Positions 1 through 38,759 of a stretch of DNA of 38,759 nucleotides are shown in pieces. Positions within the stretch are counted from its first letter, which is position 1; each line of letters starts with the position of its first letter. Source of the DNA: Escherichia phage mEpX2. The position numbers were made by a program, and so were the translations under genes. Under the pieces are notes generated by a model. It was not told where the DNA came from, did not search any database, and saw only the letters and a program-made list of their open reading frames with translations. Location of the stretch: the sequence record NC_019705.1; one strand, given 5' to 3'.

Positions 1-486
1 ATGGCAGATAAACGAATCCGTTCCGACAGTTCGGCGGCAGCGGTTCAGGCCATGAAAAATGCAGCTGTGGACACCATCGATCCGCCGTCCCATGCAGGTT
101 TGGAGAAAAAAGCCGAACCATTCTGGCATGACAATATCAGATCGAAAGCTCTGGACAGCTGGACGCCTGCCGACCTTCTAGCCGCCGTAGAACTTGCTAA
201 TAATCAGCTCTATATCACCGTTTTACGCAAGGATTTACGCAAAGAAGAGCGCATACGCGGGGAGGAGCGAGACGAAGGCCTTATAAAAGACCTCCGCAAG
301 CAAATTGTTGAGCTACAACGAACTATCCTGGCTCAGCGCCGCGACCTCCAGATCCACTCCCACGCAACCAACGGCGAAAGTCGCGACCAGAAGAAACGTA
401 ATCAGAACGATCGTGATGCACGGAATACCAAAAACGAGCATCAGGACCAGGACGATAACCTGATCGCCTTTCCCAAGCACGGATAA
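1..486 (+). CDS. terminase small subunit
   Basis: 161-aa ORF immediately upstream of large terminase; charged, coiled-coil-rich small protein typical of P27/HK97-type TerS; SD AAGGTG at 38744-38749 precedes the ATG across the window junction. Confidence 0.65.
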   Translation: MADKRIRSDSSAAAVQAMKNAAVDTIDPPSHAGLEKKAEPFWHDNIRSKALDSWTPADLLAAVELANNQLYITVLRKDLRKEERIRGEERDEGLIKDLRKQIVELQRTILAQRRDLQIHSHATNGESRDQKKRNQNDRDARNTKNEHQDQDDNLIAFPKHG

Positions 487-492
487 AAGACT

Positions 493-2007
493 ATGACGCG
501 AGGTGAGCGTGTAATAGCGTTCATTGAGCGCTTTTGCATCGTGCCAGAAGGCAAGCTTATCGGCCAACCTATGCGGTTGGACCCCTTTCAGAAAGATTTC
601 ATCCTGGCGGTTTACGACAATCCAGCCGGAACGGATATGGCGATCCTCTCCATCGCCCGAAAAAATGGTAAGACTGGCCTGATTGCCGGAATTCTGCTGG
701 CTCACCTGGTGGGGCCTGAAGCGGTGCAGAACACGCAGATTGTCAGCGGTGCACTCAGCCGGGAACAGGCGGCCATCGTTTTTAACCTCGCGGTGAAGAT
801 GGTTAACCTGAACCCCAAGCTGCAGGAGATTGTGCACATTACGCCCAGCGGCAAAAAGCTGATCGGCCTGCCGTGTAACGTCGAATACAAGGCTTTATCC
901 GCAGAAGGTAAGACGACGCACGGCCTTTCCCCCATTCTGGCCATTCTCGATGAAACAGGGCAGGTTAGGGGCCCGCAGGATGATTTTATCGATGCAATAA
1001 CTACGGCGCAGGGGGCTCATGAAAACCCGCTGCTAATCGTTATCAGTACGCAGGCAGCAAACGATGCTGACCTGCTTAGCATCTGGATTGATGATGCGGT
1101 CAAATCGAAAGATCCGCACATCGTGTGCCACGTTTATGAAGCGCCAAAAGACGCTGATATCAGTAAACGCGAGTCCTGGCTGGCTGCGAACCCGGCACTG
1201 GGAACATTCAGGTCAGAAAAAGACATGGCGCGCCAGGCTGAGAAAGCTGGCCGAATGCCAAGCTTCGAAAACACCTTCCGAAACCTCAACCTCAATCAGC
1301 GCGTGTCTACCGTATCGCCGTTTATCTCCCGCAGCGTGTGGGAGCTTTGCGGAGAGATGCCGATTAACACCCCGAGGAAGTGGTACGCGGGGCTGGATCT
1401 GTCAGCCAGGAACGACTTAACGGCGCTGGTTATCGCTGGTGAAGCAGATGATGGTGTCTGGGATGTTTTCCCCTTCTTCTGGACACCGCAAAAGACTCTT
1501 GAAGAGCGAACCAAAACGGACCGAGCACCCTATGACGTTTGGGTGAGGGAGGGGCTGCTGCGCACCACGCCAGGAGCTTCGGTGGATTACTCATTCGTCG
1601 TTGCGGATATCGCTGAAATTATCGGTGATTTCGACCTTACCTCGATGGCTTTTGACCGCTGGCGCATTGACCAGTTCAGGAAGGATGCCGATGCCATTGG
1701 GCTGAGCCTCCCGCTGGTCGAGTTCGGCCAGGGCTTTAAGGATATGGGGCCAGCTGTAGACACGCTGGAGTCTCTGATGCTTAACGGGCGCGTGAGGCAT
1801 GGCATGCACCCCGTATTAACGATGTGTGCTGTGAATGCGGTGGTGGTGAAAGATGCTGCTGGCAACCGCAAGCTCGATAAATCCAAAGCAACGGGCCGTA
1901 TTGATGGCATGGTCGCAATGACAATGTCCGTTGGTGCTGCTAATGGGGAAGTTACCGAACAGGGTGGTGACTTCGACGACTTCATTTTCCGACCGCTGAG
2001 CATGTGA
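493..2007 (+). CDS. terminase large subunit
   Basis: 504-aa ORF with ATPase and nuclease-type segments, position after terS and before portal. Confidence 0.9.
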   Translation: MTRGERVIAFIERFCIVPEGKLIGQPMRLDPFQKDFILAVYDNPAGTDMAILSIARKNGKTGLIAGILLAHLVGPEAVQNTQIVSGALSREQAAIVFNLAVKMVNLNPKLQEIVHITPSGKKLIGLPCNVEYKALSAEGKTTHGLSPILAILDETGQVRGPQDDFIDAITTAQGAHENPLLIVISTQAANDADLLSIWIDDAVKSKDPHIVCHVYEAPKDADISKRESWLAANPALGTFRSEKDMARQAEKAGRMPSFENTFRNLNLNQRVSTVSPFISRSVWELCGEMPINTPRKWYAGLDLSARNDLTALVIAGEADDGVWDVFPFFWTPQKTLEERTKTDRAPYDVWVREGLLRTTPGASVDYSFVVADIAEIIGDFDLTSMAFDRWRIDQFRKDADAIGLSLPLVEFGQGFKDMGPAVDTLESLMLNGRVRHGMHPVLTMCAVNAVVVKDAAGNRKLDKSKATGRIDGMVAMTMSVGAANGEVTEQGGDFDDFIFRPLSM

Positions 2008-3281
2008 TGGAAGAACCTAAATACACGATTGACCTGCGAACCAATAACGGCTGGTGGGCAAGGCTGCAGTCCTGGTTTGTCGGCGGGCGTTTAGTCACCC
2101 CAAATCAGGGCTCACAGACGGGGCCTGTTTCGGCCCACGGACACCTGGGCGATTCATCCATTAACGATGAACGGATACTGCAAATTTCGACTGTGTGGCG
2201 CTGCGTGAGCCTGATTTCAACGCTCACGGCATGCTTACCGCTTGATGTCTTCGAAACAGACCAGAATGACAACCGTAAAAAAGTGGATTTGAGCAATCCA
2301 CTGGCGCGACTGCTGCGCTACTCACCGAATCAGTACATGACCGCCCAAGAATTCAGGGAGGCCATGACGATGCAGCTCTGTTTCTACGGTAACGCATATG
2401 CACTTGTGGACCGCAACAGCGCAGGTGACGTGATCAGCCTTCTCCCGCTTCAGTCTGCCAATATGGATGTGAAGCTCGTCGGAAAAAAAGTGGTTTATCG
2501 CTATCAACGCGACAGCGAATACGCCGAATTTTCGCAGAAAGAGATTTTTCACCTTAAAGGCTTCGGATTCACCGGGCTTGTAGGCCTGTCACCCATTGCT
2601 TTTGCCTGTAAATCGGCAGGTGTGGCAGTTGCGATGGAGGACCAGCAGCGAGATTTCTTTGCCAACGGCGCCAAGTCTCCGCAAATCCTCTCAACTGGCG
2701 AAAAAGTGCTAACTGAACAGCAGCGCTCCCAGGTCGAAGAGAACTTCAAAGAGATCGCCGGCGGCCCGGTAAAAAAACGCCTCTGGATTCTGGAAGCGGG
2801 TTTTTCTACATCGGCAATTGGCGTAACTCCGCAGGATGCCGAAATGATGGCGTCCCGAAAATTTCAGGTAAGTGAACTGGCGCGATTCTTTGGCGTACCG
2901 CCTCACCTTGTCGGCGACGTCGAGAAATCAACGAGCTGGGGATCGGGCATCGAGCAGCAGAATCTCGGCTTCCTGCAGTACACCCTGCAGCCCTATATCT
3001 CCAGGTGGGAAAACAGCATTCAGCGGTGGCTTATTCCTGCTAAGGATGTTGGCCGCATTCATGCTGAGCACAACCTCGACGGCCTGCTGAGGGGCGATTC
3101 GGCATCCCGCGCTGCCTTTATGAAGGCAATGGGAGAGGCAGGGCTACGCACCATCAACGAGATGCGACGAACGGACAACCTCCCGCCATTGCCGGGTGGC
3201 GATGTGGCAATGCGCCAGTCGCAATACGTGCCGATCACCGATTTAGGAACCAACAAAGAGCCCCGTAATAACGGGGCTTAA
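2004..3281 (+). CDS. portal protein (HK97 family)
   Basis: 425-aa ORF overlapping terL stop, followed by protease and capsid genes. Confidence 0.85.
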   Translation: MMEEPKYTIDLRTNNGWWARLQSWFVGGRLVTPNQGSQTGPVSAHGHLGDSSINDERILQISTVWRCVSLISTLTACLPLDVFETDQNDNRKKVDLSNPLARLLRYSPNQYMTAQEFREAMTMQLCFYGNAYALVDRNSAGDVISLLPLQSANMDVKLVGKKVVYRYQRDSEYAEFSQKEIFHLKGFGFTGLVGLSPIAFACKSAGVAVAMEDQQRDFFANGAKSPQILSTGEKVLTEQQRSQVEENFKEIAGGPVKKRLWILEAGFSTSAIGVTPQDAEMMASRKFQVSELARFFGVPPHLVGDVEKSTSWGSGIEQQNLGFLQYTLQPYISRWENSIQRWLIPAKDVGRIHAEHNLDGLLRGDSASRAAFMKAMGEAGLRTINEMRRTDNLPPLPGGDVAMRQSQYVPITDLGTNKEPRNNGA

Positions 3282-3286
3282 TTTTT

Positions 3287-3976
3287 ATGGGGGCCGTAAT
3301 GCCTGAAATCGTAAAAACGCTGTCCTTCGACGAGACAGAAATCAAATTCACCGGTGACGGTAAACAGGGGATTTTTGAAGGCTACGCCTCTGTTTTTAAT
3401 AACACCGATTCCGATGGCGACATCATTCTGCCCGGGGCGTTTAAAAACGCGCTGGCGAACCAGACCCGAAAAGTGGCGATGTTTTTTAACCACAGGACGT
3501 GGGAACTGCCGGTTGGCAAATGGGACAGCCTGGCTGAGGACGAAAAAGGCCTGTATGTGCGCGGTCAACTTACCCCAGGACACAGCGGCGCCGCTGACCT
3601 GAAAGCGGCAATGCAGCACGGTACGGTTGAAGGTATGTCGGTTGGCTTTTCCGTTTCGAAAGACGATTACACCATCATTCCAACAGGCCGCATTTTTAAG
3701 AATATCCAGGCTCTGCGCGAAATCAGCGTCTGCACTTTCCCCGCCAACGAACAGGCTGGCATCGCAGCCATGAAAAGTGTCGATGGCATTGAAACGATTC
3801 GTGATGTGGAGAACTGGCTGAGGGATTCAGTCGGCCTCACCAAATCACAGGCAGTTGGGCTAATTGCCCGGTTTAAGTCAGCGATTCGGAGCGAGTCCGA
3901 GGGCGACGGAAACGAAGCACAAATAAACGCTCTGCTTCAGAGCATCAAATCTTTCCCTTCTAACTTAGGTAAATAA
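3287..3976 (+). CDS. prohead maturation protease
   Basis: 229-aa ORF between portal and major capsid; HK97 gp4-like layout. Confidence 0.8.
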   Translation: MGAVMPEIVKTLSFDETEIKFTGDGKQGIFEGYASVFNNTDSDGDIILPGAFKNALANQTRKVAMFFNHRTWELPVGKWDSLAEDEKGLYVRGQLTPGHSGAADLKAAMQHGTVEGMSVGFSVSKDDYTIIPTGRIFKNIQALREISVCTFPANEQAGIAAMKSVDGIETIRDVENWLRDSVGLTKSQAVGLIARFKSAIRSESEGDGNEAQINALLQSIKSFPSNLGK

Positions 3977-3978
3977 TT

Positions 3979-5136
3979 ATGTCTGAACTCGCTCTCATTC
4001 AAAAAGCTATCGAAGAATCCCAGCAGAAAATGACCCAGCTTTTCGATGCGCAGAAAGCAGAAATCGAAAGCACAGGCCAGGTTTCCAAACAGTTGCAGTC
4101 CGACCTAATGAAAGTACAGGAAGAGCTGACCAAATCCGGCACTCGCCTCTTCGATCTGGAACAGAAACTGGCATCCGGCGCTGAGAATCCTGGTGAGAAG
4201 AAATCCTTCTCTGAACGGGCTGCTGAAGAGCTTATTAAGTCATGGGACGGTAAACAGGGCACCTTTGGCGCTAAAACGTTTAACAAGTCACTAGGCAGTG
4301 ACGCTGATTCGGCTGGCTCACTGATCCAGCCTATGCAGATCCCAGGCATCATCATGCCAGGCCTGCGCCGTCTTACCATTCGTGATCTGCTGGCTCAGGG
4401 CCGCACTTCCAGTAACGCTCTGGAATATGTGCGTGAAGAGGTGTTTACCAATAACGCCGACGTGGTGGCAGAGAAAGCACTGAAGCCAGAATCGGATATC
4501 ACCTTCAGCAAACAAACCGCGAACGTGAAGACCATCGCGCACTGGGTGCAGGCATCACGTCAGGTGATGGATGATGCGCCAATGCTTCAGTCCTACATTA
4601 ACAACCGCCTCATGTACGGCCTGGCACTGAAGGAAGAGGGCCAGCTGCTGAACGGCGACGGTACCGGGGATAACCTGGAAGGGCTGAACAAAGTGGCAAC
4701 CGCCTATGACACCTCGCTGAATGCCACCGGCGACACCCGCGCTGACATTATCGCTCACGCTATTTATCAGGTGACCGAGTCTGAGTTCAGCGCTTCCGGT
4801 ATCGTCCTGAACCCGCGCGACTGGCACAACATCGCGTTGCTGAAAGACAATGAAGGCCGCTATATCTTCGGTGGTCCTCAGGCATTCACCAGTAACATCA
4901 TGTGGGGCTTGCCAGTGGTTCCGACTAAGGCGCAGGCCGCCGGCACCTTTACCGTAGGCGGTTTCGATATGGCCTCACAGGTCTGGGATCGCATGGATGC
5001 CACCGTGGAAGTTAGCCGTGAAGACCGCGATAACTTCGTGAAAAACATGCTGACCATCCTGTGCGAAGAGCGTCTGGCGCTGGCGCATTATCGCCCGACA
5101 GCAATCATCAAGGGCACCTTCTCTTCTGGCTCATGA
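3979..5136 (+). CDS. major capsid protein (HK97 fold)
   Basis: 385-aa ORF with N-terminal coiled-coil delta-like domain, directly after protease. Confidence 0.9.
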   Translation: MSELALIQKAIEESQQKMTQLFDAQKAEIESTGQVSKQLQSDLMKVQEELTKSGTRLFDLEQKLASGAENPGEKKSFSERAAEELIKSWDGKQGTFGAKTFNKSLGSDADSAGSLIQPMQIPGIIMPGLRRLTIRDLLAQGRTSSNALEYVREEVFTNNADVVAEKALKPESDITFSKQTANVKTIAHWVQASRQVMDDAPMLQSYINNRLMYGLALKEEGQLLNGDGTGDNLEGLNKVATAYDTSLNATGDTRADIIAHAIYQVTESEFSASGIVLNPRDWHNIALLKDNEGRYIFGGPQAFTSNIMWGLPVVPTKAQAAGTFTVGGFDMASQVWDRMDATVEVSREDRDNFVKNMLTILCEERLALAHYRPTAIIKGTFSSGS

Positions 5137-5142
5137 TGGAGG

Positions 5143-5164
5143 GGGCGGGGAAACCCGCCCTTTT
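5143..5164 (+). terminator. intrinsic terminator/attenuator after capsid gene
   Basis: GGGCGGG-GAAA-CCCGCCC hairpin followed by TTTT, 7 nt after capsid stop. Confidence 0.5.
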
Positions 5165-5169
5165 AACGT

Positions 5170-5496
5170 ATGGCGATAGATGTTCTGGATGTAATTTCCC
5201 TCAGTCTGTTTAAGCAGCAGATTGAGTTTGAGGAAGACGACAGGGACGAGCTGATCACGCTGTACGCCCAGGCCGCTTTTGACTACTGCATGCGCTGGTG
5301 CGATGAACCAGCATGGAAGGTTGCGGCTGATATTCCTGCCGCCGTTAAGGGCGCCGTTCTGCTTGTCTTTGCTGACATGTTTGAACACCGGACGGCACAA
5401 AGCGAAGTGCAGCTTTATGAGAATGCAGCCGCCGAACGCATGATGTTCATTCATCGCAACTGGCGCGGAAAAGCCGAATCAGAGGAGGGCTCCTGA
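5170..5496 (+). CDS. head-tail connector protein (gp6-like)
   Basis: 108-aa ORF in conserved position after capsid gene. Confidence 0.6.
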   Translation: MAIDVLDVISLSLFKQQIEFEEDDRDELITLYAQAAFDYCMRWCDEPAWKVAADIPAAVKGAVLLVFADMFEHRTAQSEVQLYENAAAERMMFIHRNWRGKAESEEGS

Positions 5497-5732
5497 TGGA
5501 ACCGGGACGATTCAGGAACCGGGTAAAAATTCTCACCTTCACGACTTCGCGCGATCCATCTGGTCAGCCGGTTGAATCGTGGACAGGTGGCAACCCGGTC
5601 CCGGCTGAGGTAAAGAGGATCAGCGGCAGAGAGCAGCTTTCAGGCGGCGCGGAAACGGCGCAGGCAACGATTCGCGTCTGGATGCGCGCAACGGAGCGAG
5701 TGGATAAAAAAGTGGGCAAAAATAGCTTATGA
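5496..5732 (+). CDS. hypothetical protein, head-closure-like N-terminal pattern
   Basis: 78-aa ORF; pattern R.RV.I......D..G.P...WT....A.V...SG.E resembles N-terminal part of head closure proteins. Confidence 0.4.
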   Translation: MEPGRFRNRVKILTFTTSRDPSGQPVESWTGGNPVPAEVKRISGREQLSGGAETAQATIRVWMRATERVDKKVGKNSL

Positions 5733-5926
5733 ACGAGCAACTGGTAAACGAACTGATAGCAGTGATACGGGAACAAATCACAGCGCAGAGGGAGCAGACG
5801 GAAGCGATAAGCCGTCTGGCTGAATCAAATATGGCGCTTTGCGATGTCATTATCCAGTCGCTGGCTGGTGAACTAGATGAAACTGCAGAGCAACAAACCT
5901 ATCTGAGCGGTAAACCCAGGGGGTAA
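5729..5926 (+). CDS. hypothetical protein
   Basis: 65-aa ORF with ATGA-type overlap to upstream gene; predicted helical. Confidence 0.35.
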   Translation: MNEQLVNELIAVIREQITAQREQTEAISRLAESNMALCDVIIQSLAGELDETAEQQTYLSGKPRG

Positions 5927-5927
5927 C

Positions 5928-6260
5928 ATGCAGGCCGGGAAATTGCGCCACAGGATTACTCTGCAGGAGCCAGTAAAAGTGCAGAACCCGACAACGGGAG
6001 CCGTAATTAATACCTGGCGAGATGTTGCGACTGTCCGGGCCGAAGTTTCACCATTGTCAGCGCGTGAATTTATTGCTGCGCAGGCTTCTCAGGGTGAAAT
6101 AACCACCCGTATTGTTATTCGCTACCGTGCCGGAGTTACCAGAAAACATCGCATCTTGTTTCGTGGTGCTGTGTATAACATCCATGGTGTTCTGCCCGAT
6201 CCAAAAAGCGGACGTGAATACCTGACGCTTCCCTGTTCTGAGGGTGTTAATGATGGCTGA
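5928..6260 (+). CDS. head closure / head-tail adaptor protein
   Basis: 110-aa ORF with LRHRITLQ...IRYR motif typical of the head-tail joining family. Confidence 0.65.
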   Translation: MQAGKLRHRITLQEPVKVQNPTTGAVINTWRDVATVRAEVSPLSAREFIAAQASQGEITTRIVIRYRAGVTRKHRILFRGAVYNIHGVLPDPKSGREYLTLPCSEGVNDG

Positions 6261-6792
6261 TAGTGTTGAGGTAAGCCTTACCGGGCTTGAATCACTTCTT
6301 GGGAAAATGGAGGCCGTATCAGAAGTCACCCGTAATAAAGCCGGTCGGTTTGCATTGCGTAAGGCGGCAAACATTATAAGGGATCGGGCCAGAAGCAACG
6401 CGTCACGAGTTGATGATCCTCTGACTAAAGAAGCAATCCACAAAAATATCGTCGCCAGCTTCAGCAGCAAGCAATTCCGCAGGACAGGTGATCTGGCATT
6501 CCGTGTCGGGGTAATGGGCGGTGCCAGGCAGTATGCAAATACAAAGGCAAACGTCAGAAAAGGCAGAGCGGGTAAAACATACAAAACCTCAGGAGATAAA
6601 GGCAATCCAGGAGGAGATACCTGGTACTGGCGTTTTCTTGAGTTTGGTACTGAGCACACATCAGCGCGGCCTATCCTCCGACCTGCAATGAACGGCGTAG
6701 ATAATGACGTGATTAATGTTTTTTCTACGGAAATGGGAAAGGCTATTGATCGCGCTATCAGGCTGGCCACGAAGAAAGGAACCACTGCATGA
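6244..6792 (+). CDS. tail component (HK97 gp10-like)
   Basis: 182-aa ORF in conserved neck/tail-completion position. Confidence 0.65.
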   Translation: MLMMADSVEVSLTGLESLLGKMEAVSEVTRNKAGRFALRKAANIIRDRARSNASRVDDPLTKEAIHKNIVASFSSKQFRRTGDLAFRVGVMGGARQYANTKANVRKGRAGKTYKTSGDKGNPGGDTWYWRFLEFGTEHTSARPILRPAMNGVDNDVINVFSTEMGKAIDRAIRLATKKGTTA

Positions 6793-7154
6793 TTGCCCCT
6801 ATTTTTTCTGTTTGCGCGTCGAGTCCTGAAGTCACTGACTTACTCGGAAGCAATCCGGTAAGAATTTATCCTTTCGGAATTCAGGACGACAACGTGGTCT
6901 ATCCCTATGTGGTCTGGCAGAACATCACCGGTTCTCCAGAGAACTACATTGCCCAGCGCCCTGACGCAGACTTTTTCACGCTGCAGGTGGATGCATATGC
7001 CGACACCGTGGATGAAGTGATTGCCGTGGCTACTGCGCTGCGGGATGCCATTGAGCCGCACGCGCATATCACGCGCTGGGGCGGACAGGAAAGAGACCCC
7101 GAAACAAAGCGCTATCGCTACTCATTCGATGTTGACTGGATAGTCACTCGATAA
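6789..7154 (+). CDS. tail completion/terminator protein
   Basis: 121-aa ORF overlapping upstream stop, directly upstream of major tail gene. Confidence 0.6.
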   Translation: MIAPIFSVCASSPEVTDLLGSNPVRIYPFGIQDDNVVYPYVVWQNITGSPENYIAQRPDADFFTLQVDAYADTVDEVIAVATALRDAIEPHAHITRWGGQERDPETKRYRYSFDVDWIVTR

Positions 7155-7167
7155 ACGTATTATTCAA

Positions 7168-7193
7168 CCACCGGCCTTGAGCCGGTTTTTTTA
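7168..7193 (+). terminator. intrinsic terminator-like hairpin
   Basis: ACCGGC-CTTGA-GCCGGT followed by TTTTTTT. Confidence 0.45.
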
Positions 7194-7208
7194 TGACCGG
7201 AGATAACA

Positions 7209-7709
7209 ATGTCTGTATTGACGCAAGGTACGCAGCTCTTTGTGCTCGTAAAAGGCAAGGTGAGCGAAGTTGAATGTATCACTGCATTTTCACCCGGCAG
7301 CAATCCGGCTGACCAGATTGAAGACACCTGTCTTTCTGAGCGCTTTGATCGCAGCTATAAGCGTGGTCTTCGAACGCCTGGCACAGCATCACTGACGCTT
7401 AACGCTGATCCTAAAAATACCAGCCACATCATGCTCTACAACCTGTCCATTTCGGACGACGAAAAGGATCAGGACCTGACCTTCGCGATTGGATGGTCAG
7501 ACGGAACCGCATCGCCAACTGCGGCTGAAAATGGTGCATCCGGTGCAGTCGATGGCCTGGTGCTACCTGATAGCCGCACATGGTTCGTATTCAAAGGCTA
7601 TGTGTCCGACTTCCCGTTTGATTTTGCAGCAAACACGGTTGTTTCTACTTCTGCATCTATCCAGCGCTCCGGCTCTGCTGTATGGGTGCCAAAAGTCGTG
7701 ACCCCATAA
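7209..7709 (+). CDS. major tail protein
   Basis: 166-aa ORF preceding the G/GT chaperone pair and tape measure. Confidence 0.8.
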
Positions 7710-7747
7710 AATCAGGGCGGCAACGCCCTTATTAATCAGGATTAATA

Positions 7748-8233
7748 ATGAAATTAACACTTGATGCACTCAAGGAGTCCGGCGCGTTTACCGGTCGCCC
7801 GGTTGAGAAAGAAATCACCTGGACGCAAGGCGATAAAAAAATCACCGCGACCGTGTATGTTCGCCCGATGGGTTATCACACAGCAACGTCCGATGTGCTG
7901 GCTTTTGGTGGTAAGGTCGATGGTGTGGCAGGGCGTATCGCCGCATCCATCTGCGATGAACATGGTAAACCCATCTTCACCCCGGCTGACATTACTGGTG
8001 AGGCAGATCCTGAACGTGGTGCACTGGATGGCGGCCTGACGGTAGCACTGCTTCTGGCCATTCAGGAAGTTAACGATCTGGGAAAGACTTCGAGCTCAGC
8101 GCCGAAGACGAATTCTGGTGCGAGCTCGTCCTCAACGGAATCGGAGGCAGAACAATCGCCGAAGCGCGGGAAGTCCTCTCATTCAAAGAGTCCCAACTCT
8201 GGGCAAAGTACCGGGAACGATACGGGAGTCTGA
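7748..8233 (+). CDS. tail assembly chaperone G
   Basis: 161-aa ORF immediately upstream of tape measure; contains slippery heptamer. Confidence 0.8.
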   Translation: MKLTLDALKESGAFTGRPVEKEITWTQGDKKITATVYVRPMGYHTATSDVLAFGGKVDGVAGRIAASICDEHGKPIFTPADITGEADPERGALDGGLTVALLLAIQEVNDLGKTSSSAPKTNSGASSSSTESEAEQSPKRGKSSHSKSPNSGQSTGNDTGV

Positions 8234-8409
8234 ACCCTATGTTGCGGGTTGAGTGGGGTGCCGGGCTGGTGAGCAGCATGATAGCCAACGTTAACAGAGA
8301 CCCCAAGCGCCCACCATTCAACCCGACCGATTTCACACTTCACTTTACCAAAGTCAAAGCTGCTGATGGACCAATCTCGTTAGAGGAAGCCAGAGCCAGC
8401 TGGACATAA
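7748..8409 (+). CDS. tail assembly chaperone GT (-1 programmed frameshift product)
   Basis: -1 frame is open from slippery site G GGA AAG (8080-8086) to TAA at 8407-8409; translated -1 frame verified free of stops. Confidence 0.6.
8080..8086 (+). other. programmed -1 ribosomal frameshift slippery site GGGAAAG
   Basis: Identical heptamer and codon phasing to the lambda G/GT frameshift site. Confidence 0.6.
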
Positions 8410-8428
8410 TGCCGCCAACGGAGAGTTT

Positions 8429-10849
8429 ATGGCTTCCAAATCACTGGGCACGCTGACGATCGACCTGATTGCCAAAGTGGGCGGTTTTGTCTCAGGCCTC
8501 TCGCAGGCTGAGCGAGCTTCACAAAAATGGCGTAAGCAGGTAAAGGAGGATGCCGCTGCCGCTGCAGCTGCCATGACCGGATTCGCAACAGCAGTCGGGG
8601 CTGCAGCCATCGGAGCCGGAGTGGCGGGGTATAACCTGCTCAAAACCACTTCACGTCAGATTACCGAATCAGACCGCTGGGCAAAGTCACTTAACATGTC
8701 CACGCAGTCCCTGTTAGCCTGGCAATATGCTGCAGAAAAAGCAGGTGTTTCCGGCGATCAGATGGCCGATATCTTTAAAGATGTCGGAGACAAAATCGGT
8801 GATGCCGTTCTTAATAAATCTGGTGAGGCGGTCGGTGCGCTGGACGCTCTGGGTTTGTCGGCTAAGAAACTGGCCGGAGAATCTCCCGACAAGCAACTCC
8901 TGGCTATCAGCGACGCACTGGAGAAAGTTAAGTCCAACGCCGAGAAGACTACCATCCTGGAGAGTCTTGGTAATGACCTGTCAAAGATGCTGCCGCTCCT
9001 GGACAATGGCAGTGAAAAGCTGCGTCAGTATATGGATGCCGCGAAGAAGTTTGGTGTGGCGCCCGATGACGCAGATATTGAAAAGCTGGTCAGAGTCAAC
9101 GCCCTGTTTGAGGATATGGAGACGCAGGTCAACGGCGTCAAAATTGAACTTGCTGCAGGGCTCGCCAGCGTAGATTTGAGTGGGCTCCAGAAGTCTATTG
9201 GAGATATGGGGGATGTATTTAAAGACCCGGCTGTTATTCAGGGTCTGACTGATCTGGTTGGTGGGGTAGTGGACCTTGCCACCTGGCTGGTAAGGGTAGG
9301 AGCCGAGGCCGGAAAGCTGATAGACCAGTACAAAGGTGGGAGTTCGGTCGGCCTGAATGCCTCCATTCCAGAAATTGAACGGCGCATCAAGAACCTGAAT
9401 GCAGATCTCGATGATAAAGGCATACTGGCGAGTTTCAACAGAATAGGTATGGACGTATCCGGTAAGGAGGCCGAAAGGGCTGAGCTCCAGAGGCGACTGG
9501 CCTTTTTGAGAAACTCCCAATCTACTCTACCGGAAATAAAACTGCCCGAGCCAGTCAAAACAAACTATACCCTTGGCGCCGGGGAAACAAACGGTAAGCC
9601 GCAAAAAAATACCTCTGGTCAGAAACTGGATTCAGCGTTTAAAAGCGCTGAGCGCAGTTACATGCGTCAGATTGAGCTGATCGATACCACGGGCAAAAAA
9701 ACTGCTGTGGTGACCGAGCAGCAAAAACTGCAGTTCGATATAGCTGACGGCAAGTTGCAGGGGCTTAACGAAACCCAGAAGAAACGACTTGCGTCTCTGG
9801 CTCAGGAAGTTGATCGCCTTAATGCCGTCAAAAAAGCTAATGAAGAAAACGCGAAGGTAGCGGCGTTCGTGGCAAATCTGCAGGAGCAGAACGAGAATGC
9901 ACGTGCAGATTTGGGCGTGGATATTCAGGGGGCCGGACTCGGTGACAAGCAGCGTGAAAGGCTGAGGGAAAGGCTGAGTATAGAGCGCAGTTATCTCGAT
10001 CAGCAGCGCGATCTGCAAAAGCAGTATCAGTCAGGAGATATCAGCCAGACAGTTTATGACCGCGAAACCCAGGCATTAAAGGATGCGCAAGCTGAGAGGC
10101 TGGGCATCCAGGAGGATTATTACAGTCAAATTGATGCGCTGCAGTCTGACTGGGTGACTGGCGCCAGAGACGGTCTCGCTGACTGGGTAGATGATTCAAC
10201 TAACTATGCGACGCTGGCGGCGGACGCTATGAAAAGCGCGCTTTCCGGTATCAGCAGCAATATCGTCGACATGCTCAACGGCAATAAAGCGAGCTGGAAA
10301 GACTGGGGTGTCAGTGTTCTGAAAATCATCGAACAGGTGATGGTTAACATGATGATCGCCAATGCAGCCAGCTCGATAGGCTCATTGTTCGGTGGTGCCG
10401 CATCGTCTTCCGCCAGCAGCGGTACTGCGATTCAGTCCTACGGGGCGAGCCTGCAATTCAACGCCAAAGGCGGCGTTTACTCTTCTGCCGATCTCAGTCA
10501 GTACAGTAACTCTGTCGTCAGCTCTCCAACACTGTTTGCCTTTGCCAAAGGGGCCGGATTGATGGGGGAGGCTGGGCCGGAGGCTATTATGCCACTGACC
10601 CGCGCCGCTGACGGATCGCTGGGCGTGCGTGCTATGGGAATCTCAGGCTTAACACCGGGTGGTAGTAGTGCTCCTCAGGTCAGTATTCAGATTGATGGCA
10701 ATGGGAATACCCAGACTCAGGCTAGCGGTGGATATGAGCAATTCGGGCGGGAGGTAGGTAGTTTTGTTGATCGGCGATACCGCGAGTTGATAGGCCGTGA
10801 CCTTTCACCCGGTGGCGCGGTCTGGAATCTGGCAAAAGGAGGGCGGTGA
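8429..10849 (+). CDS. tail tape measure protein
   Basis: 806-aa ORF, alanine/glycine-rich and coiled-coil, after G/GT. Confidence 0.9.
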   Translation: MASKSLGTLTIDLIAKVGGFVSGLSQAERASQKWRKQVKEDAAAAAAAMTGFATAVGAAAIGAGVAGYNLLKTTSRQITESDRWAKSLNMSTQSLLAWQYAAEKAGVSGDQMADIFKDVGDKIGDAVLNKSGEAVGALDALGLSAKKLAGESPDKQLLAISDALEKVKSNAEKTTILESLGNDLSKMLPLLDNGSEKLRQYMDAAKKFGVAPDDADIEKLVRVNALFEDMETQVNGVKIELAAGLASVDLSGLQKSIGDMGDVFKDPAVIQGLTDLVGGVVDLATWLVRVGAEAGKLIDQYKGGSSVGLNASIPEIERRIKNLNADLDDKGILASFNRIGMDVSGKEAERAELQRRLAFLRNSQSTLPEIKLPEPVKTNYTLGAGETNGKPQKNTSGQKLDSAFKSAERSYMRQIELIDTTGKKTAVVTEQQKLQFDIADGKLQGLNETQKKRLASLAQEVDRLNAVKKANEENAKVAAFVANLQEQNENARADLGVDIQGAGLGDKQRERLRERLSIERSYLDQQRDLQKQYQSGDISQTVYDRETQALKDAQAERLGIQEDYYSQIDALQSDWVTGARDGLADWVDDSTNYATLAADAMKSALSGISSNIVDMLNGNKASWKDWGVSVLKIIEQVMVNMMIANAASSIGSLFGGAASSSASSGTAIQSYGASLQFNAKGGVYSSADLSQYSNSVVSSPTLFAFAKGAGLMGEAGPEAIMPLTRAADGSLGVRAMGISGLTPGGSSAPQVSIQIDGNGNTQTQASGGYEQFGREVGSFVDRRYRELIGRDLSPGGAVWNLAKGGR

Positions 10850-11187
10850 TGGCTATAGAAACATTCAGCTGGTGTCCGCGCCCGAACGCGGAGCAGGAAG
10901 TGACATTCCGACGGCGCACCGCGCAGTTCGGTGACGGATATCAGCAGGTTTCCGGCGACGGGATTAATCCCCGCTCGCAGAAATGGACTCTCCAGTTTAC
11001 CGGTACCGAAACGTATATCGGGGCGATTAAAGACTTTCTCGATCGCCATGCGGGCGTGACGGCGTTTCAGTGGCGCCCGCCGCTTGAGCCTCTCGGGCTT
11101 TACCGCTGCGACACCTACACACCAACGCCACTTGGTGCCGGGTTATTTAATCTTTCTGCAACTTTTGAACAGGCCTACAAACCATGA
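10846..11187 (+). CDS. minor tail protein M
   Basis: 113-aa ORF, lambda gpM-like, position after tape measure. Confidence 0.8.
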   Translation: MMAIETFSWCPRPNAEQEVTFRRRTAQFGDGYQQVSGDGINPRSQKWTLQFTGTETYIGAIKDFLDRHAGVTAFQWRPPLEPLGLYRCDTYTPTPLGAGLFNLSATFEQAYKP

Positions 11188-11939
11188 GTCTTAACGCAGA
11201 TTTTCAGAAGCTCGAACCTGGCGATGTGGTCAGGCTTTTCGAAGTGGATGGCACGGCATTTGGTACAGGTGATGTGCTGCGATTTCACAGCTACAGTCTT
11301 GCGCACTCTGAAGCCGAAATTATCGCTGCTGGCGGTGATGAAAATAAACTGCCAGCAAAATCTATCTGGTGGCAGGGTGAGGAGTATAAAGCGTGGCCAT
11401 GCCAGATTGAGGGGATCGAAGCTTCAACCTCGGGAAGTAGTGCCCAGCCAAAACTTTCGGTTGCTAACCTCGACAGTTCGATCACCGCGCTTTGCCTGGC
11501 TTACGACGATATGCTGCAGGCGAAGGTGACGATACATGACACCCTTGGTAAGTATCTCGATGCGAGAAACTTCACCGGAGGCAATCCGACAGCCGATCCG
11601 ACCCAGGAGAAGCTGAAGGTTTTCTACATCGATGCAAAGAGCAGTGAAACCAATGAAGTTGTTGAGTTCACACTATCCAGCCCTATGGATCTGCAGGGGC
11701 TGATGATACCTACCCGCCAGCTTCATTCTCTGTGCACATGGTGCATCCGGAACAAGTACCGAACCGGCGACGGCTGCGACTATGCCGGTACGCGCTATTT
11801 CGACAAAAACAACAACCAGGTAAGCGATCCGTCACTGGATGAATGCAACGGAACGCTGACGGCCTGCAAACTTCGGTTCGGTGAAAACAACGAACTCTCG
11901 TTTGGTGGGTTCCCGGGTACGTCGCTGATCAGGAGTTGA
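11184..11939 (+). CDS. minor tail protein L
   Basis: 251-aa ORF with C-terminal cysteine cluster like lambda gpL. Confidence 0.85.
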   Translation: MSLNADFQKLEPGDVVRLFEVDGTAFGTGDVLRFHSYSLAHSEAEIIAAGGDENKLPAKSIWWQGEEYKAWPCQIEGIEASTSGSSAQPKLSVANLDSSITALCLAYDDMLQAKVTIHDTLGKYLDARNFTGGNPTADPTQEKLKVFYIDAKSSETNEVVEFTLSSPMDLQGLMIPTRQLHSLCTWCIRNKYRTGDGCDYAGTRYFDKNNNQVSDPSLDECNGTLTACKLRFGENNELSFGGFPGTSLIRS

Positions 11940-11940
11940 T

Positions 11941-12651
11941 ATGCGTCAGAAAACCATCGATGCCATCATGGCGCATGCCGCTGCGGAATACCCGCGAGAG
12001 TGCTGCGGCGTGGTGGCGCAGAAAAGCCGGGTTGAGCGTTATTTCCCCTGCCGCAACCTTTCTGAAGAGCCGACAGAACATTTTCACCTTTCTCCCGAAG
12101 ACTACGCAGCTGCCGAAGACTGGGGGACGGTGGTAGCCATTGTTCACAGCCACCCTGACGCGACGACGCAGGCCAGCGAGCTTGATAAGGCGCAATGTGA
12201 TGCAACGCTGCTGCCCTGGCATATTGTGAGCTGGCCGGAGGGGGATTTACGCACCATCCAGCCGCGCGGAGAACTGCCACTGCTGGAGCGTCCGTTTGTG
12301 CTTGGACACTTCGACTGCTGGGGGCTGGTAATGAGCTATTTCCGGCAAACGCATGGTATCGAGCTCCACGATTACCGGGTGGATTATCCCTGGTGGGAAA
12401 ACGCCTATCCGGACAATTTTTATCAGGATTGCTGGTATGAATGCGGATTCCGTGAATTCGACGGACCACCGAAACCCGGTGATATGGTGATCATGCAGGT
12501 CCAGGCCGATAAGTGGAATCACGCGGGAATTCTGCTGGAGGGAAATATGCTGCTGCACCACCTGTACGGACATCTGAGCCAGCGCGTGCCGTATGGTGGC
12601 TACTGGCAGGAAAGGACGATGAAGATTCTACGTTACAAATCTCTGTGCTAA
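11941..12651 (+). CDS. tail assembly protein K (MPN/JAB + NlpC/P60-like)
   Basis: 236-aa ORF with HSHP metalloprotease-like motif and conserved Cys/His, lambda gpK-like. Confidence 0.85.
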   Translation: MRQKTIDAIMAHAAAEYPRECCGVVAQKSRVERYFPCRNLSEEPTEHFHLSPEDYAAAEDWGTVVAIVHSHPDATTQASELDKAQCDATLLPWHIVSWPEGDLRTIQPRGELPLLERPFVLGHFDCWGLVMSYFRQTHGIELHDYRVDYPWWENAYPDNFYQDCWYECGFREFDGPPKPGDMVIMQVQADKWNHAGILLEGNMLLHHLYGHLSQRVPYGGYWQERTMKILRYKSLC

Positions 12652-12680
12652 CCTTTTGCAAAACCAAAGGGGATAGGGAT

Positions 12681-13022
12681 ATGAAAAAAACATTATTGAC
12701 ACTTTCTTTGATAATCATGGCTGGTTGTTCGAGTATGCAGGATCTCCGGAAGGAACCAGCGTCAAATACTTTTCAATCGAAGAAACAAATTGACGCAGTA
12801 GCTGAATGCATACTCTCTGGCTGGCAAGAAGAAAGCCAAAAATATGGAAGCGTTTTTATTCAGCCTTATGACGGTGGTAAAACTGTATTTACACAATCTC
12901 AACTTGAGATGGTTGATTTAATATCGGACGGCGGAATTACCAAGATTGAATTCCGTCATCAAGGTGGGCTATTTGCTTATCGAATAAACAGCCGGATTAA
13001 AGTAATAGAACGCTGTATCTAA
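12681..13022 (+). CDS. lipoprotein (moron inserted between tail genes K and I)
   Basis: Signal peptide MKKTLLTLSLIIMAGC with lipobox; AT-rich relative to flanks; own SD; followed by terminator. Confidence 0.6.
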   Translation: MKKTLLTLSLIIMAGCSSMQDLRKEPASNTFQSKKQIDAVAECILSGWQEESQKYGSVFIQPYDGGKTVFTQSQLEMVDLISDGGITKIEFRHQGGLFAYRINSRIKVIERCI

Positions 13023-13032
13023 CCAAGACTTA

Positions 13033-13055
13033 ACCCGCTTCGGCGGGTTTTTTTA
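13033..13055 (+). terminator. intrinsic terminator
   Basis: ACCCGC-TTCG-GCGGGT hairpin plus TTTTTTT. Confidence 0.6.
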
Positions 13056-13065
13056 TGGTGAGAAT

Positions 13066-13671
13066 ATGAAAGAAGTAATGACAACAATTCAGCTCGGCGG
13101 AGTGTTAGGAAAGACATTCGGTAGAACCCATCAACGACTGATAGCGCGAACTGGTGAAGCTGCTATTGCTTTAAGTAAAACATTGCCCGGTTTCGAAAGT
13201 TTCATGATCAGCAGTAAACGTCGCGGATTAACTTTCGCGGTGTTCAAAGGGAAAAGAAATATTGCCGCAGATGAGATGGGTTTTCCCTCTGAAGGCGATG
13301 TAGTAAGGATTATGCCTGTAATTATCGGTAGTAAACGCGCTGGTCTTTTTCAGACGATATTAGGAGCAGTTTTGATAACTGCTGCAGTCTTTGTTTCTGG
13401 CGGTATTGGCGCTGCTTTCGCTGCTGGTGGATTGACGGGGTTTGCTGCTGCCACTGGTGCCTCGTTGGTCCTCGGTGGGGTTATTCAGCTGCTTTCACCG
13501 CAGCCATCAGGCATAGCCAGTAAACAAAGCGCAGATAACCGTGCATCGTATGCGTTTGGCGGGGTAACCAACACTGCAGCGCAAGGCTACCCGGTGCCTC
13601 TGCTTTATGGTAAGCGTCGAATCGGCGGAGCGATTATTTCTGCCGGAATTTATGTCGAAGATCAGCAGTAG
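13066..13671 (+). CDS. tail assembly protein I
   Basis: 201-aa ORF with ubiquitin-like N-terminus and glycine-rich hydrophobic C-terminus, lambda gpI-like. Confidence 0.8.
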   Translation: MKEVMTTIQLGGVLGKTFGRTHQRLIARTGEAAIALSKTLPGFESFMISSKRRGLTFAVFKGKRNIAADEMGFPSEGDVVRIMPVIIGSKRAGLFQTILGAVLITAAVFVSGGIGAAFAAGGLTGFAAATGASLVLGGVIQLLSPQPSGIASKQSADNRASYAFGGVTNTAAQGYPVPLLYGKRRIGGAIISAGIYVEDQQ

Positions 13672-13690
13672 ATAACTAACCTTTTTTCTG

Positions 13691-13712
13691 GCCACCTTCG
13701 GGTGGCTTTTTT
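13691..13712 (+). terminator. intrinsic terminator-like hairpin
   Basis: GCCACC-TTCG-GGTGGC followed by TTTTTT, between I and J. Confidence 0.5.
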
Positions 13713-13723
13713 ATGGGCGCAAT

Positions 13724-16700
13724 ATGGCTACAGATAAAGTGTTAAAAGGCCGCAAGGGCGGCAGCTCAAGTTCCCGAACTCCTACCGAACAGCCTGATGA
13801 TCTGCAATCTGTAGCGAAGGCAAAAATCCTCGTTGCGCTTGGGGAAGGTGAGTTTGCAGGGCAGCTCACCGGCAAAGATATCTACCTGGACGGAACAGCG
13901 CTGGAGAATGCTGACGGCTCCCAAAACTTCAGCGGGGTAACGTGGGAGTTTCGCGCGGGAACTCAGGCGCAAAAATATATTCAGGGTATTCCCGGTACCG
14001 AAAACGAGATCAGCGTAGGAACTGAGGTATCAAGTGCCACAGCCTGGACGCGCACGTTTACCAATACGCAGCTTTCAGCAGTTCGCCTGCGTCTTAAATG
14101 GCCCTCGCTTTTCAAACAGGAAGACGACGGCGATCTGGTGGGTTACTCGGTCAATTATGCGATTGACCTGCAGACGGACGGCGGCACATGGCAGACGGTA
14201 CTCAATACCAGCGTGACCGGCAAAACAACGTCTGGTTATGAGCGCAGCCACCGTATCGATTTACCGCAGGCTGGCAGCACATGGACAATACGTCTGCGTA
14301 AGATTACCTCTGACGCCAACAGCGCGAAAATCGGCGACACGATGATGCTGCAGAGCTTCACCGAGGTGATTGATGCCAAACTGCGCTACCCGAACACCGC
14401 GCTGCTCTACGTCGAATTCGACTCAAGCCAGTTCAACGGCTCTATTCCTCAAATTTCATGCGAACCGCGCGGCCGCGTTATCCGCGTTCCAGATACCTAC
14501 GACCCTGAAACCCGCACTTATAGCGGTACATGGACCGGTGCGTTTAAGTGGGCATGGACGGATAACCCTGCGTGGATTTTTTACGACCTGGTTGTTTCTG
14601 ACCGGTTTGGCCTCGGGCACCGTTTGACCGCTGCGAATATTGATAAATGGACTCTTTATCAGGTTGCTCAGTATTGTGATCAGATGGTACCAGACGGCAA
14701 AGGGGGCAACGGTACAGAACCACGCTATACCTGCAACGTGTACATTCAGGACCGGAACGACGCCTACACAGTCCTGCGTGATTTTGCCGCTATCTTCCGT
14801 GGCATGACCTACTGGGGCGGGGATCAGATTGTGGCCCTGGCTGACATGCCGCGCGATGTTGATTACAGCTATACGCGCGCTAACGTTGTTGGCGGTCGCT
14901 TCACCTATTCGAGCAGCACCACGAAAAGCCGCTACACCACAGCGCTGGTTTCATGGTCAGATCCGGGTAACGCTTATGCCGACGCAATGGAGCCGGTATT
15001 TGAGCAGGCGCTGGTGGCGCGATACGGCTTCAATCAGCTGGAAATGACAGCCATCGGCTGCACCAGGCAGTCAGAGGCGAACCGAAAGGGGCGCTGGGGT
15101 ATTCTCACCAATAACAAGGATCGCGTTGTTTCGTTTGATGTCGGGCTGGACGGAAACATTCCGCAGCCGGGCTACATCATCGCCGTGGCAGACGAGCTGC
15201 TTTCCGGAAAGGTTATGGGCGGCCGCATCAGCGCCGTTAACGGTCGCGTTATCAAACTTGACCGCGTAGCTGATGCAGCACCAGGTGATCGCCTTATTCT
15301 CAACCTTCCCTCCGGAGCGTCGCAGAGCAGGACCATTCAGGCCGTGAACGGGGAATCAGTCACAGTCACCACGGCATACAGTGAGACGCCACAGGCCGAA
15401 GCTGTTTGGGTGGTTGAATCTGACGAGCTTTACGCGCAGCAGTATCGTGTTGTCAGCGTTTCCGATAACAATGATGGCACTTTCTCGATTACCGGCGCAT
15501 GGCACGACCCGGATAAATATGCCCGTATCGATACCGGAGCCATCATTGACCAACGGCCGGTGAGCGTGATCCCGCCGGGCAACCAGTCGCCGCCTGCGAA
15601 TATCGTGATCAGCTCGTTTTCCGTGGTTCAGCAAAATATCAGCGTCGAAACAATGCGCGTGAGCTGGTACCAGGCGCAGAACGCTATCGCCTATGAAGCA
15701 CAATGGCGCCGCAACGACGGGAACTGGGTTAACGTGCCGCGCACCTCCACCACGTCATTCGACGTCCCGGGGATTTATGCCGGGCGCTACCTGGTGCGGG
15801 TGCGCGCAATCAATGCCGCAGAAATTTCATCCGGATGGGGCTATTCAGAAGAGAAAACGCTGACGGGTAAAGTGGGCAATCCACCTAAGCCGGTTGGCTT
15901 CATCGCTTCTGAAAATGTGGTTTTCGGCATCGAGCTGAACTGGGGATTCCCGGCGAATACCGACGACACGCTGAAGACGGAAATTCAGTACAGCCTGACC
16001 GGAACCGAGGACGATGCGATGCTGCTGGCCGATGTGCCTTATCCGCAGCGCAAATATCAGCAGATGGGCCTCAAGGCTGGGCAGATTTTCTGGTACCGCG
16101 CTCAGCTGGTGGACCGCAGCGGCAACGAATCAGGGTACACAGAATGGGTGCGAGGACAGGCCAGCATCGATGTTTCCGACATCACAGATGTGATCCTGGA
16201 GGACATGAAAGGCTCCGATACGTTCAAAGACCTGATCGAGAACGCTGTGGACAGCAATGAAAAAATTGCTGGCATGGCTGACGAAATCAAAAACCATGCC
16301 GACGAACTCGAGCAGCAGGCGAAAGACATCCAGGAAAACGCTGACGGGCTGGCCCAGGCCGAAGTGAAGATCGACGAGATTTCTGTGTCGATGGATGGCA
16401 TGACGGGAGGCGTGAAGAACTCGGCAATCGCGATTATCCAGAATGGGCTGGCGCAGGTTGTCAGTCGTCGTTCCCAGACCGCGACAAACGCAGGGAACAG
16501 CGCCAGCATTGACCGTATCGACACGACCATAGCCGACACCAGCTCGGCGGTTGCTCGCGCGCTGGTGACGCTGGATGCTTCAGCTGGTGGGAATATCTCC
16601 AACTCTACCGATCTCACTGAAACTCTGGCCGATTTCACGCAGGCATCGGCGACAAAAATTAACACCCTGACTGTTAAATCTGGCGAAAACAGTGCCGCGA

Positions 16701-17179
16701 TAAATGTCAACGCACAGGCTATCGCAGATGTAAACGGTAACCTAAGTGCGATGTACAACATCAAGGTTGGTGTCTCCAGCAATGGACAGTATTACGCCGC
16801 GGGGATGGGTATCGGCGTGGAGAATACGCCATCCGGCATGCAGTCGCAGGTTATCTTCCTGGCTGATCGCTTCGCCGTCACCACGGCAGCCGGAAATAGC
16901 GTGGCTTTGCCGTTTGTGATCCAGAATGGACAGACATTCATCCGGGCCAGTTTCATCCAGGACGGCACTATCAGCAACGCAAAGATTGGTAATTTTATCC
17001 AGTCGAACAATTATGTTGCTGGTTCTGCTGGCTGGAAGCTTGATAAAGGGGGGACGTTTGAGAACTACGGTTCGACTGCTGGTGAGGGAGCCATGAAACT
17101 GACAAATCAGACGATCAGCGTCAAAGATGGCAGTAATGTTCTTAGGGTGCAGGTTGGCCGATTAACGGGAGTATTCTGA
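13724..17179 (+). CDS. host specificity protein J (tail tip/central fiber)
   Basis: 1151-aa ORF following K and I, lambda gpJ-like size and order. Confidence 0.9.
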   Translation: MATDKVLKGRKGGSSSSRTPTEQPDDLQSVAKAKILVALGEGEFAGQLTGKDIYLDGTALENADGSQNFSGVTWEFRAGTQAQKYIQGIPGTENEISVGTEVSSATAWTRTFTNTQLSAVRLRLKWPSLFKQEDDGDLVGYSVNYAIDLQTDGGTWQTVLNTSVTGKTTSGYERSHRIDLPQAGSTWTIRLRKITSDANSAKIGDTMMLQSFTEVIDAKLRYPNTALLYVEFDSSQFNGSIPQISCEPRGRVIRVPDTYDPETRTYSGTWTGAFKWAWTDNPAWIFYDLVVSDRFGLGHRLTAANIDKWTLYQVAQYCDQMVPDGKGGNGTEPRYTCNVYIQDRNDAYTVLRDFAAIFRGMTYWGGDQIVALADMPRDVDYSYTRANVVGGRFTYSSSTTKSRYTTALVSWSDPGNAYADAMEPVFEQALVARYGFNQLEMTAIGCTRQSEANRKGRWGILTNNKDRVVSFDVGLDGNIPQPGYIIAVADELLSGKVMGGRISAVNGRVIKLDRVADAAPGDRLILNLPSGASQSRTIQAVNGESVTVTTAYSETPQAEAVWVVESDELYAQQYRVVSVSDNNDGTFSITGAWHDPDKYARIDTGAIIDQRPVSVIPPGNQSPPANIVISSFSVVQQNISVETMRVSWYQAQNAIAYEAQWRRNDGNWVNVPRTSTTSFDVPGIYAGRYLVRVRAINAAEISSGWGYSEEKTLTGKVGNPPKPVGFIASENVVFGIELNWGFPANTDDTLKTEIQYSLTGTEDDAMLLADVPYPQRKYQQMGLKAGQIFWYRAQLVDRSGNESGYTEWVRGQASIDVSDITDVILEDMKGSDTFKDLIENAVDSNEKIAGMADEIKNHADELEQQAKDIQENADGLAQAEVKIDEISVSMDGMTGGVKNSAIAIIQNGLAQVVSRRSQTATNAGNSASIDRIDTTIADTSSAVARALVTLDASAGGNISNSTDLTETLADFTQASATKINTLTVKSGENSAAINVNAQAIADVNGNLSAMYNIKVGVSSNGQYYAAGMGIGVENTPSGMQSQVIFLADRFAVTTAAGNSVALPFVIQNGQTFIRASFIQDGTISNAKIGNFIQSNNYVAGSAGWKLDKGGTFENYGSTAGEGAMKLTNQTISVKDGSNVLRVQVGRLTGVF

Positions 17180-17180
17180 A

Positions 17181-17483
17181 ATGGCTTATGGAATACAGAC
17201 CTGGGATGCTTCAGGAAAACCCAACAACTATGGCATCAAACCCGTTTCCGTCGTTGGGCGAATACAGCTGGCTGCCGGGCAAACCTCCGGCAGCTGGTCT
17301 TTTACGGTGCCCTCAGGAATGAAAGTTGGTTTTGTTCTTTCACTTGATGAAGGAGGTAACAGCGTAGGGCGGCGCATTGTCGCGTCAGGGAGCACAATAA
17401 CCGTAAGCGCTGCATCTTCTGTAGGTCTGGGTAATTATCCGGCCTCAAAGTGTGAAGTGGTCGTTTTCATGGAGAAAGCATAA
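17181..17483 (+). CDS. hypothetical protein downstream of J
   Basis: 100-aa ORF tightly coupled to J stop. Confidence 0.45.
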   Translation: MAYGIQTWDASGKPNNYGIKPVSVVGRIQLAAGQTSGSWSFTVPSGMKVGFVLSLDEGGNSVGRRIVASGSTITVSAASSVGLGNYPASKCEVVVFMEKA

Positions 17484-18121
17484 TGGCCGAATTTGGCGCG
17501 ATGATATTAATGGACAACGGGAACCCATTTGTAACGCCCCAGTCAACGCCTTTTTGTCTTTACGGCAAGTACACTTTCAACTCCTCTGCTAATGGCAGTT
17601 CGCAGCAGGTTGCTCAGAATATTGCATTAAATGCTGACTACCCTGTGATGGTATTTATCAGGACCACAAATACCGCCCAGCCCACGCCAGTAATATCTTA
17701 CCGGAACGGCGGAAATATATATGTCGCGGGGGTTAATCCCTATAACCAGAGCTTCACGTTAACCGCATATATTTTTGCCATATTTCCCCAGACGTTACCG
17801 AAATGGGGGATGGCCATCTGGGATTCGAGCGGGAAGCTGGTACTCACTAATGAGTCCCGCGTGCTGTCAGACTTGCAGACAATCGGAACGCCTGGAGCAA
17901 ACGGCGGGATTAACATTGACCAGACGCTTGATGGTTCATGGGCAGTGGCTCCATCAAGGCTGGGGCAAGTGAACAGAAACGACGCTTACTCATCTTGTAG
18001 GTATTCAGGCACAAGTACAAGAATAAACGCCGGTACAGCCGCAAATACACCTGGCGGTGCTGGAGGGGTGATAAATAATGGAATTATCCTGACAGCAATT
18101 AAAACAGACGCCTATGATTGA
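17483..18121 (+). CDS. hypothetical protein downstream of J
   Basis: 212-aa ORF with ATGA-type coupling to upstream ORF. Confidence 0.5.
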   Translation: MAEFGAMILMDNGNPFVTPQSTPFCLYGKYTFNSSANGSSQQVAQNIALNADYPVMVFIRTTNTAQPTPVISYRNGGNIYVAGVNPYNQSFTLTAYIFAIFPQTLPKWGMAIWDSSGKLVLTNESRVLSDLQTIGTPGANGGINIDQTLDGSWAVAPSRLGQVNRNDAYSSCRYSGTSTRINAGTAANTPGGAGGVINNGIILTAIKTDAYD

Positions 18122-18228
18122 TTGTTTTGAGCGATCAATAACAAATAATTTATCTATCTAATCAATTATACCCATCGATTATGTATTGGTATCTTCGAAG
18201 CTACTGAATACCTCTGGATACTATCAAA

Positions 18229-18462
18229 ATGAAAAGGCTAATTATCTGCATAGCGGGCGCTTTAATGCTGTCTGGTTGCGCTGGTGTACTTGAGAAACAG
18301 AAACCGATTTGCAGCGGCACGGCATATATGGGTGGCCATGAGAATACCGTTATGATTTACGCCGTTCGAAAGCAAAACAACCAGACGCAATACCAGGCCG
18401 GATATCCCTTTAACTGGCGCTGGGTAAGTGCGAACACATTCACAAGCACGACATGTAAATAA
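18229..18462 (+). CDS. small outer-membrane lipoprotein, Cor-like superinfection exclusion candidate
   Basis: 77-aa ORF, signal peptide with lipobox LSGC; AT-rich upstream region; location after J as for cor genes of phi80/N15-type phages. Confidence 0.5.
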   Translation: MKRLIICIAGALMLSGCAGVLEKQKPICSGTAYMGGHENTVMIYAVRKQNNQTQYQAGYPFNWRWVSANTFTSTTCK

Positions 18463-18482
18463 CTCATGATTTTCAATGCAAA

Positions 18483-18506
18483 CCTCGCCTCGGCGGGGTT
18501 TTTTAT
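18483..18506 (+). terminator. intrinsic terminator
   Basis: CCTCGC-CTCG-GCGGGG hairpin with TTTTTTATT. Confidence 0.55.
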
Positions 18507-18520
18507 TGCCTGGAGAAAAT

Positions 18521-19690
18521 ATGCTTTATAACACTGGAACCATCGCCATTAACGGAAACAGCGCCACCGGCACGGGCACGAACTGGACGGCACCCGCCAG
18601 CCAGGTTCGCGCTGGCCAGACGATTATCGTGATGTCTAACCCGGTGCAGCTGTTCCAGATTTCATCCGTGAACAGCGCCACGTCAATGACGGTTACGCCA
18701 GCTGCATCACCGGCGCTGAGCGGCCAGAAGTACGGCATTCTGGTATCAGACAATATCTCGGTTGATGGGCTGGCGCTGGCCATGTCGCAGCTTATCAAAG
18801 AGTACGACGAGAATATTGGCGCGTGGGAGACGTTCGCCACCACCTCAGCAAACCAAAGCATCACAGTTACCATCAACGGCACCGCCGTAACCATCCCAGG
18901 CATCGGTAAACTTGCGCAGAAAGGGAGCAACGGTGCGGTTACTGTCGCAGACGGCGGAACCGGCGCAACGAATGCCGCAGACGCTCGCACAAACCTCAGT
19001 TTAGGAAACAGCGCTACGAGGGACGTTGGAACTGAGACAGGAACGGTGGCCGCCGGTGATGACCCCCGACTTAACACAGTGAACGGCAAGACGTCTGGTG
19101 TCGTAAAGGGTGATTTCTTTACCCTGGATAATAGGTACGGCCATACAACCCAGTTATTGACATACAACCCTGGAACAGTGGGGACGCATTTTGGCGGTAT
19201 GTCTATGAAGCGACCCAATTCACAGGGATGGATTTTGTCGCAATACACTACGACTGATTATGAAGTTCAGTCAGTGACGATCGGCATCGATGCACCAGGC
19301 GCAAACGTTAACTGGATATTCAACCGCAACGGACAGGCAACCGGAACCTGGGTAAATAACAGTGACAGCAGGATTAAGAAAGACATCAAACCAATCCCGG
19401 ATCCACTTGTTGCCATGAAGAAAATCAGAGGCTGTTCGTGGACACGTCTTGACTCAGGTGTAACCGGCTTTGGTTTTATAGCGCAGGAGGTTCAGGAGGT
19501 ATTCCCGGAGGCTGTTCATGATTTTGGACAGTCCATGACTATGGAAGATGGAAAAGAAGTTGAAAACGTCCTGTCGGTCGATACCAGTGGAGTATCAGCT
19601 GCACTCCATCATGAGGCGATACTGGCATTGATGGTGGAAATTGAAGAGCTAAAAACTGAGATGAAATCCCTGACAGGAGTGGGGCGGTGA
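18521..19690 (+). CDS. side tail fiber protein with C-terminal intramolecular chaperone (peptidase S74) domain
   Basis: 389-aa ORF; SD GGAGA before ATG at 18521; C-terminal NNSDSRIKKDI motif characteristic of autoproteolytic chaperone domain. Confidence 0.7.
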   Translation: MLYNTGTIAINGNSATGTGTNWTAPASQVRAGQTIIVMSNPVQLFQISSVNSATSMTVTPAASPALSGQKYGILVSDNISVDGLALAMSQLIKEYDENIGAWETFATTSANQSITVTINGTAVTIPGIGKLAQKGSNGAVTVADGGTGATNAADARTNLSLGNSATRDVGTETGTVAAGDDPRLNTVNGKTSGVVKGDFFTLDNRYGHTTQLLTYNPGTVGTHFGGMSMKRPNSQGWILSQYTTTDYEVQSVTIGIDAPGANVNWIFNRNGQATGTWVNNSDSRIKKDIKPIPDPLVAMKKIRGCSWTRLDSGVTGFGFIAQEVQEVFPEAVHDFGQSMTMEDGKEVENVLSVDTSGVSAALHHEAILALMVEIEELKTEMKSLTGVGR

Positions 19691-19899
19691 AGCTGCCGCA
19701 ACCATGCCGTATGCAAGAGCATGACTGCGGCTGACTGGCTCACGTCCGATAGTGCGAGTATTGAATGATTTCCAGCCGTTACCGATTTTACTATGTTTTC
19801 AGTAGAACGCTTAGACAAAACTGAGGCGCACAAAGCTTTGCACTGGATTGCAAGACTTTGTGCTCTTCTGTGGATGTGTGTCTACATGTTTGAAGATTG

Positions 19900-19915
19900 T
19901 TGTGCCGTATTTGTG
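19900..19915. repeat. 16-bp direct repeat TTGTGCCGTATTTGTG (putative integrase arm-type site, copy 1)
   Basis: Exact repeat of 20117-20132; flanks att core. Confidence 0.4.
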
Positions 19916-20023
19916 ACATACACATGGCAACATCATGCATCAACTTTCTGTTTGTGCCATCAACTATAGATTAGTGAATGCGGTTAATGCTTGCTAAACA
20001 GATAGTTATGATTGGTGCTACAG

Positions 20024-20069
20024 ATTCGTAATGCGAAGGTCGTAGGTTCGACTCCTATTATCGGCACCA
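20024..20069 (+). other. attP core: 3' 46 nt of tRNA-Thr(CGU) (thrW-like), ending CCA
   Basis: ATTCGTAATGCGAAGGTCGTAGGTTCGACTCCTATTATCGGCACCA matches anticodon loop through acceptor 3' end; 5' half of tRNA absent; integrase gene 14 bp downstream. Confidence 0.65.
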
Positions 20070-20083
20070 TTTAAATCAATAAG

Positions 20084-21244
20084 TTACCTAGCATTTAAGT
20101 AAACTACGTTCTCCTCTTGTGCCGTATTTGTGCCATTGCGACTTATAATCGCATCGATTTTGCTCGCGTGCTCGGTGAGATGCCCGGCTGAAAGGTGGGC
20201 GTATCTTTGAACCATTTCGAGAGTTTCCCATCCTCCCATCTCTTTAAGTGCAAGAAGAGAGACACCGGACTGAACCAGCCAGCTTGCCCAAGTATGCCTC
20301 AGGTCATGGAAGCGGAAGTTGCTAATGCCTGCCCGCTTTAACGCTCCCTTCCATGCCTTGTTGCTGTCGGTTCTCATCTTCCTTACCGCTGCTGTTTTTG
20401 TTCCGTCGCTTCGGTAGGCAGGTTTGGTGTGGACAAACACCCATCTCTTATGGAGACCCTGCTGTTTTCTTAATATCTGGCATGCGGTTTCGTTAAGAGG
20501 AACTCCGATCGCATTGCCAGCTTTTGTTTCATCAGGGTGCATCCATGCCATTTTCTTATCCAGATCGACCTGTGACCACTCAAGGTCTGTAACGTTGGAA
20601 CGGCGAAGGCCTGTCGTGATTGCAAACATGACCACAGGGAAGAAATGAGGAGCAATTTCTGCAAACAGGCGCTTCGATTCCTCCTCTGTAAGCCATCTGA
20701 TCCGTCCATTCTTAACGCGTGGTGTTGATATTTTTGGCGCCCTGTCAAGCCATCCCCATTCAACAGCCATATTGAGAATAGCGCGAAGTATTGCCAGATG
20801 CCGCGTCTTCGTTCCTTTGCTTGCCAGCTTTGGTTTATACTCCGGCACTGGCTTGCCAAGCCGCAAACACCTGTCCCGGCTCATTTCCCAGTTCAGGCGA
20901 TGGCGGCGGTTTTCCATCCCGTCTACCGCCTCCATTATTTTTTCTGATGTTATGTCTGAGAGAATGGTTTCTCTGAAGTGCAACATCCAGAACGATATAA
21001 TGCTCTTGTCATCATCAATGGACTTCTTATCCGATTTCTCACGCAGCCACCGTATGCAGGCTTCCTTGAATAGCTTTTTCGGTGATTCCCCGAGATTTTT
21101 TACTCTCCACGCTTCTGCTTTCAGACGATCGTGAAGTTCTTGCGCTTGCCTTTTGTCCGATGTTTCAAGAGAGCGTCTAACTCTTGATCCATCTGGCGCG
21201 ACGAAATCACAGTGCCACGTGCCACCGCGTAGTTTGATTGACAT
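20084..21244 (-). CDS. int: tyrosine integrase (P22 Int-like)
   Basis: 386-aa ORF with HDLRHTWAS and RYAHL catalytic motifs; adjacent to tRNA-derived att core. Confidence 0.9.
   Translation of the reverse strand: MSIKLRGGTWHCDFVAPDGSRVRRSLETSDKRQAQELHDRLKAEAWRVKNLGESPKKLFKEACIRWLREKSDKKSIDDDKSIISFWMLHFRETILSDITSEKIMEAVDGMENRRHRLNWEMSRDRCLRLGKPVPEYKPKLASKGTKTRHLAILRAILNMAVEWGWLDRAPKISTPRVKNGRIRWLTEEESKRLFAEIAPHFFPVVMFAITTGLRRSNVTDLEWSQVDLDKKMAWMHPDETKAGNAIGVPLNETACQILRKQQGLHKRWVFVHTKPAYRSDGTKTAAVRKMRTDSNKAWKGALKRAGISNFRFHDLRHTWASWLVQSGVSLLALKEMGGWETLEMVQRYAHLSAGHLTEHASKIDAIISRNGTNTAQEENVVYLNAR
20117..20132. repeat. 16-bp direct repeat TTGTGCCGTATTTGTG (putative integrase arm-type site, copy 2)
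   Basis: Exact repeat of 19900-19915; lies within 3' end of int coding sequence. Confidence 0.4.
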
Positions 21245-21468
21245 GCTTTAACCTCCTGCACATCAACCGCATTCACCGCGCTATTGTGTCTTACAGACTT
21301 AAGCGCCGCAATGCAGTCTGACTTGCAAATGCGATATGGGCTTTTAGGTTTATCTGGATTTATCTTTGCGGCCTGAAGTCGTCCACTTCGTATCCACTGC
21401 GTGATAGTGCCTTTGTCTACCTTCAGATACGACGCTGCCTCTTCACGAGTGAAGATTTCTTCTTCCAC
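21121..21468 (-). CDS. xis: excisionase
   Basis: 115-aa ORF upstream of and overlapping int; GTG start with GGAGA SD; HTH-like N-terminus. Confidence 0.55.
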   Translation of the reverse strand: MEEEIFTREEAASYLKVDKGTITQWIRSGRLQAAKINPDKPKSPYRICKSDCIAALKSVRHNSAVNAVDVQEVKACQSNYAVARGTVISSRQMDQELDALLKHRTKGKRKNFTIV

Positions 21469-21635
21469 CTGGAATCTCCATTTATTGAGTTGGTATTATT
21501 GCGGTAGGTCTGGATATCTTGATAAATGAAAATGCCTCATCGAGTGTGAGGCGTTAGTCCTTGCGTAGCTCGCTGATTCTTCTGTAAGTCTCTGGTGCTT
21601 TGCTATCTCACGCAGTGCCTGATAGTCAATCTTGT

Positions 21636-22142
21636 TCACTGCTTGCCTACTTTGCGAAGTAGGTCGGCGAACAAACGTACACTAGACGCTTCACTGCGTA
21701 GAAACTTAACGGCATAATCAAAACCACCTCGTTCTGCGTCGTCTGCTCCGTTGTCGAGGTTATCTGCGTACATCTCTACCCCCCGCGCCCGTACTTCAGC
21801 CAGGAAAGCATCGGTGGCTGGGGTTTTGATTTCGTTAAGCGCATCACTGAATCCACCACGCTCCATACCTAGCTCTGCTTCGTAATCGGCATCGAATGCA
21901 GCGTCTTTGCAGAACTTCTTCATCCCCGCATTCTCTGCTGCCAGCGCCGCACACTTGGCTTCAAGGTTATCAATCGTGATTCCAGCAGAACGACACTCCC
22001 GCAACGCCGTTTCTAGTTTTGATTGAAGTTCACCGAACTTACGGACAAGATATTCAGCGTTTGTTTCGTTAACCTTTAAATCTCGTGGGATGCATTTACC
22101 TTTCAGGAATCCATCCATCTCAATTAGTGACATTTGTTTCAT
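21636..22142 (-). CDS. hypothetical protein (ea-region)
   Basis: 168-aa ORF in early-left operon. Confidence 0.55.
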
Positions 22143-22321
22143 TTCTTCCCACTCCGCAACATCGCATTCAGATATTTGTTGTCATTAACAGAACCGAAAC
22201 TCTTTCGCTTAAGTAATTCCTCTCTCGATGGCATTGGCTTTACGCGTTGGCGAATAATCATTTCTGCCGGAAGAATGCCGGGATTGTATGCAAGTCCTCT
22301 CATGGTAAATTCCTCAGTCAT
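22139..22321 (-). CDS. hypothetical protein
   Basis: 60-aa ORF; ATG overlaps stop of upstream gene (ATGA-type coupling). Confidence 0.4.
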
Positions 22322-22610
22322 TACTGATAGCGCCATAGCGTGAGCGGTAATTACGCAGACGCGGGTCGATATATTCAGGGAAGTTGGTATATGTGGCTTT
22401 GCGGAATGGTCGGATTGATGTCTGGTAAATTCGCTCGCGTTCTTGTTTCTCTGCAAGCCATATACAATGACGAAATTCCTTTTCCTCTTTCGTTTCCTGC
22501 GGTAGCGACATTATCAGGTCGTAGTTTTTTCTGAATTTATCCAGCACCTCCGATACGGAATTGCCGGAACAGCGGCGCGCGTCGTCCGCACCATATAGAG
22601 GCGCTGGCAT
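22314..22610 (-). CDS. hypothetical protein
   Basis: 98-aa ORF in early-left operon. Confidence 0.5.
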
Positions 22611-22626
22611 GGTTTTCTCCTGTTGA

Positions 22627-23175
22627 TTATTTAGCTAACTTTTTCCAGATCGCTGAAACGTATTTGGCTTGGTGGATGGCATCATCAAGCGCGTTGTGGC
22701 GAGTTCCTTTGAATGGCATATCTCGCTTAGGGTCGAATCCTATTGCCTTCCCAAGTTCGACGATTGTTCTTACGTCGCGGTCATTCCACCACTGCCACGG
22801 AACTGGCTGCCCTGTCAGCGAATAACTGTTGCGGAGAATAACGCAGTCAAATGATGCTCCATTCCCCCAAACCTGAACGAGTTTGTGGTTGGCGTTCTTT
22901 ATGATGAATTCAGATAACCATGAAAGAGCCGTTGAAAGCTCTTGAGTGTTGCTGGTTAGCGATTTTCTGGCTTCTTCACTCTGTTCCATCCACCATAAAA
23001 TCGTTGAAGCGTCAGGACGCGCCCGATATCGCATTGATGACTCAAGCGAGATATTTACCGAGAACTCTTCTCCTGTTTCTCCGGTATTCGGGTCAAAGAA
23101 TACCGCCCCAATAGAAATAACTGGCGCATATGGCCCGTTGCCCATTGTTTCAAGGTCAACCATTAAGTGATTCAT
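22627..23175 (-). CDS. DEDD-family 3'-5' exonuclease
   Basis: 182-aa ORF with DLET acidic motif and C-terminal H...D motif of DnaQ-like exonucleases. Confidence 0.7.
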   Translation of the reverse strand: MNHLMVDLETMGNGPYAPVISIGAVFFDPNTGETGEEFSVNISLESSMRYRARPDASTILWWMEQSEEARKSLTSNTQELSTALSWLSEFIIKNANHKLVQVWGNGASFDCVILRNSYSLTGQPVPWQWWNDRDVRTIVELGKAIGFDPKRDMPFKGTRHNALDDAIHQAKYVSAIWKKLAK

Positions 23176-23183
23176 GTAAGTCC

Positions 23184-23690
23184 TTAAATTGCGTGAATAG
23201 CGTGACGAGGGAAGGGGAGAGTTACTGGTGCAAAGGGTATATCATCGTCAAAATCCATCGGAGGTTCGTTGTGTTGTGCTGGTGATGATTGCTGCTGTGG
23301 CTTCTGTGATTGCCTGCTGGCTGCTTGTTGTTTGCTGTCGCCAATTCCGCCAAGCATTTGCATCACGCCATTAATTCCGACATGAACCTCGGTTGTGTAA
23401 CGGTCTTGCCCTGACTGGTCTTTCCACTTTCTGGTTCTCAGCATTCCCTCGAAATAAATCTGATCACCTTTTTTCACATACTGCCCCACGACCTCAGCCA
23501 GTTTCCCGGATACAGCAACACGATGCCATTCAGTCAATTCCTTTTGCTCGCCAGTATTTTTATCTCGCCATTGTTCTGACGTGGCTATTGTCAGGTTAGC
23601 GAACGCTGTACCTGATGGTGAGTATCGAACTTCCGGGTCTTGTCCTACCCGACCAAGGATAATCACCTTATTTACGCCTCTGCTTGCCAT
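23184..23690 (-). CDS. ssb: single-stranded DNA-binding protein
   Basis: 168-aa ORF with OB-fold N-terminus closely resembling bacterial SSB and [10 protein letters not shown] motif, here followed by 15 extra residues. Confidence 0.85.
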
Positions 23691-24398
23691 TTATGCCGCC
23701 TGTTTTAGTTCGTTAACTCTGATGTTCATTACCTGAACGCATTTAGCCTGCGCCTCCTCATTGCCAGCCATTAATTGCCAGTCACGCTGATAACGCTCGA
23801 TGAGTTTTTTCTTGTCAGTTTCTGTTGACGCATAATCGCTGAAGTCTTTCAGGATTTGTTCGCAGTCAACCGATGGAGATTTCTGGTTGGTATTTTCTGG
23901 TGATGGTTTGTTATCTGATGCTGGTATTGCCCATCCCGGCAGCGATGGAGGGAGCCAGTAAAATCCTGTTCCATCCTTGAGTTTTGCCCTGTGCCATCCC
24001 TGCTTTTTATCGAGAGATGTTTGTGCGAAACCTTCCTCAAGGTTATACAGATACCGACCGATTCCCCACTGAACGGCAGCGCGCTTCATTGCACCGGAAC
24101 GACCACCTTTGACGGCTTCTACCTGCGTGTTTTCAGCAGCATCCCATTTGGTTACCCATTCGGAATCAATCTTTATTGATATGCCGCATTCAACGCCGCC
24201 GTTGTTGGGAATATCGCGGTATTCATTGCGCCATCCTGCTTTGCCGCAAACATCGTCCAGGCGTTTCATGATTGCCCTGTTCGTGACATAAGCCAGCACC
24301 ATAGCCCACACCTTGCCATCGCGTGTTTTACCGCTTTGCTGTATTCGCCATTCGATATCTTCAGGGCTGAATGGCTCATCGAATTTATTCAAATCCAT
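23691..24398 (-). CDS. single-strand annealing recombinase (Erf/Rad52-type)
   Basis: 235-aa ORF upstream of ssb and exonuclease in a recombination module. Confidence 0.6.
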   Translation of the reverse strand: MDLNKFDEPFSPEDIEWRIQQSGKTRDGKVWAMVLAYVTNRAIMKRLDDVCGKAGWRNEYRDIPNNGGVECGISIKIDSEWVTKWDAAENTQVEAVKGGRSGAMKRAAVQWGIGRYLYNLEEGFAQTSLDKKQGWHRAKLKDGTGFYWLPPSLPGWAIPASDNKPSPENTNQKSPSVDCEQILKDFSDYASTETDKKKLIERYQRDWQLMAGNEEAQAKCVQVMNIRVNELKQAA

Positions 24399-24406
24399 AA
24401 TTCACC

Positions 24407-24577
24407 TCAGAATGGACATGGACCAAGGAAATAACGCTGATTTAATACTTCGGTCTTTGCCGCATTTAAAAAGACGCGAACACCTTCACGATCTCCCTTC
24501 TGGCGATACATTAACGCCTGCTGCGTGTACATGCGTCTCTGTAACTTGCTCTCCTTCACTGTGGTTGCAAGTGACAT
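24407..24577 (-). CDS. hypothetical small protein
   Basis: 56-aa ORF below track size cutoff; strong SD AAGGAG 7 nt upstream of ATG; stop abuts recombinase SD. Confidence 0.35.
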   Translation of the reverse strand: MSLATTVKESKLQRRMYTQQALMYRQKGDREGVRVFLNAAKTEVLNQRYFLGPCPF

Positions 24578-24656
24578 GAATATCTCCTTCGTTACCGATT
24601 AATTCTTTCATCTGACGAATGAATTCTTCGTCTGACCAGTTATCTGTAAAACTCAT
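24486..24656 (-). CDS. hypothetical small protein
   Basis: ORF with ATG overlapping stop of upstream Kil-like ORF; overlaps the 24407-24577 ORF in another frame so only one may be real. Confidence 0.3.
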   Translation of the reverse strand: MSFTDNWSDEEFIRQMKELIGNEGDIHVTCNHSEGEQVTETHVHAAGVNVSPEGRS

Positions 24657-24805
24657 TTCCTGCGATACCACGGATGGTTGATAGCTGATTTCATCGCTTT
24701 ATTTGCTTCAAGCCACATTTTTGAATCACCAATAAATCTGGCTATTACTGCTTTGTTCTGTGCAGCACGAAGCATCTGGTGATTAATGGCTATTTCATTG
24801 CGCAT
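24653..24805 (-). CDS. Kil-like small protein (putative host division inhibitor)
   Basis: 50-aa ORF with SD GGAGG; motif IARFIGDSKMWLEANKA resembles remembered lambda Kil. Confidence 0.4.
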   Translation of the reverse strand: MRNEIAINHQMLRAAQNKAVIARFIGDSKMWLEANKAMKSAINHPWYRRK

Positions 24806-24924
24806 AACGCCTCCAGTTGTTTCTTTGCTGCTCTGATTAATTGTTTAACTCGGCGTGATAATTCAGATTCGTGCGGGTAGAAAGCGGACATGACGCCGCT
24901 ACCCGCGAGCTGAAAGTGCATCAT
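24790..24924 (-). CDS. CIII-like protein (putative FtsH inhibitor)
   Basis: 44-aa ORF from internal ATG with SD AAGGAG; MMHFQLAGSGV...PHESELSRRVKQLIR resembles remembered lambda CIII; position upstream of kil-like gene. Confidence 0.4.
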   Translation of the reverse strand: MMHFQLAGSGVMSAFYPHESELSRRVKQLIRAAKKQLEALCAMK

Positions 24925-24999
24925 GGGTAACTCCTTATATTTGATTGCATAACGAAAATGCCTCTCGTGAAGCATTATTGGTATGCGGTAAAGCCGCGC

Positions 25000-25368
25000 T
25001 CAGGCGGCTTTGATAGTCATATCATCTGAATCAAATATTCCTGATGTATCGATATCGGTAATTCTTATTCCTTCACTACCATCCATTGGAGGCCATCCTT
25101 CCTGACCATTTCCATCATCCCAGTCGAACTCACAAACAACACCATATGCATTTAAGTCTTTCGAAATTGCTATAAGCAGAGCATGTTGCGCCAGCATGAT
25201 TAATACAGCATTTAATACAGCGCCGTGTTTATTGAGTCGGTATTCAGAGTCTGACCAGAAATTATTAATCTGGTGAAGTTTTTCCTCTGTCATTACGTCA
25301 TGGTCGATTTCAATTTCTATTGATGCTTTCCAGTCGTAATCAATGATGTATTTTTTGATGTTTGACAT
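25000..25368 (-). CDS. hypothetical highly acidic protein
   Basis: 122-aa ORF rich in Asp/Glu; preceded by terminator and SD. Confidence 0.55.
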   Translation of the reverse strand: MSNIKKYIIDYDWKASIEIEIDHDVMTEEKLHQINNFWSDSEYRLNKHGAVLNAVLIMLAQHALLIAISKDLNAYGVVCEFDWDDGNGQEGWPPMDGSEGIRITDIDTSGIFDSDDMTIKAA

Positions 25369-25388
25369 CTATTCATTTCCTCATAGAT

Positions 25389-25415
25389 AAAAAATCGCCC
25401 TCACATTGGAGGGCA
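25389..25415 (-). terminator. intrinsic terminator (early-left operon)
   Basis: On minus strand GCCCTC-loop-GAGGGC hairpin followed by UUUUUAUC. Confidence 0.45.
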
Positions 25416-25532
25416 AAGAAGATTTCCAATAATCAGAACAAGTCGGCTCCTGTTTAGTTACGAGCGACATTGCTCCGTGTATTCACTCGTTGGAATGAAT
25501 ACACAGTGCAGTGTTTATTCTGTTGCTTATTC

Positions 25533-25560
25533 CAAAAATAAAGGCCGACTATGCGGCCTC
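25533..25560 (-). terminator. intrinsic terminator (early-left operon)
   Basis: On minus strand AGGCCG-loop-CGGCCT hairpin followed by TTATTTTTGG; overlaps stop of upstream gene. Confidence 0.45.
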
Positions 25561-25741
25561 AGAATGGTTTGTATCCATGTTTAAAGGCGAAATCGTATGC
25601 CTCATCCTTAGTGCTGAAGTATTCATAATCAGCAAATCCATCACGATAAAACTTGCAGCACCAATGAGGCGGAATGCCATCCTCAGGACCATAGTCTTGA
25701 TGGAACACATCCTCGACGATGATATTTTCATCTTTTCCCAT
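25559..25741 (-). CDS. hypothetical small acidic protein
   Basis: 60-aa ORF downstream of N in early-left operon. Confidence 0.5.
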   Translation of the reverse strand: MGKDENIIVEDVFHQDYGPEDGIPPHWCCKFYRDGFADYEYFSTKDEAYDFAFKHGYKPF

Positions 25742-25803
25742 ATATCACCTCAAATAAGTGGTTTGCTGCCAAAACAATGAACCATCCGGAAATTCCAGAT
25801 AGT

Positions 25804-26031
25804 TCATAATTCACTCTTCAATACTTCCAACTTACTAATCGCCGATAGATATCCGCGCTGATAGGGCATCATCATTCCTTCGAGCTTGCCACTTCTTAAC
25901 TCCTCCCTGAGCAATTGTATTGCTTGATCAATAACCTCTGCCTTAGCGTCCTTTATGGCTTGCTTGCGGGGCTTTGCTTTCTGCTTTGGCAGATTTCTCA
26001 AGCATGATGGAATGTATGTCTGATTCATCAC
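25804..26031 (-). CDS. hypothetical protein
   Basis: 75-aa ORF immediately downstream of N gene. Confidence 0.5.
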   Translation of the reverse strand: MMNQTYIPSCLRNLPKQKAKPRKQAIKDAKAEVIDQAIQLLREELRSGKLEGMMMPYQRGYLSAISKLEVLKSEL

Positions 26032-26295
26032 TTACCTCGCTGTAACCTGCTTACTTGTACGATGACCAGCTGCGAAAAGCGCAACTTCTGGCAGGCAGAC
26101 AGTACCACCTTCAACTTCCTTCTGAAGCGTTCCGGCAAGCGAAATGGCTTTTGTTACGCGTGTACTGCATGTGCTATTTGCTACCCGGCGCGAAAGAGAA
26201 GCGTCCTGCATTGCCTGCTCACGTTGAGCCTGTCTGCGTGCTCTGCGGCGATTTCTGGCGTTATCGTCAGCCAGATATGTAATGACTACTGTCAT
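26032..26295 (-). CDS. N: antitermination protein N (P22 gene 24-like)
   Basis: 87-aa ORF with N-terminal arginine-rich motif NARNRRRARRQAQ; preceded by boxA/boxB nutL; first gene of leftward operon. Confidence 0.7.
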   Translation of the reverse strand: MTVVITYLADDNARNRRRARRQAQREQAMQDASLSRRVANSTCSTRVTKAISLAGTLQKEVEGGTVCLPEVALFAAGHRTSKQVTAR

Positions 26296-26401
26296 GTTGA
26301 CCTCCGATGATTGACTTTGGCGGTGACGCGCCGGGTGCTTATCTTCCGGTTGCCGTCGTGCAGCTGCACTTCACGTCACCCCAAAGCCAACTACTCTTTG
26401 G

Positions 26402-26443
26402 TTCCCGCATTTCGGCGGGACAATCCCATCAATGTTAAAGAGC
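26402..26443 (-). promoter_or_regulatory. nutL (boxA GCTCTTTAACA plus boxB hairpin)
   Basis: On minus strand boxA then UUCCCGC-CGAAAU-GCGGGAA hairpin, identical to the boxB at 28098-28117. Confidence 0.6.
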
Positions 26444-26490
26444 CTGCCAATCTGTTCCGTTTGGCTTCCAGCGTCCTGCTGATGGCTAAA

Positions 26491-26577
26491 GAATACTGTA
26501 GGTATTTTATTGTGTAAATACCCAAGGTATTTATTTTTGATGAAATAATGATAAGCAAATGAATACAAAGGATATTT
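26491..26577. promoter_or_regulatory. OL operator cluster / pL region
   Basis: Three palindromes AATAC-N5-GTATT (26492-26506, 26517-26531, imperfect 26562-26576) in AT-rich DNA between rex-position gene and N. Confidence 0.6.
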
Positions 26578-26662
26578 ATTTTTTCGGTGTCTGCTTGTTC
26601 AGTGCTTTTTATGCGGGATATGTGAAGTGGATCCCGATAGCTATTGCTGCCGGGATTATAGG

Positions 26663-27052
26663 TTAGTCAGCGAAGGTTAAGACGAGAATTACCTTAATGA
26701 TGTCTGCTACAACAGACACGGCCATAGATAAACCAAAGACGATCCAAGCCACAGTGATGTCTTCACTACCATCGTATAGAGTTCCGTAATCACTGGTGTA
26801 AGGCGTAAATGTCGCGCCTTGATACAATAGGTATAAGCTTGATCCATAGAGGATAAATGCAGATATCCCTTGTATTGCTATGATCACCAGAATCATGAAA
26901 CGAGCTGATCTATGCGCCCAAGCCTGGCTTATTTTTTCTGATAGAGATTTCGCAATAAAAGCATGCGCTAAGCCGTAAATTGTCGAGATTGCCAACATCC
27001 CAAAAAAGCTTGCTATAGCGGTTCCAACCATAATCGCCCCTTGCGTGATCAA
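26663..27052 (-). CDS. small integral membrane protein co-transcribed with repressor (rex/sie-position)
   Basis: 129-aa ORF with three predicted hydrophobic helices; start overlaps cI stop codon; located between cI and OL/pL. Confidence 0.6.
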   Translation of the reverse strand: MITQGAIMVGTAIASFFGMLAISTIYGLAHAFIAKSLSEKISQAWAHRSARFMILVIIAIQGISAFILYGSSLYLLYQGATFTPYTSDYGTLYDGSEDITVAWIVFGLSMAVSVVADIIKVILVLTFAD

Positions 27053-27765
27053 ACCAGCCTTAGTTTTGTCTCAATTGCAACGCCTATAATCTTGCAGTTT
27101 CCATTGATTGGCACGAGAGGCCATGCAGGATTAAGTCCCTTGAGGTATTTATTTCCGCCGTCGATTATCAGCTTCTTGAATGTTGCTTCGTTAGAGTCAG
27201 AAAGTTTTGCTATGACCAAGCTGCCGTTGATCGCCTCCCTTCCGGTATCGAAAAGAACGAATGTTCCCTCTGGAATGCTTAACCCAACCGGTGCCGTCAT
27301 TGAATCACCTTCCACTTTAAGCCAGAACGCATTACCTTGAATATGCGCGTCAGACTCAAGCCAAACATCTATGTCTTTAATGGTGTATGGTTCGCATGCT
27401 TCACACCACGAGCCAGCCTGGATACTGCTTAACACCGGATACCTCTTTCCTGCTCTGTATTCCCCTGCATACCTTACGTTGGCATCGCTCTTAAGGCTTT
27501 CTGCCTGTTCTGCAACCTTGGCAGCAATTGACTGGCTAAAATCAGCAATTGAGACTTGCAACAGCCGTGCAAAACCAGATGCAACCTCAACGTTTAGCGC
27601 GTTTCTGCCATTAAGATAATGCCCTACCGCTCCTTGGGTGATACCCAGTTCATCAGCGATTGAGTATTGGGTTATTCCCAATTCTTTCTTTTTTGACTCA
27701 TACAAAGCCTTAAGCCGCTTAGCGTCTTCGAGCTGTTCTGTCGTCAGTGATTTTTTATTTTCCAT
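27049..27765 (-). CDS. cI: CI-like repressor (HTH + S24 LexA-type peptidase domain)
   Basis: 238-aa ORF with N-terminal HTH, Ala-Gly cleavage site and GDSM...K Ser/Lys dyad; divergent from cro across operators. Confidence 0.9.
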   Translation of the reverse strand: MENKKSLTTEQLEDAKRLKALYESKKKELGITQYSIADELGITQGAVGHYLNGRNALNVEVASGFARLLQVSIADFSQSIAAKVAEQAESLKSDANVRYAGEYRAGKRYPVLSSIQAGSWCEACEPYTIKDIDVWLESDAHIQGNAFWLKVEGDSMTAPVGLSIPEGTFVLFDTGREAINGSLVIAKLSDSNEATFKKLIIDGGNKYLKGLNPAWPLVPINGNCKIIGVAIETKLRLV

Positions 27766-27800
27766 AGCTTAATTCTAATAGCTAAGGTACTTAAACTAAA

Positions 27801-27841
27801 AATACCCTGAGTATTGATTGCTTTGAATACCTGTAGTATTC
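27801..27841. promoter_or_regulatory. OR operators / pR-pRM region
   Basis: Palindromes AATACCCTGAGTATT (27801-27815) and GAATACCTGTAGTATTC (27825-27841) between divergent cI and cro. Confidence 0.65.
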
Positions 27842-27871
27842 TTTGTTCATGGTTAATAACGGAGAGTGCAT

Positions 27872-28066
27872 ATGATTCGAATGACACTTGCCGATTACGC
27901 CAAAATCCATGGACAGGCTAAAGCAGCCAGTGACTTTGGTGTAATCCAGTGCGCTATCAGCAAGGCCATTCTGGCAGGCCGTAACATTATGGTTACGGTA
28001 AAGCCTGATGGCAGTGTGATTGGAGAGGAAGTTCGTCCTTTCCCAAGCAACAAGAAAAACAAATAG
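27872..28066 (+). CDS. cro: Cro repressor
   Basis: 64-aa ORF with SD GGAGAG; resembles lambda Cro (TL.DYA...GQ.K.A.D.GV.Q.AI.KA...GR, C-terminal PFPSNKK). Confidence 0.85.
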
Positions 28067-28072
28067 TAACAC

Positions 28073-28117
28073 CGCTCTTTAACAGTCATGGTCCTCATTC
28101 CCGCCGAAATGCGGGAA
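28073..28117 (+). promoter_or_regulatory. nutR (boxA CGCTCTTTAACA plus boxB hairpin)
   Basis: boxA at 28073-28084; boxB TTCCCGC-CGAAAT-GCGGGAA at 28098-28117, between cro and cII. Confidence 0.65.
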
Positions 28118-28174
28118 TACAACGCGCATAAGTTGATGCGCATAACTTCTTATTAGTTAAGGAAATACTTACAT

Positions 28175-28453
28175 ATGCAACTTACAAGTACTCGCAAGAA
28201 AGCGAATGCAATTACAAGCAACATCCTGAATCGAATTGCTGTACGTGGTCAGCGAAAGGTTGCCGACGCGTTAGGGATTAATGAATCGCAAATTTCGCGA
28301 TGGAAAGATAGCTTCATCCCCAAAATGGGAATGCTTCTGGCTGTTCTTGAATGGGGTGTTGAAGACGAGGAGTTGGCGGAACTGGCTAAGAAAGTAGCCA
28401 GAATGCTGACAAAAGAAAAAGCCCCGAAGAACGGCGAATTCTTCGAGGCCTGA
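28175..28453 (+). CDS. cII: CII-like transcriptional activator
   Basis: 92-aa ORF; motif SQISRWK...IPKxxMLLAVLEWGV matches remembered lambda CII. Confidence 0.8.
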   Translation: MQLTSTRKKANAITSNILNRIAVRGQRKVADALGINESQISRWKDSFIPKMGMLLAVLEWGVEDEELAELAKKVARMLTKEKAPKNGEFFEA

Positions 28454-28487
28454 TGTAGAAAGACTGGATCAATCCACAGGAGTAATT

Positions 28488-28649
28488 ATGACAAAACGTC
28501 GTAAGAAATACCAGGAAAAAGAAGAGATTCGACACCCTGATTCACCTGAGGGATTAGTGGTAGCCGCAGCAAATAACAGGGCGTTCGCAGAGCGCCTTGT
28601 TGGTGTTTACAGACTAGCCAAAGCAGGAGTGAAACATGGGCGTCGTTAA
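28488..28649 (+). CDS. hypothetical small basic protein
   Basis: 53-aa ORF below track cutoff; SD AGGAG 7 nt upstream; stop overlaps start of replication initiator. Confidence 0.3.
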   Translation: MTKRRKKYQEKEEIRHPDSPEGLVVAAANNRAFAERLVGVYRLAKAGVKHGRR

Positions 28650-29526
28650 GTTAGCTGATTACAGGCATAACCCTGTACAACATCAGGAGGCATCCAGTAT
28701 GGGGTATGTCTCTATACACCGCCAGTTTATGGACAGCAGGCTCTATAAGGACTCTCAGGCAGTACATCTTTGGCTTCACTTAATCCTCAAGGCTAATCAC
28801 AAATCTACTGTCGTCAATACGGATATCGGGCCGATAACTGTTGATCGCGGTCAGATGATAACTGGACGCCCGTCGCTGGTCAGAGAAACATTCATCCCCG
28901 ACAACAAAGTTCGGAGCTTATTACGGACTTTTGAGTCGAAAGGGATGCTTAATATTTGCTCGATGGGGAAGAAATTTAGCCTGTTTACAATCGTTAAATA
29001 TGACGATTTTCAGGCAAAAAATTGTCCAACGGTTGTCCAACGGTTGTCCAACGCAAACACCAGTAATGGCGCGGCTCTCAGCGGAGATTGTCCAACGGTT
29101 GTCCAACAGTTGTCCATAAACAATAATATAAATAATATCTCTAATACTGACGTATTAGAGAGTGCTACAGCAGACAAAAAGTCTGACAAGAAAAAACCTT
29201 CCGTCAGCTGTCAGGATGTTGTCGATGCTTACCACGAAATCCTTCCTGAAGCGCCAAGAATCCGCGCACTGAATGACAAGCGTAAAAACCAGATCCGAAC
29301 GTTCTGGCGCAAAGCCGGAGTGATAACCCGCCAGCTTGACGGGCATGGGTTCACGATGCAGGACTGGAGAAATTATTTGAGCTACGTAGGCGAAAATTGC
29401 CGATGGATGTTCGAAGAACGCCCAAACCATCAACGCGGAACCGTCTGGCACAAAAAGGGATTTGATTTCCTGCTTAACGACAATACCTACCTGAAAGTTC
29501 GTGAGGGTGAACACGATGACCGATAA
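28636..29526 (+). CDS. replication initiation protein (O-like)
   Basis: 296-aa ORF containing internal origin iterons, followed by helicase gene. Confidence 0.75.
   Translation: MGVVKLADYRHNPVQHQEASSMGYVSIHRQFMDSRLYKDSQAVHLWLHLILKANHKSTVVNTDIGPITVDRGQMITGRPSLVRETFIPDNKVRSLLRTFESKGMLNICSMGKKFSLFTIVKYDDFQAKNCPTVVQRLSNANTSNGAALSGDCPTVVQQLSINNNINNISNTDVLESATADKKSDKKKPSVSCQDVVDAYHEILPEAPRIRALNDKRKNQIRTFWRKAGVITRQLDGHGFTMQDWRNYLSYVGENCRWMFEERPNHQRGTVWHKKGFDFLLNDNTYLKVREGEHDDR
29032..29128. repeat. replication origin iterons (6 x TTGTCCAACGG-like, 11-bp period) with adjacent AT-rich segment
   Basis: Two clusters of three tandem 11-mers at 29032-29064 and 29098-29128 inside O-like gene, then AT-rich 29129-29160. 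Confidence 0.7.
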
Positions 29527-30952
29527 TTTTTATGCGCCGCCCCATAGCATCGAGGCAGAGCAGGCGGTGATTGGTGGATTGCTTCTGGATGATGACAGCA
29601 GTGAGCGCGTCCAGAAGGTTCTGGCGATGCTGAAGCCTGACTCATTTTACAGCCGGCCACACAAAATCCTTTTCGAAGAAATAACCAGAATGCACCGTGA
29701 GCAAAAGCCAGTAGATGGCCTGACGCTTTTCGATGAACTGGAGCGTAAATCGTTAACGGCGTCTGTTGGCGGTTTTGCTTATATCGCTGAGATCGCAAAG
29801 AACACGCCAAGCGCAGCAAACATCGTTGCCTATGCAATGCAGGTTCGTGAAACCGCAATGGAACGCTACGCCATCAACCGCATGACTGAAGCGACGGAAT
29901 TGCTCTATTCCCGCAACGGAATGACTGCAACGCAGAAGTACGAAGCTATTCAGGCGATTTTCACGCAACTGACAGACCATGCAAAAACCGGATCGCGTCG
30001 CGGCCTTCGCTCATTTGGTGAGGTCATGGAAGACTGGGTTAGCGACCTTGAGAAGCGATTTGACCCGTCAGGCGAACAACGAGGAATGAGCACAGGGATC
30101 CCATCGCTGGACAGGATGCTGTCACCGAAAGGTCTGGTGAAAGGCTCTCTGTTTGTCATTGGCGCTCGCCCTAAGATGGGGAAAACGACGCTATACAGCC
30201 AGATGGCAATCAATTGCGCAGTGCATGAGAAAAAGCCCGCTCTGATGTTCAGCCTTGAAATGCCAGGTGATCAGATACTGGAAAAACTGGTAGGGCAGAA
30301 GTCTGGTGTTAACCCGAATATTTTTTACCTTCCGGCGACAAATGACGCTGATGACGGCTATCAGGGTGATTACGATGGTGACTTCAACAGGGCGATCGAA
30401 ACAGCCAATCGCTTGAGTGAAATCGACCTGCTTTATATCGACGACACGCCGGGATTATCTCTGGCTCAAATCGTCAGCGAAAGCCGTCGAATCAAGCGAG
30501 AAAAAGGATGTGTTGGGATGATTCTGGTCGATTACCTGACACTAATGACCGCTGAGAAAGCCGATCGTAACGACCTTGCTTACGGCATGATCACCAAAGG
30601 ACTGAAGAACCTTGCCAAAGAGCTTGATTGCGTTGTTGTGCTTCTGACGCAGCTTAACCGCGCACTGGAAAGCCGAACCAATAAACGCCCATTACCAAGT
30701 GACTCGCGCGATACAGGGCAGATTGAACAGGATTGCGATTATTGGGTGGGGATCCATCGTGAAGGTGCTTTTGATGACAGCGTTCCTCCTGGTGAAACCG
30801 AACTAATCCTTCGCCTCAATCGTCATGGCAATACCGGCACGGTGTATTGCATTCAGGCAAATGGCGCTATTTATGACACAGACCAACAGTCTGCTGAAAT
30901 GCGCCGCCGTGAACGAGAGGAACCGCAGTCCAAGAAGAAAGGAGGATTCTGA
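29516..30952 (+). CDS. replicative DNA helicase (DnaB family)
   Basis: 478-aa ORF with Walker A GARPKMGKT and DnaB-like N-terminal domain; ATG overlaps O stop. Confidence 0.85.
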   Translation: MTDNFYAPPHSIEAEQAVIGGLLLDDDSSERVQKVLAMLKPDSFYSRPHKILFEEITRMHREQKPVDGLTLFDELERKSLTASVGGFAYIAEIAKNTPSAANIVAYAMQVRETAMERYAINRMTEATELLYSRNGMTATQKYEAIQAIFTQLTDHAKTGSRRGLRSFGEVMEDWVSDLEKRFDPSGEQRGMSTGIPSLDRMLSPKGLVKGSLFVIGARPKMGKTTLYSQMAINCAVHEKKPALMFSLEMPGDQILEKLVGQKSGVNPNIFYLPATNDADDGYQGDYDGDFNRAIETANRLSEIDLLYIDDTPGLSLAQIVSESRRIKREKGCVGMILVDYLTLMTAEKADRNDLAYGMITKGLKNLAKELDCVVVLLTQLNRALESRTNKRPLPSDSRDTGQIEQDCDYWVGIHREGAFDDSVPPGETELILRLNRHGNTGTVYCIQANGAIYDTDQQSAEMRRREREEPQSKKKGGF

Positions 30953-31221
30953 TGAATAAAAAACAATTAGCCATTCTCGAAAAGGCATGGGATGCACAAA
31001 TATCATGCGCTTTGAAAGAACAGGCACTACCAATAATCCAGACCAAATCGAAAATAGCCAGGCAGTTATGCGATGACGGATTCCTGAACGAAGTTGAGAT
31101 TACGCACCAGATGGTAACGTTCAAAGGGTATGAGATAAATCATCATGGTATAGCGGCGTATTGCTCCCATCTTCCTGATGACGTTGACATTGATGAAATG
31201 GAAAGGGAGATGAAGCAATGA
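30952..31221 (+). CDS. hypothetical protein
   Basis: 89-aa ORF coupled to helicase stop. Confidence 0.5.
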   Translation: MNKKQLAILEKAWDAQISCALKEQALPIIQTKSKIARQLCDDGFLNEVEITHQMVTFKGYEINHHGIAAYCSHLPDDVDIDEMEREMKQ

Positions 31222-31240
31222 TCATCTACATCACTGAGCT

Positions 31241-31274
31241 TGTAACAGGCCTGCTGGTAATCGCAGGCCTTTTT
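31241..31274 (+). terminator. tR2-like intrinsic terminator
   Basis: GGCCTGC-loop-GCAGGCC hairpin followed by TTTTTATTT, upstream of ninB. Confidence 0.55.
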
Positions 31275-31294
31275 ATTTGGGGGAGAGGGAAGTC

Positions 31295-31735
31295 ATGAAA
31301 AAACTAACCTTTGAAATTCGATCTCCGGCACATCAGCAAAACGCTATTCACGCGGTACAGCAAATCCTTCCAGACCCAACCAAGCCAATCGTAGTGATCA
31401 TTCAGGAGCGCAACCGCAGCTTAGACCAAAACAGGAAGCTATGGGCCTGCTTAGGTGACGTCTCTCGTCAGGTTGAATGGCATGGTCGCTGGCTGGATGC
31501 AGAAAGCTGGAAGTGTGTGTTTACCGCAGCATTAAAGCAGCAGGATGTTGTTCCTAACCTTGCCGGAAATGGCTTTGTGGTAATAGGCCAGTCAACCAGC
31601 AGGATGCGTGTAAGCGAATTTGCGGAGTTATTAGAGCTTATACAGGCATTCGGTACAGAGCGTGGCGTTAAGTGGTCAGACGAAGCGCGACTGGCTCTGG
31701 AGTGGAAAGCAAGATGGGGAGACAGGGCAGCATGA
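31295..31735 (+). CDS. ninB: NinB recombination protein
   Basis: 146-aa ORF, position and length as lambda NinB. Confidence 0.75.
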
Positions 31736-31983
31736 TGCGATGTTATCGGTGCGGTGAATGCAAAGAAGATAACCGCTTCCGACCAAATCAACCTTACTGG
31801 AATCGATGGTGTCTCCGGTGTGAAAGAACACCAACAGGGGTGTTACCACTACCGCAGGAAAAGGAGGACGTGTGGCGAGACAGCGACGAAGTATCACCGA
31901 CATCATCTGCGAAAACTGCAAATACCTTCCAACGAAACGCTCCAGAAATAAACGCAAGCCAATTCCAAAAGAATCTGACGTAA
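31732..31983 (+). CDS. hypothetical zinc-ribbon protein
   Basis: 83-aa ORF with CxxC...CxxC; ATGA overlap with ninB stop. Confidence 0.5.
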
Positions 31984-32050
31984 AAACCTTCAACTACACG
32001 GCTCACCTGTGGGATATCCGGTGGCTAAGACATCGTGCGAGGAAATGACA

Positions 32051-32452
32051 ATGCTTTTAATTCAACCTGGATTTGGCCTTAGCATCAAAAAAGGGCACAT
32101 GTTTGGCGAGAAAGAGTCTCAACGAAAAATGGTGTCTATCCAGTTGCCATTTATCAGTATTTTATGGCTAAACAGGGAGGCAACAAATTATTGGTATACA
32201 TGCGCCAGAGCAGCATTTAACGACCCTGACTGGTTTGTGGAAAACCACCACGCAGTTCGTCAGGCAAAGAGAAAGGCCAATACGACATACATGAAGGCGT
32301 ATCGAAAAGCATGGAAAGAACACCGCGATCGATACCAACAAGACATGGAAAAACTTGAATCAGAAAACATGGAATTAAGACGAAAGCTTGGTGAAGCAAA
32401 ACGAGACATTGATGCTTACAAGCGACTTTTTAATGGTGAAAGCCATGCTTAG
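32051..32452 (+). CDS. hypothetical protein with basic coiled-coil C-terminus
   Basis: 133-aa ORF; start choice uncertain (32009/32045/32051). Confidence 0.45.
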   Translation: MLLIQPGFGLSIKKGHMFGEKESQRKMVSIQLPFISILWLNREATNYWYTCARAAFNDPDWFVENHHAVRQAKRKANTTYMKAYRKAWKEHRDRYQQDMEKLESENMELRRKLGEAKRDIDAYKRLFNGESHA

Positions 32453-32621
32453 CCCATCCCAATCCCTTCAATACCAGAAAGAAAGCGTCGAGCGAGCTTT
32501 AACGTGCGCTAACTGCGGTCAGAAGCTGCATATGCTGGAAGTTCACGTGTGCTCCGATTGCTGCGCAGAGCTGATGAGCGATCCGAATAGCTCAATGTAC
32601 GAGGAAGAAGACGATGAATGA
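32445..32621 (+). CDS. NinF-like zinc-binding protein
   Basis: 58-aa ORF MLSPSQSLQYQKESVERALTCANCGQKLH... matching remembered lambda NinF. Confidence 0.6.
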   Translation: MLSPSQSLQYQKESVERALTCANCGQKLHMLEVHVCSDCCAELMSDPNSSMYEEEDDE

Positions 32622-33339
32622 GTTAATAAATGGCAATGCCATCAAAATGACAAGCATTGAAATCGCTGAGTTGGTAGAAAGCCGCCATAGCAATGTAAAA
32701 GTATCCATAGATAGATTGGTGAAACGTGGCGTTATCAAGCCTCCTGCATTGCAGCACACTAACATAATCAATGATTTATGTGTTATTACCGGGAAGCGTG
32801 ATTTCTACGTCTTCGAGGGCGAACAAGGAAAGCGAGACAGCATTATTGTCGTCGCCCAATTGTCGCCAGAGTTCACCGCTCGCCTTGTTGACCGTTGGCG
32901 AGAGCTTGAAGAAGCTGCGGTTAATATCCCCAAAACGCTACCGGAAGCGTTGCGCCTTGCTGCTGATCTTGCTGAGCAGAAAATGCAACTGGAAAACCAG
33001 CTTGCAATTGCCGCACCTAAAGTTGAGTTTGCCGATCGCGTTGGCGAGGCCAGCGGAATTTTGATTGGAAACTTTGCAAAGGTTGTTGGTATTGGTCAAA
33101 ACAAACTGTTTGCGTGGATGCGCGATCACAAAATCCTTATTGCTTCAGGTTCCCGGCGCAATGTGCCAATGCAGGAATATATGGATCGCGGCTATTTCAC
33201 AGTGAAAGAAACAGCGGTCAACACAAATCACGGAATACAGATATCGTTCACCACAAAAATCACCGGGCGTGGCCAACAGTGTCTGACCAGAAAGCTGCTC
33301 GATAACGGAATGCTGAAAGTAACAGGGGAGGCTGCTTAA
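32614..33339 (+). CDS. phage antirepressor-type protein (Rha N-terminal + KilA-C/ANT C-terminal)
   Basis: 241-aa ORF; N-terminal MTSIEIAEL...H.NV Rha-like signature. Confidence 0.65.
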   Translation: MNELINGNAIKMTSIEIAELVESRHSNVKVSIDRLVKRGVIKPPALQHTNIINDLCVITGKRDFYVFEGEQGKRDSIIVVAQLSPEFTARLVDRWRELEEAAVNIPKTLPEALRLAADLAEQKMQLENQLAIAAPKVEFADRVGEASGILIGNFAKVVGIGQNKLFAWMRDHKILIASGSRRNVPMQEYMDRGYFTVKETAVNTNHGIQISFTTKITGRGQQCLTRKLLDNGMLKVTGEAA

Positions 33340-33629
33340 TGGCTAACCTACGCAAAGAAGCGCGCGGAAGAGAATGTCAGGTACGTATTTACGGCGTATG
33401 CAATGGCAACCCTGAAACTACGGTTCTGGCACATTACCGGATGGCTGGAATTTGCGGAACTGGAATGAAGCCTGACGACCTGATCGGTGCATGGGCTTGT
33501 AGCGACTGCCACGCGGAGATCGACCGACGCACCCATAACCTCGACAACAAAGACGCCAGACTTTACCACCTCGAAGGCGTGATCAGGACGCAGGCGATAC
33601 TGCTGAAGGAGGGGAAGATTAAACCATGA
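33339..33629 (+). CDS. YbcO-like putative nuclease (DUF1364)
   Basis: 96-aa ORF with RGRECQVRI...CSDCHAEIDRR cysteine/histidine pattern. Confidence 0.6.
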   Translation: MANLRKEARGRECQVRIYGVCNGNPETTVLAHYRMAGICGTGMKPDDLIGAWACSDCHAEIDRRTHNLDNKDARLYHLEGVIRTQAILLKEGKIKP

Positions 33630-33988
33630 ACGAATATCAGTTTGTGCTTCCATACCCGCCGTCGCTGAATACCTACTGGAGAAGACGGGGAAGCCAATAC
33701 TACATCAGCGATAAAGGCCAGAAATACCGAAAAGACGTTCAGCAAATCATCCGCCAACTCAAGTTAGATATTTTCACCAAATCACGGCTCCGTATCAAAG
33801 TCATCGCAGACGTTCCAGACTCCCGCCGCCGCGACCTCGACAACATCCTGAAAGGTTTACTCGACTCCCTTATCCACGCCGGATTTGCGGAAGACGACGA
33901 GCAATTCGATGACATTCGCGTAATTCGTGGCGTGAAAGTACCAGGCGGAAGGCTTGGAATAAAAATCACCGAGCTGGAGAACGTATGA
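33626..33988 (+). CDS. rusA: Holliday junction resolvase RusA
   Basis: 120-aa ORF with RRRDLDN motif. Confidence 0.85.
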   Translation: MNEYQFVLPYPPSLNTYWRRRGSQYYISDKGQKYRKDVQQIIRQLKLDIFTKSRLRIKVIADVPDSRRRDLDNILKGLLDSLIHAGFAEDDEQFDDIRVIRGVKVPGGRLGIKITELENV

Positions 33989-34173
33989 ACGCCACAATTC
34001 AAACGATACCAGAGCTTCTTATCCAGACACGAGGCAATCAGACCGAAGTGGCGAGGATGCTTTCCTGCGCAAGAGGAACAGTGCTCAAGTACAACCGAGA
34101 CAGCAAAGGTGAGCGTCACGTAATAGTTAACGGCGTCCTGATGGTCAAACAGGGCAAGAGGGGAAGACCATGA
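33985..34173 (+). CDS. NinH-like protein
   Basis: 62-aa ORF with GNQTEVARML.C.RGTV.KY motif, directly upstream of Q. Confidence 0.6.
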   Translation: MNATIQTIPELLIQTRGNQTEVARMLSCARGTVLKYNRDSKGERHVIVNGVLMVKQGKRGRP

Positions 34174-34793
34174 GACTCGAAAGCGTAGCTAAATTTCATT
34201 CGCCAAAAAGCCCGATGATGAGCGACTCACCACGGGCCACGGCTTCTGACTCTCTTTCCGGTACTGATGTGATGGCTGCTATGGGGATGGCGCAATCACA
34301 AGCCGGATTCGGAATGGCTGCATTCTGTGGTAAGCACGAACTCAGCCAGAACGACAAACAAAAGGCTATCAACTATCTGATGCAATTTGCACACAAGGTA
34401 TCGGGGAAATACCGTGGTGTGGCAAAGCTTGAAGGAAATACTAAGGCAAAGGTACTGCAAGTGCTCGCAACATTCGCTTATGCGGATTATTGCCGTAGTG
34501 CCGCGACGCCGGGGGCAAGATGCAGAGATTGCCACGGTACAGGCCGTGCGGTTGATATAGCCAAAACAGAGCAGTGGGGGAGAGTTGTTGAGAAAGAGTG
34601 CGGAAGATGTAAAGGCGTCGGCTATTCAAGGATGCCAGCAAGCGCCGCATATCGCGCTGTAACGACGCTAATCCCAAACCTTACTCAACCCACCTGGTCA
34701 CGCACTGTTAAGCCGCTGTATGACGCTCTGGTGGTGCAATGCCACAAGGAAGAGTCAATTGCAGACAACATTTTGAACACGGTCACACGTTAG
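34170..34793 (+). CDS. Q: late gene antiterminator Q (lambda-type)
   Basis: 207-aa ORF with CxxC zinc motifs, upstream of pR' and lysis genes. Confidence 0.85.
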   Translation: MRLESVAKFHSPKSPMMSDSPRATASDSLSGTDVMAAMGMAQSQAGFGMAAFCGKHELSQNDKQKAINYLMQFAHKVSGKYRGVAKLEGNTKAKVLQVLATFAYADYCRSAATPGARCRDCHGTGRAVDIAKTEQWGRVVEKECGRCKGVGYSRMPASAAYRAVTTLIPNLTQPTWSRTVKPLYDALVVQCHKEESIADNILNTVTR

Positions 34794-34835
34794 CAGCATG
34801 ATTGCCACGGATGGCAACATCTTTACGGCATGATA

Positions 34836-34864
34836 TTGACTTTTTGAATAAAGTTGGGTAAATT
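34836..34864 (+). promoter_or_regulatory. late promoter pR' (-35 TTGACT, 17-bp spacer, -10 TAAATT)
   Basis: Consensus-like sigma70 elements downstream of Q. Confidence 0.6.
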
Positions 34865-34901
34865 TGACATCAACGATGGATAAATGCACTCGTTAAATAA
34901 A

Positions 34902-34930
34902 GCCCTGAGTTAATAGCTCGGGGCTTTTTG
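34902..34930 (+). terminator. tR'-like intrinsic terminator
   Basis: AGCCCTGAG-TTAATA-CTCGGGGCT hairpin followed by TTTTTGCGTTTT about 35 nt downstream of predicted pR' start. Confidence 0.5.
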
Positions 34931-35226
34931 CGTTTTAAGCGCGGCCTTTCTGAAAGCACATCAAACCAAATACCAGACAGACAATACCCTCACCTTATCC
35001 GCTGTGGCTACGGTGCGGTGTGCTTTGTATAAAAGAAAACTAGCTCAATGTCTGGCTTCGTGAAAGCGGGTGGCAGGAGGTTGCGCTAACAACCTCATGC
35101 CGTTTTGCCCGTGCATATCGGTCACGAACAAATCTGATTACTAAACACAGTAGCCTGGATTTGTTCTATCAGTAATCGACCTTATTCCTAATTAAATAGA
35201 GCAAATCCCCTTATTGGGGGTAAGAC

Positions 35227-35550
35227 ATGAAGATGCCAGAAAAAAATGACCTGTTAGCCGCCATTCTCGCGGCAAAGGAACAAGGCATCGGGGCAATCCT
35301 TGCGTTTGCAATGGCGTACCTTCGCGGCAGATATAATGGCGGTGCGTTTACAAAAACAGTAATCGACGCAACGATGTGCGCCATTATCGCCTGGTTCATT
35401 CGTGACCTTCTCGACTTCGCCGGACTAAGTAGCAATCTCGCTTATATAACGAGCGTGTTCATCGGCTACATCGGTACTGACTCGATTGGTTCGCTTATCA
35501 AACGCTTCGCTGCTAAAAAAGCCGGAGTAGAAGATGGTGGAAATCAATAA
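35227..35550 (+). CDS. S: holin (lambda S-like, dual start Met1/Met3)
   Basis: 107-aa ORF MKMPEK... with three TM segments; immediately upstream of endolysin. Confidence 0.9.
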
Positions 35551-36010
35551 TCAACGTAAGGCGTTCCTCGATATGCTGGCATGGTCAGAGGGAACTGATA
35601 ACGGACGTCAGAAAACCAGAAATCATGGTTATGACGTCATTGTAGGCGGAGAGCTATTCACTGATTACTCCGATCACCCTCGCAAACTTGTCACGCTAAA
35701 CCCCAAACTCAAATCAACAGCCGCCGGACGCTACCAGCTTCTTTCCCGTTGGTGGGATGCCTACCGTAAGCAGCTTGGCCTGAAAGACTTCTCTCCGAAA
35801 AGCCAGGACGCTGTGGCATTGCAGCAGATTAAGGAGCGTGGCGCTTTGCCGATGATTGATCGTGGTGATATTCGTCAGGCAATTGACCGTTGCAGCAATA
35901 TCTGGGCTTCACTGCCGGGCGCTGGTTATGGTCAGTTCGAGCATAAGGCTGACAGCCTGATTGCAAAATTCAAAGAGGCTGGCGGAACGGTCAGAGAGAT
36001 TGAGGTATGA
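35534..36010 (+). CDS. R: endolysin (lambda R-like lytic transglycosylase)
   Basis: 158-aa ORF overlapping holin stop. Confidence 0.9.
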
Positions 36011-36444
36011 GCAGAGTCACCGCGATTATCTCCGCTCTGGTTATCTGCATCATCGTTTGCCTGTCATGGGCTGTTAATCATTACCGTGATAACGCCATTA
36101 CCTACAAAGCCCAGCGCGACAAAGCCACATCCATCATCGCTGACATGCAGAAGCGTCAACGTGATGTAGCAGAACTTGACGCCAGATACACAAAGGAGCT
36201 TGCTGATGCTAACGCGACTATCGAAAGTCTCCGTGCTGATGTTTCTGCTGGTCGTAAGCGCCTGCAAGTCGCCGCCACCTGTGCAAAGTCAACGACCGGA
36301 GCCAGCAGCATGGGCGATGGAGAAAGCGCAAGACTTACAGCAGATGCTGAACTCAATTATTACCGTCTCCGAAGTGGAATCGACAGGATAACCGCGCAGG
36401 TTAACTACCTGCAGGAGTACATCAGGACTCAGTGCCTGAAATAA
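36007..36444 (+). CDS. Rz: i-spanin Rz
   Basis: 145-aa ORF with N-terminal TM segment and coiled coil, after endolysin. Confidence 0.85.
36206..36391 (+). CDS. Rz1: o-spanin Rz1 (embedded in +1 frame of Rz)
   Basis: Lipoprotein signal [20 protein letters not shown] followed by proline-rich segment, entirely within Rz. Confidence 0.7.
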
Positions 36445-36475
36445 TTTTTTGCAAATCACAAAGTCCATTTAATGA

Positions 36476-36498
36476 GCCTCGCGATGCGGGGCTTTTTT
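36476..36498 (+). terminator. intrinsic terminator after lysis cassette
   Basis: GCCTCGC-GAT-GCGGGGC hairpin followed by TTTTTT. Confidence 0.55.
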
Positions 36499-36648
36499 AT
36501 GTCCGCAGTAAACGCGCATTCTCGTGCGCATATCAACCAAGAGCTTTTCGGGATATGAGACAGAGACAGGACGGTGGCTTACATCGTGCCGCTCTTGGGC
36601 TGTCCATGTCTGCGAGAACTGGCTCATATCACCAAAAAGGTAAATACG

Positions 36649-37377
36649 ATGTCCAATATCATCCCGATTGATTTCGAAGGCCATCCCATGCGTTTTTCTG
36701 ACGATGGCTGGTTTGACGCGACTGCGGCAGCTGACAAGTTCAACAAGGAGCCGGCTCAGTGGCTTAGGCTTCCTGAGACTGTCCGTTACATCGAGGCGTT
36801 AAAGAGTAGATATGGGAATATCACATATGTAAAAACCAGCCGCGCTCGCAAAGACCGTGGCGGCGGAACATGGCTTCACCCAAAACTGGCGGTCAGATTT
36901 GCTCGATGGCTTTCTGTAGATTTTGAGATCTGGTGTGATGAGCAAATTGACGCAATCATTCAGGGTTCCGTTCATCATATCGACGATGAAAGAATAAAGG
37001 CTATTTTCCTTCTGGATAAATCTCAGCCATGGGAAAAGAGGTTTAGCGATCCGTTTTATTCTGCGATGTTCAAAATGTCAGGGCTGCCCCGTCATCGACC
37101 AGGTCGTCGCCCCGCACTATTTGGGATGATCAGTGCCAAGTGGGTATATGGCCAGGTATTACCACCAGAAGTATATGCAGAGGTTAAAAGACGGCTGGCT
37201 GCGGGAGACAAAATCCATCAGCACCTTAAACCTGACGCGCTGACATTGGTTGAGCGACAGATCATTGCCGTTACCAGCATTGCCAATGGGTGCTCTGATT
37301 ATCGTGATTTCGAAGCGCGTTGCATGTCGGCATTCCCGGTGAAAGGGCAGATGAAATTGCTCTATGCGGCGGCCTGA
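36649..37377 (+). CDS. KilA-N/Bro-N-like domain protein
   Basis: 242-aa ORF; N-terminal FEGHPMRF..DGWFDATAAADKF pattern. Confidence 0.55.
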   Translation: MSNIIPIDFEGHPMRFSDDGWFDATAAADKFNKEPAQWLRLPETVRYIEALKSRYGNITYVKTSRARKDRGGGTWLHPKLAVRFARWLSVDFEIWCDEQIDAIIQGSVHHIDDERIKAIFLLDKSQPWEKRFSDPFYSAMFKMSGLPRHRPGRRPALFGMISAKWVYGQVLPPEVYAEVKRRLAAGDKIHQHLKPDALTLVERQIIAVTSIANGCSDYRDFEARCMSAFPVKGQMKLLYAAA

Positions 37378-37379
37378 TC

Positions 37380-37637
37380 ATGAGCACCCGAATAATAGAA
37401 TGCGCCTCCAGAGCGGGGCGCGACTTCTCAGAGTTCATGAAAGGCGAGAAGGGCATGATGGAAGCATTGGCCTCGGTGGATGAGTTTGGCGAGCAACTCC
37501 GTATTAACGGTTGCGTCAACCATCACTTTGTCAGCTACATGATGCGGAACTCGATCATGCAGGCATTCATGGACATGGCAAAAGCCGAGAGGAAAGAAGA
37601 GCGCCGGCGTAAGCGAGCGGAAGCAAAAGCGAAGTAA
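37380..37637 (+). CDS. hypothetical protein with basic C-terminal tail
   Basis: 85-aa ORF whose ATG follows the upstream stop by 2 nt. Confidence 0.45.
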   Translation: MSTRIIECASRAGRDFSEFMKGEKGMMEALASVDEFGEQLRINGCVNHHFVSYMMRNSIMQAFMDMAKAERKEERRRKRAEAKAK

Positions 37638-38029
37638 CCATTACAAAGCTCATCTGCGGGTGGGCTTGATAATGAAACCGGAGTTAATTTCTGGTCACTA
37701 ATTAACGGCAGCACCGCGAAACAACCCAAGCCAGAAAGTGGGGAAATAACACTGGCAGCCACTGAAAGATAAACCTCCTGCCTTATGGCAAAAAAGATTC
37801 TTTGTGGTGGCTGACTGATGGAAAGACATCGGTTATTGCAGAGACCATTCAATGAGTGGTCTCGACAATGGCTTATACCCTGCACGGGATAACTTAACTG
37901 ATATCCCTTTTAACGGATAAACGGAGCCAACAATGGCAGAGATTATTCTCATGACTGAAGAACAGAAATTCCAGTTAGAGATTTACAAACTGGTCATGAA
38001 CCAGAACGCCGCCGTGCATGGAGACTGGC

Positions 38030-38371
38030 ATGAACAAAGAGCCCCGCGTATATGGCAGCCGATGGGATAAGGCCCGTCTGCGTTTTCTCCAGCAGCACCC
38101 ACTGTGTGTGATGTGCGAGCAGCAGGGGCGCATAACACCAGCAACGGTGGTCGACCATATCGTGCCCCACAAACTGAAAGATGCGCTTAAGTCAGGTAAC
38201 CCTCTGGCCATATCGAAAGCACAGCTCCTGTTCTGGAGTAAAGAGAACTGGCAGCCACTGTGCAAAGCGCATCATGACTCAACGAAACAGAGAATGGAGA
38301 AGAGCGGCGCGGTAATCGGTTGTGATGCCAACGGCTACCCGCTCGATCCTGCGTCTCACTGGAGCACGTAA
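38030..38371 (+). CDS. HNH endonuclease (terminase-associated)
   Basis: ORF with CxxC...H...CxxH HNH-type motif; SD GGAGA; upstream of terS as in HK97-like phages; alternative start 38018. Confidence 0.75.
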   Translation: MNKEPRVYGSRWDKARLRFLQQHPLCVMCEQQGRITPATVVDHIVPHKLKDALKSGNPLAISKAQLLFWSKENWQPLCKAHHDSTKQRMEKSGAVIGCDANGYPLDPASHWST

Positions 38372-38574
38372 TGAAAGACCTCATCATTGAATACCGAGAC
38401 GGTAAGTTTGTTCAGCTGGCGATTGATGGCGTGGAGATGAAGCGCGTAACGTCTATCCAGTTCTCCCACACCTTAGGCGAGGACGTACCGACATTGACCG
38501 TGTCAGGACATGTGTGGTCCGAGTATGGGAAAGGCGATCACAAACTCGAACAGGTAGACAAACATTCGGCATAG
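38371..38574 (+). CDS. hypothetical protein
   Basis: 67-aa ORF with ATGA overlap to HNH stop. Confidence 0.45.
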   Translation: MKDLIIEYRDGKFVQLAIDGVEMKRVTSIQFSHTLGEDVPTLTVSGHVWSEYGKGDHKLEQVDKHSA

Positions 38575-38759
38575 CGCGGCGGCGGCAAGTCGATTATCTA
38601 TCATGTGAAATCATTTCAAATGCAACGATATCAAATGAGAATGAATCGCATTCATGGCAGGGGGGGGGATCAAATCTTCAAAACCTTTGCCCTAAATGAC
38701 CGCCGCCAAAGTTTGAATTTAACGCTAACCCGATTTTTTTAGTTTTAAGGTGTTGACAT
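38575..38759. other. putative cos/packaging region and terS ribosome-binding site
   Basis: Non-coding segment between last ORF and terS; contains a 9-G run (38660-38668) and GC-rich motifs GCGGCGGCGGC / GACCGCCGCC; SD AAGGTG at 38744-38749. Confidence 0.3.

Follow-up and report, generated by a model that had tools for sequence, protein, structure and literature searches.

A conserved slippery site very probably joins the tail assembly chaperone reading frames G and T in Escherichia phage mEpX2

Introduction

A pair of tail assembly chaperones, G and GT, that is made at a fixed ratio by −1 frameshifting and serves tail-length assembly was reportedly described by Levin et al. 1993 and Xu et al. 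2004 and is said to have been textbook material since then. At the E. coli dnaX and IS911-type sites, as at the site predicted in mEpX2, two tRNAs slip in tandem on an X_XXY_YYZ heptamer whose last letters are A_AAG, and the dnaX and IS911-type sites need an upstream Shine-Dalgarno-like element together with a downstream stem-loop or pseudoknot.

In the lambda paradigm, G binds the tape measure protein, T attaches to the tail tube protein and sets off polymerisation of the tube, and the chaperones then depart; the ratio of G to GT is ~30:1 (PMC5009743). The heptamers G_GGA_AAG and C_CCA_AAG are both highly shift-prone in E. coli (PMC5009743). The record of phage HK022 carries gp13 and a two-piece joined CDS, gp14, that is annotated as a presumed translational frameshift product, and PMC5313236, citing Xu et al. 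2004, states that the frameshift of HK022, among those of other phages, has been experimentally confirmed. For HK97, RefSeq annotates, alongside gp13, a tail chaperone produced by a −1 frameshift, and the pair is located between the genes for the major tail and tape measure proteins.

Here, we analysed a 38,759-nucleotide stretch of Escherichia phage mEpX2 (NC_019705.1; hereafter the window), for which an initial annotation, made from the letters alone, had proposed a hidden GT fusion at 7748-8409. We find that the G/GT frameshift of mEpX2 is real and ordinary, and that it was previously known and annotated for the identical sequence of HK022.

Results

The window matches the public mEpX2 record PV340544.1 with 100% identity. 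The DNA of mEpX2 from 7748 to 8428 is 100% identical to HK022 7797-8477, and also 100% identical to HK140 and mEp235. The G gene (7748..8233, + strand), which appears in the ORF list as an uninterrupted 0-frame ORF, encodes a 161-aa tail assembly chaperone whose ATG is preceded at a distance of 6 nt by AGGA (7738-7741). The protein has exactly the sequence of AAF30365.1, HK022 gp13. Its residues 6-109 match the full profile (1-98) of Pfam PF16459, Phage_TAC_13, with 117.9 bits (E 2.7e-34; gathering cut-off 28.8 bits), and it matches PHROG 1749, tail assembly chaperone, with E 2e-56. The T segment (8086..8409, + strand) consists of 107 codons and a TAA in the −1 frame and has a conserved N-terminal motif, DEFWCELVLNGIGGRTIAEA. 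The initial annotation had suggested searching the −1 product against gpT families. When this was done, T alone matched PF06223, Phage_tail_T, the family of lambda gpT, with 30.7 bits and the fusion matched it with 35.2 bits, against a gathering cut-off of 25.9 bits and over profile positions 1-68 of 73; T also matched the tail protein groups PHROG 5297 and 337. A lack of gpT similarity, which the initial annotation had named as speaking against its proposal, was thus not observed.

Joined as join(7748..8086, 8086..8409) on the + strand, the two parts give a GT CDS spanning 7748..8409 and a protein of 220 aa, in which G residues 1-113 are followed by 107 T residues. In an exact-sequence look-up this rebuilt fusion matched HK022 gp14 (AAF30366.2; UniProt Q9MCU7), titled 'tail assembly chaperone [Escherichia phage HK022]', residue for residue. 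An NCBIfam search with G, T and GT returned zero matches, and PDB sequence and profile searches with the same three proteins found no credible relative. A single-sequence AlphaFold2 model of GT had a mean pLDDT of 45, too poor for a check of the fold.

The pair is placed between the tail tube and tape measure genes, as lambda-type G/GT pairs are. Directly upstream of G lies the gene for the tail tube (major tail) protein (7209..7709, + strand; PF16460, Phage_TTP_11, E 7.6e-66), whose equivalent is annotated as the major tail subunit in HK022, mEpX2 and HK140. Directly downstream of T lies an 806-aa ORF (8429..10849, + strand) that matches PF09718, Tape_meas_lam_C, with E 2.2e-15 and is the tape measure protein gene, in agreement with the annotations in HK022, mEpX2 and HK140. 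The reading of the locus as a tail-chaperone GT fusion is supported by the PF16459 and PF06223 matches, the tail gene neighbours and the exact match to the HK022 fusion.

Two terminator-like GC hairpins were seen around the tail tube gene. One, at 7170-7186 (+ strand), is followed by a T run and lies just ahead of that gene; its equivalent is annotated in HK140 as a rho-independent terminator. The second, at 7714-7729, falls within the 38 nt that separate the tail tube gene from G. The two hairpins may set the expression of the tube protein relative to that of the chaperones and tape measure.

We compared the locus with the described pairs. HK022 gp13 and gp14 are identical to the mEpX2 pair in everything but the host genome. 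Lambda gpG/gpGT shares with mEpX2 the heptamer G_GGA_AAG, its phase and its place near the end of the chaperone domain, and the gene order is likewise tail tube, G, T, tape measure. Both T proteins belong to PF06223, the lambda protein scoring 54.1 bits on the same model, and a role in tail-length assembly is presumed to be common to the two pairs (PMC5009743). By contrast, the G proteins fall into different Pfam families (PF16459 in mEpX2 and PF06894 in lambda), T is 107 aa long in mEpX2 and 144 aa in lambda, and the 0 frame continues after the heptamer for 48 codons in mEpX2 but for only 5 in lambda. BLASTP of mEpX2 T against lambda T gave 22% local identity with E 0.022; because this pairwise similarity is weak, the homology of the T proteins rests on the profile HMM. 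HK97 differs from mEpX2 in having a moron gene between the chaperone pair and the tape measure gene. When HK97 was scanned, no canonical X_XXY_YYZ heptamer turned up there that was in phase and led into a long −1 ORF, and a comparison of HK97 with the mEpX2 segment found no DNA similarity.

The slippery heptamer GGGAAAG occupies 8080-8086 (+ strand), inside the 0-frame ORF 7748-8233. Because base 8080 is the third base of a Leu codon, CTG (8078-8080), the heptamer is read as G_GGA_AAG and thus has the X_XXY_YYZ phase that is fit for tandem −1 slippage. This predicted −1 shift site is invariant in alignments A1 and A4. The T frame is opened by a −1 frame TAA at 8071..8073 (+ strand), two codons upstream of the heptamer, contains no stop through 8406 and closes with a TAA at 8407-8409, leaving a gap of 19 nt before the tape measure ATG at 8429. 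Counted from the GGG at 8080 the −1 frame holds 109 sense codons, 107 of which are new codons after the shift. The initial annotation had placed the heptamer at these coordinates and in this phase, which is correct, and had described the −1 frame as open to the TAA 19 nt from the tape measure start, with which our frame scan agrees.

To follow the site through the family we fetched twelve relatives (phages of E. coli, Klebsiella, Pseudomonas, Acinetobacter, Halomonas, Vibrio and Synechococcus, and an E. coli prophage), whose T proteins are 34% to 88% identical to that of mEpX2. In all twelve, a slippery heptamer stands in phase at the corresponding codon, where the chaperone domain ends: GGGAAAG in nine, AAAAAAC in two and CCCAAAG in one. 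In each of them the heptamer is followed by a −1 ORF of 99-113 codons that encodes the motif (D)E(F/V)W(C/H)ELV(L/M)xG(I/V)GG. A scan of IMG/VR yielded 591 relatives, and among the best 80 of these the in-phase GGGAAAG was present in 75 and the one-base variant G_GGG_AAG in the other 5. Codon choice at the site is nearly frozen: across 81 unique GT genes, normalised synonymous codon entropy at the L-G-K codons was 0.022, whereas the mean over the gene was 0.73. The T frame of 66 of 85 unique relatives is open for only 3-4 codons ahead of the first T codon.

At the G/T junction, some 20 nt upstream of locus position 901, the variant was read as CTG GGG AAG in contigs L047, L050, L054, L059 and L071, both frames being otherwise intact. 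Because an A-site Lys tRNA would be unable to re-pair on GAA, the G_GGG_AAG phages may slip at the P site only, less efficiently, or elsewhere.

Selection changes frame at the heptamer. The most variable codon position is position 3 of the G frame upstream of it and position 3 of the T frame downstream of it. For a pairwise view we used the E. coli F467 prophage, which is 83% identical to mEpX2, as the reference. In the upstream part of G, 46 of 49 nucleotide differences between the two fall on G-frame third positions. Where the two frames overlap (8087..8233, + strand) and the −1 frame encodes the conserved start of T, 12 of 17 differences fall on position 3 of the T frame; they change 14 of 49 amino acids when read in the G frame but 4 of 49 when read in the T frame. 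Judged by this substitution pattern, purifying selection in 8087-8233 is evident in the T frame only. In the 0 frame the overlap encodes a Ser/Lys-rich, low-complexity tail of 48 residues at the end of G (TSSSAPKTNSGASSSSTESEAEQSPKRGKSSHSKSPNSGQSTGNDTGV). Among the relatives the 0 frame continues after the heptamer for 0 to 48 codons, with clusters at 12, 29 and 48. We considered the tail as a selected protein segment and ruled this out, since its length varies over 0-48 codons and substitutions fall on second codon positions of the G frame. The variable length of the 0-frame continuation indicates that the 48-residue tail is a by-product of T coding, not a conserved segment.

We asked whether T might instead be made separately, as a 56-aa protein started at an internal ATG, with the fusion unneeded. 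The initial annotation had held that T has no ATG of its own in a position that would allow separate expression. This is true of the first 51 T codons, which include the most conserved motif, but not of the whole frame: the ATG at 8239, T residue 52, is the first start codon of the T frame (8074-8238 has none), and a plausible GGAG (8225-8228) lies 10 nt ahead of it. The ORF that it opens (8239..8409, + strand) corresponds to the C-terminal half of T and stands as a separate gene in the public records of mEpX2, mEp235 and HK140. It has been called as a gene on 260 contigs, under the name 'hypothetical protein' or, in some cases, 'phage tail assembly protein T'. The part of T that is best conserved, however, is the 51 codons ahead of this ATG, in which W-x-E-L-V..G-I-G-G is invariant or nearly so. 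Similarity detected by tblastn with T begins at T residue 1-4 in 75 phage records, upstream of the ATG, and the Pfam match begins at T residue 32, also ahead of the Met. The substitutions in 8087-8233, which concentrate on T-frame third positions, precede the ATG as well. None of the 85 unique relatives has an ATG upstream of the conserved T Trp, and a start codon of any kind occurs in that stretch in only 3, so that 82 lack a start before the motif, and independent initiation cannot yield the conserved domain. In the Acinetobacter relative the residues at the position of Met 8239 are G-R, not Met. Separate synthesis of T from ATG 8239 is accordingly very improbable, and the 56-aa ORF is probably an annotation artefact rather than a functional product.

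Could the heptamer and the open −1 frame have met by coincidence, or have arisen from a sequencing error or from an indel that split one gene into a pseudogene? Taken by itself the heptamer is neither rare nor significant, since GGGAAAG occurs 10 times in the window, where 5.1 occurrences are expected, and a −1 run of at least 107 codons follows 6.3% of the in-phase positions of ORFs of at least 100 aa (median run, 12 codons). These counts leave chance some room, but the wider record argues strongly against it: the segment is identical in 8 phage records and recurs in seven E. coli chromosomes at 83-99.8% identity, the two-frame layout and its slippery site are kept down to ~35% T identity, even through changes of heptamer type, and the codon choice at the site is frozen. 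We therefore give coincidence, error or a broken gene next to no credence. In a scan of the window, 8080-8086 was the sole in-phase slippery heptamer of a real gene to enter a long −1 ORF that is neither another gene nor spurious. The in-phase slippery heptamers at 8774, 12540 and 12400 also have long −1 runs, and were rejected because they lie in spurious ORFs or continue into the next gene.

One of these, GGGAAAT at 12540-12546, is in phase in the 236-aa ORF 11941-12651 and is followed by 158 open −1 codons. The −1 frame that follows it is the upstream-open part of ORF 12513-13022, whose lipoprotein-like start (MKKTLLTLSLIIMAGC) falls after the stop of ORF 11941-12651. This heptamer is probably a coincidence, not a second recoding site.

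A shift made by RNA polymerase, through transcriptional slippage at the A run, would yield the same fusion protein and is not directly separated from a ribosomal shift by sequence analysis, but slippage during transcription takes A/T runs at least ~7 long, the homopolymer here is only three A's beside three G's, and what is conserved is the phase-specific X_XXY_YYZ pattern, exchanged in relatives for the tandem-slippage heptamers CCCAAAG and AAAAAAC. As E. coli ribosomes are moreover known to shift on G_GGA_AAG (PMC5009743), a polymerase origin is hardly plausible at all.

Distant blastn matches begin exactly at the heptamer, and we therefore looked for an RNA element at the predicted shift site. 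A candidate RNA hairpin, a possible frameshift stimulator, was found at 8091..8128 (+ strand), 4-5 nt 3' of the heptamer. The 60 nt of mEpX2 that follow the slip site fold with −24.1 kcal/mol and come first among 36 segments of the gene; against synonymous-codon controls that keep the T protein, the fold has a z of −1.7 to −2.6. Lambda, by comparison, has no excess of folding in the 60 nt that follow its site (z +0.9 to +1.05). When 8087-8180 of mEpX2 was folded against dinucleotide shuffles, z was −0.99. Over 61 unique relatives the post-slip mean z was −1.16, as against +0.24 to −0.64 in control windows, and synonymous entropy in the post-slip region was slightly lowered, at 0.64 compared with the gene mean of 0.73.

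Base pairing was then assessed for covariation. For 8 relatives, RNAalifold returned −7 kcal/mol, in which the covariation term was a penalty (+0.86), and pair counting over 61 unique sequences found no excess, with 78.4% of cells paired against 78.2% in shuffles. With synonymous controls, the post-slip folding signal was moderate in mEpX2 and several relatives and absent in many others. As a stimulator the hairpin at 8091-8128, with its weak energetic support and none from covariation, is thus unproven; where the stimulators of dnaX and IS911 are defined, the mEpX2 hairpin is a weak candidate.

The folding signal is stronger than that of mEpX2 in PAJU2, D14C and Vibrio phage P2. In Pseudomonas phage PAJU2 (locus L015, 698-765) and vB_PaeS-D14C (locus L017, 698-765) the heptamer A_AAA_AAC stands directly at the G stop codon. 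A very stable hairpin (~−33 kcal/mol) begins ~5 nt past this heptamer; compared with synonymous controls its z is −3.6 to −4.6, the top rank among 35-37 windows. It is the best candidate for a 3' frameshift stimulator in the family.

Discussion

Positions 7748-8409 of mEpX2, a lambda-like siphovirus, almost certainly encode its G/GT pair of tail assembly chaperones, expressed via a −1 ribosomal frameshift. The anatomy of the locus, the family memberships of its products, the identity to HK022 and the evolutionary conservation of both the heptamer and the −1 frame are shown by our analysis. That the slippage is ribosomal, how often it occurs and which partners the proteins bind are points that we infer or take from the literature.

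In the mechanism that we propose, most ribosomes would read G in the 0 frame and terminate at 8231-8233, giving the 161-aa chaperone. A minority would slip back by one base at G_GGA_AAG, where the Gly and Lys tRNAs on GGA and AAG would re-pair on GGG and AAA, and would then proceed in the −1 frame to 8407-8409 to give the 220-aa GT. On the model of lambda, the G part, present in both proteins, would coat the tape measure protein (8429-10849), and the T part of the rare GT would recruit the tail tube protein (7209-7709) and so allow the tube to polymerise around the tape measure. The G and GT chaperones would, as in lambda, leave the tail after assembly.

The fusion is hidden, as the initial annotation had put it, from automatic ORF calls and in the GenBank record of mEpX2, but not in the literature, since HK022 is annotated. 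The mEpX2 record (PV340544.1) lists G and the 56-aa ORF as separate 'hypothetical proteins' without ribosomal slippage, and the mEp235 and HK140 records (JQ182731.1 and JQ086370.1) also keep G and the 56-aa ORF separate, without slippage. The practical use of our analysis is a correction for mEpX2 and its relatives, in which a G/GT pair takes the place of G and a 56-aa fragment; the truncated annotation has spread over hundreds of contigs. The comparative data also make the locus a clean example of a recoding site that is visible from sequence alone, through a frozen heptamer, a switch of frame in the selection acting on the gene and the swap to other heptamers.

An RNA hairpin ~5 nt after the heptamer might in addition tune the frameshift in the HK022/mEpX2 lineage, and more strongly in phages of the PAJU2/D14C types, although we consider this unlikely on present evidence. 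Such a tuning hairpin would pair variable linker codons with the invariant F-W-C-E-L-V codons. If it does act in this way, the G:GT ratio in this chaperone family would hang on an RNA element that is undescribed for the family.

Follow-up and report, generated by a model that had tools for sequence, protein, structure and literature searches.

The window analysed here is the whole stretch of 38,759 nucleotides of Escherichia phage mEpX2 (sequence record NC_019705.1), in which one additional ORF is lodged between the tail genes K and I (Table 1). K, whose product combines JAB/MPN and NlpC/P60 domains, and I are separated by 414 bp, and the ORF accommodated in this interval extends from an ATG start codon at 12681 to a TAA stop codon (13020-13022), encoding a product of 113 aa. 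The same protein is found in phage HK140, being designated "hypothetical protein" in both annotations, and between K and I the sequence matches PV340544 with 100% identity. The subdivision of I presented in Table 1 follows the domain roles derived from the cryo-EM of the λ equivalent, gpI (PMC11101478).

Table 1. Features of the mEpX2 tail region and its surroundings, with positions counted from the first nucleotide of the window.
Feature	Position	Strand	Evidence or remark
Tail gene H	8429-10849		First in the gene order H, M, L, K, lipoprotein ORF, I, J
Tail gene K (JAB/MPN + NlpC/P60)	11941-12651	+	Pfam Prok-JAB 1.6e-19, NLPC_P60 9.8e-22
Shine-Dalgarno-like GGGGATAGGGA (GGGGA / AGGGA)	12669-12679	+	Sequence; within a leader of about 30 nt
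Lipoprotein gene, 113 aa, PHROG_914 family	12681-13022	+	ORF translation, profile match, AlphaFold2 model
Predicted signal peptide (aa 1-15)	12681-12725	+	Lipobox position
Codon of the predicted lipid-modified Cys16	12726-12728	+	
Intrinsic terminator, AACCCGC-UUCG-GCGGGUU then U7	13032-13055	+	Folding energy -11.8 kcal/mol
Tail gene I, N-terminal domain (aa 1-100), low GC	13066-13365	+	
Tail gene I, hydrophobic helices and C-terminal plug part, highly conserved	13366-13671	+	
Second intrinsic terminator, I-J gap	13690-13713	+	-12.7 kcal/mol
Central tail fibre gene J, phi80-type C-terminal receptor-binding part	13724-17179	+	
cor, 77-aa lipoprotein, annotated superinfection-exclusion protein	18229-18462	+	PV340544 annotation, translation

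The first-pass annotation of this DNA had described a 113-aa lipoprotein ORF with a MAGC lipobox between K and I, equipped with its own Shine-Dalgarno sequence and a strong terminator, and this description holds in all its elements. The N-terminus of the product (MKKTLLTLSLIIMAGC followed by SS) has the layout MKK-TLLTLSLII-MAG-C16, with K2 and K3 in the n-region, after which come a hydrophobic core and then the lipobox I-M-A-G-C. A lipobox was present in each of the 37 family representatives examined, and none carries Asp at position +2 (0/37), which in mEpX2 is occupied by Ser17. In Enterobacterales, a +2 residue other than Asp implies sorting to the outer membrane (OM), the location predicted for the mEpX2 protein. 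The mature domain of 97 aa includes the invariant residues Cys43 and Cys112, these two further cysteines being kept in every one of the 37 representatives together with a mature length of 96-112 aa. An AlphaFold2 model of the lipoprotein (mean pLDDT 87.2) predicts a generic TBP/KA1-like alpha/beta sandwich, and a Cys43-Cys112 disulfide probably stabilises this 97-residue domain. The leader that precedes the gene is also kept in distant homologues, a similar one being present before a 65%-identical Citrobacter homologue.

A homology search, which had been suggested as a check, assigned the protein to the widespread PHROG_914 family (E=7.1e-37, residues 1-113 against positions 1-118 of the 118 in the profile). 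A profile search across 1.8 billion representatives recovered 97 representative clusters of the family at E<1e-3. The family is present in E. coli, Salmonella, Enterobacter, Citrobacter, Kluyvera, Klebsiella, Serratia and Pseudomonas aeruginosa, amounting to hundreds of prophage contigs, and the database names encountered for its members were "hypothetical protein" or "lipoprotein". Database versions of 153-169 aa are start-site artefacts, which begin inside K in another frame, conservation starting at the M-K-K.

The absence of any name more informative than "hypothetical" in all databases, together with the scarcity of the exact allele (3 of 5426 complete E. coli genomes), could be taken to indicate a chance ORF, or a decaying one devoid of function. 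However, the length, the lipobox and the three cysteines are kept full-length across the 37 representatives, the fold model is confident and hundreds of contigs carry family members. In addition, the comparison with a Kosakonia homologue yielded a dN/dS of 0.03-0.06 (with dS saturated), which indicates that the gene is under purifying selection. These conservation data refute the notion of a functionless ORF, to which practically no credit can be given. The ORF is best regarded as a real gene for a predicted exported lipoprotein, accessory and non-structural in nature, since the lipoprotein signal excludes a structural role in the virion.

The position of the gene is as conserved as its product is anonymous. 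From Enterobacterales to P. aeruginosa prophages, family members are almost always located 46-75 bp upstream of I. In prophages of Klebsiella, Kosakonia, Serratia, Photorhabdus and Acerihabitans, homologues with 38-78% identity are flanked by K and I, and the distant members (25-35% identity) equally occupy the K-I junction, in tail modules whose K is 34-47% identical. Two types of these distant members were found in 279 (Pseudomonas aeruginosa type) and 471 (Citrobacter type) collection blocks, and in the distant-member loci with resolvable flanks the gene was between K and I in all but P0066. When extra cargo accompanies the lipoprotein gene, such as two small ORFs, an Arc/Bro-N block or a 4.3-kb repressor/antirepressor block, it is always found on the K side and never between the lipoprotein gene and I, the former staying 46-61 bp from the latter. 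Exceptions to the position were two, one homologue being encoded downstream of a tail-fibre assembly gene and the other beside a type VI secretion (T6SS) cluster. In the latter case, that of Edaphovirga cremea (45% identical), the gene comes directly after tssB, tssC and hcp, together with two ORFs for small membrane proteins, and does not belong to a prophage. The site directly upstream of I in λ-like tail modules thus appears to be the habitual place of the family. It had been put forward that conservation of the ORF with K and I as a structural component would speak against its being cargo; the gene is indeed conserved upstream of I, but the structural part of that proposal is contradicted by the lipoprotein signal.

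The view of the ORF as acquired cargo had been built on the premise that in λ-type tail operons K is directly followed by I. The comparison of presence and absence of the gene among related phages, which had been recommended and was carried out, supports this premise only in part. K abuts or overlaps I in N15 and mEp021, and mEp237 has a short, cargo-less K-I spacing, the three phages being without the gene; in λ, K abuts I directly as well. The premise does not apply to the HK97-like phages, nearly all of which carry cargo at the K-I junction. This cargo is diverse, corresponding to a 74-aa membrane protein in the HK022 type, to a different lipoprotein of 136 aa in mEp390, to two lipoproteins in LMessi (the same pair being present in Fraca) and, in a Providencia phage, to a Lom/Ail OM protein encoded in the opposite strand. 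The slot has also been annotated before, with the K-I genes of HK022 (gp20, "moron gene product") and phiKO2 (gp19, "putative moron gene product") so designated (Juhala et al. 2000; AF069308, AY374448), and the HK022 gp20 sequence and the terminator just before I recur in HK97, HK446 and ECP1.

As defined in HK97 and HK022, a moron is an extra transcription unit found between neighbours that are adjacent in relatives, endowed with its own promoter and factor-independent terminator, with a deviant base composition and with expression from the repressed prophage. Of these attributes, the mEpX2 gene exhibits the position, the terminator (13032-13055) and the base composition (38.6% GC against 55-56%), although the first half of I shares the low value (43%); as to a promoter, the only candidate is the weak extended -10 described below. 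HK022 gp20 and phiKO2 gp19 resemble it in occupying the same K-I slot, in their low GC and in the intrinsic terminator that separates them from I. The HK022/HK97 gp20 is nevertheless a 74-aa membrane protein unrelated to the mEpX2 lipoprotein, while phiKO2 gp19 and its Fraca/LMessi equivalents are lipoproteins of 111 aa that align with it at 30% identity across 96 aa, have their cysteines arranged alike and share its C-terminal C-[IL], and look like still more distant members of the family. The mEpX2 gene is, in these terms, a tail-operon, moron-type lipoprotein gene in an already annotated slot. What is absent from the HK022 gp20 and phiKO2 gp19 annotations consulted is the co-transfer of cargo and I N-domain, to which several lines of comparison point.

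The first of these is base composition. The GC content of the lipoprotein ORF (38.6%, with a GC3 of 33%) is, as had been claimed, lower than that of its flanks, K showing 56% (GC3 64%) and J 55%, but the low stretch extends beyond the ORF on both sides. The last 30 nt of K (about 10 codons) have 33% GC and the I N-domain has 43% (GC3 35%), with the C-terminal half of I rising to 54%. Relative to K, the I C-terminal half and J, a deficit of 10-20 GC points was seen both for the lipoprotein gene and for the I N-domain in 12 of 12 homologous loci, a set that includes Pseudomonas-type loci of 62-64% GC. In cargo-less N15 and mEp021 (n=2) the GC of the I N-domain is similar to that of the flanks, and it is low in phages with any cargo. 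Because I, an essential gene, has the same low GC in its first half in all 12 loci, this composition does not constitute evidence of recent acquisition, and is instead a long-standing property of the block in which the lipoprotein gene is joined to the I N-domain. The claim of acquired cargo consequently stands as regards the accessory nature of the gene and the existence of relatives without it; the idea of a peculiar or recent insertion does not, given that the slot is known and that the low GC is shared by I.

The limits of the block can be perceived in pairwise nucleotide comparisons. HK140 matches at every position (100%) between about 12601 and about 13320, identity dropping to 81-87% in 13321-13440, and K upstream of about 12601 is a patchwork of 78-100%. 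The comparison with HK022 gives 95-100% for 12241-12400 and 12541-12600, with 78-83% between them, and divergence sets in from about 12629, that is, in the last ~8 codons of K, the same point from which HK97 diverges. Beyond it, the ORF has no homology in HK022, the first ~100 codons of I show 51-73% nucleotide identity and identity is again 100% from 13441. At the protein level, the N-terminal ~100 residues of I are 52-68% identical to those of HK022 and the C-terminal ~100 aa are 100% identical, which places the HK022 junction where the I N-domain gives way to the hydrophobic helices. A second junction exists at the lipobox, as mEp390 shares the K end, the leader and the signal-peptide codons (95% to about 12720) and has an unrelated mature domain past that point. 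Taken together, the unit exchanged at K-I appears to be a single AT-rich mosaic block made of the last K codons, the lipoprotein gene and the I N-domain, for which the C-terminal half of I would serve as the right-hand recombination anchor.

The association between the lipoprotein and the I N-domain is also apparent in a collection of viral contigs. Scanning of IMG/VR with the I N-domain retrieved 38 loci at ≥83% identity, 35 of them with upstream sequence, and in 34 of these 35 a lipoprotein gene at least 83% identical was found 46-49 bp upstream of I; the single exception had an IS5-type transposase in its place. Such co-inheritance can be explained by linkage alone, as the two elements are only ~47 bp apart and the recombination anchors (the 3' end of K and the I C-terminal half) are conserved sequences. 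The I N-domains of HK022 and Fraca are each 60-62% identical to that of mEpX2. When the alignment was inspected by eye, the HK022 and Fraca I N-domains looked alike, yet these phages carry different cargo.

Regarding function, one candidate role advanced in the first-pass annotation was receptor masking. In mEpX2, whose J is of the phi80 type, the lipoprotein would then bind and inactivate FhuA, the OM receptor of the phage itself, in the way of Cor or of T5 Llp. The latter is a small lipoprotein of the OM inner leaflet that blocks FhuA, providing superinfection exclusion and protection of the progeny, and is encoded next to tail-tip or receptor-binding genes. The mEpX2 protein is likewise a small lipoprotein encoded beside genes of this kind, but no similarity to Llp was found, as no PDB chain matched in a search that covers Llp if deposited. 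A further paradigm is offered by lipoproteins produced from the tail region of phages, namely Cor, which excludes superinfecting phages at the OM (PMC3594210), and Lpp021/Lpp010 of the mEpimmI phages, whose exclusion of phages was shown by plasmid expression (PMC11893012). Cor (in phi80, N15, HK022 and mEp167) and the mEpimmI Lpp proteins are, like the mEpX2 product, lipoproteins encoded among tail genes. They differ from it in length (72-77 aa versus 113 aa), in being encoded downstream of J and not upstream of I, and in tracking the receptor type, which the mEpX2 K-I lipoprotein does not.

This last difference emerges from the C-terminal, receptor-binding end of J. Its last 252 aa are 100% identical to those of HK446, 99.6% to mEp234, 99.2% to phi80, 92% to mEp237 and 86% to HK140. 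The slot holds the gp20 membrane protein in HK446 and mEp234, is empty in mEp237, and contains the identical lipoprotein in HK140, so that the lipoprotein does not co-vary with the receptor-binding end of J. Moreover, mEpX2 already encodes Cor separately, and BLASTP comparison of the lipoprotein with this Cor gave no match even at E<100. No sequence similarity was found to Lpp021 either; in mEp021 the latter is a 72-aa gene located after J, with K abutting I. Finally, the hosts of the family have very different receptors. With the content of the slot being independent of the J C-terminus and Cor already present, receptor masking is disfavoured and must be considered very unlikely, leaving superinfection exclusion by some other route as a plausible role.

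Searches for known functions returned no significant match. Pfam, NCBIfam and PADLOC scans of the lipoprotein gave nothing significant, Pfam and NCBIfam scans of the 37 family members produced only sub-threshold matches driven by the signal peptide, and the PDB profile search gave no match past the signal peptide of FlgP. Flpp3 of Francisella (DUF3568) and the BamC N-domain are bacterial lipoproteins with a TBP-like/helix-grip-type fold, but their sequence identity to the mEpX2 protein is 9-15% with scores of a generic fold, from which no function is transferable. Several specific identities were tried and rejected. A Rz1-type o-spanin was set aside because the match to phrog_6073 is limited to residues 1-22 (E=0.008) and the gene lies in the tail operon, with Rz elsewhere in the genome. 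The name YcfL appears on one 62-aa fragment only, and no YcfL-related family figured among the Pfam matches. For the Tai tail-assembly-interference systems, mostly encoded upstream of packaging genes, no lipoprotein or export is described (PMC11364771). An inhibitor of the NlpC/P60 domain of K is disfavoured by K being 92-96% identical across different cargo types.

One weak resemblance deserves separate discussion. The family NF045617, a putative T6SS immunity periplasmic lipoprotein, was matched by aa 2-74 of the mEpX2 protein with 13 bits against a curated cut-off of 43 (E=0.082), and sub-threshold matches were also obtained with 6 of the 37 family members (best E 0.0077). These matches, and the Edaphovirga cremea homologue that follows tssB, tssC and hcp, a typical effector/immunity position, could suggest that the gene benefits the host by lysogenic conversion and has no bearing on phage entry, either as an orphan periplasmic immunity protein against T6SS or other cell-wall toxins, or as a Bor-like surface or virulence factor. 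It is also true that morons often carry host-fitness genes (PMC3594210). However, the NF045617 score is partly driven by the signal peptide, of the more than 60 loci inspected a single one showed a T6SS context, and a fixed place beside I from Enterobacterales to Pseudomonas is unexpected for a generic host-benefit gene. No T6SS or effector genes are found beside the lipoprotein gene in the window. Host benefit is on balance doubtful, without being a negligible contender.

The organization of transcription signals is informative about when the protein would be produced. The terminator that follows the gene has a 7-bp G+C-rich stem and a UUCG loop (13032-13049), terminators are annotated at the homologous positions in HK97, HK446 and phiKO2, and the second terminator, in the I-J gap, has an almost exact counterpart in the terminator that mEp390 carries between K and I. 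Upstream, a σ70 consensus scan of 11900-13800 identified no promoter that passed, and relaxing the criteria brought up no more than a weak extended -10 (TGcTAACCT, 12646-12654) that overlaps the K stop codon. In a Citrobacter locus whose upstream spacer has 114 bp, a marginal TTGTCA-N15-TATTCT was recognized by eye, which the consensus scan did not report. In lambdoid late operons, Q-modified (antiterminated) polymerase reads through terminators. As the lipoprotein gene lies within the late tail operon and before the essential genes I and J, such polymerase must read through both the gene and its terminator, meaning that late lytic growth, at least, would be a time of lipoprotein production. 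Since the same terminator would act on unmodified polymerase alone, its presence hints at some transcription in the lysogen.

The lack of a detectable independent promoter in a gene placed inside the Q-dependent late tail operon, along with the progeny-protecting role of T5 Llp, would fit a helper of the lytic cycle, expressed solely from the late operon and changing the cell envelope in a way that stops progeny from triggering on debris or that aids their release. Against it, the strong terminator that immediately follows the gene is easiest to understand when some transcription is non-antiterminated. This explanation, which we hold to be unlikely, also overlaps mechanistically with a block of phage entry, from which it is not separable by sequence alone.

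The reading we favour, to which a probability of roughly 45% is attributed, is that of an OM-anchored protein, exposed to the periplasm, which would prevent phages from entering once they have bound the receptor. In this model, the lipoprotein would be anchored in the OM with its 97-residue domain facing the periplasm, and would act on incoming λ-like phages at a step subsequent to receptor recognition, possible targets being the formation of the channel across the OM or the passage of the ejected tail-tip proteins through the periplasm. The block would protect the lysogen or the infected cell, and possibly also spare progeny virions from ejecting their DNA on cell debris. An envelope and exclusion role is suggested by the same slot holding membrane, lipoprotein and OM cargo in relatives, and by phage-excluding lipoproteins from the tail region being an established class (Cor, Lpp021/Lpp010). 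The masking of FhuA is less likely than a later block because Cor already fills that role.

A precedent for a post-adsorption block exists in the same phage group, where HK97 gp15, a moron product of the tail operon, mediates exclusion with a specificity that follows the incoming tail and not the receptor (PMC3594210). [quoted passage not shown] As to what the lipoprotein could encounter, λ gpI forms a trimeric plug in the tail tip, and it has been proposed that, once the receptor is bound, two hydrophobic helices of gpI insert into the OM, with the structurally unresolved N-domain being released beneath the tip (PMC11101478, PMC12617516). The proposed site of release is the very compartment faced by a lipoprotein of the inner leaflet, which favours a block after adsorption over the masking of FhuA. 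Several observations count against exclusion: the searches retrieved no functional homologue, no promoter passed the scans, so that expression in the lysogen is only presumptive, Cor is present, so that a second exclusion function is not required, and one homologue is found beside a T6SS cluster, outside a prophage.

A more specific version would have the lipoprotein exclude superinfecting phages by acting on the I N-domain of the incoming phage, the lipoprotein and the resident I N-domain being kept as a matched pair and escape being achieved by swapping the cassette. This would explain the fixed place beside I from Enterobacterales to Pseudomonas, the coincidence of the mosaic junction with the domain limit within I and the AT-richness common to both elements; still, we regard it as quite unlikely.

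If the function of the post-adsorption block is confirmed, a widespread family would join the short list of phage lipoproteins involved in phage-phage conflict at the envelope. For annotation, the present case advises caution, as low GC and a flanking terminator alone do not mark a recent insertion here. The main structural finding is that the mobile K-I unit appears to comprise, besides the cargo, the N-terminal domain of I, an essential protein of the tail tip. Their co-transfer provides a testable handle on the role of the gpI N-domain in infection, and on whether tail-operon morons match the tail proteins with which they travel.

The junction between tail genes K and I of phage mEp390 is occupied by a different lipoprotein, of 136 aa, from the 113-aa PHROG_914 lipoprotein found there in mEpX2. 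From the 3' end of K through the leader to the codons for the signal peptide, the two phages share about 95% nucleotide identity (positions 12629-12731 of the window compared with 990-1095 of L006, the mEp390 locus). They diverge immediately past the lipobox Cys-Ser, meaning that the mosaic junction falls where the signal peptide gives way to the mature domain. In public records, many members of the PHROG_914 family are called as proteins of 153-169 aa rather than in the 113-aa form, because gene callers took a GTG or another start lying within K in another reading frame; the conserved sequence of the family begins with the MKK that opens the 113-aa form.

The K-to-lipoprotein junction is also a hot spot for additional cargo. 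One example is a block that pairs an Arc repressor with a Bro-N antirepressor; another spans 4.3 kb and includes an S24 repressor as well as an antirepressor of the P22 type; a third consists of two small ORFs, of which one is a weak DUF6864 match. In every case the insertion lies 5' of the lipoprotein gene and within the tail operon. Only L063 (IMGVR_UViG_2922317101_000004) combines a close I N-domain (97% identity) with the absence of the lipoprotein gene. Immediately 5' of I it carries an Arc-like gene together with a 326-aa transposase of the IS5 type, which suggests that the lipoprotein gene was lost by IS insertion or deletion.

A second strong terminator of the window lies between I and J, the central tail fibre gene, with no preceding cargo gene. 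HK022 and HK97 carry the morons gp22/gp23 in the I-J gap. The mEp390 K-I terminator is nearly identical to this second terminator, the HK022/HK97 one is similar, and each of these terminators is followed by TTTTTTATGG and then by the next tail gene. They may represent shared recombination boundaries or relics of lost cargo.

Features in the window and in the comparison loci
Feature	Locus	Coordinates	Details
Start-site comparison	window	12513-13022	database proteins P0001, P0004, P0008
I-J terminator	window	13690-13713	GGCCACCUUCGGGUGGC + U6, -12.7 kcal/mol
cor	window	18229-18462	77-aa lipoprotein, annotated as superinfection-exclusion protein
Region without lipoprotein	L063	1092-2960	
Additional cargo	L042-L046 (Citrobacter freundii)	2691-4886	
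Additional cargo	L127	1705-5940	
Additional cargo	L037	4211-4956	
Type VI secretion region with lipoprotein homologue	L014	421-5342	

With cor, which lies 3' of J beyond two small ORFs, the mEpX2 tail region has two lipoproteins, unrelated to each other. Outside any prophage, a 45%-identical homologue of the PHROG_914 lipoprotein occurs in Edaphovirga cremea (L014, NZ_QOVA01000002), just 3' of part of a type VI secretion cluster (a tssE-like gene, tssC, tssB and hcp, plus a pair of small membrane ORFs) and followed by a LysR regulator.

Among the IMG/VR loci with a 64-68% identical I N-domain (L085-L126), the K-I slot is mostly filled by a lipoprotein related to the mEp390 type (30-80% identity). 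Judging from these sequences, lambda-like tails of this group thus seem as a rule to have a lipoprotein gene 5' of I, the position before I being occupied by at least two lipoprotein families that are apparently unrelated to each other.

Follow-up and report, generated by a model that had tools for sequence, protein, structure and literature searches.

The window analysed here, that is the whole stretch of 38,759 bp of the phage mEpX2 genome, contains a small lipoprotein gene in its tail region, which is assigned below as cor. The gene order around it was J, an ORF similar to gp22 of N15, an ORF similar to gp23 of N15, an AT-rich spacer, cor, a terminator and the side tail fiber gene (Table 1). 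The start codon of the gp22-like ORF lies 2 nt after the stop of J, and the start of the gp23-like ORF overlaps the stop preceding it. The GC content was 0.30 in the spacer, 0.47 in the cor coding sequence, 0.55 in J and 0.53 in the tail fiber gene, with 0.50 for the whole stretch. A ribosome-binding region was found within the spacer, with GGA about 10 nt 5' of the cor ATG. The original prediction had described at this place a 77-aa ORF with a signal peptide and the lipobox LSGC, lying between the J-associated ORFs and the tail fiber gene, with an AT-rich region upstream and its own terminator, and each of these elements was recovered.

Table 1. Features of the cor region of mEpX2 (positions in the window)
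Feature	Position	Strand	Description	Basis
J	13724..17179 (C-terminal 250 residues, 16430..17179)	+	Receptor-binding end of the tail tip protein, phi80 type	
N15 gp22-like ORF	17181..17483	+	100 aa	PHROG 557 at E 2.4e-36
N15 gp23-like ORF	17483..18121	+	212 aa	PHROG 425 at E 9.7e-75
Sigma-70-like site	18089..18118	+	CTGACA-18-TATGAT, 10/12; in the last codons of the upstream ORF; candidate moron promoter	
AT-rich spacer 5' of cor	18122..18228	+	107 bp, GC 0.30; presumed regulatory region	
cor	18229..18462	+	ATG start, 77-aa lipoprotein precursor	ORF list, family models
Intrinsic-terminator-like hairpin and T-run	18480..18507 (hairpin, 18480..18501)	+	3' of cor, 5' of the tail fiber gene	
Side tail fiber gene	18521..19690	+	389 aa; GGAG ribosome-binding site 5' of the start	

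The full precursor of 77 residues is MKRLIICIAGALMLSGCAGVLEKQKPICSGTAYMGGHENTVMIYAVRKQNNQTQYQAGYPFNWRWVSANTFTSTTCK. Its N-terminus, MKRLIICIAGALMLSGC followed by AGV, had an n-region made basic by K2 and R3, after which came a hydrophobic core and then the lipobox L-S-G-C, whose cysteine is Cys17. The signal peptide comprised residues 1-16, and Ala, and not Asp, occupied position +2 after Cys17. In the Lol pathway, the residue following the lipidated Cys sets the sorting between outer and inner membrane, with Asp at +2 leading to retention. Cor is thus predicted to be sorted to the outer membrane. Without its signal peptide the protein measures 61 aa, and its cysteines are then residues 1, 12 and 60. 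The reading frame could be regarded as more than a chance one, since cor was under purifying selection when compared with phi80 cor (pS 0.585, pN 0.123, dN/dS 0.118) and the family matches were very strong.

Two family models covered practically the entire protein. The NCBIfam equivalog NF047972 (phage exclusion lipoprotein Cor) was matched with 137.7 bits, with a curated (trusted) cutoff of 31 bits, and residues 1-76 of the protein were aligned to positions 1-76 of the 78 in the profile; PHROG 1119 (Cor superinfection exclusion protein) was matched over residues 1-77 at E 4.7e-37. In direct alignments, the protein was identical to HK022 Cor in 76 of 77 residues (99%), and the identity was 78% to phi80 Cor, 62% to N15 Cor (gp24) and 35% to T1 Cor. 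The single difference from HK022 was at position 56, with Q here and R in HK022, and Q at this position occurs in other members of the Cor family as well. A total of 42 columns were invariant among the comparisons with HK022, phi80 and N15. When 32 homologs were aligned, C17, C28, C76 and the motif A57-G58-Y59-P60-F61 were invariant or nearly so; among them C17, C76, G58, P60 and F61 were strictly invariant, and C28 was present in 90% or more.

The names given to this family in databases were uniform. All 76 named homologs were called Cor or phage exclusion lipoprotein Cor, and homologs were found in Escherichia, Enterobacter, Salmonella, Citrobacter and Rouxiella. When the cassette was searched by megablast against 5,426 complete E. 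coli genomes, 36 of them matched, and for all 10 listed among these 36, PGAP annotated "cor: phage exclusion lipoprotein Cor" at the cassette. Positions 17100-19800 of the window were 100% identical to the mEpX2 record PV340544.1 (38,763 bp), where the gene is already labelled "Cor".

It could be asked whether the product is a small lipoprotein with some other role, such as o-spanin-like lysis, tail assembly or host fitness, whose likeness to Cor is superficial. Many unrelated lipoprotein families did indeed give weak matches at the N-terminus. Pfam was without a Cor family and returned only sub-threshold noise for this protein (MiAMP1 at E 0.14, and LPAM_1), and no PADLOC model matched Cor or the neighbouring genes. 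The weak matches, however, spanned and reflected the signal peptide only, and spanin or other lipoprotein roles were ruled out for that reason. Besides, the gene is placed in the tail region, outside any lysis cassette, and has no i-spanin partner next to it. With the curated Cor models matched at full length and the near identity to HK022 Cor, this explanation is already effectively refuted, and we regard it as extremely improbable.

The ORF is therefore assigned, by its sequence, as cor of the lambdoid phage mEpX2 and as the orthologue of cor in HK022, phi80 and N15. The original prediction had proposed Cor from gene context and protein type, and the full-length matches to NF047972 and PHROG 1119, together with the positive homology search against the Cor proteins of phi80, N15 and HK022, bear it out; a call made from the raw sequence was correct, and the sequence tools agree with it. 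The gene itself is already known, being annotated in the deposited mEpX2 genome and differing by one residue from the studied HK022 orthologue.

Downstream of cor, eighteen bases 3' of its stop codon, a hairpin of 9 pairs (5 of them G-C) with a loop of 4 was identified, whose arms and loop are AAACCTCGC-CTCG-GCGGGGTTT and which is followed by TTTTTTATT. The RNA fold of 18463-18520 was -17.7 kcal/mol, with z = -2.45 against shuffles. The hairpin is kept in HK022, phi80 and N15, and phi80 and N15 differ from mEpX2 on both stem arms (for example CCTCGC/GCGGGG in mEpX2 vs CCCTGC/GCAGGG in N15). In the records of phi80 and N15, too, a putative terminator is annotated at this place. Transcription of the tail fiber gene would presumably rely on late transcripts that pass this terminator under the action of the phage Q antiterminator.

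On the upstream side, a promoter of its own was the one element of the cassette that was not borne out. The sole sigma-70-like site lies inside the upstream ORF, and such sites were no commoner than in shuffled sequence (1 found in the 1.6-kb region vs a shuffle mean of 2.0). N15 has a counterpart at the same position (TTGACG-18-TACGAT, 9/12), and no counterpart passing the criteria was found in phi80; the conservation in N15 could be due to the coding sequence. Inside the AT-rich spacer, nothing in the promoter scan reached 9/12, and the only palindromes were two imperfect inverted repeats, both short (9-10 nt). A Fur box in the spacer, by which cor would be co-regulated with fhuA by iron, was also tried as a candidate and rejected, as its best match of 10/19 was equalled by 1959 of 2000 shuffles, and the candidate was not conserved in phi80 either.

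Two of the three hallmarks of a moron, deviant composition and an own terminator, were hence observed at cor, while the third, the promoter, was not demonstrable from sequence. The AT-rich spacer and the terminator mark cor as a moron-type unit. Prophage expression of mEpX2 cor is then expected, because lysogen phenotypes have been reported for HK022, N15 and phi80. A different view of its expression would be that cor is made only from the late antiterminated lytic transcript, as llp of T5 and cor of T1 are, and is no conversion gene expressed by the prophage; its main role would be to keep progeny virions from being wasted on FhuA in debris, and not to protect the lysogen. The lack of a promoter above chance 5' of cor fits this, as does the presence of a Cor of the same family in the virulent phage T1, and keeping progeny from adsorbing to debris is among the roles under discussion (PMC13164509). 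Against it, lysogens of HK022, N15 and phi80 are described as protected by Cor (PMC3594210), the cassettes of mEpX2 and HK022 are virtually the same with the spacer included, and the low-GC spacer with an own terminator is the signature of a moron. Moreover, protection of the lysogen and protection of the progeny are not mutually exclusive. Exclusively late expression is thus considered improbable, and the moron-type unit expressed in the prophage is preferred.

A second moron-like lipoprotein cassette was observed elsewhere in the window at 12681..13022 (+), flanked by the K-like tail gene (11941..12651) and the I-like one (13066..13671). Its product of 113 aa starts with MKKTLLTLSLIIMAGC, its GC content was 0.40, and it has its own Shine-Dalgarno sequence as well as a terminator-like hairpin with a T-run at about 13029..13056. 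The protein had a match in PHROG 914 (unknown function) but none in NCBIfam, Pfam or PADLOC, and of 50,697 phage records only those of mEpX2 and HK140 (100%) and of two Klebsiella phages (38%) contained it. This lipoprotein could be another surface or exclusion factor. On the other side of cor, a Peptidase_S74 intramolecular chaperone domain was recognised towards the C-terminus of the side tail fiber protein (residues 281-333, E 1.6e-13), and the DNA of the gene for this protein was common to HK022 and mEpX1 only up to about position 19000, with a different distal part. Further downstream, the gap at the 20084..21244 (-) feature likely contains attP, the attP of HK022 being annotated between stf and int.

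The receptor of mEpX2 could be approached through J, which has a Pfam Phage_Tail_Tip domain at residues 993-1126. Its C-terminal 250 aa were 99.2% identical to J of phi80, 79% to that of HK022 and 43% to that of N15. Since phi80 is an FhuA-dependent phage, we infer that mEpX2 adsorbs to FhuA like phi80 and carries the matching exclusion gene. The block of J, gp22, gp23 and cor has been reported to be specific to FhuA-using phages in a 2026 paper (PMC13164509).

The two ORFs between J and cor were compared in the same way. The gp22-like ORF was 100% identical to its counterparts in HK022 and phi80 and 55% to the ORF beside cor in T1, and the gp23-like ORF was 100% identical to HK022, 82% to phi80, 59% to N15 and 51% to the T1 ORF beside cor. 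Both ORFs are taken as context, the gp22-like one being outside the cor transcription unit proper. They gave weak matches to tailspike C-terminal models (E 0.015-0.024), and no recognisable signal peptide was seen in them by eye, despite the database labels. In FhuA-using phages, cor is always found together with these two conserved ORFs. That they work with Cor or with the tail tip that binds FhuA, which would make Cor the known part of an FhuA-specific module of three genes, is a rather doubtful proposal.

The identities also revealed a mosaic joint. The end of J was of phi80 type, and the gp23-like ORF and cor were of HK022 type (100% and 99% to HK022 vs 82% and 78% to phi80), with the gp22-like ORF identical to both. 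A recombination point would therefore lie around 17180-17480, and the module of tail tip and cor is judged from these alignments to be a mosaic of phi80-type and HK022-type segments. From the combination of a phi80-type J end with an HK022-type Cor it might further be proposed, again rather doubtfully, that phages binding FhuA can exchange their Cor alleles freely.

Concerning function, the Cor proteins of HK022, N15 and phi80 inactivate FhuA, protect lysogens from FhuA-dependent phages and lower ferrichrome uptake, according to PMC3594210 (citing Uc-Mass et al. 2004). Exclusion by Cor is reported for HK022, N15, phi80 and mEp167 in that source and in a preprint (bioRxiv 10.64898/2026.03.26.714494). 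For mEpX2 Cor, the literature search found no experiment or report of an exclusion phenotype. By analogy, the mEpX2 lysogen or infected cell would exclude T1, T5, phi80, HK022, N15, phages of the mEp167 type and mEpX2 itself, at the cost of a reduced ferrichrome uptake. A lambda/HK022/mEpX2 triple lysogen has been built (PMC3442831), and as HK022 and mEpX2 have near-identical Cor and J ends of the FhuA type, exclusion would have to be leaky and not absolute, or dependent on the order of lysogenisation. It was also observed in such triple lysogens that mEpX2 relieved the mutual interference of lambda and HK022 (PMC3442831).

The mechanism is best considered together with Llp of phage T5, which inactivates the same receptor. 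Llp, the lytic conversion lipoprotein, acts in the periplasm, where it binds the FhuA plug in a non-native state and makes the extracellular loops EL7 and EL8 fold inward; in its mature form it consists of 61 residues, with a lipidated Cys1 and a Cys11-Cys58 disulfide (PMC9586334). The AF2 model of Cor had a pLDDT of about 87-91 over residues 30-77, the fold of Llp was recognised in Cor, and FhuA-bound Llp was the best structural match. The Llp structures are PDB 8A60 (chain B) and 7QJF. In a Foldseek search of the PDB with Cor, Llp was absent from the top 50 matches listed, and the Foldseek search of viral models in BFVD gave a match at E 2.3e-4 to a lipoprotein from DT571/2, a T5-like phage.

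At the sequence level, the two proteins could not be connected. BLASTP of Cor against the verified T5 Llp gave no alignment, a single-sequence search of the PDB with Cor gave 0 hits, the Cor profile found in the PDB an unrelated protein as its best match (E 0.75) and did not reach Llp, and T5 Llp did not match the NCBIfam Cor model NF047972. By hhalign a probability of 70.5% was obtained, over residues 1-44 only and mostly in the signal peptide, with C28 of Cor aligned to C26 of Llp. Because the BLASTP search was empty and the hhalign result was dominated by the signal peptide, homology of Cor and Llp is not claimed.

For mEpX2 the following course may be proposed. Export of the 77-aa precursor and lipidation of Cys17 would go along with cleavage of the signal peptide by signal peptidase II. 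The 61-aa beta-domain would then bind the periplasmic face and the plug of the TonB-dependent transporter FhuA, and a disulfide between Cys12 and Cys60 (mature numbering) probably clamps this domain. FhuA would in this way be locked in a state unfit as phage receptor or for ferrichrome transport, as with T5 Llp. Such a lipid-anchored periplasmic clamp on FhuA is the favoured mechanism, because the Llp-like fold and cysteine pattern agree with earlier predictions for the Cor of HK022, phi80, mEp167 and T1-like phages (bioRxiv 10.64898/2026.03.26.714494; PMC13164509).

The gene would still be cor if its product excluded FhuA-dependent phages indirectly, through other outer-membrane proteins and with no Llp-like 1:1 periplasmic complex. 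A review reports that mEp167 Cor interacts with other outer-membrane proteins, a "Cor-OMP interaction" (PMC9311878, summarising Arguijo-Hernandez et al. 2018), and the mechanism may accordingly be other than a simple 1:1 complex of Cor and FhuA. According to the 2026 preprint, the way in which Cor works at the molecular level "has not yet been elucidated" (bioRxiv 10.64898/2026.03.26.714494), and the absence of detectable sequence similarity between Cor and Llp points the same way. Against an indirect action stand the structural match of Cor to FhuA-bound Llp, the length and cysteine pattern common to both, and an AlphaFold3 model in which the Cor of the T1-like phage KanT1 is placed on the periplasmic side of FhuA with ipTM 0.84 (PMC13164509). 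We consider an indirect action unlikely and retain the clamp on FhuA as the working mechanism. The explanation as a whole, an orthologous cor in a moron-type unit whose product acts as an Llp-like clamp on FhuA and excludes FhuA-dependent phages, is held with high confidence. The remaining uncertainty in mechanism and regulation belongs to the whole Cor family and not to the mEpX2 locus in particular.

Seen in this way, Cor is a textbook example of how a prophage alters the surface of its host: FhuA is closed to rival phages and also to colicin M and albomycin, the cost being ferrichrome uptake. The closest known systems are the Cor proteins of HK022 (gp27, AAF30376.1), phi80 (AFV29164.1) and N15 (gp24, NP_046919.1), which have the same length, lipobox and three cysteine positions after the signal peptide as in mEpX2. 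In all three phages the gene order from J through the gp22-like and gp23-like ORFs, cor and the terminator to the tail fiber is the same as in mEpX2, as are the AT-rich spacer and the terminator, and the HK022 record labels the product of cor "moron gene product". The moron concept of lambdoid phages is said to go back to Juhala et al. in 2000. Like cor, lambdoid morons are single genes of lower GC with an own terminator between late genes, and gp15 of HK97 is another exclusion moron.

The Cor family also extends to T1 and to other Drexlerviridae. T1 Cor passed NF047972 with 55.8 bits (cutoff 31), and with only 35% identity to mEpX2 Cor it conserved C17, C28, C76 and the AGYPF motif. T1 cor adjoins homologs of the same two ORFs, but on the strand opposite to the J, gp22-like and gp23-like genes, and since T1 is virulent, its cor would act in lytic infection only. 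Llp of T5 stands further away. The mature length is 61 aa in both proteins, and the cysteines at 11 and 58 of Llp have their counterparts in the conserved ones at 12 and 60 of Cor, yet no sequence similarity was found beyond the signal peptide and the first cysteine, and the resemblance is thus one of working alike and not of membership in one family.

Follow-up and report, generated by a model that had tools for sequence, protein, structure and literature searches.

Between its tail-fibre gene and its integrase gene, the coliphage mEpX2 carries a piece of a host tRNA gene flanked by short direct repeats, and this raises the question of what the locus does and how it is organised. We analysed the complete stretch of 38,759 nucleotides (NC_019705.1, hereafter the window), and the explanation that we hold with high confidence is that positions 19900-20136 constitute the phage attP, a lambda-style complex attachment site. 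The mEpX2 attP is an ordinary, already catalogued type of site. It fixes the insertion target of mEpX2 and its relatives, the thrW gene, and matters little beyond correct annotation. What the present analysis adds is a testable map for an SfX-type integrase, made of five candidate arm-type sites, a candidate IHF site and a probable crossover region, for which no published counterpart was found in the literature searched. Such a map could be used for thrW-targeting integration vectors and for studying the divergence of arm specificity under a constant core specificity.

The sequence at 20024-20069 on the plus strand (ATTCGTAATGCGAAGGTCGTAGGTTCGACTCCTATTATCGGCACCA) is identical at 46 of 46 positions to the 3' part of thrW, the tRNA-Thr(CGU) gene of Escherichia coli MG1655, a match that starts with the final base of the anticodon stem's 5' strand and runs through the anticodon loop to the CCA end. 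As an exact string (ATTCGTAATGCG...GGCACCA) it is found in the window, in the phages P22, L, SfII, SfV, HK446 and mEp213, and in MG1655. The same 46 nucleotides have been published as the attP, attL and attR core of SfI, SfII, SfV, SfX and P22 (PMC3636060), and this published core is identical to that of the experimentally mapped SfI, SfX and P22 sites. Both the thrW identity and the published cores designate 20024-20069 as the common core. Within it, the segment ATGCGAAGGTCGTAGGTTCGACT (20031-20053, plus strand) has exactly the sequence of the 23-bp feature that the records of P22 (BK000583) and phage L label as the attP core. Taking over the P22 assignment, we infer that the crossover region of the mEpX2 integrase lies in this segment, with its predicted core-type sites and strand-exchange (overlap) region.

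The initial annotation had read 20024-20069 as the 3' half of thrW deprived of its 5' half, and it had named a full-length tRNA gene as the finding that would speak against an attachment site. ARAGORN predicted 0 tRNA genes in the whole window, and Rfam returned no tRNA match over 19750-20250, even at E <= 1; the locus therefore holds no complete cloverleaf and is not a functional tRNA gene. A decayed 5' half was rejected as well, since the 30 nucleotides upstream of the core, read base by base by hand, have about 9 of 30 positions in common with the 5' half of thrW, the level expected by chance. These results make it extremely improbable that the fragment belongs to a functional phage tRNA or tRNA-like RNA instead of a recombination site, a reading that could draw on the 81-nt 'tRNA-like fragment' annotated around the same core in phage L.

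Since a phage may contain fragments of host origin and recombination cannot be demonstrated from the window alone, the tRNA fragment might be seen as the passive scar of an imprecise excision in a phage integrating at another site. Host genomes already contradict this scenario, whose chances we regard as negligible. In at least 140 E. coli genomes the phage/host junction falls exactly at window position 20024, the edge of the fragment, with the integrase gene beside a restored tRNA-Thr. At least 80% of the int-side query is covered in 148 records (147 genomes), and among the examples listed the match begins at 20024 and runs over tRNA-Thr and integrase annotations. The gene order in E. coli 536 is proA, tRNA-Thr (thrW), mEpX2-type integrase and xis, and the order proA, tRNA-Thr, int recurs in many other genomes, which places the integration downstream of proA; the tRNA is restored by it, as first proposed. 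The attL junction was thus found in E. coli 536 and many other genomes, the attR junction in strain C1, and the matching empty attB, once reconstructed, was recovered as one uninterrupted match of 100% identity in 106 E. coli genomes. Moreover, PCR and sequencing have placed the integration of SfX at thrW, and SfX shares the core, is 96% identical over the P arm (from -215 to the core) and has the Int given as closest relative in the HK446 and mEp213 records. A different integration site, the second finding that the initial annotation had named as contrary evidence, was not encountered either, and the prophages map to thrW.

Aligning attP with the host thrW loci, as had been suggested for locating attB, also refined the limits of the core. 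The 46 nucleotides initially delimited stand as the tRNA-derived part, and the host identity in fact extends 3 nucleotides past the CCA: because the empty attB is intact in 106 genomes, and in agreement with the attR of strain C1, the attP/attB identity amounts to 49 bp (20024-20072, plus strand), that is the core plus TTT. The record PV340544, a prophage-ordered version of mEpX2 from an MG1655 lysogen, starts and stops at the core and has the host-type bases GC directly before ATTCGT at its left end. The window, by contrast, runs through the core without interruption, and its vegetative or circular arrangement was correctly recognised from the outset; an attP at this place accounts for the order tail fibre, att, int, xis of the free phage. 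Chromosomal matches with a seemingly intact attP in E10 and EC596 were considered as counter-evidence and set aside, being attributable to a permuted or tandem prophage assembly and to a decayed remnant keeping a P' stub.

The recombinase gene adjoins the core. The int gene (20084-21244, minus strand) encodes a tyrosine integrase of 386 residues (Pfam Phage_integrase, E=1e-34), in the alignment of which the RRSN, HDLRH and RYAHL motifs are recognisable, and its stop codon begins 14 bp beyond the CCA of the core, the distance originally reported. The protein belongs to the lineage of the SfX, HK446 and mEp213 integrases. Counterparts 99-100% identical to it occur in 15 phage records, and this level of identity also holds for the integrases of HK446, HK75 and mEp213; the HK446 and mEp213 records describe theirs as similar to SfX Int. 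Its identity to P22 and SfV Int is 54-55%. The earlier label of a P22-like integrase is therefore loose, the protein being only 54% identical to P22 Int. The xis gene (21121-21468, minus strand), whose 3' end overlaps the start of int, encodes an excisionase, or directionality factor, of 115 residues (Pfam HTH_17) that is 42% identical to P22 Xis and annotated as excisionase in HK446 and PV340544. Possible Xis targets are TGGCAA at 19924 and ATGCAT at 19935, or else the TTGCA repeats at 19836-19862.

The close relatives of mEpX2 share this module as a block. HK446, HK542 and mEp213 carry a near-identical site annotated as attP (94-99% identical over 19700-20200), with the wording 'attP; similar to thrW and ptwF' in their records. 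Nucleotide identity over the P arm, core and P' arm reaches 94-100% with HK446, HK75, HK542, mEp213, mEp043 and SfX, and the arms of HK75, HK542, mEp213 and ECP1 are 96-100% identical to those of mEpX2. The sole difference concerns the neighbouring cargo, a tail-fibre gene in mEpX2 and gtr genes in SfX. With an integrase at least 99% identical in 15 phage records and both arms alignable as DNA, mEpX2 belongs to the SfX-type int-att module. By its core identity and its thrW integration, it also belongs to the broader group of thrW-targeting att sites that comprises P22, SfI, SfII, SfV, SfX and CP4-6. The last of these, a cryptic prophage of E. coli K-12, occupies the same thrW site and is bounded by thrW as attL and by the pseudo-tRNA ptwF as attR. 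The element is decayed, its integrase is a different one, and to the right of the core it diverges from mEpX2 after 48 bp.

The repeats on both sides of the core were examined next to the claim that an exact 16-bp direct repeat flanks it. Positions 19900-19915 and 20117-20132 indeed both read TTGTGCCGTATTTGTG, and the shorter motif TTTGTGCCAT is present at 19951-19960 and 20127-20136, as announced. The positions hold, whereas the single repeat unit does not: the repeat extends to 20 nucleotides at 95% identity (19900-19919 against 20117-20136) and resolves into two tandem 9-bp sites with a spacing of 11 bp. The total is five direct copies of TTGTG(C/A)C(G/A)T, of which the P arm holds three and the P' arm two. 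The repeats do lie on both sides of the core, with the qualification that the right-hand pair is located in the int coding sequence and not in intergenic DNA. An unbiased count returned TTGTGCC as the top repeated 7-mer of the region, and sites of this type stand at -124, -113, -72, +93 and +104 from the core start.

We designate these copies, all on the plus strand, as candidate Int arm-type sites. P1 (TTGTGCCGT, 19900-19908) and P2 (TTGTGACAT, 19911-19919), 11 bp apart, align in MAFFT in register with TTGGGACAA and ATGGGACAT of P22, respectively, and the candidate P3 (TTGTGCCAT) occupies 19952-19960, its P22 equivalent ATGGGACG being 11-12 bp nearer the core. The putative P'1 (TTGTGCCGT, 20117-20125) and P'2 (TTGTGCCAT, 20128-20136), both within the int coding sequence, have offsets of +93, where P22 has TTGGGAC, and of +104, as in P22. 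Together, P'1 and P'2 encode the Int residues NGTNTAQ on the minus strand.

The concentration of these motifs is a local property. On the plus strand of the 38.8-kb window, TTGTGCC occurs only four times, always within 19900-20134. A search of the whole window for TTGTGCCRT with one mismatch gave no enrichment, 21 matches against 20.7 expected, and the signal therefore lies in local clustering, not in the motif count. The enrichment being purely local, the whole-window count was replaced by a sliding-window test. Among 3,788 background windows of 296 bp, 25 contained a 7-mer repeated at least four times, all of them at one other locus, the replication-origin iterons, and 28 contained an exact direct repeat of at least 16 nucleotides.

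Comparison with P22, L, SfV and SfII gives these repeats a likely function. P22 possesses the 46-nt thrW core without a change, the annotated 23 bp included, and the same gene order of att, int and xis. The architecture is also alike: two arm copies stand in tandem about 125 bp to the left of the core, the P arm holds a third copy, an IHF-like AAATCAAnnnnTTA closely follows the core on its right, and a second tandem, at +93 and +104, lies in the int 3' end. P22 and L have TGGGAC copies at -126, -115, -61, +93 and +104, while SfV and SfII, at the same offsets as P22 and L, carry TGAGAC in the P-arm pair and TGGGAC in the other copies. Between mEpX2 and these four phages, four of the five arm sites thus have offsets that are equal or within 2 bp, and the third P-arm copy is 11-12 bp off; MAFFT aligns the arm sites of mEpX2 and P22 in register as TTG[T/G]G[C/A]C. 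P22 attP was reportedly characterised by Smith-Mungo et al. (1994), a study said to define, together with Mattis et al. (2008), the arm-type and Xis sites of P22. From their layout, we take the P22 TGGGACA repeats to be the footprinted arm-type sites; a description of TGGGACA as arm-type was not found in the literature searched.

The two phages differ in several respects. Their Int and Xis are 54% and 42% identical, the arm word is TTGGGAC in P22 and TTGTGCC in mEpX2, the remaining arm sequence cannot be aligned by BLAST, and the TTTGCA repeats that P22 has between P2 and P3 find no obvious counterpart at that place in mEpX2. By its arm word and its integrase, mEpX2 falls outside the strict P22 Int/attP lineage. 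Judging from sequence comparison, the mEpX2 attP would function in the manner of P22 attP, although its lineage is the SfX type.

Since P22, L, SfV and SfII carry their own word at matching offsets, the comparison supports the view that the TTGTGCC repeats are arm-type integrase sites whose sequence diverged along with the integrase, and it lends positional support to the role suggested in the initial annotation. In an alternative, the locus is attP and the repeats bind Xis or another accessory protein, or are inert relics of duplication. Excisionase sites, too, are typically repeated in tandem with a spacing of one helical turn (PMC7498355), the TTGTGCC motifs are not spared by substitutions among relatives, and the P' pair may persist simply as coding sequence. 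The copies occur on both arms, however, whereas excisionase sites are normally found on one, and P22, L, SfV and SfII show the three-plus-two layout again, with another word that follows the integrase lineage. The arm DNA outside the motifs is otherwise unalignable between the TTGTGCC and TGGGAC lineages. The nucleotide positions of the P' pair are unchanged, moreover, despite an identity of only 24% in the encoded C-terminal tail. On this evidence, a role other than that of arm sites seems unlikely. Conservation within the lineage was of little help: all five TTGTGCC sites are identical in the aligned phages HK446, HK542, ECP1, mEp213 and SfX, and among 11 same-lineage P arms the motifs were not singled out, with 2 of 13 variable positions inside them against about 2.8 expected, a test made uninformative by the low divergence. 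No published binding or recombination study of an mEpX2-type integrase on TTGTGCC repeats was found in the literature searched.

A candidate IHF site, H' (AATCAATAAGTTA, 20074-20086, plus strand), follows the core and overlaps the int stop codon. It is a perfect match to the consensus WATCAANNNNTTR, of which the window contains only one other, and the AAATCAAnnnnTTAC sequence is kept in P22, SfV, the CP4-6 attL and EC596. CP4-6 thus retains it after the core, as mEpX2 does, in a sequence devoid of the TTGTGCC pair. The P arm showed no perfect IHF consensus and no convincing IHF site; CATCAACT repeats at 19938 and 19958 were considered and discarded as a poor fit to the consensus.

The phage lambda attP consists of P1, H1, P2, X1, X2, F, H2, C-O-C', H' and P'1-3, and its logic relies on a heterobivalent integrase, arm- and core-type sites, an IHF site that separates the core from the P' sites, and the location of int and xis beside att. 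The mEpX2 locus has the elements of a complex, lambda-type attP: an adjacent tyrosine recombinase gene with xis beside it, a core common to attB, prophages flanked by core-bearing attL and attR, and repeated candidate arm-type sites, three on the left and two on the right, distinct from the core. Lambda differs by its 15-bp core, as against a tRNA-gene target with 49 bp of identity in mEpX2, and by the number and orientation of its arm sites, which in mEpX2 are three plus two and all direct. Unlike those of lambda, the P' sites of mEpX2 lie within the int ORF, and the integrase is of another lineage.

With these elements, the following course of integration can be proposed. The C-terminal domains of a heterobivalent tyrosine recombinase would occupy the core-type sites in 20031-20053, and strand exchange would take place, as in P22, in a short overlap region of this segment, with P22 as the model for an expected 7-bp overlap within GGTCGTAGG. 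The Int N-terminal domain, about residues 1-65, would bind the five direct TTGTG(C/A)C(G/A)T sites, namely the P1-P2 tandem, P3 and the P'1-P'2 tandem in the int 3' end, and IHF bound at 20074-20086 would bend the P' arm, allowing Int to bridge arm and core. Integration yields an attL made of 30 host nucleotides (the 5' part) and 46 phage nucleotides, hence an intact thrW followed by int and xis, and an attR in which the tail-fibre side and the P arm are joined through the 46-nt fragment to the host flank. Xis, acting with Int, would reverse the reaction.

The arm words invite a further, more tentative proposal. In SfX-type phages the word is TTGTGCC, in P22-type phages and at most SfV/SfII sites it is TTGGGAC, and the SfV/SfII P-arm pair has TGAGAC. 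Integrase lineages acting on the same thrW core may have come to differ by a two-base arm code while four of the five arm sites, the int-embedded pair among them, stayed in place, and the resulting orthogonal specificity could allow tandem stacking at one tRNA gene without cross-excision. We regard this as possible and somewhat doubtful. Examples of prophages stacked at one tRNA gene are the YZ_2_2 junction, at which an SfX-type P arm and core are directly followed by P' arm and int of the SfV type, and the experimental SfI-SfX tandem. The N-terminal 30 residues of Int are slightly more diverged from P22 (47% identity) than the whole protein (54%), a difference too weak to be accepted as proof of a changed arm specificity.

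At the left boundary, the sequence shared with mEp213 and SfX starts at about 19814, and an imperfect 23-nt inverted repeat (19820-19871) marks the outer edge of the conserved att-int module. An Rfam match to mir-238 on the 19804-19892 hairpin was judged to be due to chance. The minus-strand RNA of the repeat folds at -26.6 kcal/mol (z = -3.3) and gives a weak terminator-like match on that strand. Its role may be that of a terminator or of a sib-like element acting on int transcripts; alternatively, it may provide protein-binding sites.

The core of the attachment site, window 20024-20069, reads ATTCGTAATGCGAAGGTCGTAGGTTCGACTCCTATTATCGGCACCA and is identical on alignment to Escherichia coli K-12 thrW at 46 of 46 positions, starting with the base that precedes the anticodon loop and running through the terminal CCA. 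On its 5' side, the adjoining 30 nt bear no likeness to a tRNA 5' half, in line with the initial annotation of a 3' thrW fragment lacking its 5' part. No full-length tRNA lies here: ARAGORN found no tRNA gene over the window, and an Rfam search gave no tRNA match. The 46 bases have been published as the core of SfI attP, attL and attR, and are identical in SfII, SfV, SfX and P22 (PMC3636060). Past the CCA end, the stop codon of int (20084..21244, minus strand; a 386-aa tyrosine integrase, Pfam Phage_integrase, E=1e-34) starts at a distance of 14 bp, as previously noted. The int start is overlapped by xis, which encodes a 115-aa HTH_17 excisionase.

Integration at thrW, between proA and yaiC, was established by PCR and sequencing for SfX (PMC3306764). 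This phage has the core and the P arm, left of the core, in common with mEpX2 (P arm 96% identical), and its Int is given in the HK446 and mEp213 records as the nearest relative of their integrases. A search of complete E. coli genomes gave 148 records, from 147 genomes, in which window 20000-20600 is covered to 80% or more. Among the matches listed, the alignment begins at query base 25, which is window 20024, and most are annotated beneath as tRNA-Thr and site-specific integrase. The order in E. coli 536 is proA, tRNA-Thr, int, xis, with the tRNA gene restored. At attR of strain C1, the P arm and the 46-nt core are followed by TTTTTTCTAATAAAATC. Joining proA-thrW to this attR host flank in silico gave a junction that is contiguous, at 100% identity, in 106 genomes and is for that reason the empty attB; together with C1 attR, it sets the phage/host identity at 20024-20072 (49 bp). 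Comparison with host thrW loci, the check suggested by the initial annotation, has thus located attB, and the junctions at 20024 and the E. coli 536 gene order place integration here and not at a different site.

The window had also been read as the vegetative arrangement. PV340544.1, an mEpX2 record derived from a lysogen of MG1655, matches it at 100% identity in permuted order. Its last base is window 20025 and it opens with GC followed by ATTCGTAATG; ATTCGT is preceded by GCGC in host thrW and by ACAG in the phage, the GC of PV340544.1 being of the host type. Because it ends at the core and carries host-type GC at its left end, PV340544.1 is a prophage excised at its two att junctions, attL and attR; the window therefore has the unintegrated order. 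The same region occurs in HK446 (98.8%), HK75, HK542, ECP1, mEp213 and mEp043, and three sister-phage GenBank records annotate 'attP; prophage integration site; similar to thrW tRNA gene and ptwF'.

As for the flanking repeats, the positions first described stand: TTGTGCCGTATTTGTG at 19900-19915 and 20117-20132, which a repeat finder stretches to 20 nt at 95% identity (19900-19919, 20117-20136), and TTTGTGCCAT at 19951-19960 and 20127-20136. The single 16-bp unit does not. When 7-mers were counted without a preset word across 296 bp spanning the core, TTGTGCC was the top repeated one. Counted from the start of the core, its copies (at most one mismatch), all on the plus strand, lie at offsets -124, -113, -72, +93 and +104 (19900, 19911, 19952, 20117 and 20128). 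Each copy of the 16-bp repeat thus resolves into a pair of 9-bp sites at 11-bp spacing, giving five sites in total with the consensus TTGTG(C/A)C(G/A)T. The rest of the window's plus strand has no TTGTGCC, and in all 38.8 kb a single further locus packs four or more copies of one 7-mer into 296 bp. The pair on the P' arm, right of the core, lies inside the int ORF and encodes NGTNTAQ in mEpX2 versus SVPNMSH in P22, both within Int C-terminal tails that are only 24% identical. Within the lineage, the motifs hold 2 of 13 variable positions versus about 2.8 expected, and are not spared.

The decisive comparison is with P22, L, SfII and SfV, which share the core and whose arms are unalignable with those of mEpX2. 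TGGGAC copies, presumably the arm-type sites of P22 (TGGGACA), lie at -126, -115, -61, +93 and +104 in P22 and L; in SfII and SfV these places hold either TGAGAC or TGGGAC. In the MAFFT alignment, TTGTGCCGTATTTGTGACAT falls in register with TTGGGACAAAAATGGGACAT (P arm), as does TTGTGCCGTATTTGTGCCAT with GTGGGACATATTTGGGACAG (P' arm). Most of the difference between the words is confined to two bases, TTG[T/G]G[C/A]C, and all but one of the five sites keep their positions despite this change. The organisation of P22 attP was reportedly worked out by experiment by Smith-Mungo et al. in 1994. P22 and SfV Int are 89% identical and either is 54-55% identical to mEpX2 Int, the N-terminus diverging just slightly more than the protein average. 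The word difference tracks integrase lineage, as would be predicted if the five repeats were arm-type sites recognised by the N-terminal domain of Int, and this supports the candidate status first given to them.

The P22 and L records annotate as attP core a 23-bp feature, ATGCGAAGGTCGTAGGTTCGACT, equal to window 20031-20053 and including the dyad CGAA...TTCG; this segment probably comprises the core-type sites and overlap region for mEpX2 Int. Between the core and P'1, the first P' site, a candidate IHF site, AATCAATAAGTTA (20074-20086), overlaps the int stop codon; it fits the IHF consensus perfectly, as does just one other place in the window. P22, SfV, CP4-6 attL and a decayed remnant in strain EC596 all retain AAATCAAnnnnTTAC. 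A search for an IHF site on the P arm found none. Int would bridge arm and core sites on IHF-bent DNA, with strand exchange inside the thrW variable-loop/T-arm region. The products would be attL, with intact thrW adjoining int and xis, and attR, with the P arm and a 46-nt pseudo-tRNA; Xis (42% identical to P22 Xis) and Int would drive the reverse reaction.

The att site and its flanking repeats are real, and the first reading, of an attP with candidate arm-type sites, is right. Such a site had been described before: near-identical phages carry the annotation, the core sequence is in print, and experiments on SfX confirmed the target. The sole increment is the site map for an SfX-type integrase, with the two-base arm-word difference at largely kept positions.

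Between P2 and P3, the second and third P-arm sites, ATGGCAA and CATGCAT stand 11 bp apart (19923-19940), at offsets -100 and -89, taken as equal to those of the P22 TTTGCA repeats (-99, -88); as a guess, they are possible Xis sites. The host flank just 3' of thrW in strain C1 (L012 1842-1870; also L020) reads TTTTTTCTAATAAAATCATCTGGTTAC and includes AAATCAnnnnGGTTAC, which resembles the phage IHF-like AAATCAATAAGTTAC shifted by about 8 nt. This likeness could have arisen by chance, or the flank may be an old one of phage origin.

An imperfect 23-nt inverted repeat (19820-19871) marks the outer edge of the conserved att-int module, homology with mEp213 and SfX beginning near 19814. Folding of the RNA from its minus strand gives -26.6 kcal/mol (z = -3.3), and a GUUUUGU run lies a few bases past the stem. 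In relatives, A to G at 19855 mends one mismatch and other substitutions break pairs. Both repeat arms contain TTTGTGC, a word also forming the arm-type motif, and TTGCA-like words at 19836, 19847 and 19857 have a spacing resembling the TTTGCA repeats of the P22 P arm. Lying beyond att on the downstream side of int, the element is reminiscent of lambda tI/sib; it could be tI/sib-like for int transcripts or provide extra protein-binding sites.

Natural tandem arrays occur at thrW in YZ_2_2 (NZ_CM146015.1, L019 1816-1990) and strain C1 (L011 1-1260). In the former, an SfX-type P arm and core are joined directly to the P' arm, with its TGGGAC sites, and the int gene of a prophage of SfV type, whose Int is 90% identical to P22 Int; in the latter, an SfX-type attL sits on a secondary thrW fragment behind the integrase of another island. 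Both match the experimental SfI-SfX tandem integration (PMC3306764). In EC596 (NZ_CP156718.1, L018 about 1600-1930), a decayed element retains the core with its P arm, along with an int 3' stub that has diverged and still holds CTGTGCCGC and TTGTGCCAT; it ends abruptly beside a truncated LysR gene and paoD. Despite its resemblance to an intact attP, it is a remnant.

At the one other window locus with such a repeated 7-mer, 29022-29116, (A)TTGTCCAACGG occurs six times, as two triplets with 11-bp spacing; the triplets stand about 66 bp apart, and an AT-rich stretch comes after them. Lying inside a 296-aa ORF (28636..29526, plus strand), the six copies look like replication-origin iterons within an initiator gene, as with lambda ori inside O.

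Follow-up and report, generated by a model that had tools for sequence, protein, structure and literature searches.

A conserved 15-residue peptide follows the acidic tip of the SSB of phage mEpX2 and of its relatives on Enterobacterales mobile elements

The window analyzed here is the whole 38,759-nucleotide stretch of Escherichia phage mEpX2 DNA (sequence record NC_019705.1). Its early-left recombination module lies on the minus strand and contains, in order, genes for an annealase, SSB, a DEDDh exonuclease, and Abc2 (Table 1). The annealase stop codon directly abuts the ssb start codon (...TAAATG), and the Shine-Dalgarno sequence that overlaps the ssb stop codon serves the downstream exonuclease gene, with its ATG at 23175. 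The annealase gene carries the annotation "Erf-like," yet its Pfam match is Rad52_Rad22 (PF04098), not ERF (PF04404). Homology between mEpX2 and phage HK75 stops exactly at the ssb stop codon, where HK75 has abc2 downstream instead. Within the SSB, the Pfam match spans residues 6 to 104. The SSB annotated in mEpX2 record PV340544.1 is 100% identical to the one described here, and a 661-nt query from the window matches that record at 100% identity.

Table 1. Features in and around ssb of mEpX2, in order along the minus strand (positions are those of the window)
Feature	Position	Strand	Evidence and remarks
Rad52/Rad22-family single-strand annealing protein	23691..24398	minus	PF04098, E=5e-26; upstream of ssb
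ssb	23184..23690	minus	168 codons + TAA; ORF listing; PF00436, E=1.6e-36
OB-fold DNA-binding/tetramerization domain	23346..23690	minus	residues 1-115; AlphaFold2 pLDDT ~94, OB-fold strand pattern; pN/pS 0.25
Disordered linker	23265..23345	minus	residues 116-142; pLDDT <50; pN/pS 0.52
Acidic SSB-Ct tip, here internal	23232..23264	minus	residues/codons 143-153; sequence
15-residue tail	23187..23231	minus	residues/codons 154-168; sequence
Ala154 codon	23229..23231	minus	HNH genes of related phages are inserted just upstream of Ala154
ssb stop TAA (23186..23184) overlapping Shine-Dalgarno TAAGGA	23181..23186	minus	read from sequence
DEDDh exonuclease (Rv2179c-like)	22627..23175	minus	PF16473, E=1.3e-73; downstream of ssb
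Abc2 anti-RecBCD protein	22314..22610	minus	PF11043, E=1.6e-61; last gene of the recombination module

By fold, linker, and tip, the mEpX2 protein is a bacterial-type SSB. It has an OB fold, a variable disordered linker, and an acidic tip of the D-D-D-I-P-F type, and it scores 166.9 bits against TIGR00621 (cut-off, 53.95). What it lacks is a free terminal Phe with its alpha-carboxylate: 15 residues come after Phe153 and, the tail being placed directly after the SSB-Ct tip, the final Phe of the tip is no longer the C terminus. An earlier note on this DNA had pointed to these 15 residues; the ORF listing and the translation confirm that they are real, and the peptide quoted there is correct. The range that it gave, 23184 to 23228, holds 14 of the extension codons and the stop codon but starts 3 nt late, so that the Ala154 codon (23231..23229) was missed. 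Its premise that the tip is normally the extreme C terminus is well founded. Chromosomal-type SSBs retrieved from ~70 gammaproteobacterial species all end at the IPF tip, nearly all of them at DDDIPF, and no NCBIfam SSB model, TIGR00621 included, matches beyond residue 153, which leaves the tail uncovered.

The tail is far from unique to mEpX2. The 168-aa SSB is identical in the independent records of mEpX2, mEp235, and HK75, and the Salmonella phages epsilon34, g341c, and NM-3, with ssb DNA that is 90% identical, encode an identical tail peptide. The earlier note had named a commonly shared extension as part of what would speak against its proposal, and among the SSBs of related phages the same extension is indeed common. 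A search of a collection of 5.8 billion proteins, clustered at 90% identity and with the best 120 clusters considered, returned a 15-residue tail after the tip in ~110 of these 120, down to 66% identity, with Klebsiella, Citrobacter, Salmonella, Escherichia, Enterobacter, Kluyvera, Phytobacter, and Pluralibacter as hosts. Of 5,426 complete E. coli genomes, 405 (~7%) carry DNA encoding tip and tail, which PGAP labels ssb. Variant tails occur also in Providencia, Proteus, Mixta, Chimaeribacter, Scandinavium, Trabulsiella, Pectobacterium, Pantoea, and Klebsiella.

Two classes of tail can be told apart, both 15 to 16 residues long and placed directly after IPF. Class 1, defined by [AS]P[VI][TG]L.[FY].[RK]H.[IV][HY].[IL], has the consensus [AS]P[VI][TG]LP[FY]PRH[TA]I[HY][AV]I in 126 distinct proteins with zero indels, and the mEpX2 tail is this consensus. 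Class 2, defined by [LI]G.GYG..[RK].A[IV][HY]A[IL]S, has the form [LI]G[HF]GYG[VI]CRKAIYAIS. Intermediates such as LGHGYGIAKHAAAAL exist, and distant forms include APIGLPYPRHAIYVI (Providencia and Proteus), AYIGLQYPSHAIHSI (Mixta), and SPVGLQYGKHRVYAL. The most widely shared part is the C-terminal half, [RK]xA[IV][HY]x[IL]. Among the homologs the tip ends anywhere from residue 140 to residue 187, the linker varying freely in sequence and length and the tail being fixed in length. The tail marks a subfamily of bacterial-type SSBs that are encoded on mobile elements of Enterobacterales and not at the chromosomal ssb locus. Some extension after the tip, other short types included, is seen in 13 of the 150 best representatives at 50% identity.

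Two members of the collection deserve separate mention. In P0001, from Salmonella enterica serovar Eko (a cluster of 588 member sequences), the last three residues are gone and the protein ends ...PFPRHAI; this is consistent with the loss of one copy of the direct repeat CAC-GCN-ATT (HAI-HAI), which lies at 23187 to 23204 in mEpX2. The sole class-2 tail outside Enterobacterales, LGYGYGVCRGALYGIS, comes from a contig titled Pseudomonas lundensis I31 (L182), which is possibly a contaminant or mis-assigned.

The pattern of codon changes between diverged lineages argues that the tail is maintained as a protein sequence. In 14 hand-picked diverged pairs, in which synonymous sites are near saturation everywhere (pS, 0.70 to 0.91; tail, 0.70), pN/pS was 0.25 for the OB fold, 0.52 for the linker, 0.11 for the tip, and 0.23 for the tail. 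The tail differs from the linker with a Fisher P value of 7e-9, calculated over these 14 pairs, which are not independent of each other. The internal tip is nearly invariant among tailed SSBs, with a pN/pS of 0.04 to 0.11 across both codon tests. Individual comparisons convey the same picture: the tails of L163 and L186 (Scandinavium versus Trabulsiella) differ by 9 synonymous and 2 nonsynonymous changes, and L042 encodes exactly the mEpX2 tail peptide with 7 synonymous differences. These comparisons indicate that the peptide, not the DNA, is what selection keeps in the tail. On the same grounds, the 15 codons are to be read as a genuine translated C-terminal peptide kept by selection. The lost stop codon or sequencing error that the earlier note had entertained is refuted, the tail being present in hundreds of independent sequences and under purifying selection.

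Close relatives give a different value. In the E. coli/Salmonella set, the tail has a pN/pS of 0.53 at a pS of 0.20, compared with a pS of 0.48 to 0.57 in the rest of the gene. We consider this ratio misleading and attribute the low pS to mosaic recombination; low pS nonetheless weakens the selection signal within this subset. The IMG/VR loci, which were found by the tail pattern and are thus biased at 9 codons, were excluded from the close-relative test and used for context counts only. Mosaicism is evident from sliding identity against L281 and L016: the annealase gene is ~98% identical, the OB fold and linker of ssb 60 to 80%, and the sequence from the tip onward 98 to 100%, the last block comprising the tail, the exonuclease gene, and abc2. 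Since the near-identical block resumes at the tip, the ssb core is a swapped cassette and the tail travels with the downstream block. The breakpoints of the cassette are the ssb start codon and, on the right-hand side, the tip-coding DNA. From these positions, the conserved tip DNA seems to serve as a recombination junction.

The boundary between tip and tail is also, as far as paired alleles tell, the insertion site of a free-standing putative HNH homing endonuclease. The SSB of phage Huey is identical to that of mEpX2 up to ...HNEPPM (100% over the first 115 residues). Its tip is recoded to NFDDEIPF, with 7 nt changes in 30 next to the insert, and a TAA follows. The insert of 441 nt, which separates F153 from P155, supplies a ribosome-binding site of its own and an HNH endonuclease ORF. 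Reading on in frame, this ORF takes in the last 14 tail codons, which are identical to those of mEpX2, and terminates at the former stop codon of ssb. Sf6 (genes 27 and 26), CurroJimenez_Bas106, and others have the same arrangement with an insert of 447 nt; in Sf6 the SSB ends ...DSDIPF and the tail belongs to the endonuclease ORF. Given that "PDEA" variants (...PDEA-PVTLPF) retain the Ala154 codon, the insertion falls exactly between Phe153 (23232) and Ala154 (23231). Near-identical alleles (mEpX2 versus Huey) are polymorphic for the presence of HNH at one precise site, and the insert in occupied alleles, whose tips read PPMNFDDEIPF or PPMNFDDSDIPF, is flanked by recoded sequence, as expected of a homing site. 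Among 120 IMG/VR sites that encode PVTLPFPRH, the peptide is fused to the SSB tip in 94 and ends an HNH ORF in 24, and 2 are broken. As to which gene owned the tail, HNH homologs from unrelated contexts stop short of the tail, at the position of "...KPIY," and phrog_2340 covers residues 1 to 143 only of Sf6 gp26; the tail therefore belonged to ssb first.

Other traces of endonuclease genes were seen near ssb. Klebsiella phage phiKp_30 has, between ssb and the exonuclease gene (L007, 1741 to 1935), a decayed HNH gene that is unannotated in its record, with the start (MKICSRCH) and the end surviving around an internal deletion. In L279 (IMGVR_UViG_2654587985_000001, 2210 to 3231), an SSB ending ...NFDDEIPF is followed by a 165-aa endonuclease-like ORF and then abc2. 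This ORF has HNH_3-like motifs by eye and ends ...HTHVGLIKNKKIWRHL, and the following 900 nt do not encode the tail. The arrangement suggests that a second type of endonuclease occupies the same site as the HNH gene. HNH relatives of Sf6 gp26 also adjoin ssb in the unrelated phages Mt1B1_P17, ACG-M12, and Vibrio phages K289 and K226, and this endonuclease family may target ssb genes repeatedly.

Besides the tailed and the HNH-split alleles there is a third state, represented by SSBs that are ~91% identical to that of mEpX2 and end ...DDIPF with no tail and no HNH gene (P0008 and P0011); the DNA downstream of these ssb genes is unrelated to that of mEpX2. The idea that every canonical-tip allele of the clade carries an HNH gene was dropped when this tail-less, HNH-less state was found (L299/L300). 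After the ssb stop codon, L299 and L300 have an 80-nt spacer with a GC-rich inverted repeat (cacggaggcgg...cgcctcc; 2960 to 3040) and then an unannotated 112-aa gene without a Pfam match. Going by these alleles, nature has repeatedly made the tail truncation. The HNH-split phages Sf6, Huey, and CurroJimenez propagate with a free-tip SSB. As truncated alleles sit in plaque-forming phages, the tail is accessory and dispensable for plaque formation.

The genomic settings of tailed SSBs are diverse. They are encoded by lambdoid and P22-like prophages, phage-plasmids, a conjugative plasmid, and an ICE. Upstream of the tailed ssb lies a Rad52-like annealase gene in mEpX2 and L008, a true ERF gene in a Proteus prophage (L293), and a gene for a Sak4-like AAA_24 protein in Klebsiella aerogenes (L011) and in L013. 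Two phage-plasmids (L290 and L292) have a tailed ssb without any annealase gene. Likewise, no annealase gene accompanies the tailed ssb beside a type IA topoisomerase gene on a conjugative IncFIC/FII plasmid (L291) or the one between topoisomerase and type IV pilus genes in a Salmonella ICE (L295). The downstream genes vary, too, and no constant element-encoded neighbor was found among the tailed-ssb loci compared. Abc2 is frequent near tailed ssb but not universal, the candidates in L011 and L013 lying below or missing the Pfam threshold. The single constant across these settings is a mobile element in an enterobacterial host.

Structure prediction adds to this picture. AlphaFold2 monomer models, made with 20 and with 136 aligned tailed SSBs, give the OB fold a pLDDT of ~94 and residues 117 to 168 values below 50, and neither of them has a confident contact between the tail and its own OB fold. 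In these models the tail, whose length is fixed, has the character of a disordered short linear motif. A PDB sequence search with the tip-plus-tail peptides of both classes yielded no similar chain, and the strings of the tip junction and the tail motif have no mention in the searchable full-text literature. In the epsilon34 genome paper the gene is called a bacterial-type SSB and the tail is not discussed. The GenBank note to Sf6 gene 26, on the other hand, already records 14 residues identical to "E. coli SSB."

How does this protein compare with known systems? T7 gp2.5 and T4 gp32 are likewise phage ssDNA-binding proteins with a C-terminal peptide, an acidic tail that organizes partner proteins (cited in PMC5928155), but they have unrelated folds or lineages. 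The C-terminal Phe of T7 gp2.5 is its last residue, and we know of no capped-tip variant of either protein. The closest counterpart, the E. coli-type chromosomal SSB, shares the OB fold (~70% identity), the three-part architecture, and the same tip sequence, but it ends at the tip Phe, whereas the mEpX2 SSB adds 15 conserved residues and so is missing the alpha-carboxylate used by partner pockets (PMC10164576). The engineered SSB-GFP fusion resembles the mEpX2 protein in that residues after Phe internalize the tip; it is, however, artificial and bulky and either acts as a dominant negative or must be accompanied by a wild-type copy (PMC7293020), while the mEpX2 tail is natural, 15 residues long, sequence specific, and conserved. 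Phage HK620 offers another parallel, a temperate-phage SSB encoded beside a single-strand annealing protein, and there a C-terminal peptide of SSB mediates functional interaction with the cognate Sak4 (PMC5928155). Yet the HK620 protein is a distant type of SSB with its functional motif, NDYPPF, at the true C terminus, whereas the mEpX2-type tail accompanies three different annealase families, or none. Finally, Sf6 genes 27 (ssb) and 26 (HNH) represent the same locus and the same tail DNA, of which mEpX2 has the uninterrupted state.

In SSB, the terminal Phe with its free carboxylate is the docking signal for more than 12 replication, repair, and recombination enzymes, and deleting or blocking this signal in E. 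coli is lethal or dominant negative. In the pockets of partner proteins the terminal Phe is buried, with its alpha-carboxyl group held by a basic lip, and binding is lost once this Phe is deleted (PMC10164576). An E. coli SSB with GFP fused directly to its C terminus fails to bind ExoI and acts in a dominant-negative manner (PMC7293020). Considering these precedents, we infer as most reasonable that an internalized tip would change or block the docking of host partners, as the earlier note had expected. The tail may then be viewed as a switch that sets the specificity of the SSB-Ct hub signal. With the free alpha-carboxylate gone, canonical docking in host pockets such as those of ExoI, RecQ, RecG, PriA, and chi would be prevented or strongly weakened, and element ssDNA coated by the tailed SSB would not recruit the full host set.

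Capping cannot account for everything, however, because the tail sequence is itself conserved, no part of the gene is under tighter constraint than the internal tip, and the spacing between tip and tail is invariant. Simple blocking is insufficient, since a blocked tip should decay, yet this tip does not. Very strong selection on the tip and a tip-to-tail spacing that never varies rather suggest that tip and tail together make up a single composite docking peptide, ~26 residues long, whose partner all these elements have in common. Such a partner would most likely be host encoded, because no element-encoded neighbor is constant. That tip and tail act as a composite, gated or retargeted docking peptide for a host-encoded factor is the reading that we favor, and we would rate its chances as slightly short of even. 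In a gating variant, the tip might be capped until cleavage or until DNA is bound. We are more hesitant about the fuller proposal, possible though on balance doubtful, that a dedicated peptide turns the universal SSB-Ct signal private by gating the tip or by retargeting it to one host factor, thereby shielding element ssDNA. The other short, unrelated extensions found after the tip in distant SSBs are a reminder that capping itself, and not a specific partner, could matter.

Several other functions for the peptide can be envisaged. Conceivably, the tail acts within SSB itself, binding a neighboring tetramer, the OB fold, or the acidic tip and so tuning cooperativity or auto-inhibiting the tip. 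A basic and hydrophobic tail beside a very acidic tip would suit such a role, as would the lack of constancy among external neighbor genes; moreover, in T4 gp32 a basic peptide at the terminus serves cooperativity, and in E. coli SSB there is weak contact between the tip and the protein's own OB fold. We nonetheless regard this as decidedly improbable, as the AlphaFold2 monomer model made with 136 sequences has no confident contact of tail and OB fold and the tail pLDDT stays below 50. Barely plausible is a beta-sliding-clamp binding motif that tethers the element SSB to the host clamp. Clamp binders have the consensus QL[SD]LF or QLxLxL, including a hexapeptide form, and P-V-T-L-P-F in mEpX2 is reminiscent of QLxLxL/F, with x-[VI]-x-L-x-[FY] being kept in class-1 tails; yet what the tails share most widely is the C-terminal half, not this hexapeptide, and we rejected this candidate on the absence of the hallmark Gln and the misfit of class-2 tails (G-H-G-Y-G-V). 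A degron or processing signal, with a host AAA+ or other protease recognizing the non-polar, basic peptide at the C terminus and turning SSB over or clipping it, is a stronger rival, though we think it unlikely. It would explain the conservation of both tip and tail, and the tail is disordered and exposed in the AlphaFold2 models. Both classes of tail share [RK]-[HK]-A-I followed by a non-polar end, and P0001 ends exactly ...PRHAI. The published ClpX degron with which we compared the tail, a single sequence, is C-motif-2 of MuA, CILEQNRRKKAI (PMC12723719). Class-1 tails offer R-H-A-I and then H-A-I, class-2 tails R-K-A-I-Y-A-I-S, and an RHAI end is found only in P0001. The likeness to RRKKAI is, however, short and in most tails not at the extreme C terminus, and 15 conserved positions are more than known degrons need. 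The version in which the protein is a "pro-SSB," with clipping that exposes or removes the tip at a chosen time, seems to us similarly unlikely.

Two further explanations would make the peptide incidental. Conservation might be mainly at the level of DNA or RNA, with the 45 nt serving as a recombination linker where two modules meet, as the target or flank of the homing endonuclease, or in translational coupling to the gene that follows. The low tail pS in E. coli/Salmonella phages (just 0.20 versus 0.48 to 0.57 elsewhere in the gene) would be in keeping with this, as would mosaic breakpoints at the tip and directly after the stop codon, the overlap of the ssb stop codon with the Shine-Dalgarno sequence of the next gene, and the targeting of the same spot by the HNH gene. 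But diverged lineages have kept the peptide even though the synonymous sites of the tail are close to saturation between them (pS, 0.70), and L042 has the identical peptide despite its 7 synonymous changes. The low pS is itself explained by the movement of the tail with a downstream block of 98 to 100% identity, and tails are kept in plasmids and ICEs whose downstream DNA is unrelated, so that we deem a nucleic acid-level cause very unlikely. We give almost no credence to the view that the tail is an accident, be it a lost stop codon, a sequencing error, or the scar of a deleted HNH gene that had owned the tail. It is true that in Sf6, Huey, and 24 of the 120 IMG/VR sites the tail ends the HNH ORF and not SSB; still, the tail is identical in independent records and under purifying selection. 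The scar in particular was rejected, as HNH homologs elsewhere have no tail and divergent tails are found in SSB lineages without an HNH gene.

To return to the docking peptide that we favor, a large natural SSB family that keeps the docking signal and yet caps it is unexpected from the textbook model. Natural controls are available, as this SSB occurs with its tail, with an HNH gene between tip and tail, and with no tail at all. Tailed SSBs provide a natural way to learn how mobile elements keep their ssDNA metabolism apart from that of the host, and they may matter for recombineering in which phage annealases are paired with SSBs. If tip and tail do make the SSB-Ct signal private, element ssDNA would be shielded from the host nucleases, helicases, or sensors that SSB recruits, and the tail would represent an unrecognized and widespread layer of host takeover or counter-defense that operates through the SSB interactome.

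Follow-up and report, generated by a model that had tools for sequence, protein, structure and literature searches.

Independent acidic accessory genes in the left early operon of phage mEpX2: an orthologue of lambda ea10 and a rare occupant of the ral position as putative early binders

Escherichia phage mEpX2 is a lambdoid siphovirus in which the interval 25000-25812 lies on the minus strand and belongs to the leftward early operon, transcribed from pL in an N-dependent manner. Positions are those of the window, the whole 38,759-nucleotide stretch of DNA that was analysed (NC_019705.1), and correspond to the coordinates of GenBank record PV340544.1, whose numbering begins elsewhere on the genome, plus 20021; a 2-kb stretch around the two genes is 100% identical to that record. 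The interval is composed of three separable modules: a short gene designated here orf60, a homologue of the small RNA PreS together with the intrinsic terminator tL2a, and ea10 (Table 1). Two small acidic ORFs had been reported here in a preliminary description made from the letters of the sequence, and both are present, on the minus strand and between N and the cIII and kil genes, all three of which are identified by Pfam matches. The anatomy of the interval and the identity of both genes, as described below, can be regarded as practically certain.

Table 1. Genes and other features in and around the interval 25000-25812 of mEpX2, from high to low coordinates
Feature	Position	Strand	Remarks
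cI	27049-27765		
Membrane protein	26663-27052		129 aa
N	26032-26295		PF25694, E 1e-16
75-aa ORF	25804-26031		upstream of orf60
Strong hairpin	25768..25812	-	14 bp; extends across the stop codon of the 75-aa ORF; 5' edge of the orf60 cassette
Antisense ORF	25511..25780	+	89 aa; annotated CDS in GenBank PV340544.1, GTG start; judged non-gene
Shine-Dalgarno GAGGTG	25746..25751	-	4 nt 5' of the orf60 ATG; read from the sequence
orf60	25559-25741	-	60 aa, acidic; phrog_37822; ral slot; PGAP WP_016063036.1
Terminator-like hairpin	25541..25560	-	directly 3' of the orf60 stop; 3' half (GGCCTTTATTTTT) forms the mosaic junction with lambda-type sequence
Intergenic region orf60-ea10			190 nt
PreS (LPR1) sRNA homologue	25386..25476 (about)	-	ends at the tL2a intrinsic terminator
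tL2a	hairpin 25395-25416 plus U-run	-	terminator scan
Shine-Dalgarno GAGGAA	25377..25382	-	8 nt 5' of the ea10 ATG; read from the sequence
ea10	25000-25368	-	122 aa, acidic early protein; DUF2528; GenBank product 'Ea10'
cIII	24790-24975		PF08134, E 4.6e-30
kil	24653-24805		PF06301
Genes beyond kil			two small genes, then Erf, SSB, exonuclease and Abc2

The orf60 cassette opens, at its 5' edge, with a hairpin for which folding gives -19.9 kcal/mol (z -6.2), and the terminator-like hairpin that follows its stop codon was recovered both by a terminator scan and by folding (-10.9 kcal/mol, z -3.05). No credible promoter belonging to orf60 itself was found, the sole promoter-like match being one that overlaps its start codon, and its transcription is thus presumed to start at pL and to depend on N antitermination. 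The PreS/tL2a region and its lambda counterpart between ral and ea10 share about 99% identity, and the PreS homologue has a folding energy of -30 kcal/mol (z -3.4). PreS is absent from Rfam, and a scan of 24300-27100 against that database returned only matches at chance level. The lambda counterpart, LPR1/PreS, likewise lies between ral and ea10, ends at tL2a and raises the translation of dnaN (bioRxiv 10.1101/2024.10.31.621285).

Full-length family matches, together with the Shine-Dalgarno sequences, identify both ORFs as real genes rather than chance reading frames. The acidity ascribed to their products in the preliminary description is also confirmed. Ea10 contains 23 Asp and Glu against 9 Lys and Arg residues (net charge -14, pI 4.31), and the orf60 protein 13 against 6 (net charge -7, pI 4.57); in negative charge per residue the two rank second and third among the 65 mEpX2 proteins. 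The fraction of acidic residues, 0.217 in orf60 and 0.189 in Ea10 compared with 0.116 +/- 0.039 for the proteome, corresponds to binomial P values of 0.019 and 0.013, respectively. This enrichment is moderate, and a pI below 4.6 is found in 6 of the 65 proteins; several unrelated products of the phage are likewise acidic.

The reading frame of orf60 overlaps that of a longer ORF on the opposite strand. PV340544.1 lists this 89-aa plus-strand ORF as a CDS, and the antisense frame is open also in a divergent homologous locus (L003), which could be taken to mean that it is the real gene and that orf60 is spurious. There is next to no likelihood of this: the differences between orf60 and a 65%-identical homologue, which include 18 synonymous codon changes, are distributed 10/14/30 over codon positions 1/2/3, so that the plus-strand codons take 30/14/10 substitutions, the opposite of a coding pattern, and the plus-strand ORF starts with GTG and has no family match in Pfam, PHROG, NCBIfam or PADLOC, whereas orf60 has a strong Shine-Dalgarno sequence, the orientation of pL, a PHROG match and a family of 27 representatives that includes fusions, and its minus-strand frame is the one called by RefSeq PGAP in E. 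coli prophages (WP_016063036.1). The antisense frame remains free of stops only owing to the composition of orf60, in which Leu is absent and Ser occurs once. On the codon pattern, the lack of a family match and the PGAP call, the 89-aa ORF was rejected as a true gene, and the strand mis-annotation of the GenBank record is accordingly corrected at 25511-25780.

Near-identity and synteny, with cIII downstream and PreS/tL2a upstream, identify the 122-aa ORF as the orthologue of lambda ea10, a gene also known as 'ssb' and lambdap45. The two proteins are of the same length and identical at 119 of 122 positions (98%), the mEpX2 copy carrying the substitutions S50A, S70K and N84D. Lambda and mEpX2 agree at about 98-99% of positions from the terminator that follows the ral slot to the end of ea10, the intergenic region included. 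In both phages the gene occupies the same place in the same operon, between cIII and PreS/tL2a; the three substitutions are the only difference between the proteins, and nothing functional separates the mEpX2 copy from that of lambda. The protein matches PF10800 (DUF2528) over the entire profile (1-104 of 104; E 4.1e-46, 156 bits against a cut-off of 22) and phrog_646 with an E value of 8e-70. Ea10 is an abundant early protein of lambda that was formerly mistaken for the kil product (PMC3961180). It is not needed for plaque formation, and plating on laboratory strains is unaffected when ea10 is knocked down (PMC10695390); lambda derivatives with IS10 or cassette insertions in the gene are viable (PMC2327257). 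Its role has recently been described as one that 'is not fully understood' (bioRxiv 10.1101/2024.10.31.621285), and a search of the literature found no paper that ties Ea10 to defence.

The Ea10 family comprises 117 clusters at 90% identity, mostly from Enterobacterales. The gene was recovered from 213 phage records, and 27% of complete E. coli genomes (1479 of 5426) carry it. More distant members (34-45% identity) occupy the early regions of Mu-like prophages and phages from Salmonella, Oceanobacter, Burkholderia and Stenotrophomonas. In Mu-like contexts its neighbours include Mu Gam, an RdgC-like gene, GemA and Mor, and one member lies directly 3' of a family-A DNA polymerase gene, on a phage contig with a replication module of polymerase, exonuclease and ligase. 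From the occurrence of relatives in Mu-like and other contexts it follows that several types of phage carry members of the family as early accessory genes, independently of cIII.

At the position of orf60, lambda carries ral (66 aa), the product of which provides restriction alleviation and enhances EcoKI modification. When mEpX2 is aligned with lambda, unrelated sequence gives way to near-identity within the terminator that directly follows the orf60 stop, at GGCCTTTATTTTT, and this mosaic junction implies that ral was replaced one-for-one. The gene for the 60-aa protein shares with ral its slot, its orientation, its approximate size and the same downstream terminator junction, but has no detectable sequence similarity to it: a BLASTP comparison of orf60 with Ral gave no alignment at E values up to 100, and no ral or Ral-like sequence was found elsewhere in the window. 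The earlier proposal that the small genes occupy the slot in which lambda encodes ral and other host-takeover functions thus holds exactly, as regards ral, for the 60-aa ORF; the 122-aa ORF, not recognised as such in that proposal, is lambda Ea10 in its own slot beside cIII.

This position is occupied by many different genes. A survey of at least 116 loci with a PreS hairpin, drawn from IMG/VR, which is redundant, so that its counts are indicative only, revealed at least 17 families, among the loci listed, for the ORF just upstream of the hairpin. Ral itself was present in at least 33 loci, phrog_1636 in at least 18, a protein with an Nmad5 domain in at least 12, a membrane protein of phrog_3054 in at least nine and orf60 in at least three, with other occupants in fewer. 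By this survey the ral position is a polymorphic slot for at least 17 gene families, among which Ral alone is characterised. Within this repertoire orf60 is rare, being present in 16 of the 5426 complete E. coli genomes and in phages mEpX1 and Stx2_5044.

The preliminary description had treated the two acidic genes together, and their distribution argues against a functional relationship between them. An identical block of orf60, terminator, PreS and tL2a, which starts some 25 nt 5' of the orf60 ATG, is found in the E. coli EC02 prophage, where ea10 is cleanly missing and the block abuts the sequence that precedes cIII. Similarly, three lambdoid lineages (L140-L142) encode 58-aa homologues of orf60, 75-80% identical, shortly after N, either directly or one small gene downstream, and also lack ea10. 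Co-occurrence of the two families was seen in no other locus. Given this absence of co-occurrence, the loci with orf60 only and the disparity in abundance (1479 as against 16 genomes), the possibility that Ea10 and orf60 form a functional pair was rejected. The two genes are independent accessory modules, split by the PreS sRNA and tL2a.

Across its full length (positions 1-60 of 60) the orf60 protein matches phrog_37822 (E 1.1e-46), and the conserved motif of the family, F-x-Q ... G-I-P-x-H-W-C ... D-Y-x-Y-F ... E-E-A in an alignment of 26 members, is present in the mEpX2 protein. An apparent homologue with 58% identity (P0121) proved to be a frameshifted copy of orf60 and was set aside. The AF2 model (pLDDT 86.8) predicts a beta-beta-beta-alpha arrangement. 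A Pfam search with orf60 gave no match, and hence no Gad2 or nucleotidyltransferase domain. Searches of PADLOC and NCBIfam with orf60 and with Ea10 also gave no match, and sequence searches of the PDB, with single sequences and with profiles of both proteins, returned matches at chance level only. Neither sequence is present in the supplementary data of the accessory-gene screen of Silas et al. Homology to a characterised non-defence protein, which the preliminary description had named in advance as evidence against its anti-defence proposal, was found for neither protein.

The genomic partners of the family are more informative. On a 97-kb phage contig (L133), the gene for one family member (P0139) ends 11 nt before that of a 484-aa protein assigned to PF26128 (Gad2). 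A 322-aa protein encoded on two contigs (P0144) consists of an N-terminal orf60-type domain (phrog_37822, E 2.9e-8) and a region that also matches PF26128; its C-terminal part is related to the Gad2-like protein of the 97-kb contig (26% identity over 182 aa, E 2e-11), and the two have PHROGs in common, including a 'nucleotidyltransferase' family. The Gad2 label for both proteins derives from precomputed Pfam annotation (PF26128) and was not reproduced in separate Pfam and NCBIfam searches with either of them. A diverged copy of the fusion, with an intact ORF, is carried by a 125-kb IMG/VR contig (L145). In addition to these associations, a MazG-like NTP pyrophosphohydrolase is fused to an orf60-type domain (P0136); in Aeromonas phage BUCT696 (Chaseviridae) a gene resembling HD 5'-deoxynucleotidases lies upstream of the orf60-family gene and overlaps its start; and in Deseoctovirus C1-like phages the orf60 homologue is the first gene of an operon that continues with genes for a ParB-like protein and an adenine DNA methyltransferase. 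In these last two settings the orf60-family gene is regarded as translationally coupled to its partners. Links to Gad2 or to nucleotide enzymes account for only about 4-5 of roughly 10 independent contexts of the family. Gad2 is an experimentally validated anti-Gabija protein that is predicted to be a nucleotidyltransferase (bioRxiv 10.1101/2023.05.01.538930), the mechanism of which is still open (PMC12904381). The relationship of orf60 to these proteins is one of fusion or adjacency and not of family membership: the orf60-type domain is N-terminally fused to, or encoded 11 nt upstream of, Gad2-like proteins, but this accessory domain is all that the mEpX2 protein shares with them, and no Gad2-like partner lies beside orf60 in mEpX2.

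In these contexts the orf60 domain could be a targeting or ligand-binding module that also works alone. Taken together with the position of the gene, they make a counter-defence role, linked to nucleotide or DNA-modification chemistry, the likeliest assignment for orf60, plausible although tentative, its chances being put somewhat below even. An alternative is that orf60 is a small DNA-binding regulator of the AP2/integrase type with no part in counter-defence. This is very improbable, there being no profile-level sequence relation to AP2 domains, and the assignment was rejected at the sequence level.

The characteristics of Ea10 that bear on its function are its conservation and its charge. 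Its AF2 model is of high confidence (pLDDT 95.3, pTM 0.87), and a compact set of polar residues is near-invariant across the family: K5, Y7, E20, D22, H23, T27, N35, R44, the loop E90-G-W-P-P-M-D-G-S98, G100, K/R102 and D116. All family members are acidic, with net charges of -8 to -21, and contain 23.3 +/- 1.8 acidic residues in total, of which only about 10 positions are conserved. The Salmonella members (36-40% identical) illustrate this, with 20-26 acidic residues and only 10-12 positions in common with mEpX2 Ea10. That the acidic total is held despite the turnover of positions suggests selection on bulk charge. In combination, the near-invariant residues and the steady charge indicate both a specific site for a contact or a ligand and selection for bulk negative charge. 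The pattern fits a polyanionic inhibitor or decoy, without demonstrating mimicry of DNA.

Action as a polyanionic decoy or inhibitor is the likeliest mode for Ea10; a specific contact site, conserved in the family and made up of the ExDH motif, R44 and the EGWPPMDGS loop, would serve to bind a target conserved across Proteobacteria. The odds that Ea10 is a stoichiometric binder of this kind are judged to be even; that it is also an anti-defence protein is weaker and on balance unlikely. The conserved polar residues could equally belong to an enzyme active site or a ligand pocket.

A more specific scenario, DNA mimicry of the Ocr or ArdA type, in which Ea10 would imitate the phosphate backbone and so block restriction or other DNA-binding defence proteins, is improbable. 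Its net charge of -14 and pI of 4.3, the maintenance of acidity in the family through turnover of acidic positions, its abundance early in infection and its place among host-takeover genes are all in keeping with such a role, and T7 Ocr and ArdA are likewise small, early-expressed and strongly acidic. However, fold comparison of the Ea10 model revealed no resemblance to any known DNA mimic or SSB, and Ea10 differs further from Ocr and ArdA in its less extreme charge and in its possession of a compact conserved polar motif. A BFVD fold search with Ea10 recovered one relative only. DNA mimicry, which the preliminary description had raised for both small proteins, is unsupported for either, and no fold similarity to a known mimic was seen.

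Less probable still is that Ea10 is a soluble SPFH-like protein which, with its neighbour cIII, would tune the FtsH/HflKC axis and thereby bias the choice between lysis and lysogeny. Comparison with the SPFH (band-7) proteins HflC, HflK, QmcA and stomatin gave marginal structural scores and no sequence similarity, and Ea10 differs from these proteins in having neither a membrane anchor nor a coiled-coil extension; a resemblance of this kind, in a gene next to cIII, has its appeal but is a weak proposal. Finally, the historical 'ssb' label, still attached to many database records, would make Ea10 a single-stranded-DNA-binding protein, a reading that is highly improbable and was rejected on fold and charge, as the model contains no OB fold or other known ssDNA-binding fold, the charge is unfit for the purpose and a canonical SSB is encoded elsewhere in mEpX2.

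The best explanation of the whole is that the interval consists of orf60 as a module in the ral slot, PreS with tL2a, and ea10, and that both proteins are putative early binders; a probability of about 0.5 is attached to this reading. Ea10 and orf60 would then be non-enzymatic, stoichiometric binders, made early, that neutralise a component of the host or of its defences. Two circumstantial observations support an anti-defence function: the acidic total that is held in the Ea10 family, and, for the orf60 family, fusion or adjacency to Gad2 together with a slot in which the only characterised occupant is an anti-restriction gene. The anti-defence function proposed in the preliminary description is consequently retained as plausible for orf60 and in a weaker form for Ea10. 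A more far-reaching model, that the beta3-alpha domain of orf60 is a new portable counter-defence module (which would bind a nucleotide or a target and either aid or regulate Gad2-type enzymes or act alone) and that, independently, Ea10 is a polyanionic inhibitor, of new fold, that acts on a conserved protein of the host or of a defence system, is rather unlikely. Ea10 is a long-known orphan of lambda and orf60 a rare member of an uncharacterised family; overall the interval represents ordinary lambdoid accessory content, to which orf60 adds one useful new lead.

Should these proposals prove true, a function would be assigned to one of the most abundant orphan early proteins of lambda, which is also found in Mu-like phages, and orf60 would give phages of the mEpX2 type an alternative to Ral. 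For Ea10, the model, the conserved site (ExDH, R44 and EGWPPMDGS) and the evidence for selection on charge provide concrete targets for mutagenesis and pull-down. As a lead, orf60 matters more, as it belongs to a tiny uncharacterised domain family that is tied to Gad2. If this domain is needed for the activity of Gad2-type proteins, or is inhibitory alone, it would help to explain anti-Gabija action and would offer a simple route for mining counter-defence genes in lambdoid phages.

Comparison with the E. coli EC02 prophage (locus L131) shows that ea10, the mEpX2 orthologue of lambda Ea10 (DUF2528 family), is a discrete module that can be gained or lost and that PreS is retained without it. 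At positions 2380-3060 of that prophage, the block running from orf60 (the 60-aa acidic minus-strand ORF in the ral slot) through a terminator and PreS to tL2a is identical to that of mEpX2, whilst ea10 is cleanly absent and the block joins the cIII leader directly. Given its near-identity to the lambda ral-ea10 spacer, the ea10-orf60 intergenic region of mEpX2 encodes the Hfq-dependent sRNA PreS (LPR1), ending at tL2a; its predicted fold has an energy of -30 kcal/mol (z -3.4). Rfam contains no model for PreS.

Mu-like phages and prophages (loci L006, L007, L008, L009 and L010) also carry DUF2528 (Ea10-like) genes in their early regions, where these precede GemA/Mor by a few genes and lie close to a Mu Gam or RdgC-like gene. 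One of these genes immediately follows that of a family-A DNA polymerase; the phage contig on which it lies has a DNA polymerase, exonuclease and ligase replication module.

The gene content of the ral slot, which lies upstream of PreS, is hypervariable. Across the IMG/VR loci (L011-L130), the equivalent of window 25559-25760 is filled by 17 or more unrelated gene families. Examples are an Nmad5 (nucleotide-modification-associated) protein, a 156-aa protein of phrog_1636 and a membrane protein; Ral is the sole characterised family amongst these occupants. The plus-strand 89-aa CDS of the GenBank record is indicated to be a strand mis-annotation by the way substitutions are distributed, by its having no family match and by PGAP calls in prophages. 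The stop codon of the 75-aa gene directly upstream of orf60 lies within the very stable hairpin 5' of orf60. A weak U-tract comes after this hairpin, which may act as a terminator or an RNase III site, or may mark a recombination boundary of the orf60 cassette. A 63-aa putative homologue of orf60 from a Logan/ENA contig (P0121) was rejected as a frameshifted orf60 copy, a sequencing error or pseudogene, which past residue 31 reads an alternative minus-strand frame (window 25549-25731).

Features of the mEpX2 early region around orf60
Feature	Window position	Strand	Family or property
Small ORF downstream of kil	24407-24577	-	phrog_1723, 'recombinase'
Small ORF downstream of kil	24486-24671	-	phrog_2123, 'recombinase'; acidic, pI 4.5
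PreS (LPR1) homologue	25386-25476	-	~99% identity to lambda ral-ea10 spacer
Hairpin of PreS/tL2a region	25395-25416	-	
89-aa CDS (GenBank PV340544.1)	25511-25780	+	annotated in place of 60-aa minus-strand gene
14-bp hairpin	25768-25812	-	-19.9 kcal/mol, z -6.2
75-aa basic protein, pI 9.7	25804-26031	-	phrog_5305; between N and orf60
129-aa multi-pass membrane protein	26663-27052	-	phrog_6534

The two small ORFs downstream of kil overlap, and GenBank annotates only that at 24407-24577. Compared with lambda, the 75-aa gene fills the region that holds sieB and orf28, and its place is taken by unrelated genes in other prophages with orf60. The gene for the 129-aa membrane protein, which has no Pfam match, lies directly downstream of cI, at the position of lambda rexB, and is a candidate for a prophage-expressed exclusion function.

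What the first reader, a model, noticed from the sequence alone, without database searches (positions are those of the whole stretch)
26663..27052. Small membrane protein translationally coupled to the CI repressor in the rex/sie position
A 129-aa ORF with three predicted hydrophobic helices starts on the cI stop codon (TTGA overlap) and ends just before the OL/pL operators. It therefore sits in the cI transcript that is expressed in lysogens, which is where lambda carries rexA/rexB. It is a single gene much shorter than RexA+RexB, so it could be an uncharacterised one-component exclusion or abortive-infection function.
Basis: partly seen in the sequence, partly recalled or inferred. Interest (0 to 1): 0.65.

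Follow-up and report, generated by a model that had tools for sequence, protein, structure and literature searches.

The report
Orphan membrane protein in repressor operon
A conserved 122-residue, three-helix membrane protein of unknown function (HkaS of phage HK620) is encoded right after the prophage repressor gene, in a slot where related prophages carry known anti-phage genes, so it is a reasonable but untested candidate for a small phage-exclusion protein.

Summary
The window is coliphage mEpX2. The ORF is real and is the gene annotated hkaS ("unknown") in phage HK620 (phrog_6534, unknown function).

The proposed start is wrong. The TTG that overlaps the cI stop is not conserved. The true start is ATG 27031, which gives 122 aa, has its own Shine-Dalgarno sequence and lies 17 nt after the cI stop.

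It is a genuine gene. dN/dS is 0.135, and all seven lineages compared are exactly 122 aa. The model (AlphaFold2, pLDDT 89) and hydropathy give three membrane helices, with a basic cytoplasmic loop and an acidic periplasmic loop.

The family is an orphan. Only one 50%-identity cluster exists among 1.84 billion proteins, and there are no Pfam, NCBIfam, PADLOC or PDB hits. It shows no relation to RexB, P22 SieA or the phage's own S holin.

It always sits cI → hkaS → OL/pL → N. All 146 of 5,426 complete E. coli genomes with this cI also carry hkaS.

In sister prophages with related cI genes, the same slot holds RexA, BstA, PDC-S42, PDC-M63A or PDC-M03A: 7 of 20 sampled genes, against 0 of 10 control genes.

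A lysogen-expressed exclusion role is therefore plausible (about 0.5 for any anti-phage function) but unproven. Nothing distinguishes an entry block from abortive infection. Interest is moderate.

The parts
26663..27031 (-). hkaS coding sequence (122 aa plus TAA stop), a three-pass inner-membrane protein; this is the corrected gene
   Evidence: phrog_6534 at E 2.9e-79, covering positions 1-122 of 122. Annotated hkaS in HK620 and 'hypothetical protein' in mEpX2 with this start. dN/dS 0.135. AlphaFold2 pLDDT 89.3 with three long helices. Hydropathy and charge distribution.
27032..27052 (-). cI-hkaS junction: a 17-nt spacer containing the Shine-Dalgarno AAGGGG (27042-27037), and the non-conserved TTG (27052-27050) that overlaps the cI stop TGA (27051-27049)
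   Evidence: Sequence read. An SD-like AAGGA/AAGGGG lies 5-9 nt before the ATG in all lineages. The TTG is out of frame or blocked by a stop in other lineages. Spacers are 17, 18 or 19 nt in 61, 13 and 4 IMG/VR copies.
27049..27765 (-). cI repressor gene (HTH_3 plus Peptidase_S24), the upstream gene of the inferred operon
   Evidence: Pfam PF01381 and PF00717. Annotated cI in mEpX2 and HK620.
26631..26656 (-). Stem-loop 7 nt after the hkaS stop codon; candidate 3' end or terminator of the immunity transcript, though it is not followed by a U-run
   Evidence: RNA fold. The Salmonella cassette has a hairpin of unrelated sequence at the same place. The function of either hairpin is inferred.
26492..26576 (.). 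Three OL operator-like sites (26562-26576, 26517-26531, 26492-26506) overlapping the pL promoter (26518-26490, minus strand)
   Evidence: The pattern AATAC-N5-GTATT gives 5 hits in the window against 0.75 expected, all flanking cI-hkaS. Promoter scan. HK620 annotates OL1, OL2 and pL at the same places.
27801..27840 (.). OR2 and OR1 operator sites on the other side of cI, closing the bracket that encloses cI and hkaS
   Evidence: HK620 annotation.
26404..26442 (-). nutL (boxA-like GCTCTTTAA and boxB hairpin CCCGCCGAAATGCGGG) between pL and N
   Evidence: Sequence read. HK620 annotates nutL here. The same boxB sequence occurs downstream of cro, where HK620 annotates nutR.
26032..26295 (-). N antiterminator gene, the left boundary of the cI-N slot
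   Evidence: Pfam PF25694 at E 1e-16.

Best explanation
hkaS encodes a real, conserved 122-residue inner-membrane protein with three transmembrane helices. The predicted topology has the N-terminus in the periplasm, a basic loop in the cytoplasm, an acidic beta-hairpin loop in the periplasm and the C-terminus in the cytoplasm.

It is the second gene of the immunity operon. It would be transcribed with cI from pRM in lysogens, and from pRE during establishment of lysogeny, and translated from its own Shine-Dalgarno sequence.

Its most likely job is to protect the lysogen against phages that the repressor cannot stop. It would act alone at the inner membrane, most probably by interfering with genome entry, as the three-helix P22 SieA and T4 Imm proteins do.

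Shown here: the gene is real, it encodes a membrane protein, it sits in this position, it is retained with this cI, and the slot is a defence hotspot. Inferred only: expression in lysogens, any anti-phage activity, and the entry-block mechanism.
For: 1. It is a real gene under purifying selection. dN/dS is 0.135 at dS 0.69. All seven lineages compared are exactly 122 aa. 79 of 80 IMG/VR copies are intact.
2. It has operon architecture. The spacer after cI is 17-20 nt with an SD sequence in every lineage. No promoter or terminator was found between the genes. A hairpin follows the stop codon. The pair is bracketed by OL and OR operators.
3. It has been retained for a long time. All 146 complete E. 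coli genomes with this cI also have hkaS, and none has one without the other. Linkage persists where synonymous sites are saturated. It also persists where the cI DNA-binding domain has been swapped (L040).
4. It travels with the immunity module on four virion types: HK620 (podovirus), HK630 (lambda-like), mEpX2 (HK97-like) and Stx phages. The function is therefore independent of the virion, replication and lysis modules. That suits a lysogen-benefit gene that does not harm its own phage.
5. Sister prophages carry known or candidate defence genes in the same slot. These are RexA (E 1.7e-109), BstA (1.2e-115 and 1e-112), PDC-S42 (1e-84), PDC-M63A (8e-45 and 3e-38) and PDC-M03A (5e-119). That is 7 of 20 sampled genes, against 0 of 10 full-length hits among control genes from the other flank. 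By my own Fisher calculation this is about p = 0.04.
6. The literature treats the cI-N region as a hotspot of accessory genes co-transcribed with cI (PMC8585504, PMC7067206).
7. The architecture matches single-gene entry blockers. P22 SieA is a prophage-expressed inner-membrane protein of 162-164 aa with three predicted transmembrane helices. It is sufficient on its own for exclusion, and its best-conserved motif is predicted to be cytoplasmic (PMC10883804). HkaS likewise has no soluble domain that could sense infection, and its best-conserved parts are the cytoplasmic loop and the C-terminus.
Against: - There is no sequence or fold relationship to any exclusion or defence family: PADLOC, Pfam, NCBIfam, PHROG function and PDB; hhalign to RexB 0.6% and to SieA 0.3%; and only generic helical bundles in the fold searches.
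- No experiment on this gene was found.
- Position is circumstantial. 13 of the 20 sampled slot genes have no full-length match to a defence model.
- There is no arms-race signature. Polymorphisms among close variants are conservative and are enriched in TM1, not in the periplasmic loop.
- Lambda/HK022/mEpX2 and lambda/mEpX1/mEpX2 triple lysogens have been built (PMC3442831). An mEpX2 prophage therefore may not block these phages completely, although the order of lysogenisation is not stated.
- Expression in lysogens is not shown for this phage.
Confidence: 0.35

Rival explanations
1. One-component abortive-infection effector. HkaS would be a small membrane channel or depolariser, working like RexB but without a RexA sensor. 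It would be triggered by an event at the membrane during superinfection and would kill or arrest the cell before the invader replicates.
For: - It occupies the same slot as lambda rexAB and BTP1 bstA, both abortive-infection systems. RexA and BstA occupy the slot in sister prophages.
- It has invariant polar residues inside the membrane: Q54 in TM2, and D110 and K113 in TM3. TM1 has a run of small residues spaced four apart (G3, A7, G11, A15), of which G3 and G11 are invariant. Such features suit oligomeric pores.
Against: - hhalign against RexB gives 0.6% probability.
- HkaS has three helices, not four, and no partner gene. cI is directly upstream and the operators directly downstream.
- It has no soluble domain that could sense infection.
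- A constitutively expressed pore-former would have to stay harmless through induction on four different phage chassis.
- It lacks the charged C-terminal tail of class I holins, as can be read directly from the sequence.
Confidence: 0.15
2. A lysogen or lysogeny function that is not anti-phage. Two versions are possible. HkaS could be a lysogenic-conversion membrane protein that changes host envelope physiology or stress tolerance. Or it could help the immunity circuit, for example by modulating a membrane protease such as FtsH/HflKC that controls CII.
For: - Retention with one repressor clade is absolute (146 of 146), and the two genes have co-diverged deeply. That is more than is typical for a patchy accessory gene.
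- The gene would also be made from pRE together with cI during establishment of lysogeny (an inference from the gene order).
- The conserved surfaces are cytoplasmic.
- There is no diversifying pattern.
- Most sampled slot genes (13 of 20) have no full-length match to a defence model.
- HK620's cIII is annotated as truncated.
Against: - The linkage is largely explained by the gene being trapped between cI and its OL operators.
- hkaS stays linked when the cI DNA-binding domain is replaced by a different one (L040).
- Repressors sharing a 76% identical C-terminal domain lack it (L057 and L059). It is therefore not tied to the operator specificity or to the cleavage domain.
- Salmonella cassettes carry hkaS together with an intact cIII.
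- Known occupants of this slot are defence genes.
Confidence: 0.3
3. A spurious or decaying ORF with no function.
For: It has no known domain. It is short and hydrophobic, and its G+C is lower than the phage average (42.3% against 50.1%).
Against: - dN/dS is 0.135 at dS 0.69.
- The length is identical in seven lineages down to 50% identity, with invariant motifs.
- 79 of 80 copies are intact.
- An SD sequence is conserved in every lineage.
- The predicted fold is confident.
Confidence: 0.02

Closest known systems
Phage lambda RexB (with RexA), the abortive-infection system in the cI operon
   Same: Same position and strand, between cI and OL/pL inside the immunity region. RexB is also a small polytopic inner-membrane protein. 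The Siccibacter sister prophage (L016) carries RexA at this position.
   Different: No sequence relationship: hhalign 0.6% and no Pfam or PADLOC RexB hit. HkaS has 122 aa and three helices; RexB has 144 aa and, from my own knowledge, four helices. There is no RexA-like partner. HkaS starts 17 nt after cI, whereas in lambda rexA comes first.
Phage P22 SieA, a single-gene superinfection-exclusion protein
   Same: Prophage-encoded inner-membrane protein with three predicted transmembrane helices and no large soluble domain. Its best-conserved segment is predicted to be cytoplasmic. One gene is sufficient, and it blocks DNA delivery (PMC10883804). This is the closest match in architecture.
   Different: No sequence relationship: hhalign 0.3%. 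SieA has 162-164 aa, its own promoter in the immI region next to the ejection-protein genes, and the motif FxRYPxEAxxFNK, which HkaS lacks. HkaS activity is untested.
BstA of Salmonella prophage BTP1
   Same: Encoded directly downstream of cI and transcribed from the cI promoter in lysogens (PMC7067206, PMC8585504). BstA occupies the same slot in sister prophages L019 and L054.
   Different: The BstA-like proteins in L019 and L054 are 308-314 aa and gave no transmembrane segment in the hydropathy scan. BstA acts at sites of phage DNA replication (PMC8585504), whereas HkaS is a 122-aa integral membrane protein. There is no homology.
Phage T4 Imm and HK97 gp15, small inner-membrane blockers of genome entry
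   Same: From my own knowledge, these are small phage-encoded inner-membrane proteins that act alone against incoming phage DNA.
   Different: No hit at E up to 1 to any Pfam or function-annotated PHROG family, so none to any model of these proteins in those libraries. They differ in size, number of helices and genomic position. Neither was compared directly here.
Class I holins (lambda S type)
   Same: Similar size and the same predicted topology: three helices, N-terminus out and C-terminus in (my own knowledge for S105).
   Different: The phage already has an S-type holin at 35227-35550 (PF05106, E 2.4e-30), and hhalign to it gives 0.2%. HkaS has no charged C-terminal tail and sits in the immunity operon, not the late operon.

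Membership tests
HkaS / phrog_6534 (function unknown) | Full-length sequence match to the family profile | tested here: met
   E 2.9e-79; residues 8-129 of the 129-codon ORF match profile positions 1-122 of 122. 99% identical to HK620 hkaS.
Lambda RexB | Sequence homology to RexB | tested here: not met
   No Pfam or PADLOC hit. hhalign of the HkaS profile against lambda RexB gives probability 0.6%.
Lambda RexB | An adjacent RexA sensor gene (two-component system) | tested here: not met
   cI ends 17 nt upstream and the operators begin 86 nt downstream, so there is no room for a partner. No RexA is present in any hkaS locus.
Lambda RexB | Location in the cI transcript between cI and OL | tested here: met
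   Gene order cI-hkaS-OL/pL-N, compared with the lambda map. Co-transcription itself is inferred.
Lambda RexB | Exclusion of T4 rII and other phages by loss of membrane potential | not testable with these tools
   Needs plating and membrane-potential assays.
P22 SieA-type exclusion proteins | Sequence homology, including the conserved FxRYPxEAxxFNK motif | tested here: not met
   hhalign probability 0.3%. The motif is absent from the HkaS sequence. The only significant PHROG hit is phrog_6534.
P22 SieA-type exclusion proteins | Inner-membrane protein with three transmembrane helices | tested here: met
   Prediction only: AlphaFold2 helices and hydropathy with charge bias. SieA's features are taken from PMC10883804.
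P22 SieA-type exclusion proteins | One gene is sufficient to block DNA delivery by superinfecting phage | not testable with these tools
   Needs expression of hkaS alone, followed by plating, K+ efflux and DNA-entry assays.
Class I holins | Homology to a holin family, and location in the lysis cassette | tested here: not met
   No Pfam holin hit. The phage's own S holin lies elsewhere, and hhalign to it gives 0.2%.
Known or candidate defence proteins (PADLOC-DB v2) | Match to any defence-system model | tested here: not met
   No family at E up to 1.
Accessory genes of the cI-N slot co-transcribed with the repressor | On the same strand directly after cI, with no intervening promoter or terminator, and ahead of OL/pL | tested here: met
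   Hotspot status comes, and from PMC8585504 and PMC7067206.
Accessory genes of the cI-N slot co-transcribed with the repressor | Expressed in the lysogen | not testable with these tools
   No transcript data for mEpX2 or HK620 lysogens were found.

The most novel reading that the evidence does not exclude
HkaS would be a self-sufficient, 122-residue 'one-component Rex'. It would be a new family of membrane protein that, with no cytoplasmic sensor, both detects a superinfecting phage at the inner membrane and stops it, either by blocking entry or by collapsing the membrane potential. It might also interfere with other prophages' exclusion systems. That could underlie the published observation that an mEpX2 prophage cancels lambda's negative effect on co-induced HK022 and mEpX1 (PMC3442831).
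Probability: 0.15. Interest if true: 0.7.

Novelty: new member of a known kind. Interest (0 to 1): 0.4.

Why it matters
- **Prevalence and neglect.** The gene is carried by 2.7% of complete E. coli genomes. It is also carried by the model phage HK620, by HK630, HK140 and mEpX2, and by Stx2c-converting and other EHEC phages. Every record seen here calls it hypothetical or unknown.
- **What a positive result would add.** If it excludes phages, it would add a very small, single-gene, sequence-novel family to the short list of inner-membrane exclusion proteins. It would also show that searching the slot after cI in one repressor family is a productive way to find defence genes. Several neighbouring slot genes found here match no defence model either.
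- **Practical relevance.** It bears on phage therapy and on phage typing of E. coli and Salmonella lysogens.
- **What a negative result would add.** It would be a rare case of a non-defence membrane protein locked into an immunity operon.
- **Ease of testing.** mEpX2 grows on and lysogenises E. coli K-12 MG1655, so the test is simple.

Tried and rejected
1. **TTG 27052 as the start codon.** Rejected. It is out of frame or blocked by a stop in other lineages.
2. **The 35-aa hydrophobic ORF on the plus strand (26559-26666), convergent with hkaS.** I considered it as a possible small toxin-like peptide. Rejected. Its ATG lies inside the OL3-like operator, and in the Salmonella cassette the frame stops after 10 codons in unrelated sequence (my reading of the output).
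3. **The 65-aa minus-strand ORF 26371-26568**, annotated 'hypothetical protein' in HK630 and phi296. Rejected as a likely artefact, since it overlaps pL, the operators and nutL.
4. **Holin, RexB and SieA.** Rejected by profile comparison.
5. **Immunity proteins of pore-forming colicins.** Their size and three-helix topology are similar (a lead from my own memory). No Pfam family of any kind was hit, so there is no support.
7. **Remote homology.** A profile search of 1.84 billion representatives found only the family itself plus one 44-aa fragment. A PDB sequence search found nothing.
8. **Literature.** Searching 'hkaS' alone returns fungal herbarium codes. 'HK620' with 'hkaS' returns nothing. 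Degnan et al. 2007 is not held in the library.
9. **An arms-race signature in the periplasmic loop.** Not found.
10. **A strict tie to one operator specificity.** Rejected by the L040 hybrid repressor.

Full report
**Identity of the window and the gene.** The window matches Escherichia phage mEpX2 (PV340544.1, an HK97-like siphovirus) at 100% identity in both stretches compared, 26300-27100 and 24500-30000. Its immunity region is about 99% identical to that of the P22-like phage HK620. It belongs to phrog_6534 (unknown function) with E 2.9e-79.

**Check of the observation.**
- The 129-codon ORF 26663-27052 on the minus strand exists.
- Its TTG does overlap the cI stop codon as TTGA at 27052-27049.
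- That start is not conserved. In Salmonella homologues an in-frame TAA directly precedes the ATG. In the Hafnia-type homologue the spacer is 18 nt, which puts the TTG out of frame.
- Among 78 close IMG/VR copies the spacer is 17 nt in 61, 18 nt in 13 and 19 nt in 4.
- Every lineage has an SD-like AAGGA or AAGGGG 5-9 nt before the ATG.
- The gene is therefore 26663-27031, giving 122 aa. It starts 17 nt after cI with its own ribosome-binding site. Close spacing may still allow some coupling, but not through overlapping codons.
- Downstream, a hairpin (26656-26631) follows the stop codon. A hairpin of unrelated sequence occupies the same place in the Salmonella cassette.
- Next come three operator-like sites and pL. 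The motif AATAC-N5-GTATT occurs 5 times in the window against 0.75 expected. Three of the sites lie left of hkaS and two lie right of cI. cI and hkaS together are thus enclosed by the OL and OR operators.

**It is a real, constrained gene.**
- Between the window and the Hafnia-type copy, dS is 0.69 and dN/dS is 0.135. For cI the value is 0.029.
- Seven lineages down to 50% identity are all exactly 122 aa, with no indels. The invariant residues include Q36, W38, H40, A43-R44-F45, Q54, D110, K113 and the C-terminal VLTFAD.
- 79 of 80 IMG/VR copies are intact.
- HkaS accumulates amino-acid changes four to five times faster than cI: 50-83% identity against 84-96%.
- The changes among close variants are conservative. 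They are enriched in TM1 and not in the periplasmic loop, so there is no sign of diversifying selection.

**What the protein looks like.**
- AlphaFold2 gives a confident model (pLDDT 89.3, pTM 0.76) from a shallow alignment of 8 sequences. It has helices at 2-29, 41-74 and 89-121, a short helix at 31-38 and a small beta-hairpin at about 78-86.
- Hydropathy gives transmembrane segments at 3-27, 45-70 and 96-119.
- Loop 28-44 carries four Lys/Arg and one acidic residue. Loop 71-95 carries no Lys/Arg and four acidic residues.
- By the positive-inside rule, the N-terminus and the acidic hairpin face the periplasm, and the basic loop and the C-terminus face the cytoplasm.
- The best-conserved regions are the cytoplasmic loop, the TM2-to-periplasm junction (YLLYQGATF) and the cytoplasmic end of TM3. 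There is no soluble domain.

**Homology.**
- The family is a narrow orphan. It has 12 clusters at 90% identity. A profile search found one 50%-identity cluster and one fragment among 1.84 billion representatives. The named hosts are Escherichia, Salmonella, Hafnia and Buttiauxella.
- Pfam, NCBIfam, PADLOC and PDB sequence searches found nothing above noise.
- Fold searches returned only generic helical bundles.
- Profile comparisons gave 0.6% to lambda RexB, 0.3% to P22 SieA and 0.2% to the phage's own S-type holin. That holin sits in the lysis cassette at 35227-35550.

**Genomic context elsewhere.**
- Every homologue examined lies in the order cI → hkaS → operators/pL → N.
- In 5,426 complete E. 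coli genomes, 146 carry hkaS. The same 146 carry the cI-hkaS pair, and none has one gene without the other.
- The cassette occurs on at least four virion types: HK620, HK630, mEpX2, and Stx2c or Sepvirinae phages.
- A scan of species-representative genomes with cI found 80 related repressor loci. Only one, L040 from a Buttiauxella, has hkaS. There the repressor has a different N-terminal DNA-binding domain fused to an HK620-like C-terminal domain. hkaS is therefore not tied to a single operator specificity.
- Repressors that share the C-terminal domain at 76% identity (L057, L059) lack hkaS, so it is not tied to that domain either.
- The simplest reading of the linkage is that the gene is trapped between cI and its OL operators and is kept by selection.

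**The slot is a defence hotspot in this repressor family.**
- I sampled 20 genes of at least 100 aa lying just downstream of related cI genes. Seven are full-length matches to PADLOC models:

| Locus | PADLOC model | E-value |
|---|---|---|
| L016 | RexA | 1.7e-109 |
| L019 | BstA | 1.2e-115 |
| L054 | BstA | 1e-112 |
| L023 | PDC-S42 | 1e-84 |
| L028 | PDC-M63A | 8e-45 |
| L056 | PDC-M63A | 3e-38 |
| L061 | PDC-M03A | 5e-119 |

- Two further genes gave partial or weak matches: a CapP-like peptidase (L072) and a NYN-domain protein (L021).
- Ten control genes from the opposite flank gave only partial, domain-level hits. My own Fisher calculation for 7 of 20 against 0 of 10 gives about p = 0.04.
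- Membrane or envelope proteins recur in the slot.
- This agrees with the literature. The cI-N region is described as a mosaic hotspot holding rexAB in lambda and bstA in BTP1, and bstA is transcribed from the cI promoter in lysogens (PMC8585504, PMC7067206).

**Mechanism.**
- I commit to a lysogen-expressed, single-gene exclusion protein acting at the inner membrane, most probably against genome entry (confidence 0.35). The closest architectural analogue is P22 SieA. SieA has three predicted helices, sits in the inner membrane, is sufficient alone, and has a conserved cytoplasmic motif (PMC10883804).
- A RexB-like abortive-infection effector without a sensor is possible (0.15).
- A non-defence role in host physiology or in the lysogeny circuit is a serious rival (0.30). 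The reasons are the absolute retention with one repressor clade, the conserved cytoplasmic face and the lack of an arms-race signature.
- Lambda/HK022/mEpX2 and lambda/mEpX1/mEpX2 triple lysogens exist. An mEpX2 prophage also cancels lambda's negative effect on co-induced HK022 and mEpX1, by an unknown mechanism (PMC3442831). This argues weakly against a complete block of those phages. It also offers a phenotype worth testing with an hkaS deletion.

**Novelty and verdict.**
- The gene is already annotated but uncharacterised, and its kind (an accessory gene in the cI operon) is well known.
- The family is sequence-novel, so I file it as a new member of a known kind.
The coupling detail is wrong, and the function remains inferred.
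- Interest is 0.4. The most novel reading not excluded is a one-component Rex-like exclusion protein, with probability about 0.15 and interest 0.7 if true.

Noticed in passing
window 26559-26666 (+): A 35-aa, very hydrophobic ORF (MNTKDIYFFGVCLFSAFYAGYVKWIPIAIAAGIIG) converges on hkaS and overlaps its stop codon. Its ATG lies inside the OL3-like operator. In the Salmonella cassette the frame stops after 10 codons in unrelated sequence, so it is probably spurious.
   Followed up: yes
window 26538-26581: HK620's annotated OL3 maps to window 26538-26554, which does not fit the operator consensus. The third consensus-like site (AATACAAAGGATATT) is at 26562-26576, inside what HK620 annotates as the terminator tIMM. 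The better hairpin candidate for the end of the immunity transcript is at 26656-26631.
   Followed up: partly
window 25511-25780: GenBank mEpX2 annotates an 89-aa ORF on the plus strand here. A 60-aa minus-strand ORF (25559-25741) ends exactly at a strong terminator-like hairpin with a U-run (25560-25541) and looks like the more plausible gene. Neither ORF hits NCBIfam or PADLOC (and the 60-aa ORF hits no Pfam family).
   Followed up: partly
window 26371-26568 (-): The 65-aa ORF annotated 'hypothetical protein' in HK630 and phi296 overlaps pL, the OL operators and nutL. It is probably an annotation artefact.
   Followed up: partly
window 26404-26419 and about 28100-28115: The same boxB hairpin sequence, CCCGCCGAAATGCGGG, occurs on the pL side (minus strand) and on the pR side (plus strand). 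This is consistent with nutL and nutR for the N protein encoded at 26032-26295.
   Followed up: no
L040:2501-3540 (uncultured Buttiauxella sp., CBCPKK010000004.1): A hybrid repressor: its N-terminal helix-turn-helix domain is different, and its C-terminal domain is HK620-like. It is followed after 20 nt by a 122-aa HkaS homologue. This is evidence of recombination inside cI that kept the C-terminal domain and hkaS together.
   Followed up: partly
L022:3406-4173, L026:3265-4392, L070:3382-5400, L079:3159-3956, L041:3193-3723: Genes of 177-673 aa sit in the same slot after cI in Serratia, Providencia, Proteus, Vibrio and Erwinia prophages. None matches any PADLOC model; the two that were also scanned against Pfam (L022, L026) gave no hit. 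By position they are further candidates for unknown prophage defence or accessory genes.
   Followed up: no
L018:3332-4111 and L038:3385-4611: Larger membrane proteins occupy the slot after cI in Tatumella (DUF1275, five hydrophobic segments) and Scandinavium (MscS-like channel domains). Membrane cargo therefore recurs at this position.
   Followed up: no
mEpX2 as a whole (literature, PMC3442831): In triple lysogens, an mEpX2 (or mEp235) prophage removes lambda's roughly 100-fold negative effect on co-induced HK022, mEp213 or mEpX1, while lambda itself stays suppressed. The authors left the mechanism unexplained, and no gene has been assigned.
   Followed up: no
L001 (HK620) 896-1036: HK620's cIII is annotated as shortened by an internal stop codon. 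At the corresponding position mEpX2 has a 44-aa gene annotated 'hypothetical protein; repressor'. I did not examine this further.
   Followed up: no

Follow-up and report, generated by a model that had tools for sequence, protein, structure and literature searches.

A mobile KilA-N gene pair and a conserved, folded non-coding stretch in a late-operon accessory slot of Escherichia phage mEpX2

Related loci and the place of mEpX2 among them

Accessory genes that lie between essential modules in cassettes bordered by hairpins are known from phage morons, the PeSL cassettes of T4 and integron attC sites, and the locus described here is arranged likewise. Morons of HK97 and HK022 were reportedly described by Juhala et al. 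in 2000. A classical moron differs from this locus in having its own promoter and terminator, neither of which was found for the mEpX2 pair, and the comparison with T4 PeSL and attC is limited by the absence of a recombinase from the mEpX2 locus and by its hairpins, which lie in a late operon and have no U tract. Closer counterparts are found in other lambdoid phages. HK97 gp73, HK022p55-p56 and the pair of the mEp-series phages are orthologues of the mEpX2 genes (97-100% nucleotide identity) at the same position between Rz and a gp74-type HNH gene, but HK97 differs from mEpX2 by a +1 frameshift in the small gene, which stands beside an intact KilA-N gene. The hkbK-hkbL pair of HK620, present also in Dewey and many IMG/VR prophages, encodes a small protein that is 96% identical to the one in mEpX2, is coupled to a KilA-N gene and is followed by the same hairpin (H1) and conserved core described below. 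Its upstream protein is different, however, being a 165-aa KilA-N + ORF11CD3 protein without P63C that is 22% identical in the KilA-N part, and its stop codon overlaps the start of the small gene, whereas the two mEpX2 genes are separated by 2 nt. In P22 and phi80, the same slot, which follows the lysis genes and immediately precedes the core, is occupied by Rha, a member of the Bro network that differs from the mEpX2 pair in its Phage_pRha DNA-binding domain, in having no small partner and in showing no sequence similarity to the pair. Henthorn and Friedman reportedly found in 1995 that Rha is non-essential and that phage growth is inhibited by its product when the host is deficient in IHF.

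Two further precedents concern the small protein and the non-coding DNA. CapR, encoded by the PLE of Vibrio cholerae, is a transcriptional repressor that consists of a stand-alone T5orf172-related N-terminal DNA-binding domain (PMC8096241). It is the closest precedent for a free T5orf172 N-domain with a regulatory role, although it is likened to the small mEpX2 protein by description and differs in its host and element, being encoded by a satellite and not in a phage late operon. For the non-coding DNA, the precedent is P22G, which was seen as a discrete small RNA of P22 by small-RNA sequencing in one study (PMC13397905). Nucleotides 49-204 of P22G align to positions 37695-37848 of mEpX2 with 146 of 156 nt identical (94%), on the same strand and at the same position relative to the second hairpin (H5), but P22G starts inside rha, which is absent in mEpX2, and the mEpX2 counterpart is a candidate RNA.

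The DNA analysed here is a 38.8-kb window (the whole stretch, 38,759 nt) from an HK97-like lambdoid phage of E. coli, and positions 36400-38100 match Escherichia phage mEpX2 (PV340544) at 100% identity. The region under study is a variable accessory slot in the late operon. Upstream on the same strand are the genes for antiterminator Q (PF03589, E 2e-57), a holin and Rz (PF03245, E 8e-36), and downstream are an HNH gene and then the terminase. The upstream border and the genes are as follows.

36474-36502, + strand: terminator-like hairpin and T run just 3' of Rz, upstream border of the variable slot
36649-37377, + strand: KilA-N + P63C gene (gene 1, 242 aa), homologue of HK97 gp73 and HK022p55
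37380-37637, + strand: gene for an 85-aa protein with three predicted helices and a basic tail (gene 2), homologue of the N-domain of T5orf172/MUG113 proteins by profile comparison
37933-38070, + strand: remnant ORF of 45 aa, N-terminal part of a DUF2560/P22 Orf80 gene, overlapping the HNH gene
38018-38371, + strand: HK97 gp74-like HNH endonuclease gene, start of the packaging module

The terminator scan found at 36474-36494 a hairpin whose 9-bp stem has six GC pairs, followed by TTTTTT, and the annotations of mEpX1 and HK75 give a rho-independent terminator at the equivalent post-Rz site. At the other end of the slot, the HNH gene (Pfam HNH PF01844, E 1.3e-5; phrog_2323, E 3e-53) is annotated in HK75 as similar to HK97 gp74. 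The 45-aa remnant matches positions 2-24 of the 72 in Pfam DUF2560 (E 2.5e-9) and is cut near 38014 by a mosaic junction, where the homology to HK620 hkbM stops. A consensus scan of the + strand from 35900 to 38759 found no sigma-70-like sites, though a weak or non-canonical promoter could escape such a scan, and neither scanning nor reading of the sequence gave a promoter within the non-coding region. The occupants of the slot differ among related phages, which carry Rha, Rha + ORF11CD3, KilA-N + ORF11CD3, T5orf172, Tad2-like, gp49/66 or NUMOD4-HNH genes there, or nothing. Of 120 loci, 9 have a T5orf172 protein in the interval from Rz to the conserved core and about 20 have no tested occupant gene there, and in P22 pid is nearby. 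The interval between Rz and the HNH gene, called a known moron hotspot of lambdoid phages in the sequence-only reading made before our analysis, is thus borne out as a variable accessory hotspot.

The KilA-N gene and its 85-aa partner

Gene 1 encodes a putative DNA-binding protein of the KilA-N/APSES type that also carries a helical P63C domain. KilA-N (PF04383) covers residues 8-105 (80.2 bits against a cut-off of 23.8, E 1.2e-22) and P63C (PF10546) residues 117-192 (43.9 bits against a cut-off of 26.1, E 3.7e-11), the N-domain adopts an APSES-like DNA-binding fold, and the full-length architecture is common to more than 100 homologues among the matches listed. The KilA-N-P63C profile found no match among PDB sequences, and a search of the literature on KilA-N + P63C, HK97 gp73 and P63C found nothing relevant.

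The TGA of gene 1 (37375-37377) is followed after 2 nt by the ATG of gene 2 (37380), whose product ends in the basic tail KAERKEERRRKRAEAKAK. This protein matches phrog_875 (E 1e-53) and has no match in Pfam. It belongs to a tiny enterobacterial family (137 clusters in a 90%-identity database, 21 representatives among 1.84 billion proteins) whose members, down to 54% identity, have the same length and share 19 invariant residues. The predicted structure (pLDDT 89.6) has helices at residues 3-20, 26-42 and 48-84, and Foldseek searches of the model against the PDB and BFVD returned generic helical hairpins only (E > 0.1). Alignment to the T5orf172 protein family with hhalign gave a probability of 97.2% (E 3.4e-11, 75 columns), a significance that is reached only with the family profile, as a single T5orf172 sequence gave 17%. 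Further links to T5orf172 are two HMM matches (P0252 and P0255) and a match to phrog_4284 (E 3e-6). By these profile comparisons, the 85-aa protein is homologous to the N-domain of T5orf172/MUG113 proteins (GIY-YIG superfamily) but exists on its own. It stops after that domain, and as the C-terminal nuclease-like domain is absent and Pfam gives no T5orf172 match, it is best described as a relative of one T5orf172 domain and not as a member of the family. A putative zinc site (C8, C45, H48 and H49) was considered and dropped, as these residues are not kept in T5orf172 N-domains. The sequence-only reading had already recognised a 242-aa KilA-N-like protein, a basic-tailed 85-aa ORF and the 2-nt spacing between them, all of which hold, with P63C now added; its suggestion of a regulator or antirepressor also agrees with our analysis, in which gene 1 belongs to the Bro/KilA/Rha domain network.

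In all 86 loci that carry the 85-aa gene, it is preceded by a KilA-N gene. The upstream neighbour is the 165-aa KilA-N + ORF11CD3 ORF, with overlapping stop and start, in 70 loci and a KilA-N + P63C ORF, with a 2-nt gap, in 12, and the remaining four have an end-cut or frameshifted copy of one of the same two KilA-N proteins, which share only 22% identity with each other. The pair is retained in Trabulsiella, also with a 2-nt gap (48% and 54% identity), and it is located within tail gene clusters in Klebsiella KP12 and a Raoultella MAG. KilA-N + P63C genes without the 85-aa partner occur in Klebsiella, where they form a cluster of 1038 members, and in Yersinia, the KilA-N + ORF11CD3 gene lacks the small gene at 17 loci, and HK75 has only a truncated KilA-N gene, whose ORF reads into the non-coding region. 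Because each gene is found apart from the other or beside a broken partner, and the slot is empty, truncated or frameshifted in some viable phages, the pair is a mobile, optional late-operon cassette and not a toxin-antitoxin pair; it is also an ordinary accessory cassette that has already been annotated. As an 85-aa protein of 96% identity stands beside KilA-N proteins that are so different, and KilA-N occurs alone elsewhere, a direct complex between the two proteins is not required.

The conserved non-coding stretch

Between gene 2 and the remnant ORF lie 295 nt (37638-37932) that form a conserved folded stretch with two covarying hairpins, the constant 3' border of the slot. The features in it are listed below.

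37639-37674, + strand: hairpin H1, first copy of the motif, starting 1 nt past the stop codon of the 85-aa gene
37695-37833, + strand: conserved non-coding core, homologous to the P22 sncRNA P22G
37830/37831, no strand: insertion point of a second accessory cassette, from split BLAST alignments and the mEpX1 sequence
37834-37870, + strand: hairpin H5, second copy of the motif, from covariance model R1
37886-37911, + strand: small conserved hairpin, inverted repeat GGGATA-N10-TATCCC (37886-37907) followed by TTTT

The folding z-score of the stretch is -6.09 on the + strand and -2.95 on the - strand, and of 515 windows across the genome, the two with the most negative RNA-folding z-scores fall within it. 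Parts of it are present in 206 phage records and in 2577 of 5426 (47%) complete E. coli genomes, and it persists between unrelated flanks in phages of E. coli, Salmonella and Shigella. No + strand ORF of at least 30 aa was found in it, and its - strand ORFs, including one of 43 aa, do not have a third-position substitution pattern. Relatives have a 35-codon + strand ORF at 37785-37892, which is unbroken in 52 of the 53 and has lost its ATG in 6 of 53 sequences; it was rejected as a gene, as it has no Shine-Dalgarno sequence and is broken in mEpX2. Rfam gave no match up to E 1 in 36300-38759 save one at chance level, and ARAGORN found no tRNA or tmRNA. STnc6030 of phage BTP1 comes from a different locus.

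H1 and H5 share a motif of the form YATTRCA-(9-10 bp stem)-loop-stem-GAYAATG, of which there appears to be no earlier description. Covariance model R1 scores H1 at 51.8 bits (E 3.6e-11) and H5 at 58.2 bits (E 7e-13), and these are its only significant matches in the window, both on the + strand. Across the hairpin family, 98.6% of the stem positions are paired, double changes occur at 9 of 15 pairs, compensatory changes span at least six stem classes, and the covariation score is 0.526, compared with 0.269 for shuffled and about 0.1 for slid alignments. The mEpX1 variant of H5 preserves its stem through three double changes, and in some other variants the outer 5-bp stem is broken. G-U pairs make up about 15% of the paired cells, so the pairing fits the + strand only. 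When the motif was matched by its flanks alone, 38 of 41 matches could fold, and in related phages the motif is located 1-45 nt past the stop codons of many unrelated accessory genes. H1 of mEpX2 has no U tract and does not qualify as an intrinsic terminator; in KP12 and Raoultella, the same cassette ends with a GC hairpin and a T run. Many phages, mEpX1 and Huey among them, carry a second cassette inserted at 37830/37831, which consists of 33 nt, a gp49/66-family gene (PF13876) and a hairpin of its own.

The core between the hairpins is about 95% conserved in HK97, HK620, P22 and Shigella POCJ13, amid unrelated flanks. The multibranch structure that RNAalifold predicts for it lacks compensatory changes, since no copy is less than 94.5% identical, and its conservation could reflect recent spread. 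The 3' end of P22G maps inside the 5' arm of H5 and not at the base of the hairpin, which fits cleavage better than simple exonuclease protection.

The inverted repeat, with its 6-bp stem and 10-nt loop, was not called by the terminator scan, and some phages have other sequence in place of the T run. The hairpin forms in the MFE structure and in the centroid structure alike, its pairs persist in 27-30 of 30 sequences with no changes other than to G-U, and P22 retains the GGATA/TATCC arms around a different loop. As 61% of 295-nt shuffles contain at least one 6-bp inverted repeat (3-20 nt spacer), the repeat taken alone is not beyond chance; the stretch in its entirety, however, is far from random, with five such seeds where the shuffle mean is 1.17. 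The sequence-only reading had found no convincing ORF in this stretch, as is confirmed here, and had suggested that a small RNA might arise from it, which is supported by the detection of the homologous P22 stretch as P22G. Its inverted repeat is real in sequence but had been placed at 37888-37910, off by 2-3 nt, and in singling out this repeat it passed over stronger features, namely the two covarying hairpin copies and the wide conservation.

Interpretation and rival explanations

In our favoured interpretation, to which we give a probability of roughly 0.55, the locus is a late-operon slot that holds a mobile, regulator-like gene pair and is closed on its 3' side by a conserved stretch acting as RNA. 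Gene order and a simple promoter scan suggest that both genes would be read late only, by Q-modified RNA polymerase passing the terminator after Rz. Translation of gene 2 would be coupled to that of gene 1, and during lytic growth the two proteins may have a regulatory, DNA-binding role of the Bro/KilA/Rha (antirepressor-like) kind, both probably being dispensable for plaque formation. The non-coding stretch would work inside the late transcript, where the post-stop hairpins without a U tract may be processing or decay-blocking structures and the core between them may, like P22G, accumulate as a stable small RNA. The stretch could also supply the homology through which differing cassettes are exchanged. 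A further-reaching proposal, which we regard as tentative, is that the hairpins and core represent an undescribed class of cis-acting RNA that organises this hotspot in lambdoid and P22-like phages, and that the 85-aa protein is a CapR-like domesticated DNA-binding domain. The RNA elements would then set the processing and stability of any accessory gene plugged in before them and release a conserved small RNA, and the 85-aa protein would be the DNA-binding domain of a homing endonuclease that now serves, with KilA-N proteins, as a late regulator.

Several other explanations have to be weighed against these. It is unlikely that the 85-aa gene is a decaying, functionless remnant of a T5orf172 homing endonuclease and the 300 bp of non-coding DNA recombination debris that spread recently. 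Decay would be consistent with the homology of the protein to the N-domain of the T5orf172 proteins that occupy this slot elsewhere, the HK97 frameshift, the core that lacks covariation, the 35-codon ORF broken in mEpX2 and the truncated KilA-N ORF of HK75 that extends into the region. However, the length, the invariant residues and the KilA-N-coupled start of the 85-aa gene are maintained down to 54% identity, the hairpins show compensatory changes in at least six stem classes, and the stretch contains the most extreme folding z-scores of the genome and persists amid unrelated flanks in phages of three host genera. The hairpins might instead act as DNA, being targets of recombination or of an endonuclease through which cassettes are mobilised in the manner of integron attC sites or homing, and they do mark the 3' borders of swappable genes in a hotspot shared with homing-type nucleases (NUMOD4-HNH and T5orf172). 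Conserved flanks and variable stems are features of attC sites as well. We give this little credence, as the G-U pairs would be A-C mismatches on the opposite strand, the covariance model copies are on the + strand only, the left junction of the gp49/66 insertion is outside any hairpin, and the locus has no associated integrase or recombinase.

For the gene pair, the sequence-only reading had also raised a defence function and a toxin-antitoxin-like module, and neither found support. A prophage anti-phage or abortive-infection module, in which the KilA-N protein senses or binds foreign phage DNA and the small protein modulates it, has a precedent in BstA, which is prophage-borne and has a KilA-N-like domain (PMC8585504). 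The Tad2-like (anti-Thoeris) gene that occupies the slot in other phages indicates that the locus takes part in defence conflicts. Against this, PADLOC-DB 2.0 gave no significant full-length component match for the gene pair, only short, weak local ones to PDC-S22 (30 residues, E 9e-5, 19.6 bits) and QatB (E 0.017), no promoter-like site was found, and the genes lie behind a terminator in the late operon. BstA differs in its C-terminal domain, which is P63C here, as well as in genomic position and expression state, and no model gave a significant match. It is said to adjoin the repressor and to be expressed in lysogens, and on balance a BstA-like role is improbable. A pair consisting of a KilA-type toxin and a coupled small protein that neutralises it is more doubtful still. 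P1 KilA is lethal upon expression, the two genes are tightly coupled at 2-nt spacing, and they move as a unit through four different genomic contexts, but the KilA-N + P63C genes of Klebsiella and Yersinia and the 17 KilA-N + ORF11CD3 loci do without the small gene, HK97 has an intact KilA-N gene next to a frameshifted partner, and no known toxin or antitoxin family was matched in Pfam, NCBIfam or PADLOC.

The gene pair becomes easier to study now that its small ORF has a link to the N-domain of T5orf172 nucleases and the pair has proved optional. The non-coding part has a wider reach, as the hotspot that it borders carries anti-defence (Tad2-like) genes, antirepressor-like genes and homing nucleases. 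If the non-coding part controls mRNA processing or cassette exchange, it would help to explain how late accessory genes are expressed and shuffled in these phages, and the P22 small RNA P22G would gain a function.

Gene order around the accessory cassette

Over 36400-38100 the sequence matches Escherichia phage mEpX2 (PV340544) at 100% identity and HK446, mEp506, HK97, HK022, mEpX1, and mEp234 at 97-99%. All local genes lie on the + strand: antiterminator Q upstream of the lysis genes (PF03589, E 2e-57), holin, endolysin, Rz, the gene pair with its non-coding stretch, a 45-aa ORF, an HK97 gp74-type HNH endonuclease, and a 67-aa ORF, with the terminase starting just beyond the window end. The features considered here are as follows:

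36474-36502, +, terminator-like hairpin and T run 3' of Rz, annotated as a terminator in mEpX1 and HK75
36649-37377, +, gene 1, 242 aa, with KilA-N (residues 8-105) and P63C (residues 117-192) domains
37380-37637, +, gene 2, 85 aa, with a Lys/Arg-rich tail
37639-37674, +, H1, first copy of a hairpin motif, 1 nt past the stop codon of the 85-aa gene
37830/37831, insertion point of an extra cassette, based on mEpX1, Huey, and many other phages
37834-37870, +, H5, second copy of the hairpin motif
37933-38070, +, 45-aa ORF overlapping the start of the HNH gene

The sequence-only reading had proposed a 242-aa KilA-N-like protein followed 2 nt later by a basic-tailed 85-aa ORF, and each part of this held: the KilA-N domain was found in gene 1, whose TGA ends at 37377, and the ATG of gene 2 is at 37380, opening an ORF that runs to 37637. 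The mEpX2 record annotates the two as "KilA-N-P63C" and "hypothetical protein", and both are orthologues of annotated, uncharacterised genes of HK97 and HK022 (gp73 of HK97 for gene 1). An alternative in-frame GTG at 36574, the start used in the mEpX1 annotation, would give a 267-aa product; the ATG at 36649 is favoured by the PHROG profile and by most homologues (about 240-250 aa). Of a DUF2560/P22 Orf80 gene, the 45-aa ORF retains just the initial ~27 codons; a mosaic junction near 38014 fuses them to unrelated sequence. Further downstream, the gap preceding the terminase gene contains a nine-G run (38660-38668), close to the position at which cos is annotated in HK75; in P22 a ten-G run (locus L008, about 2015-2030) lies shortly 3' of its copy of the conserved non-coding element.

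In lambdoid phages, Q-modified polymerase passes terminators and reads from the late promoter into the head genes. A + strand scan for sigma-70-like sites across 35900-38759 found none, and because the cassette lies co-oriented between the lysis and packaging genes, it is most likely expressed late. Rz and the KilA-N gene are separated by 204 nt (36445-36648) that include the terminator-like hairpin, and the equivalent P22 gap, between gene 15 and rha, yields the small RNA P22F (PMC13397905).

A KilA-N gene and its 85-aa partner

The full KilA-N and P63C architecture of gene 1 is common to more than 1100 proteins from Enterobacterales, Gilliamella, Xenorhabdus, Providencia, Alcaligenes, Delftia, and Acinetobacter. 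Its AlphaFold2 model has two domains (pLDDT 85.5), and a sequence search for a solved structure detected none. The 85-aa family is very small, with 137 clusters in a set of 5.8 billion proteins and 21 representatives among 1.84 billion, and its named members are all from Enterobacterales except for one short contig binned as Candidatus Nanosynbacter. Gene 2 matches phrog_875 and no Pfam family; its model (pLDDT 89.6) consists of three helices, the last extending into the basic tail, and structural neighbour searches with it returned nothing informative. The family profile aligns with the first ~77 residues of T5orf172/MUG113 proteins of the GIY-YIG superfamily (160-175 aa; hhalign 97.2%, E 3.4e-11), and in other phages these proteins fill the identical slot between Rz and the conserved non-coding core. 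Based on the alignment and this shared position, the 85-aa protein is a free-standing copy of their N-terminal module. A free N-module acting as a DNA-binding repressor has a precedent in PLE CapR (PMC8096241). The C-terminal tail of the family varies through extra Ala-Lys repeats, giving proteins of 85, 87, 89, 91, 93, and 95 aa (window 37600-37637; loci L027, L028, L037, L048, and L062), a pattern suggestive of slippage within a short repeat close to the stop codon.

Among 86 loci with the 85-aa gene, its immediate 5' neighbour always encodes a KilA-N protein. In 70 loci this is the 165-aa KilA-N and ORF11CD3 protein (HK620 hkbK), whose stop codon overlaps the start codon of the 85-aa gene; in 12 it is a KilA-N and P63C protein with a 2-nt gap; and in the remaining four it is an end-cut or frameshifted copy of either type. 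The two KilA-N types are only 22% identical to each other, while the 85-aa proteins beside them are 96% identical. A Trabulsiella prophage has both genes, again 2 nt apart (48% and 54% identity) and directly 5' of a Nu1-like terminase, and in Klebsiella phage KP12 and a Raoultella MAG the pair is found within tail gene clusters. As it is retained in these settings, the pair moves as a unit.

The slot from Rz to the core is variable and optional, and Bro-network DNA-binding proteins, nucleases, and anti-defence genes make up most of its occupants; the loci were collected through the 85-aa gene or a 25-nt exact core match, so occupant counts come from biased samples. In phage Huey (L009, 992-1492), a Tad2-like gene (Thoeris anti-defence 2, PF11195) stands between Rz and H1 in place of the KilA-N pair, and therefore anti-defence genes use the same slot; such a gene is also found there in 6/120 other loci. 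Some prophages (L124, 5007-5663; L154) have longer arrays, including a 65-aa ORF and a NUMOD4-HNH_3 homing-type endonuclease, with a hairpin variant of its own after each cassette.

A conserved, + strand-specific structured element borders the slot

The 3' border of the slot is a conserved structured element specific to the + strand. The stretch 37638-37932 had been described as having no convincing ORF, in agreement with which it holds no + strand ORF of at least 30 aa. Its + strand folds with an MFE of -100 kcal/mol compared to -70.8 for shuffled sequence (z -6.09), against a z of -2.95 for the - strand. In a scan of the entire window (515 windows of 150 nt; mean z -0.44, sd 1.29), the two most extreme values were at 37801-37950 (z -6.39) and 37726-37875 (z -6.10). 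The stretch is present in 206 phage records, HK620, P22, and Shigella phage POCJ13 among them. Its P22 copy starts at the final codons of rha, and that of POCJ13 is placed between a Rha-like gene and the terminase; in these three phages its flanks are unrelated. Part of the query 36649-37932 is found in 2577 of 5426 complete E. coli genomes, mostly, among the matches sampled, as the 3' non-coding part (many just 37834/37854-37921), while only 11 of the 5426 have the full cassette. One such short match, in an E. coli O157:H7 prophage (L224, 2501-2568), covers the H5-H6 part of the element, H6 being the inverted repeat described below (window 37854-37921), and lies in a 675-nt gap from the lysis genes to the DUF1441/terminase genes; roughly half of complete E. 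coli genomes have matches like it. A 35-codon + strand ORF (MAKKILCGGGLMERHRLLQRPFNEWSRQWLIPYTG, 37785-37892) crosses H5, ends at a TAA within the downstream inverted repeat, and is intact in 52 of 53 related sequences. The window copy is broken by a G to T change at 37812 that makes TGA. The ORF has no Shine-Dalgarno sequence, its ATG is lost in 6/53 sequences, and the truncated KilA-N ORF of HK75 shares its frame and stop codon.

Both H1 and H5 have the layout YATTRCA, a 9-10-bp stem, a loop, the return stem, and GAYAATG; when folded, each has an outer stem of 5 bp and a variable inner stem, separated by a CA/GA internal loop. In the 38.8-kb window, a covariance model made from 24 variants found only these two sites, both on the + strand (E 3.6e-11 for H1 and 7e-13 for H5, rough values from a shortened calibration), and it found 167 sites in 100 related loci. 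The variants have 98.6% of cells paired and changes on both sides in 9 of 15 pairs, with a covariation score of 0.526, compared to 0.269 after shuffling and about 0.1 when partners are slid. G-U pairs make up about 15% of cells, and therefore only the + strand folds well. When sites were picked by their flanks only, 38 of 41 unique sequences had an inner stem of 8 bp or more without interruption, and the selection bias is small. There are at least six inner-stem classes, and the motif lies 1-45 nt 3' of the stop codons of unrelated genes (85-aa, gp49/66-family, Rha and ORF11CD3, other Rha, T5orf172, Tad2-like, NUMOD4-HNH endonuclease, and DUF551). The extra cassette at 37830/37831 has a 33-nt leader, then a gp49/66 gene, and lastly a hairpin variant of its own, whose stem is preserved by three double changes. 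The KilA-N/85-aa cassettes of KP12 and Raoultella, which sit elsewhere than the late lysis-packaging junction, end instead in a GC hairpin and T run.

Between the hairpins, the core (37695-37833) is 94% identical to nt 49-204 of P22G and is its counterpart here. P22G is a 204-nt + strand RNA seen in a single small-RNA sequencing study of P22-infected Salmonella and vesicles, and described as having "no known function" (PMC13397905); its 3' end corresponds to window 37848, within the 5' arm of H5. RNAalifold on 30 sequences gave a multibranch core structure with few broken pairs and no compensatory changes, as the sequences are at least 94.5% identical, so the core structure rests on thermodynamics and conservation. 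The sequence-only reading had also pointed to a GGGATA-N10-TATCCC inverted repeat (H6), which is present at 37886-37907, slightly displaced from the position assigned to it. A 6-bp repeat alone is at chance level, occurring in 61% of shuffles of the stretch. H6 is retained in relatives with G-U changes only (its loop differs in P22), and the T run after it is not conserved.

Alternatives and a proposed role

One explanation of the gene pair, raised previously, is a toxin-antitoxin-like module. KilA-N and P63C genes lacking an 85-aa partner are found in Klebsiella (a cluster of 1038 members) and Yersinia, also between the lysis genes and terminase, and 17 loci have the KilA-N and ORF11CD3 variant alone. 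In HK97 (L002, 2486-2746), one additional G after codon 53 of the 85-aa gene causes a +1 frameshift that yields the 77-aa HK97p61; the insertion may be genuine or stem from an old sequencing error. HK75 retains a truncated KilA-N gene and nothing else of the pair, and in about 20 of 120 loci the interval from Rz to the core lacks every occupant gene tested for. Because of these partnerless, broken, and empty loci, the pairing is not obligate and the cassette appears to be dispensable, which speaks against a toxin-antitoxin pair, the least probable of the explanations we weighed. A BstA-like defence module and a role of the hairpins as DNA-level recombination sites are both improbable, though slightly less so, and functionless remnants, the strongest of these alternatives, are unlikely too.

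We instead favour a reading in which the cassette would be transcribed late, the 85-aa gene would be translated through coupling, and both proteins would act on DNA as an antirepressor- or regulator-like pair. This may work via contact with the KilA-N domain, the sole feature common to both neighbour types of the 85-aa gene. By position, the closest functional analogue of the genes is Rha of P22 and phi80. The hairpins may be processing or decay-blocking structures in late mRNA, the core may accumulate as a P22G-like RNA, and the conserved stretch may serve as a homology anchor for cassette exchange. We place the probability of this overall picture at roughly 55%, and that of any specific target far lower.

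Rfam holds no family matching the RNA element, and in the literature we covered, which was incomplete, we found no description of the 85-aa family's relation to the T5orf172 N-domain, of its constant placement after a KilA-N gene, or of a hairpin motif family at cassette 3' ends. As originally posed, the region is an ordinary accessory region, and it is the RNA element that carries its moderate interest.
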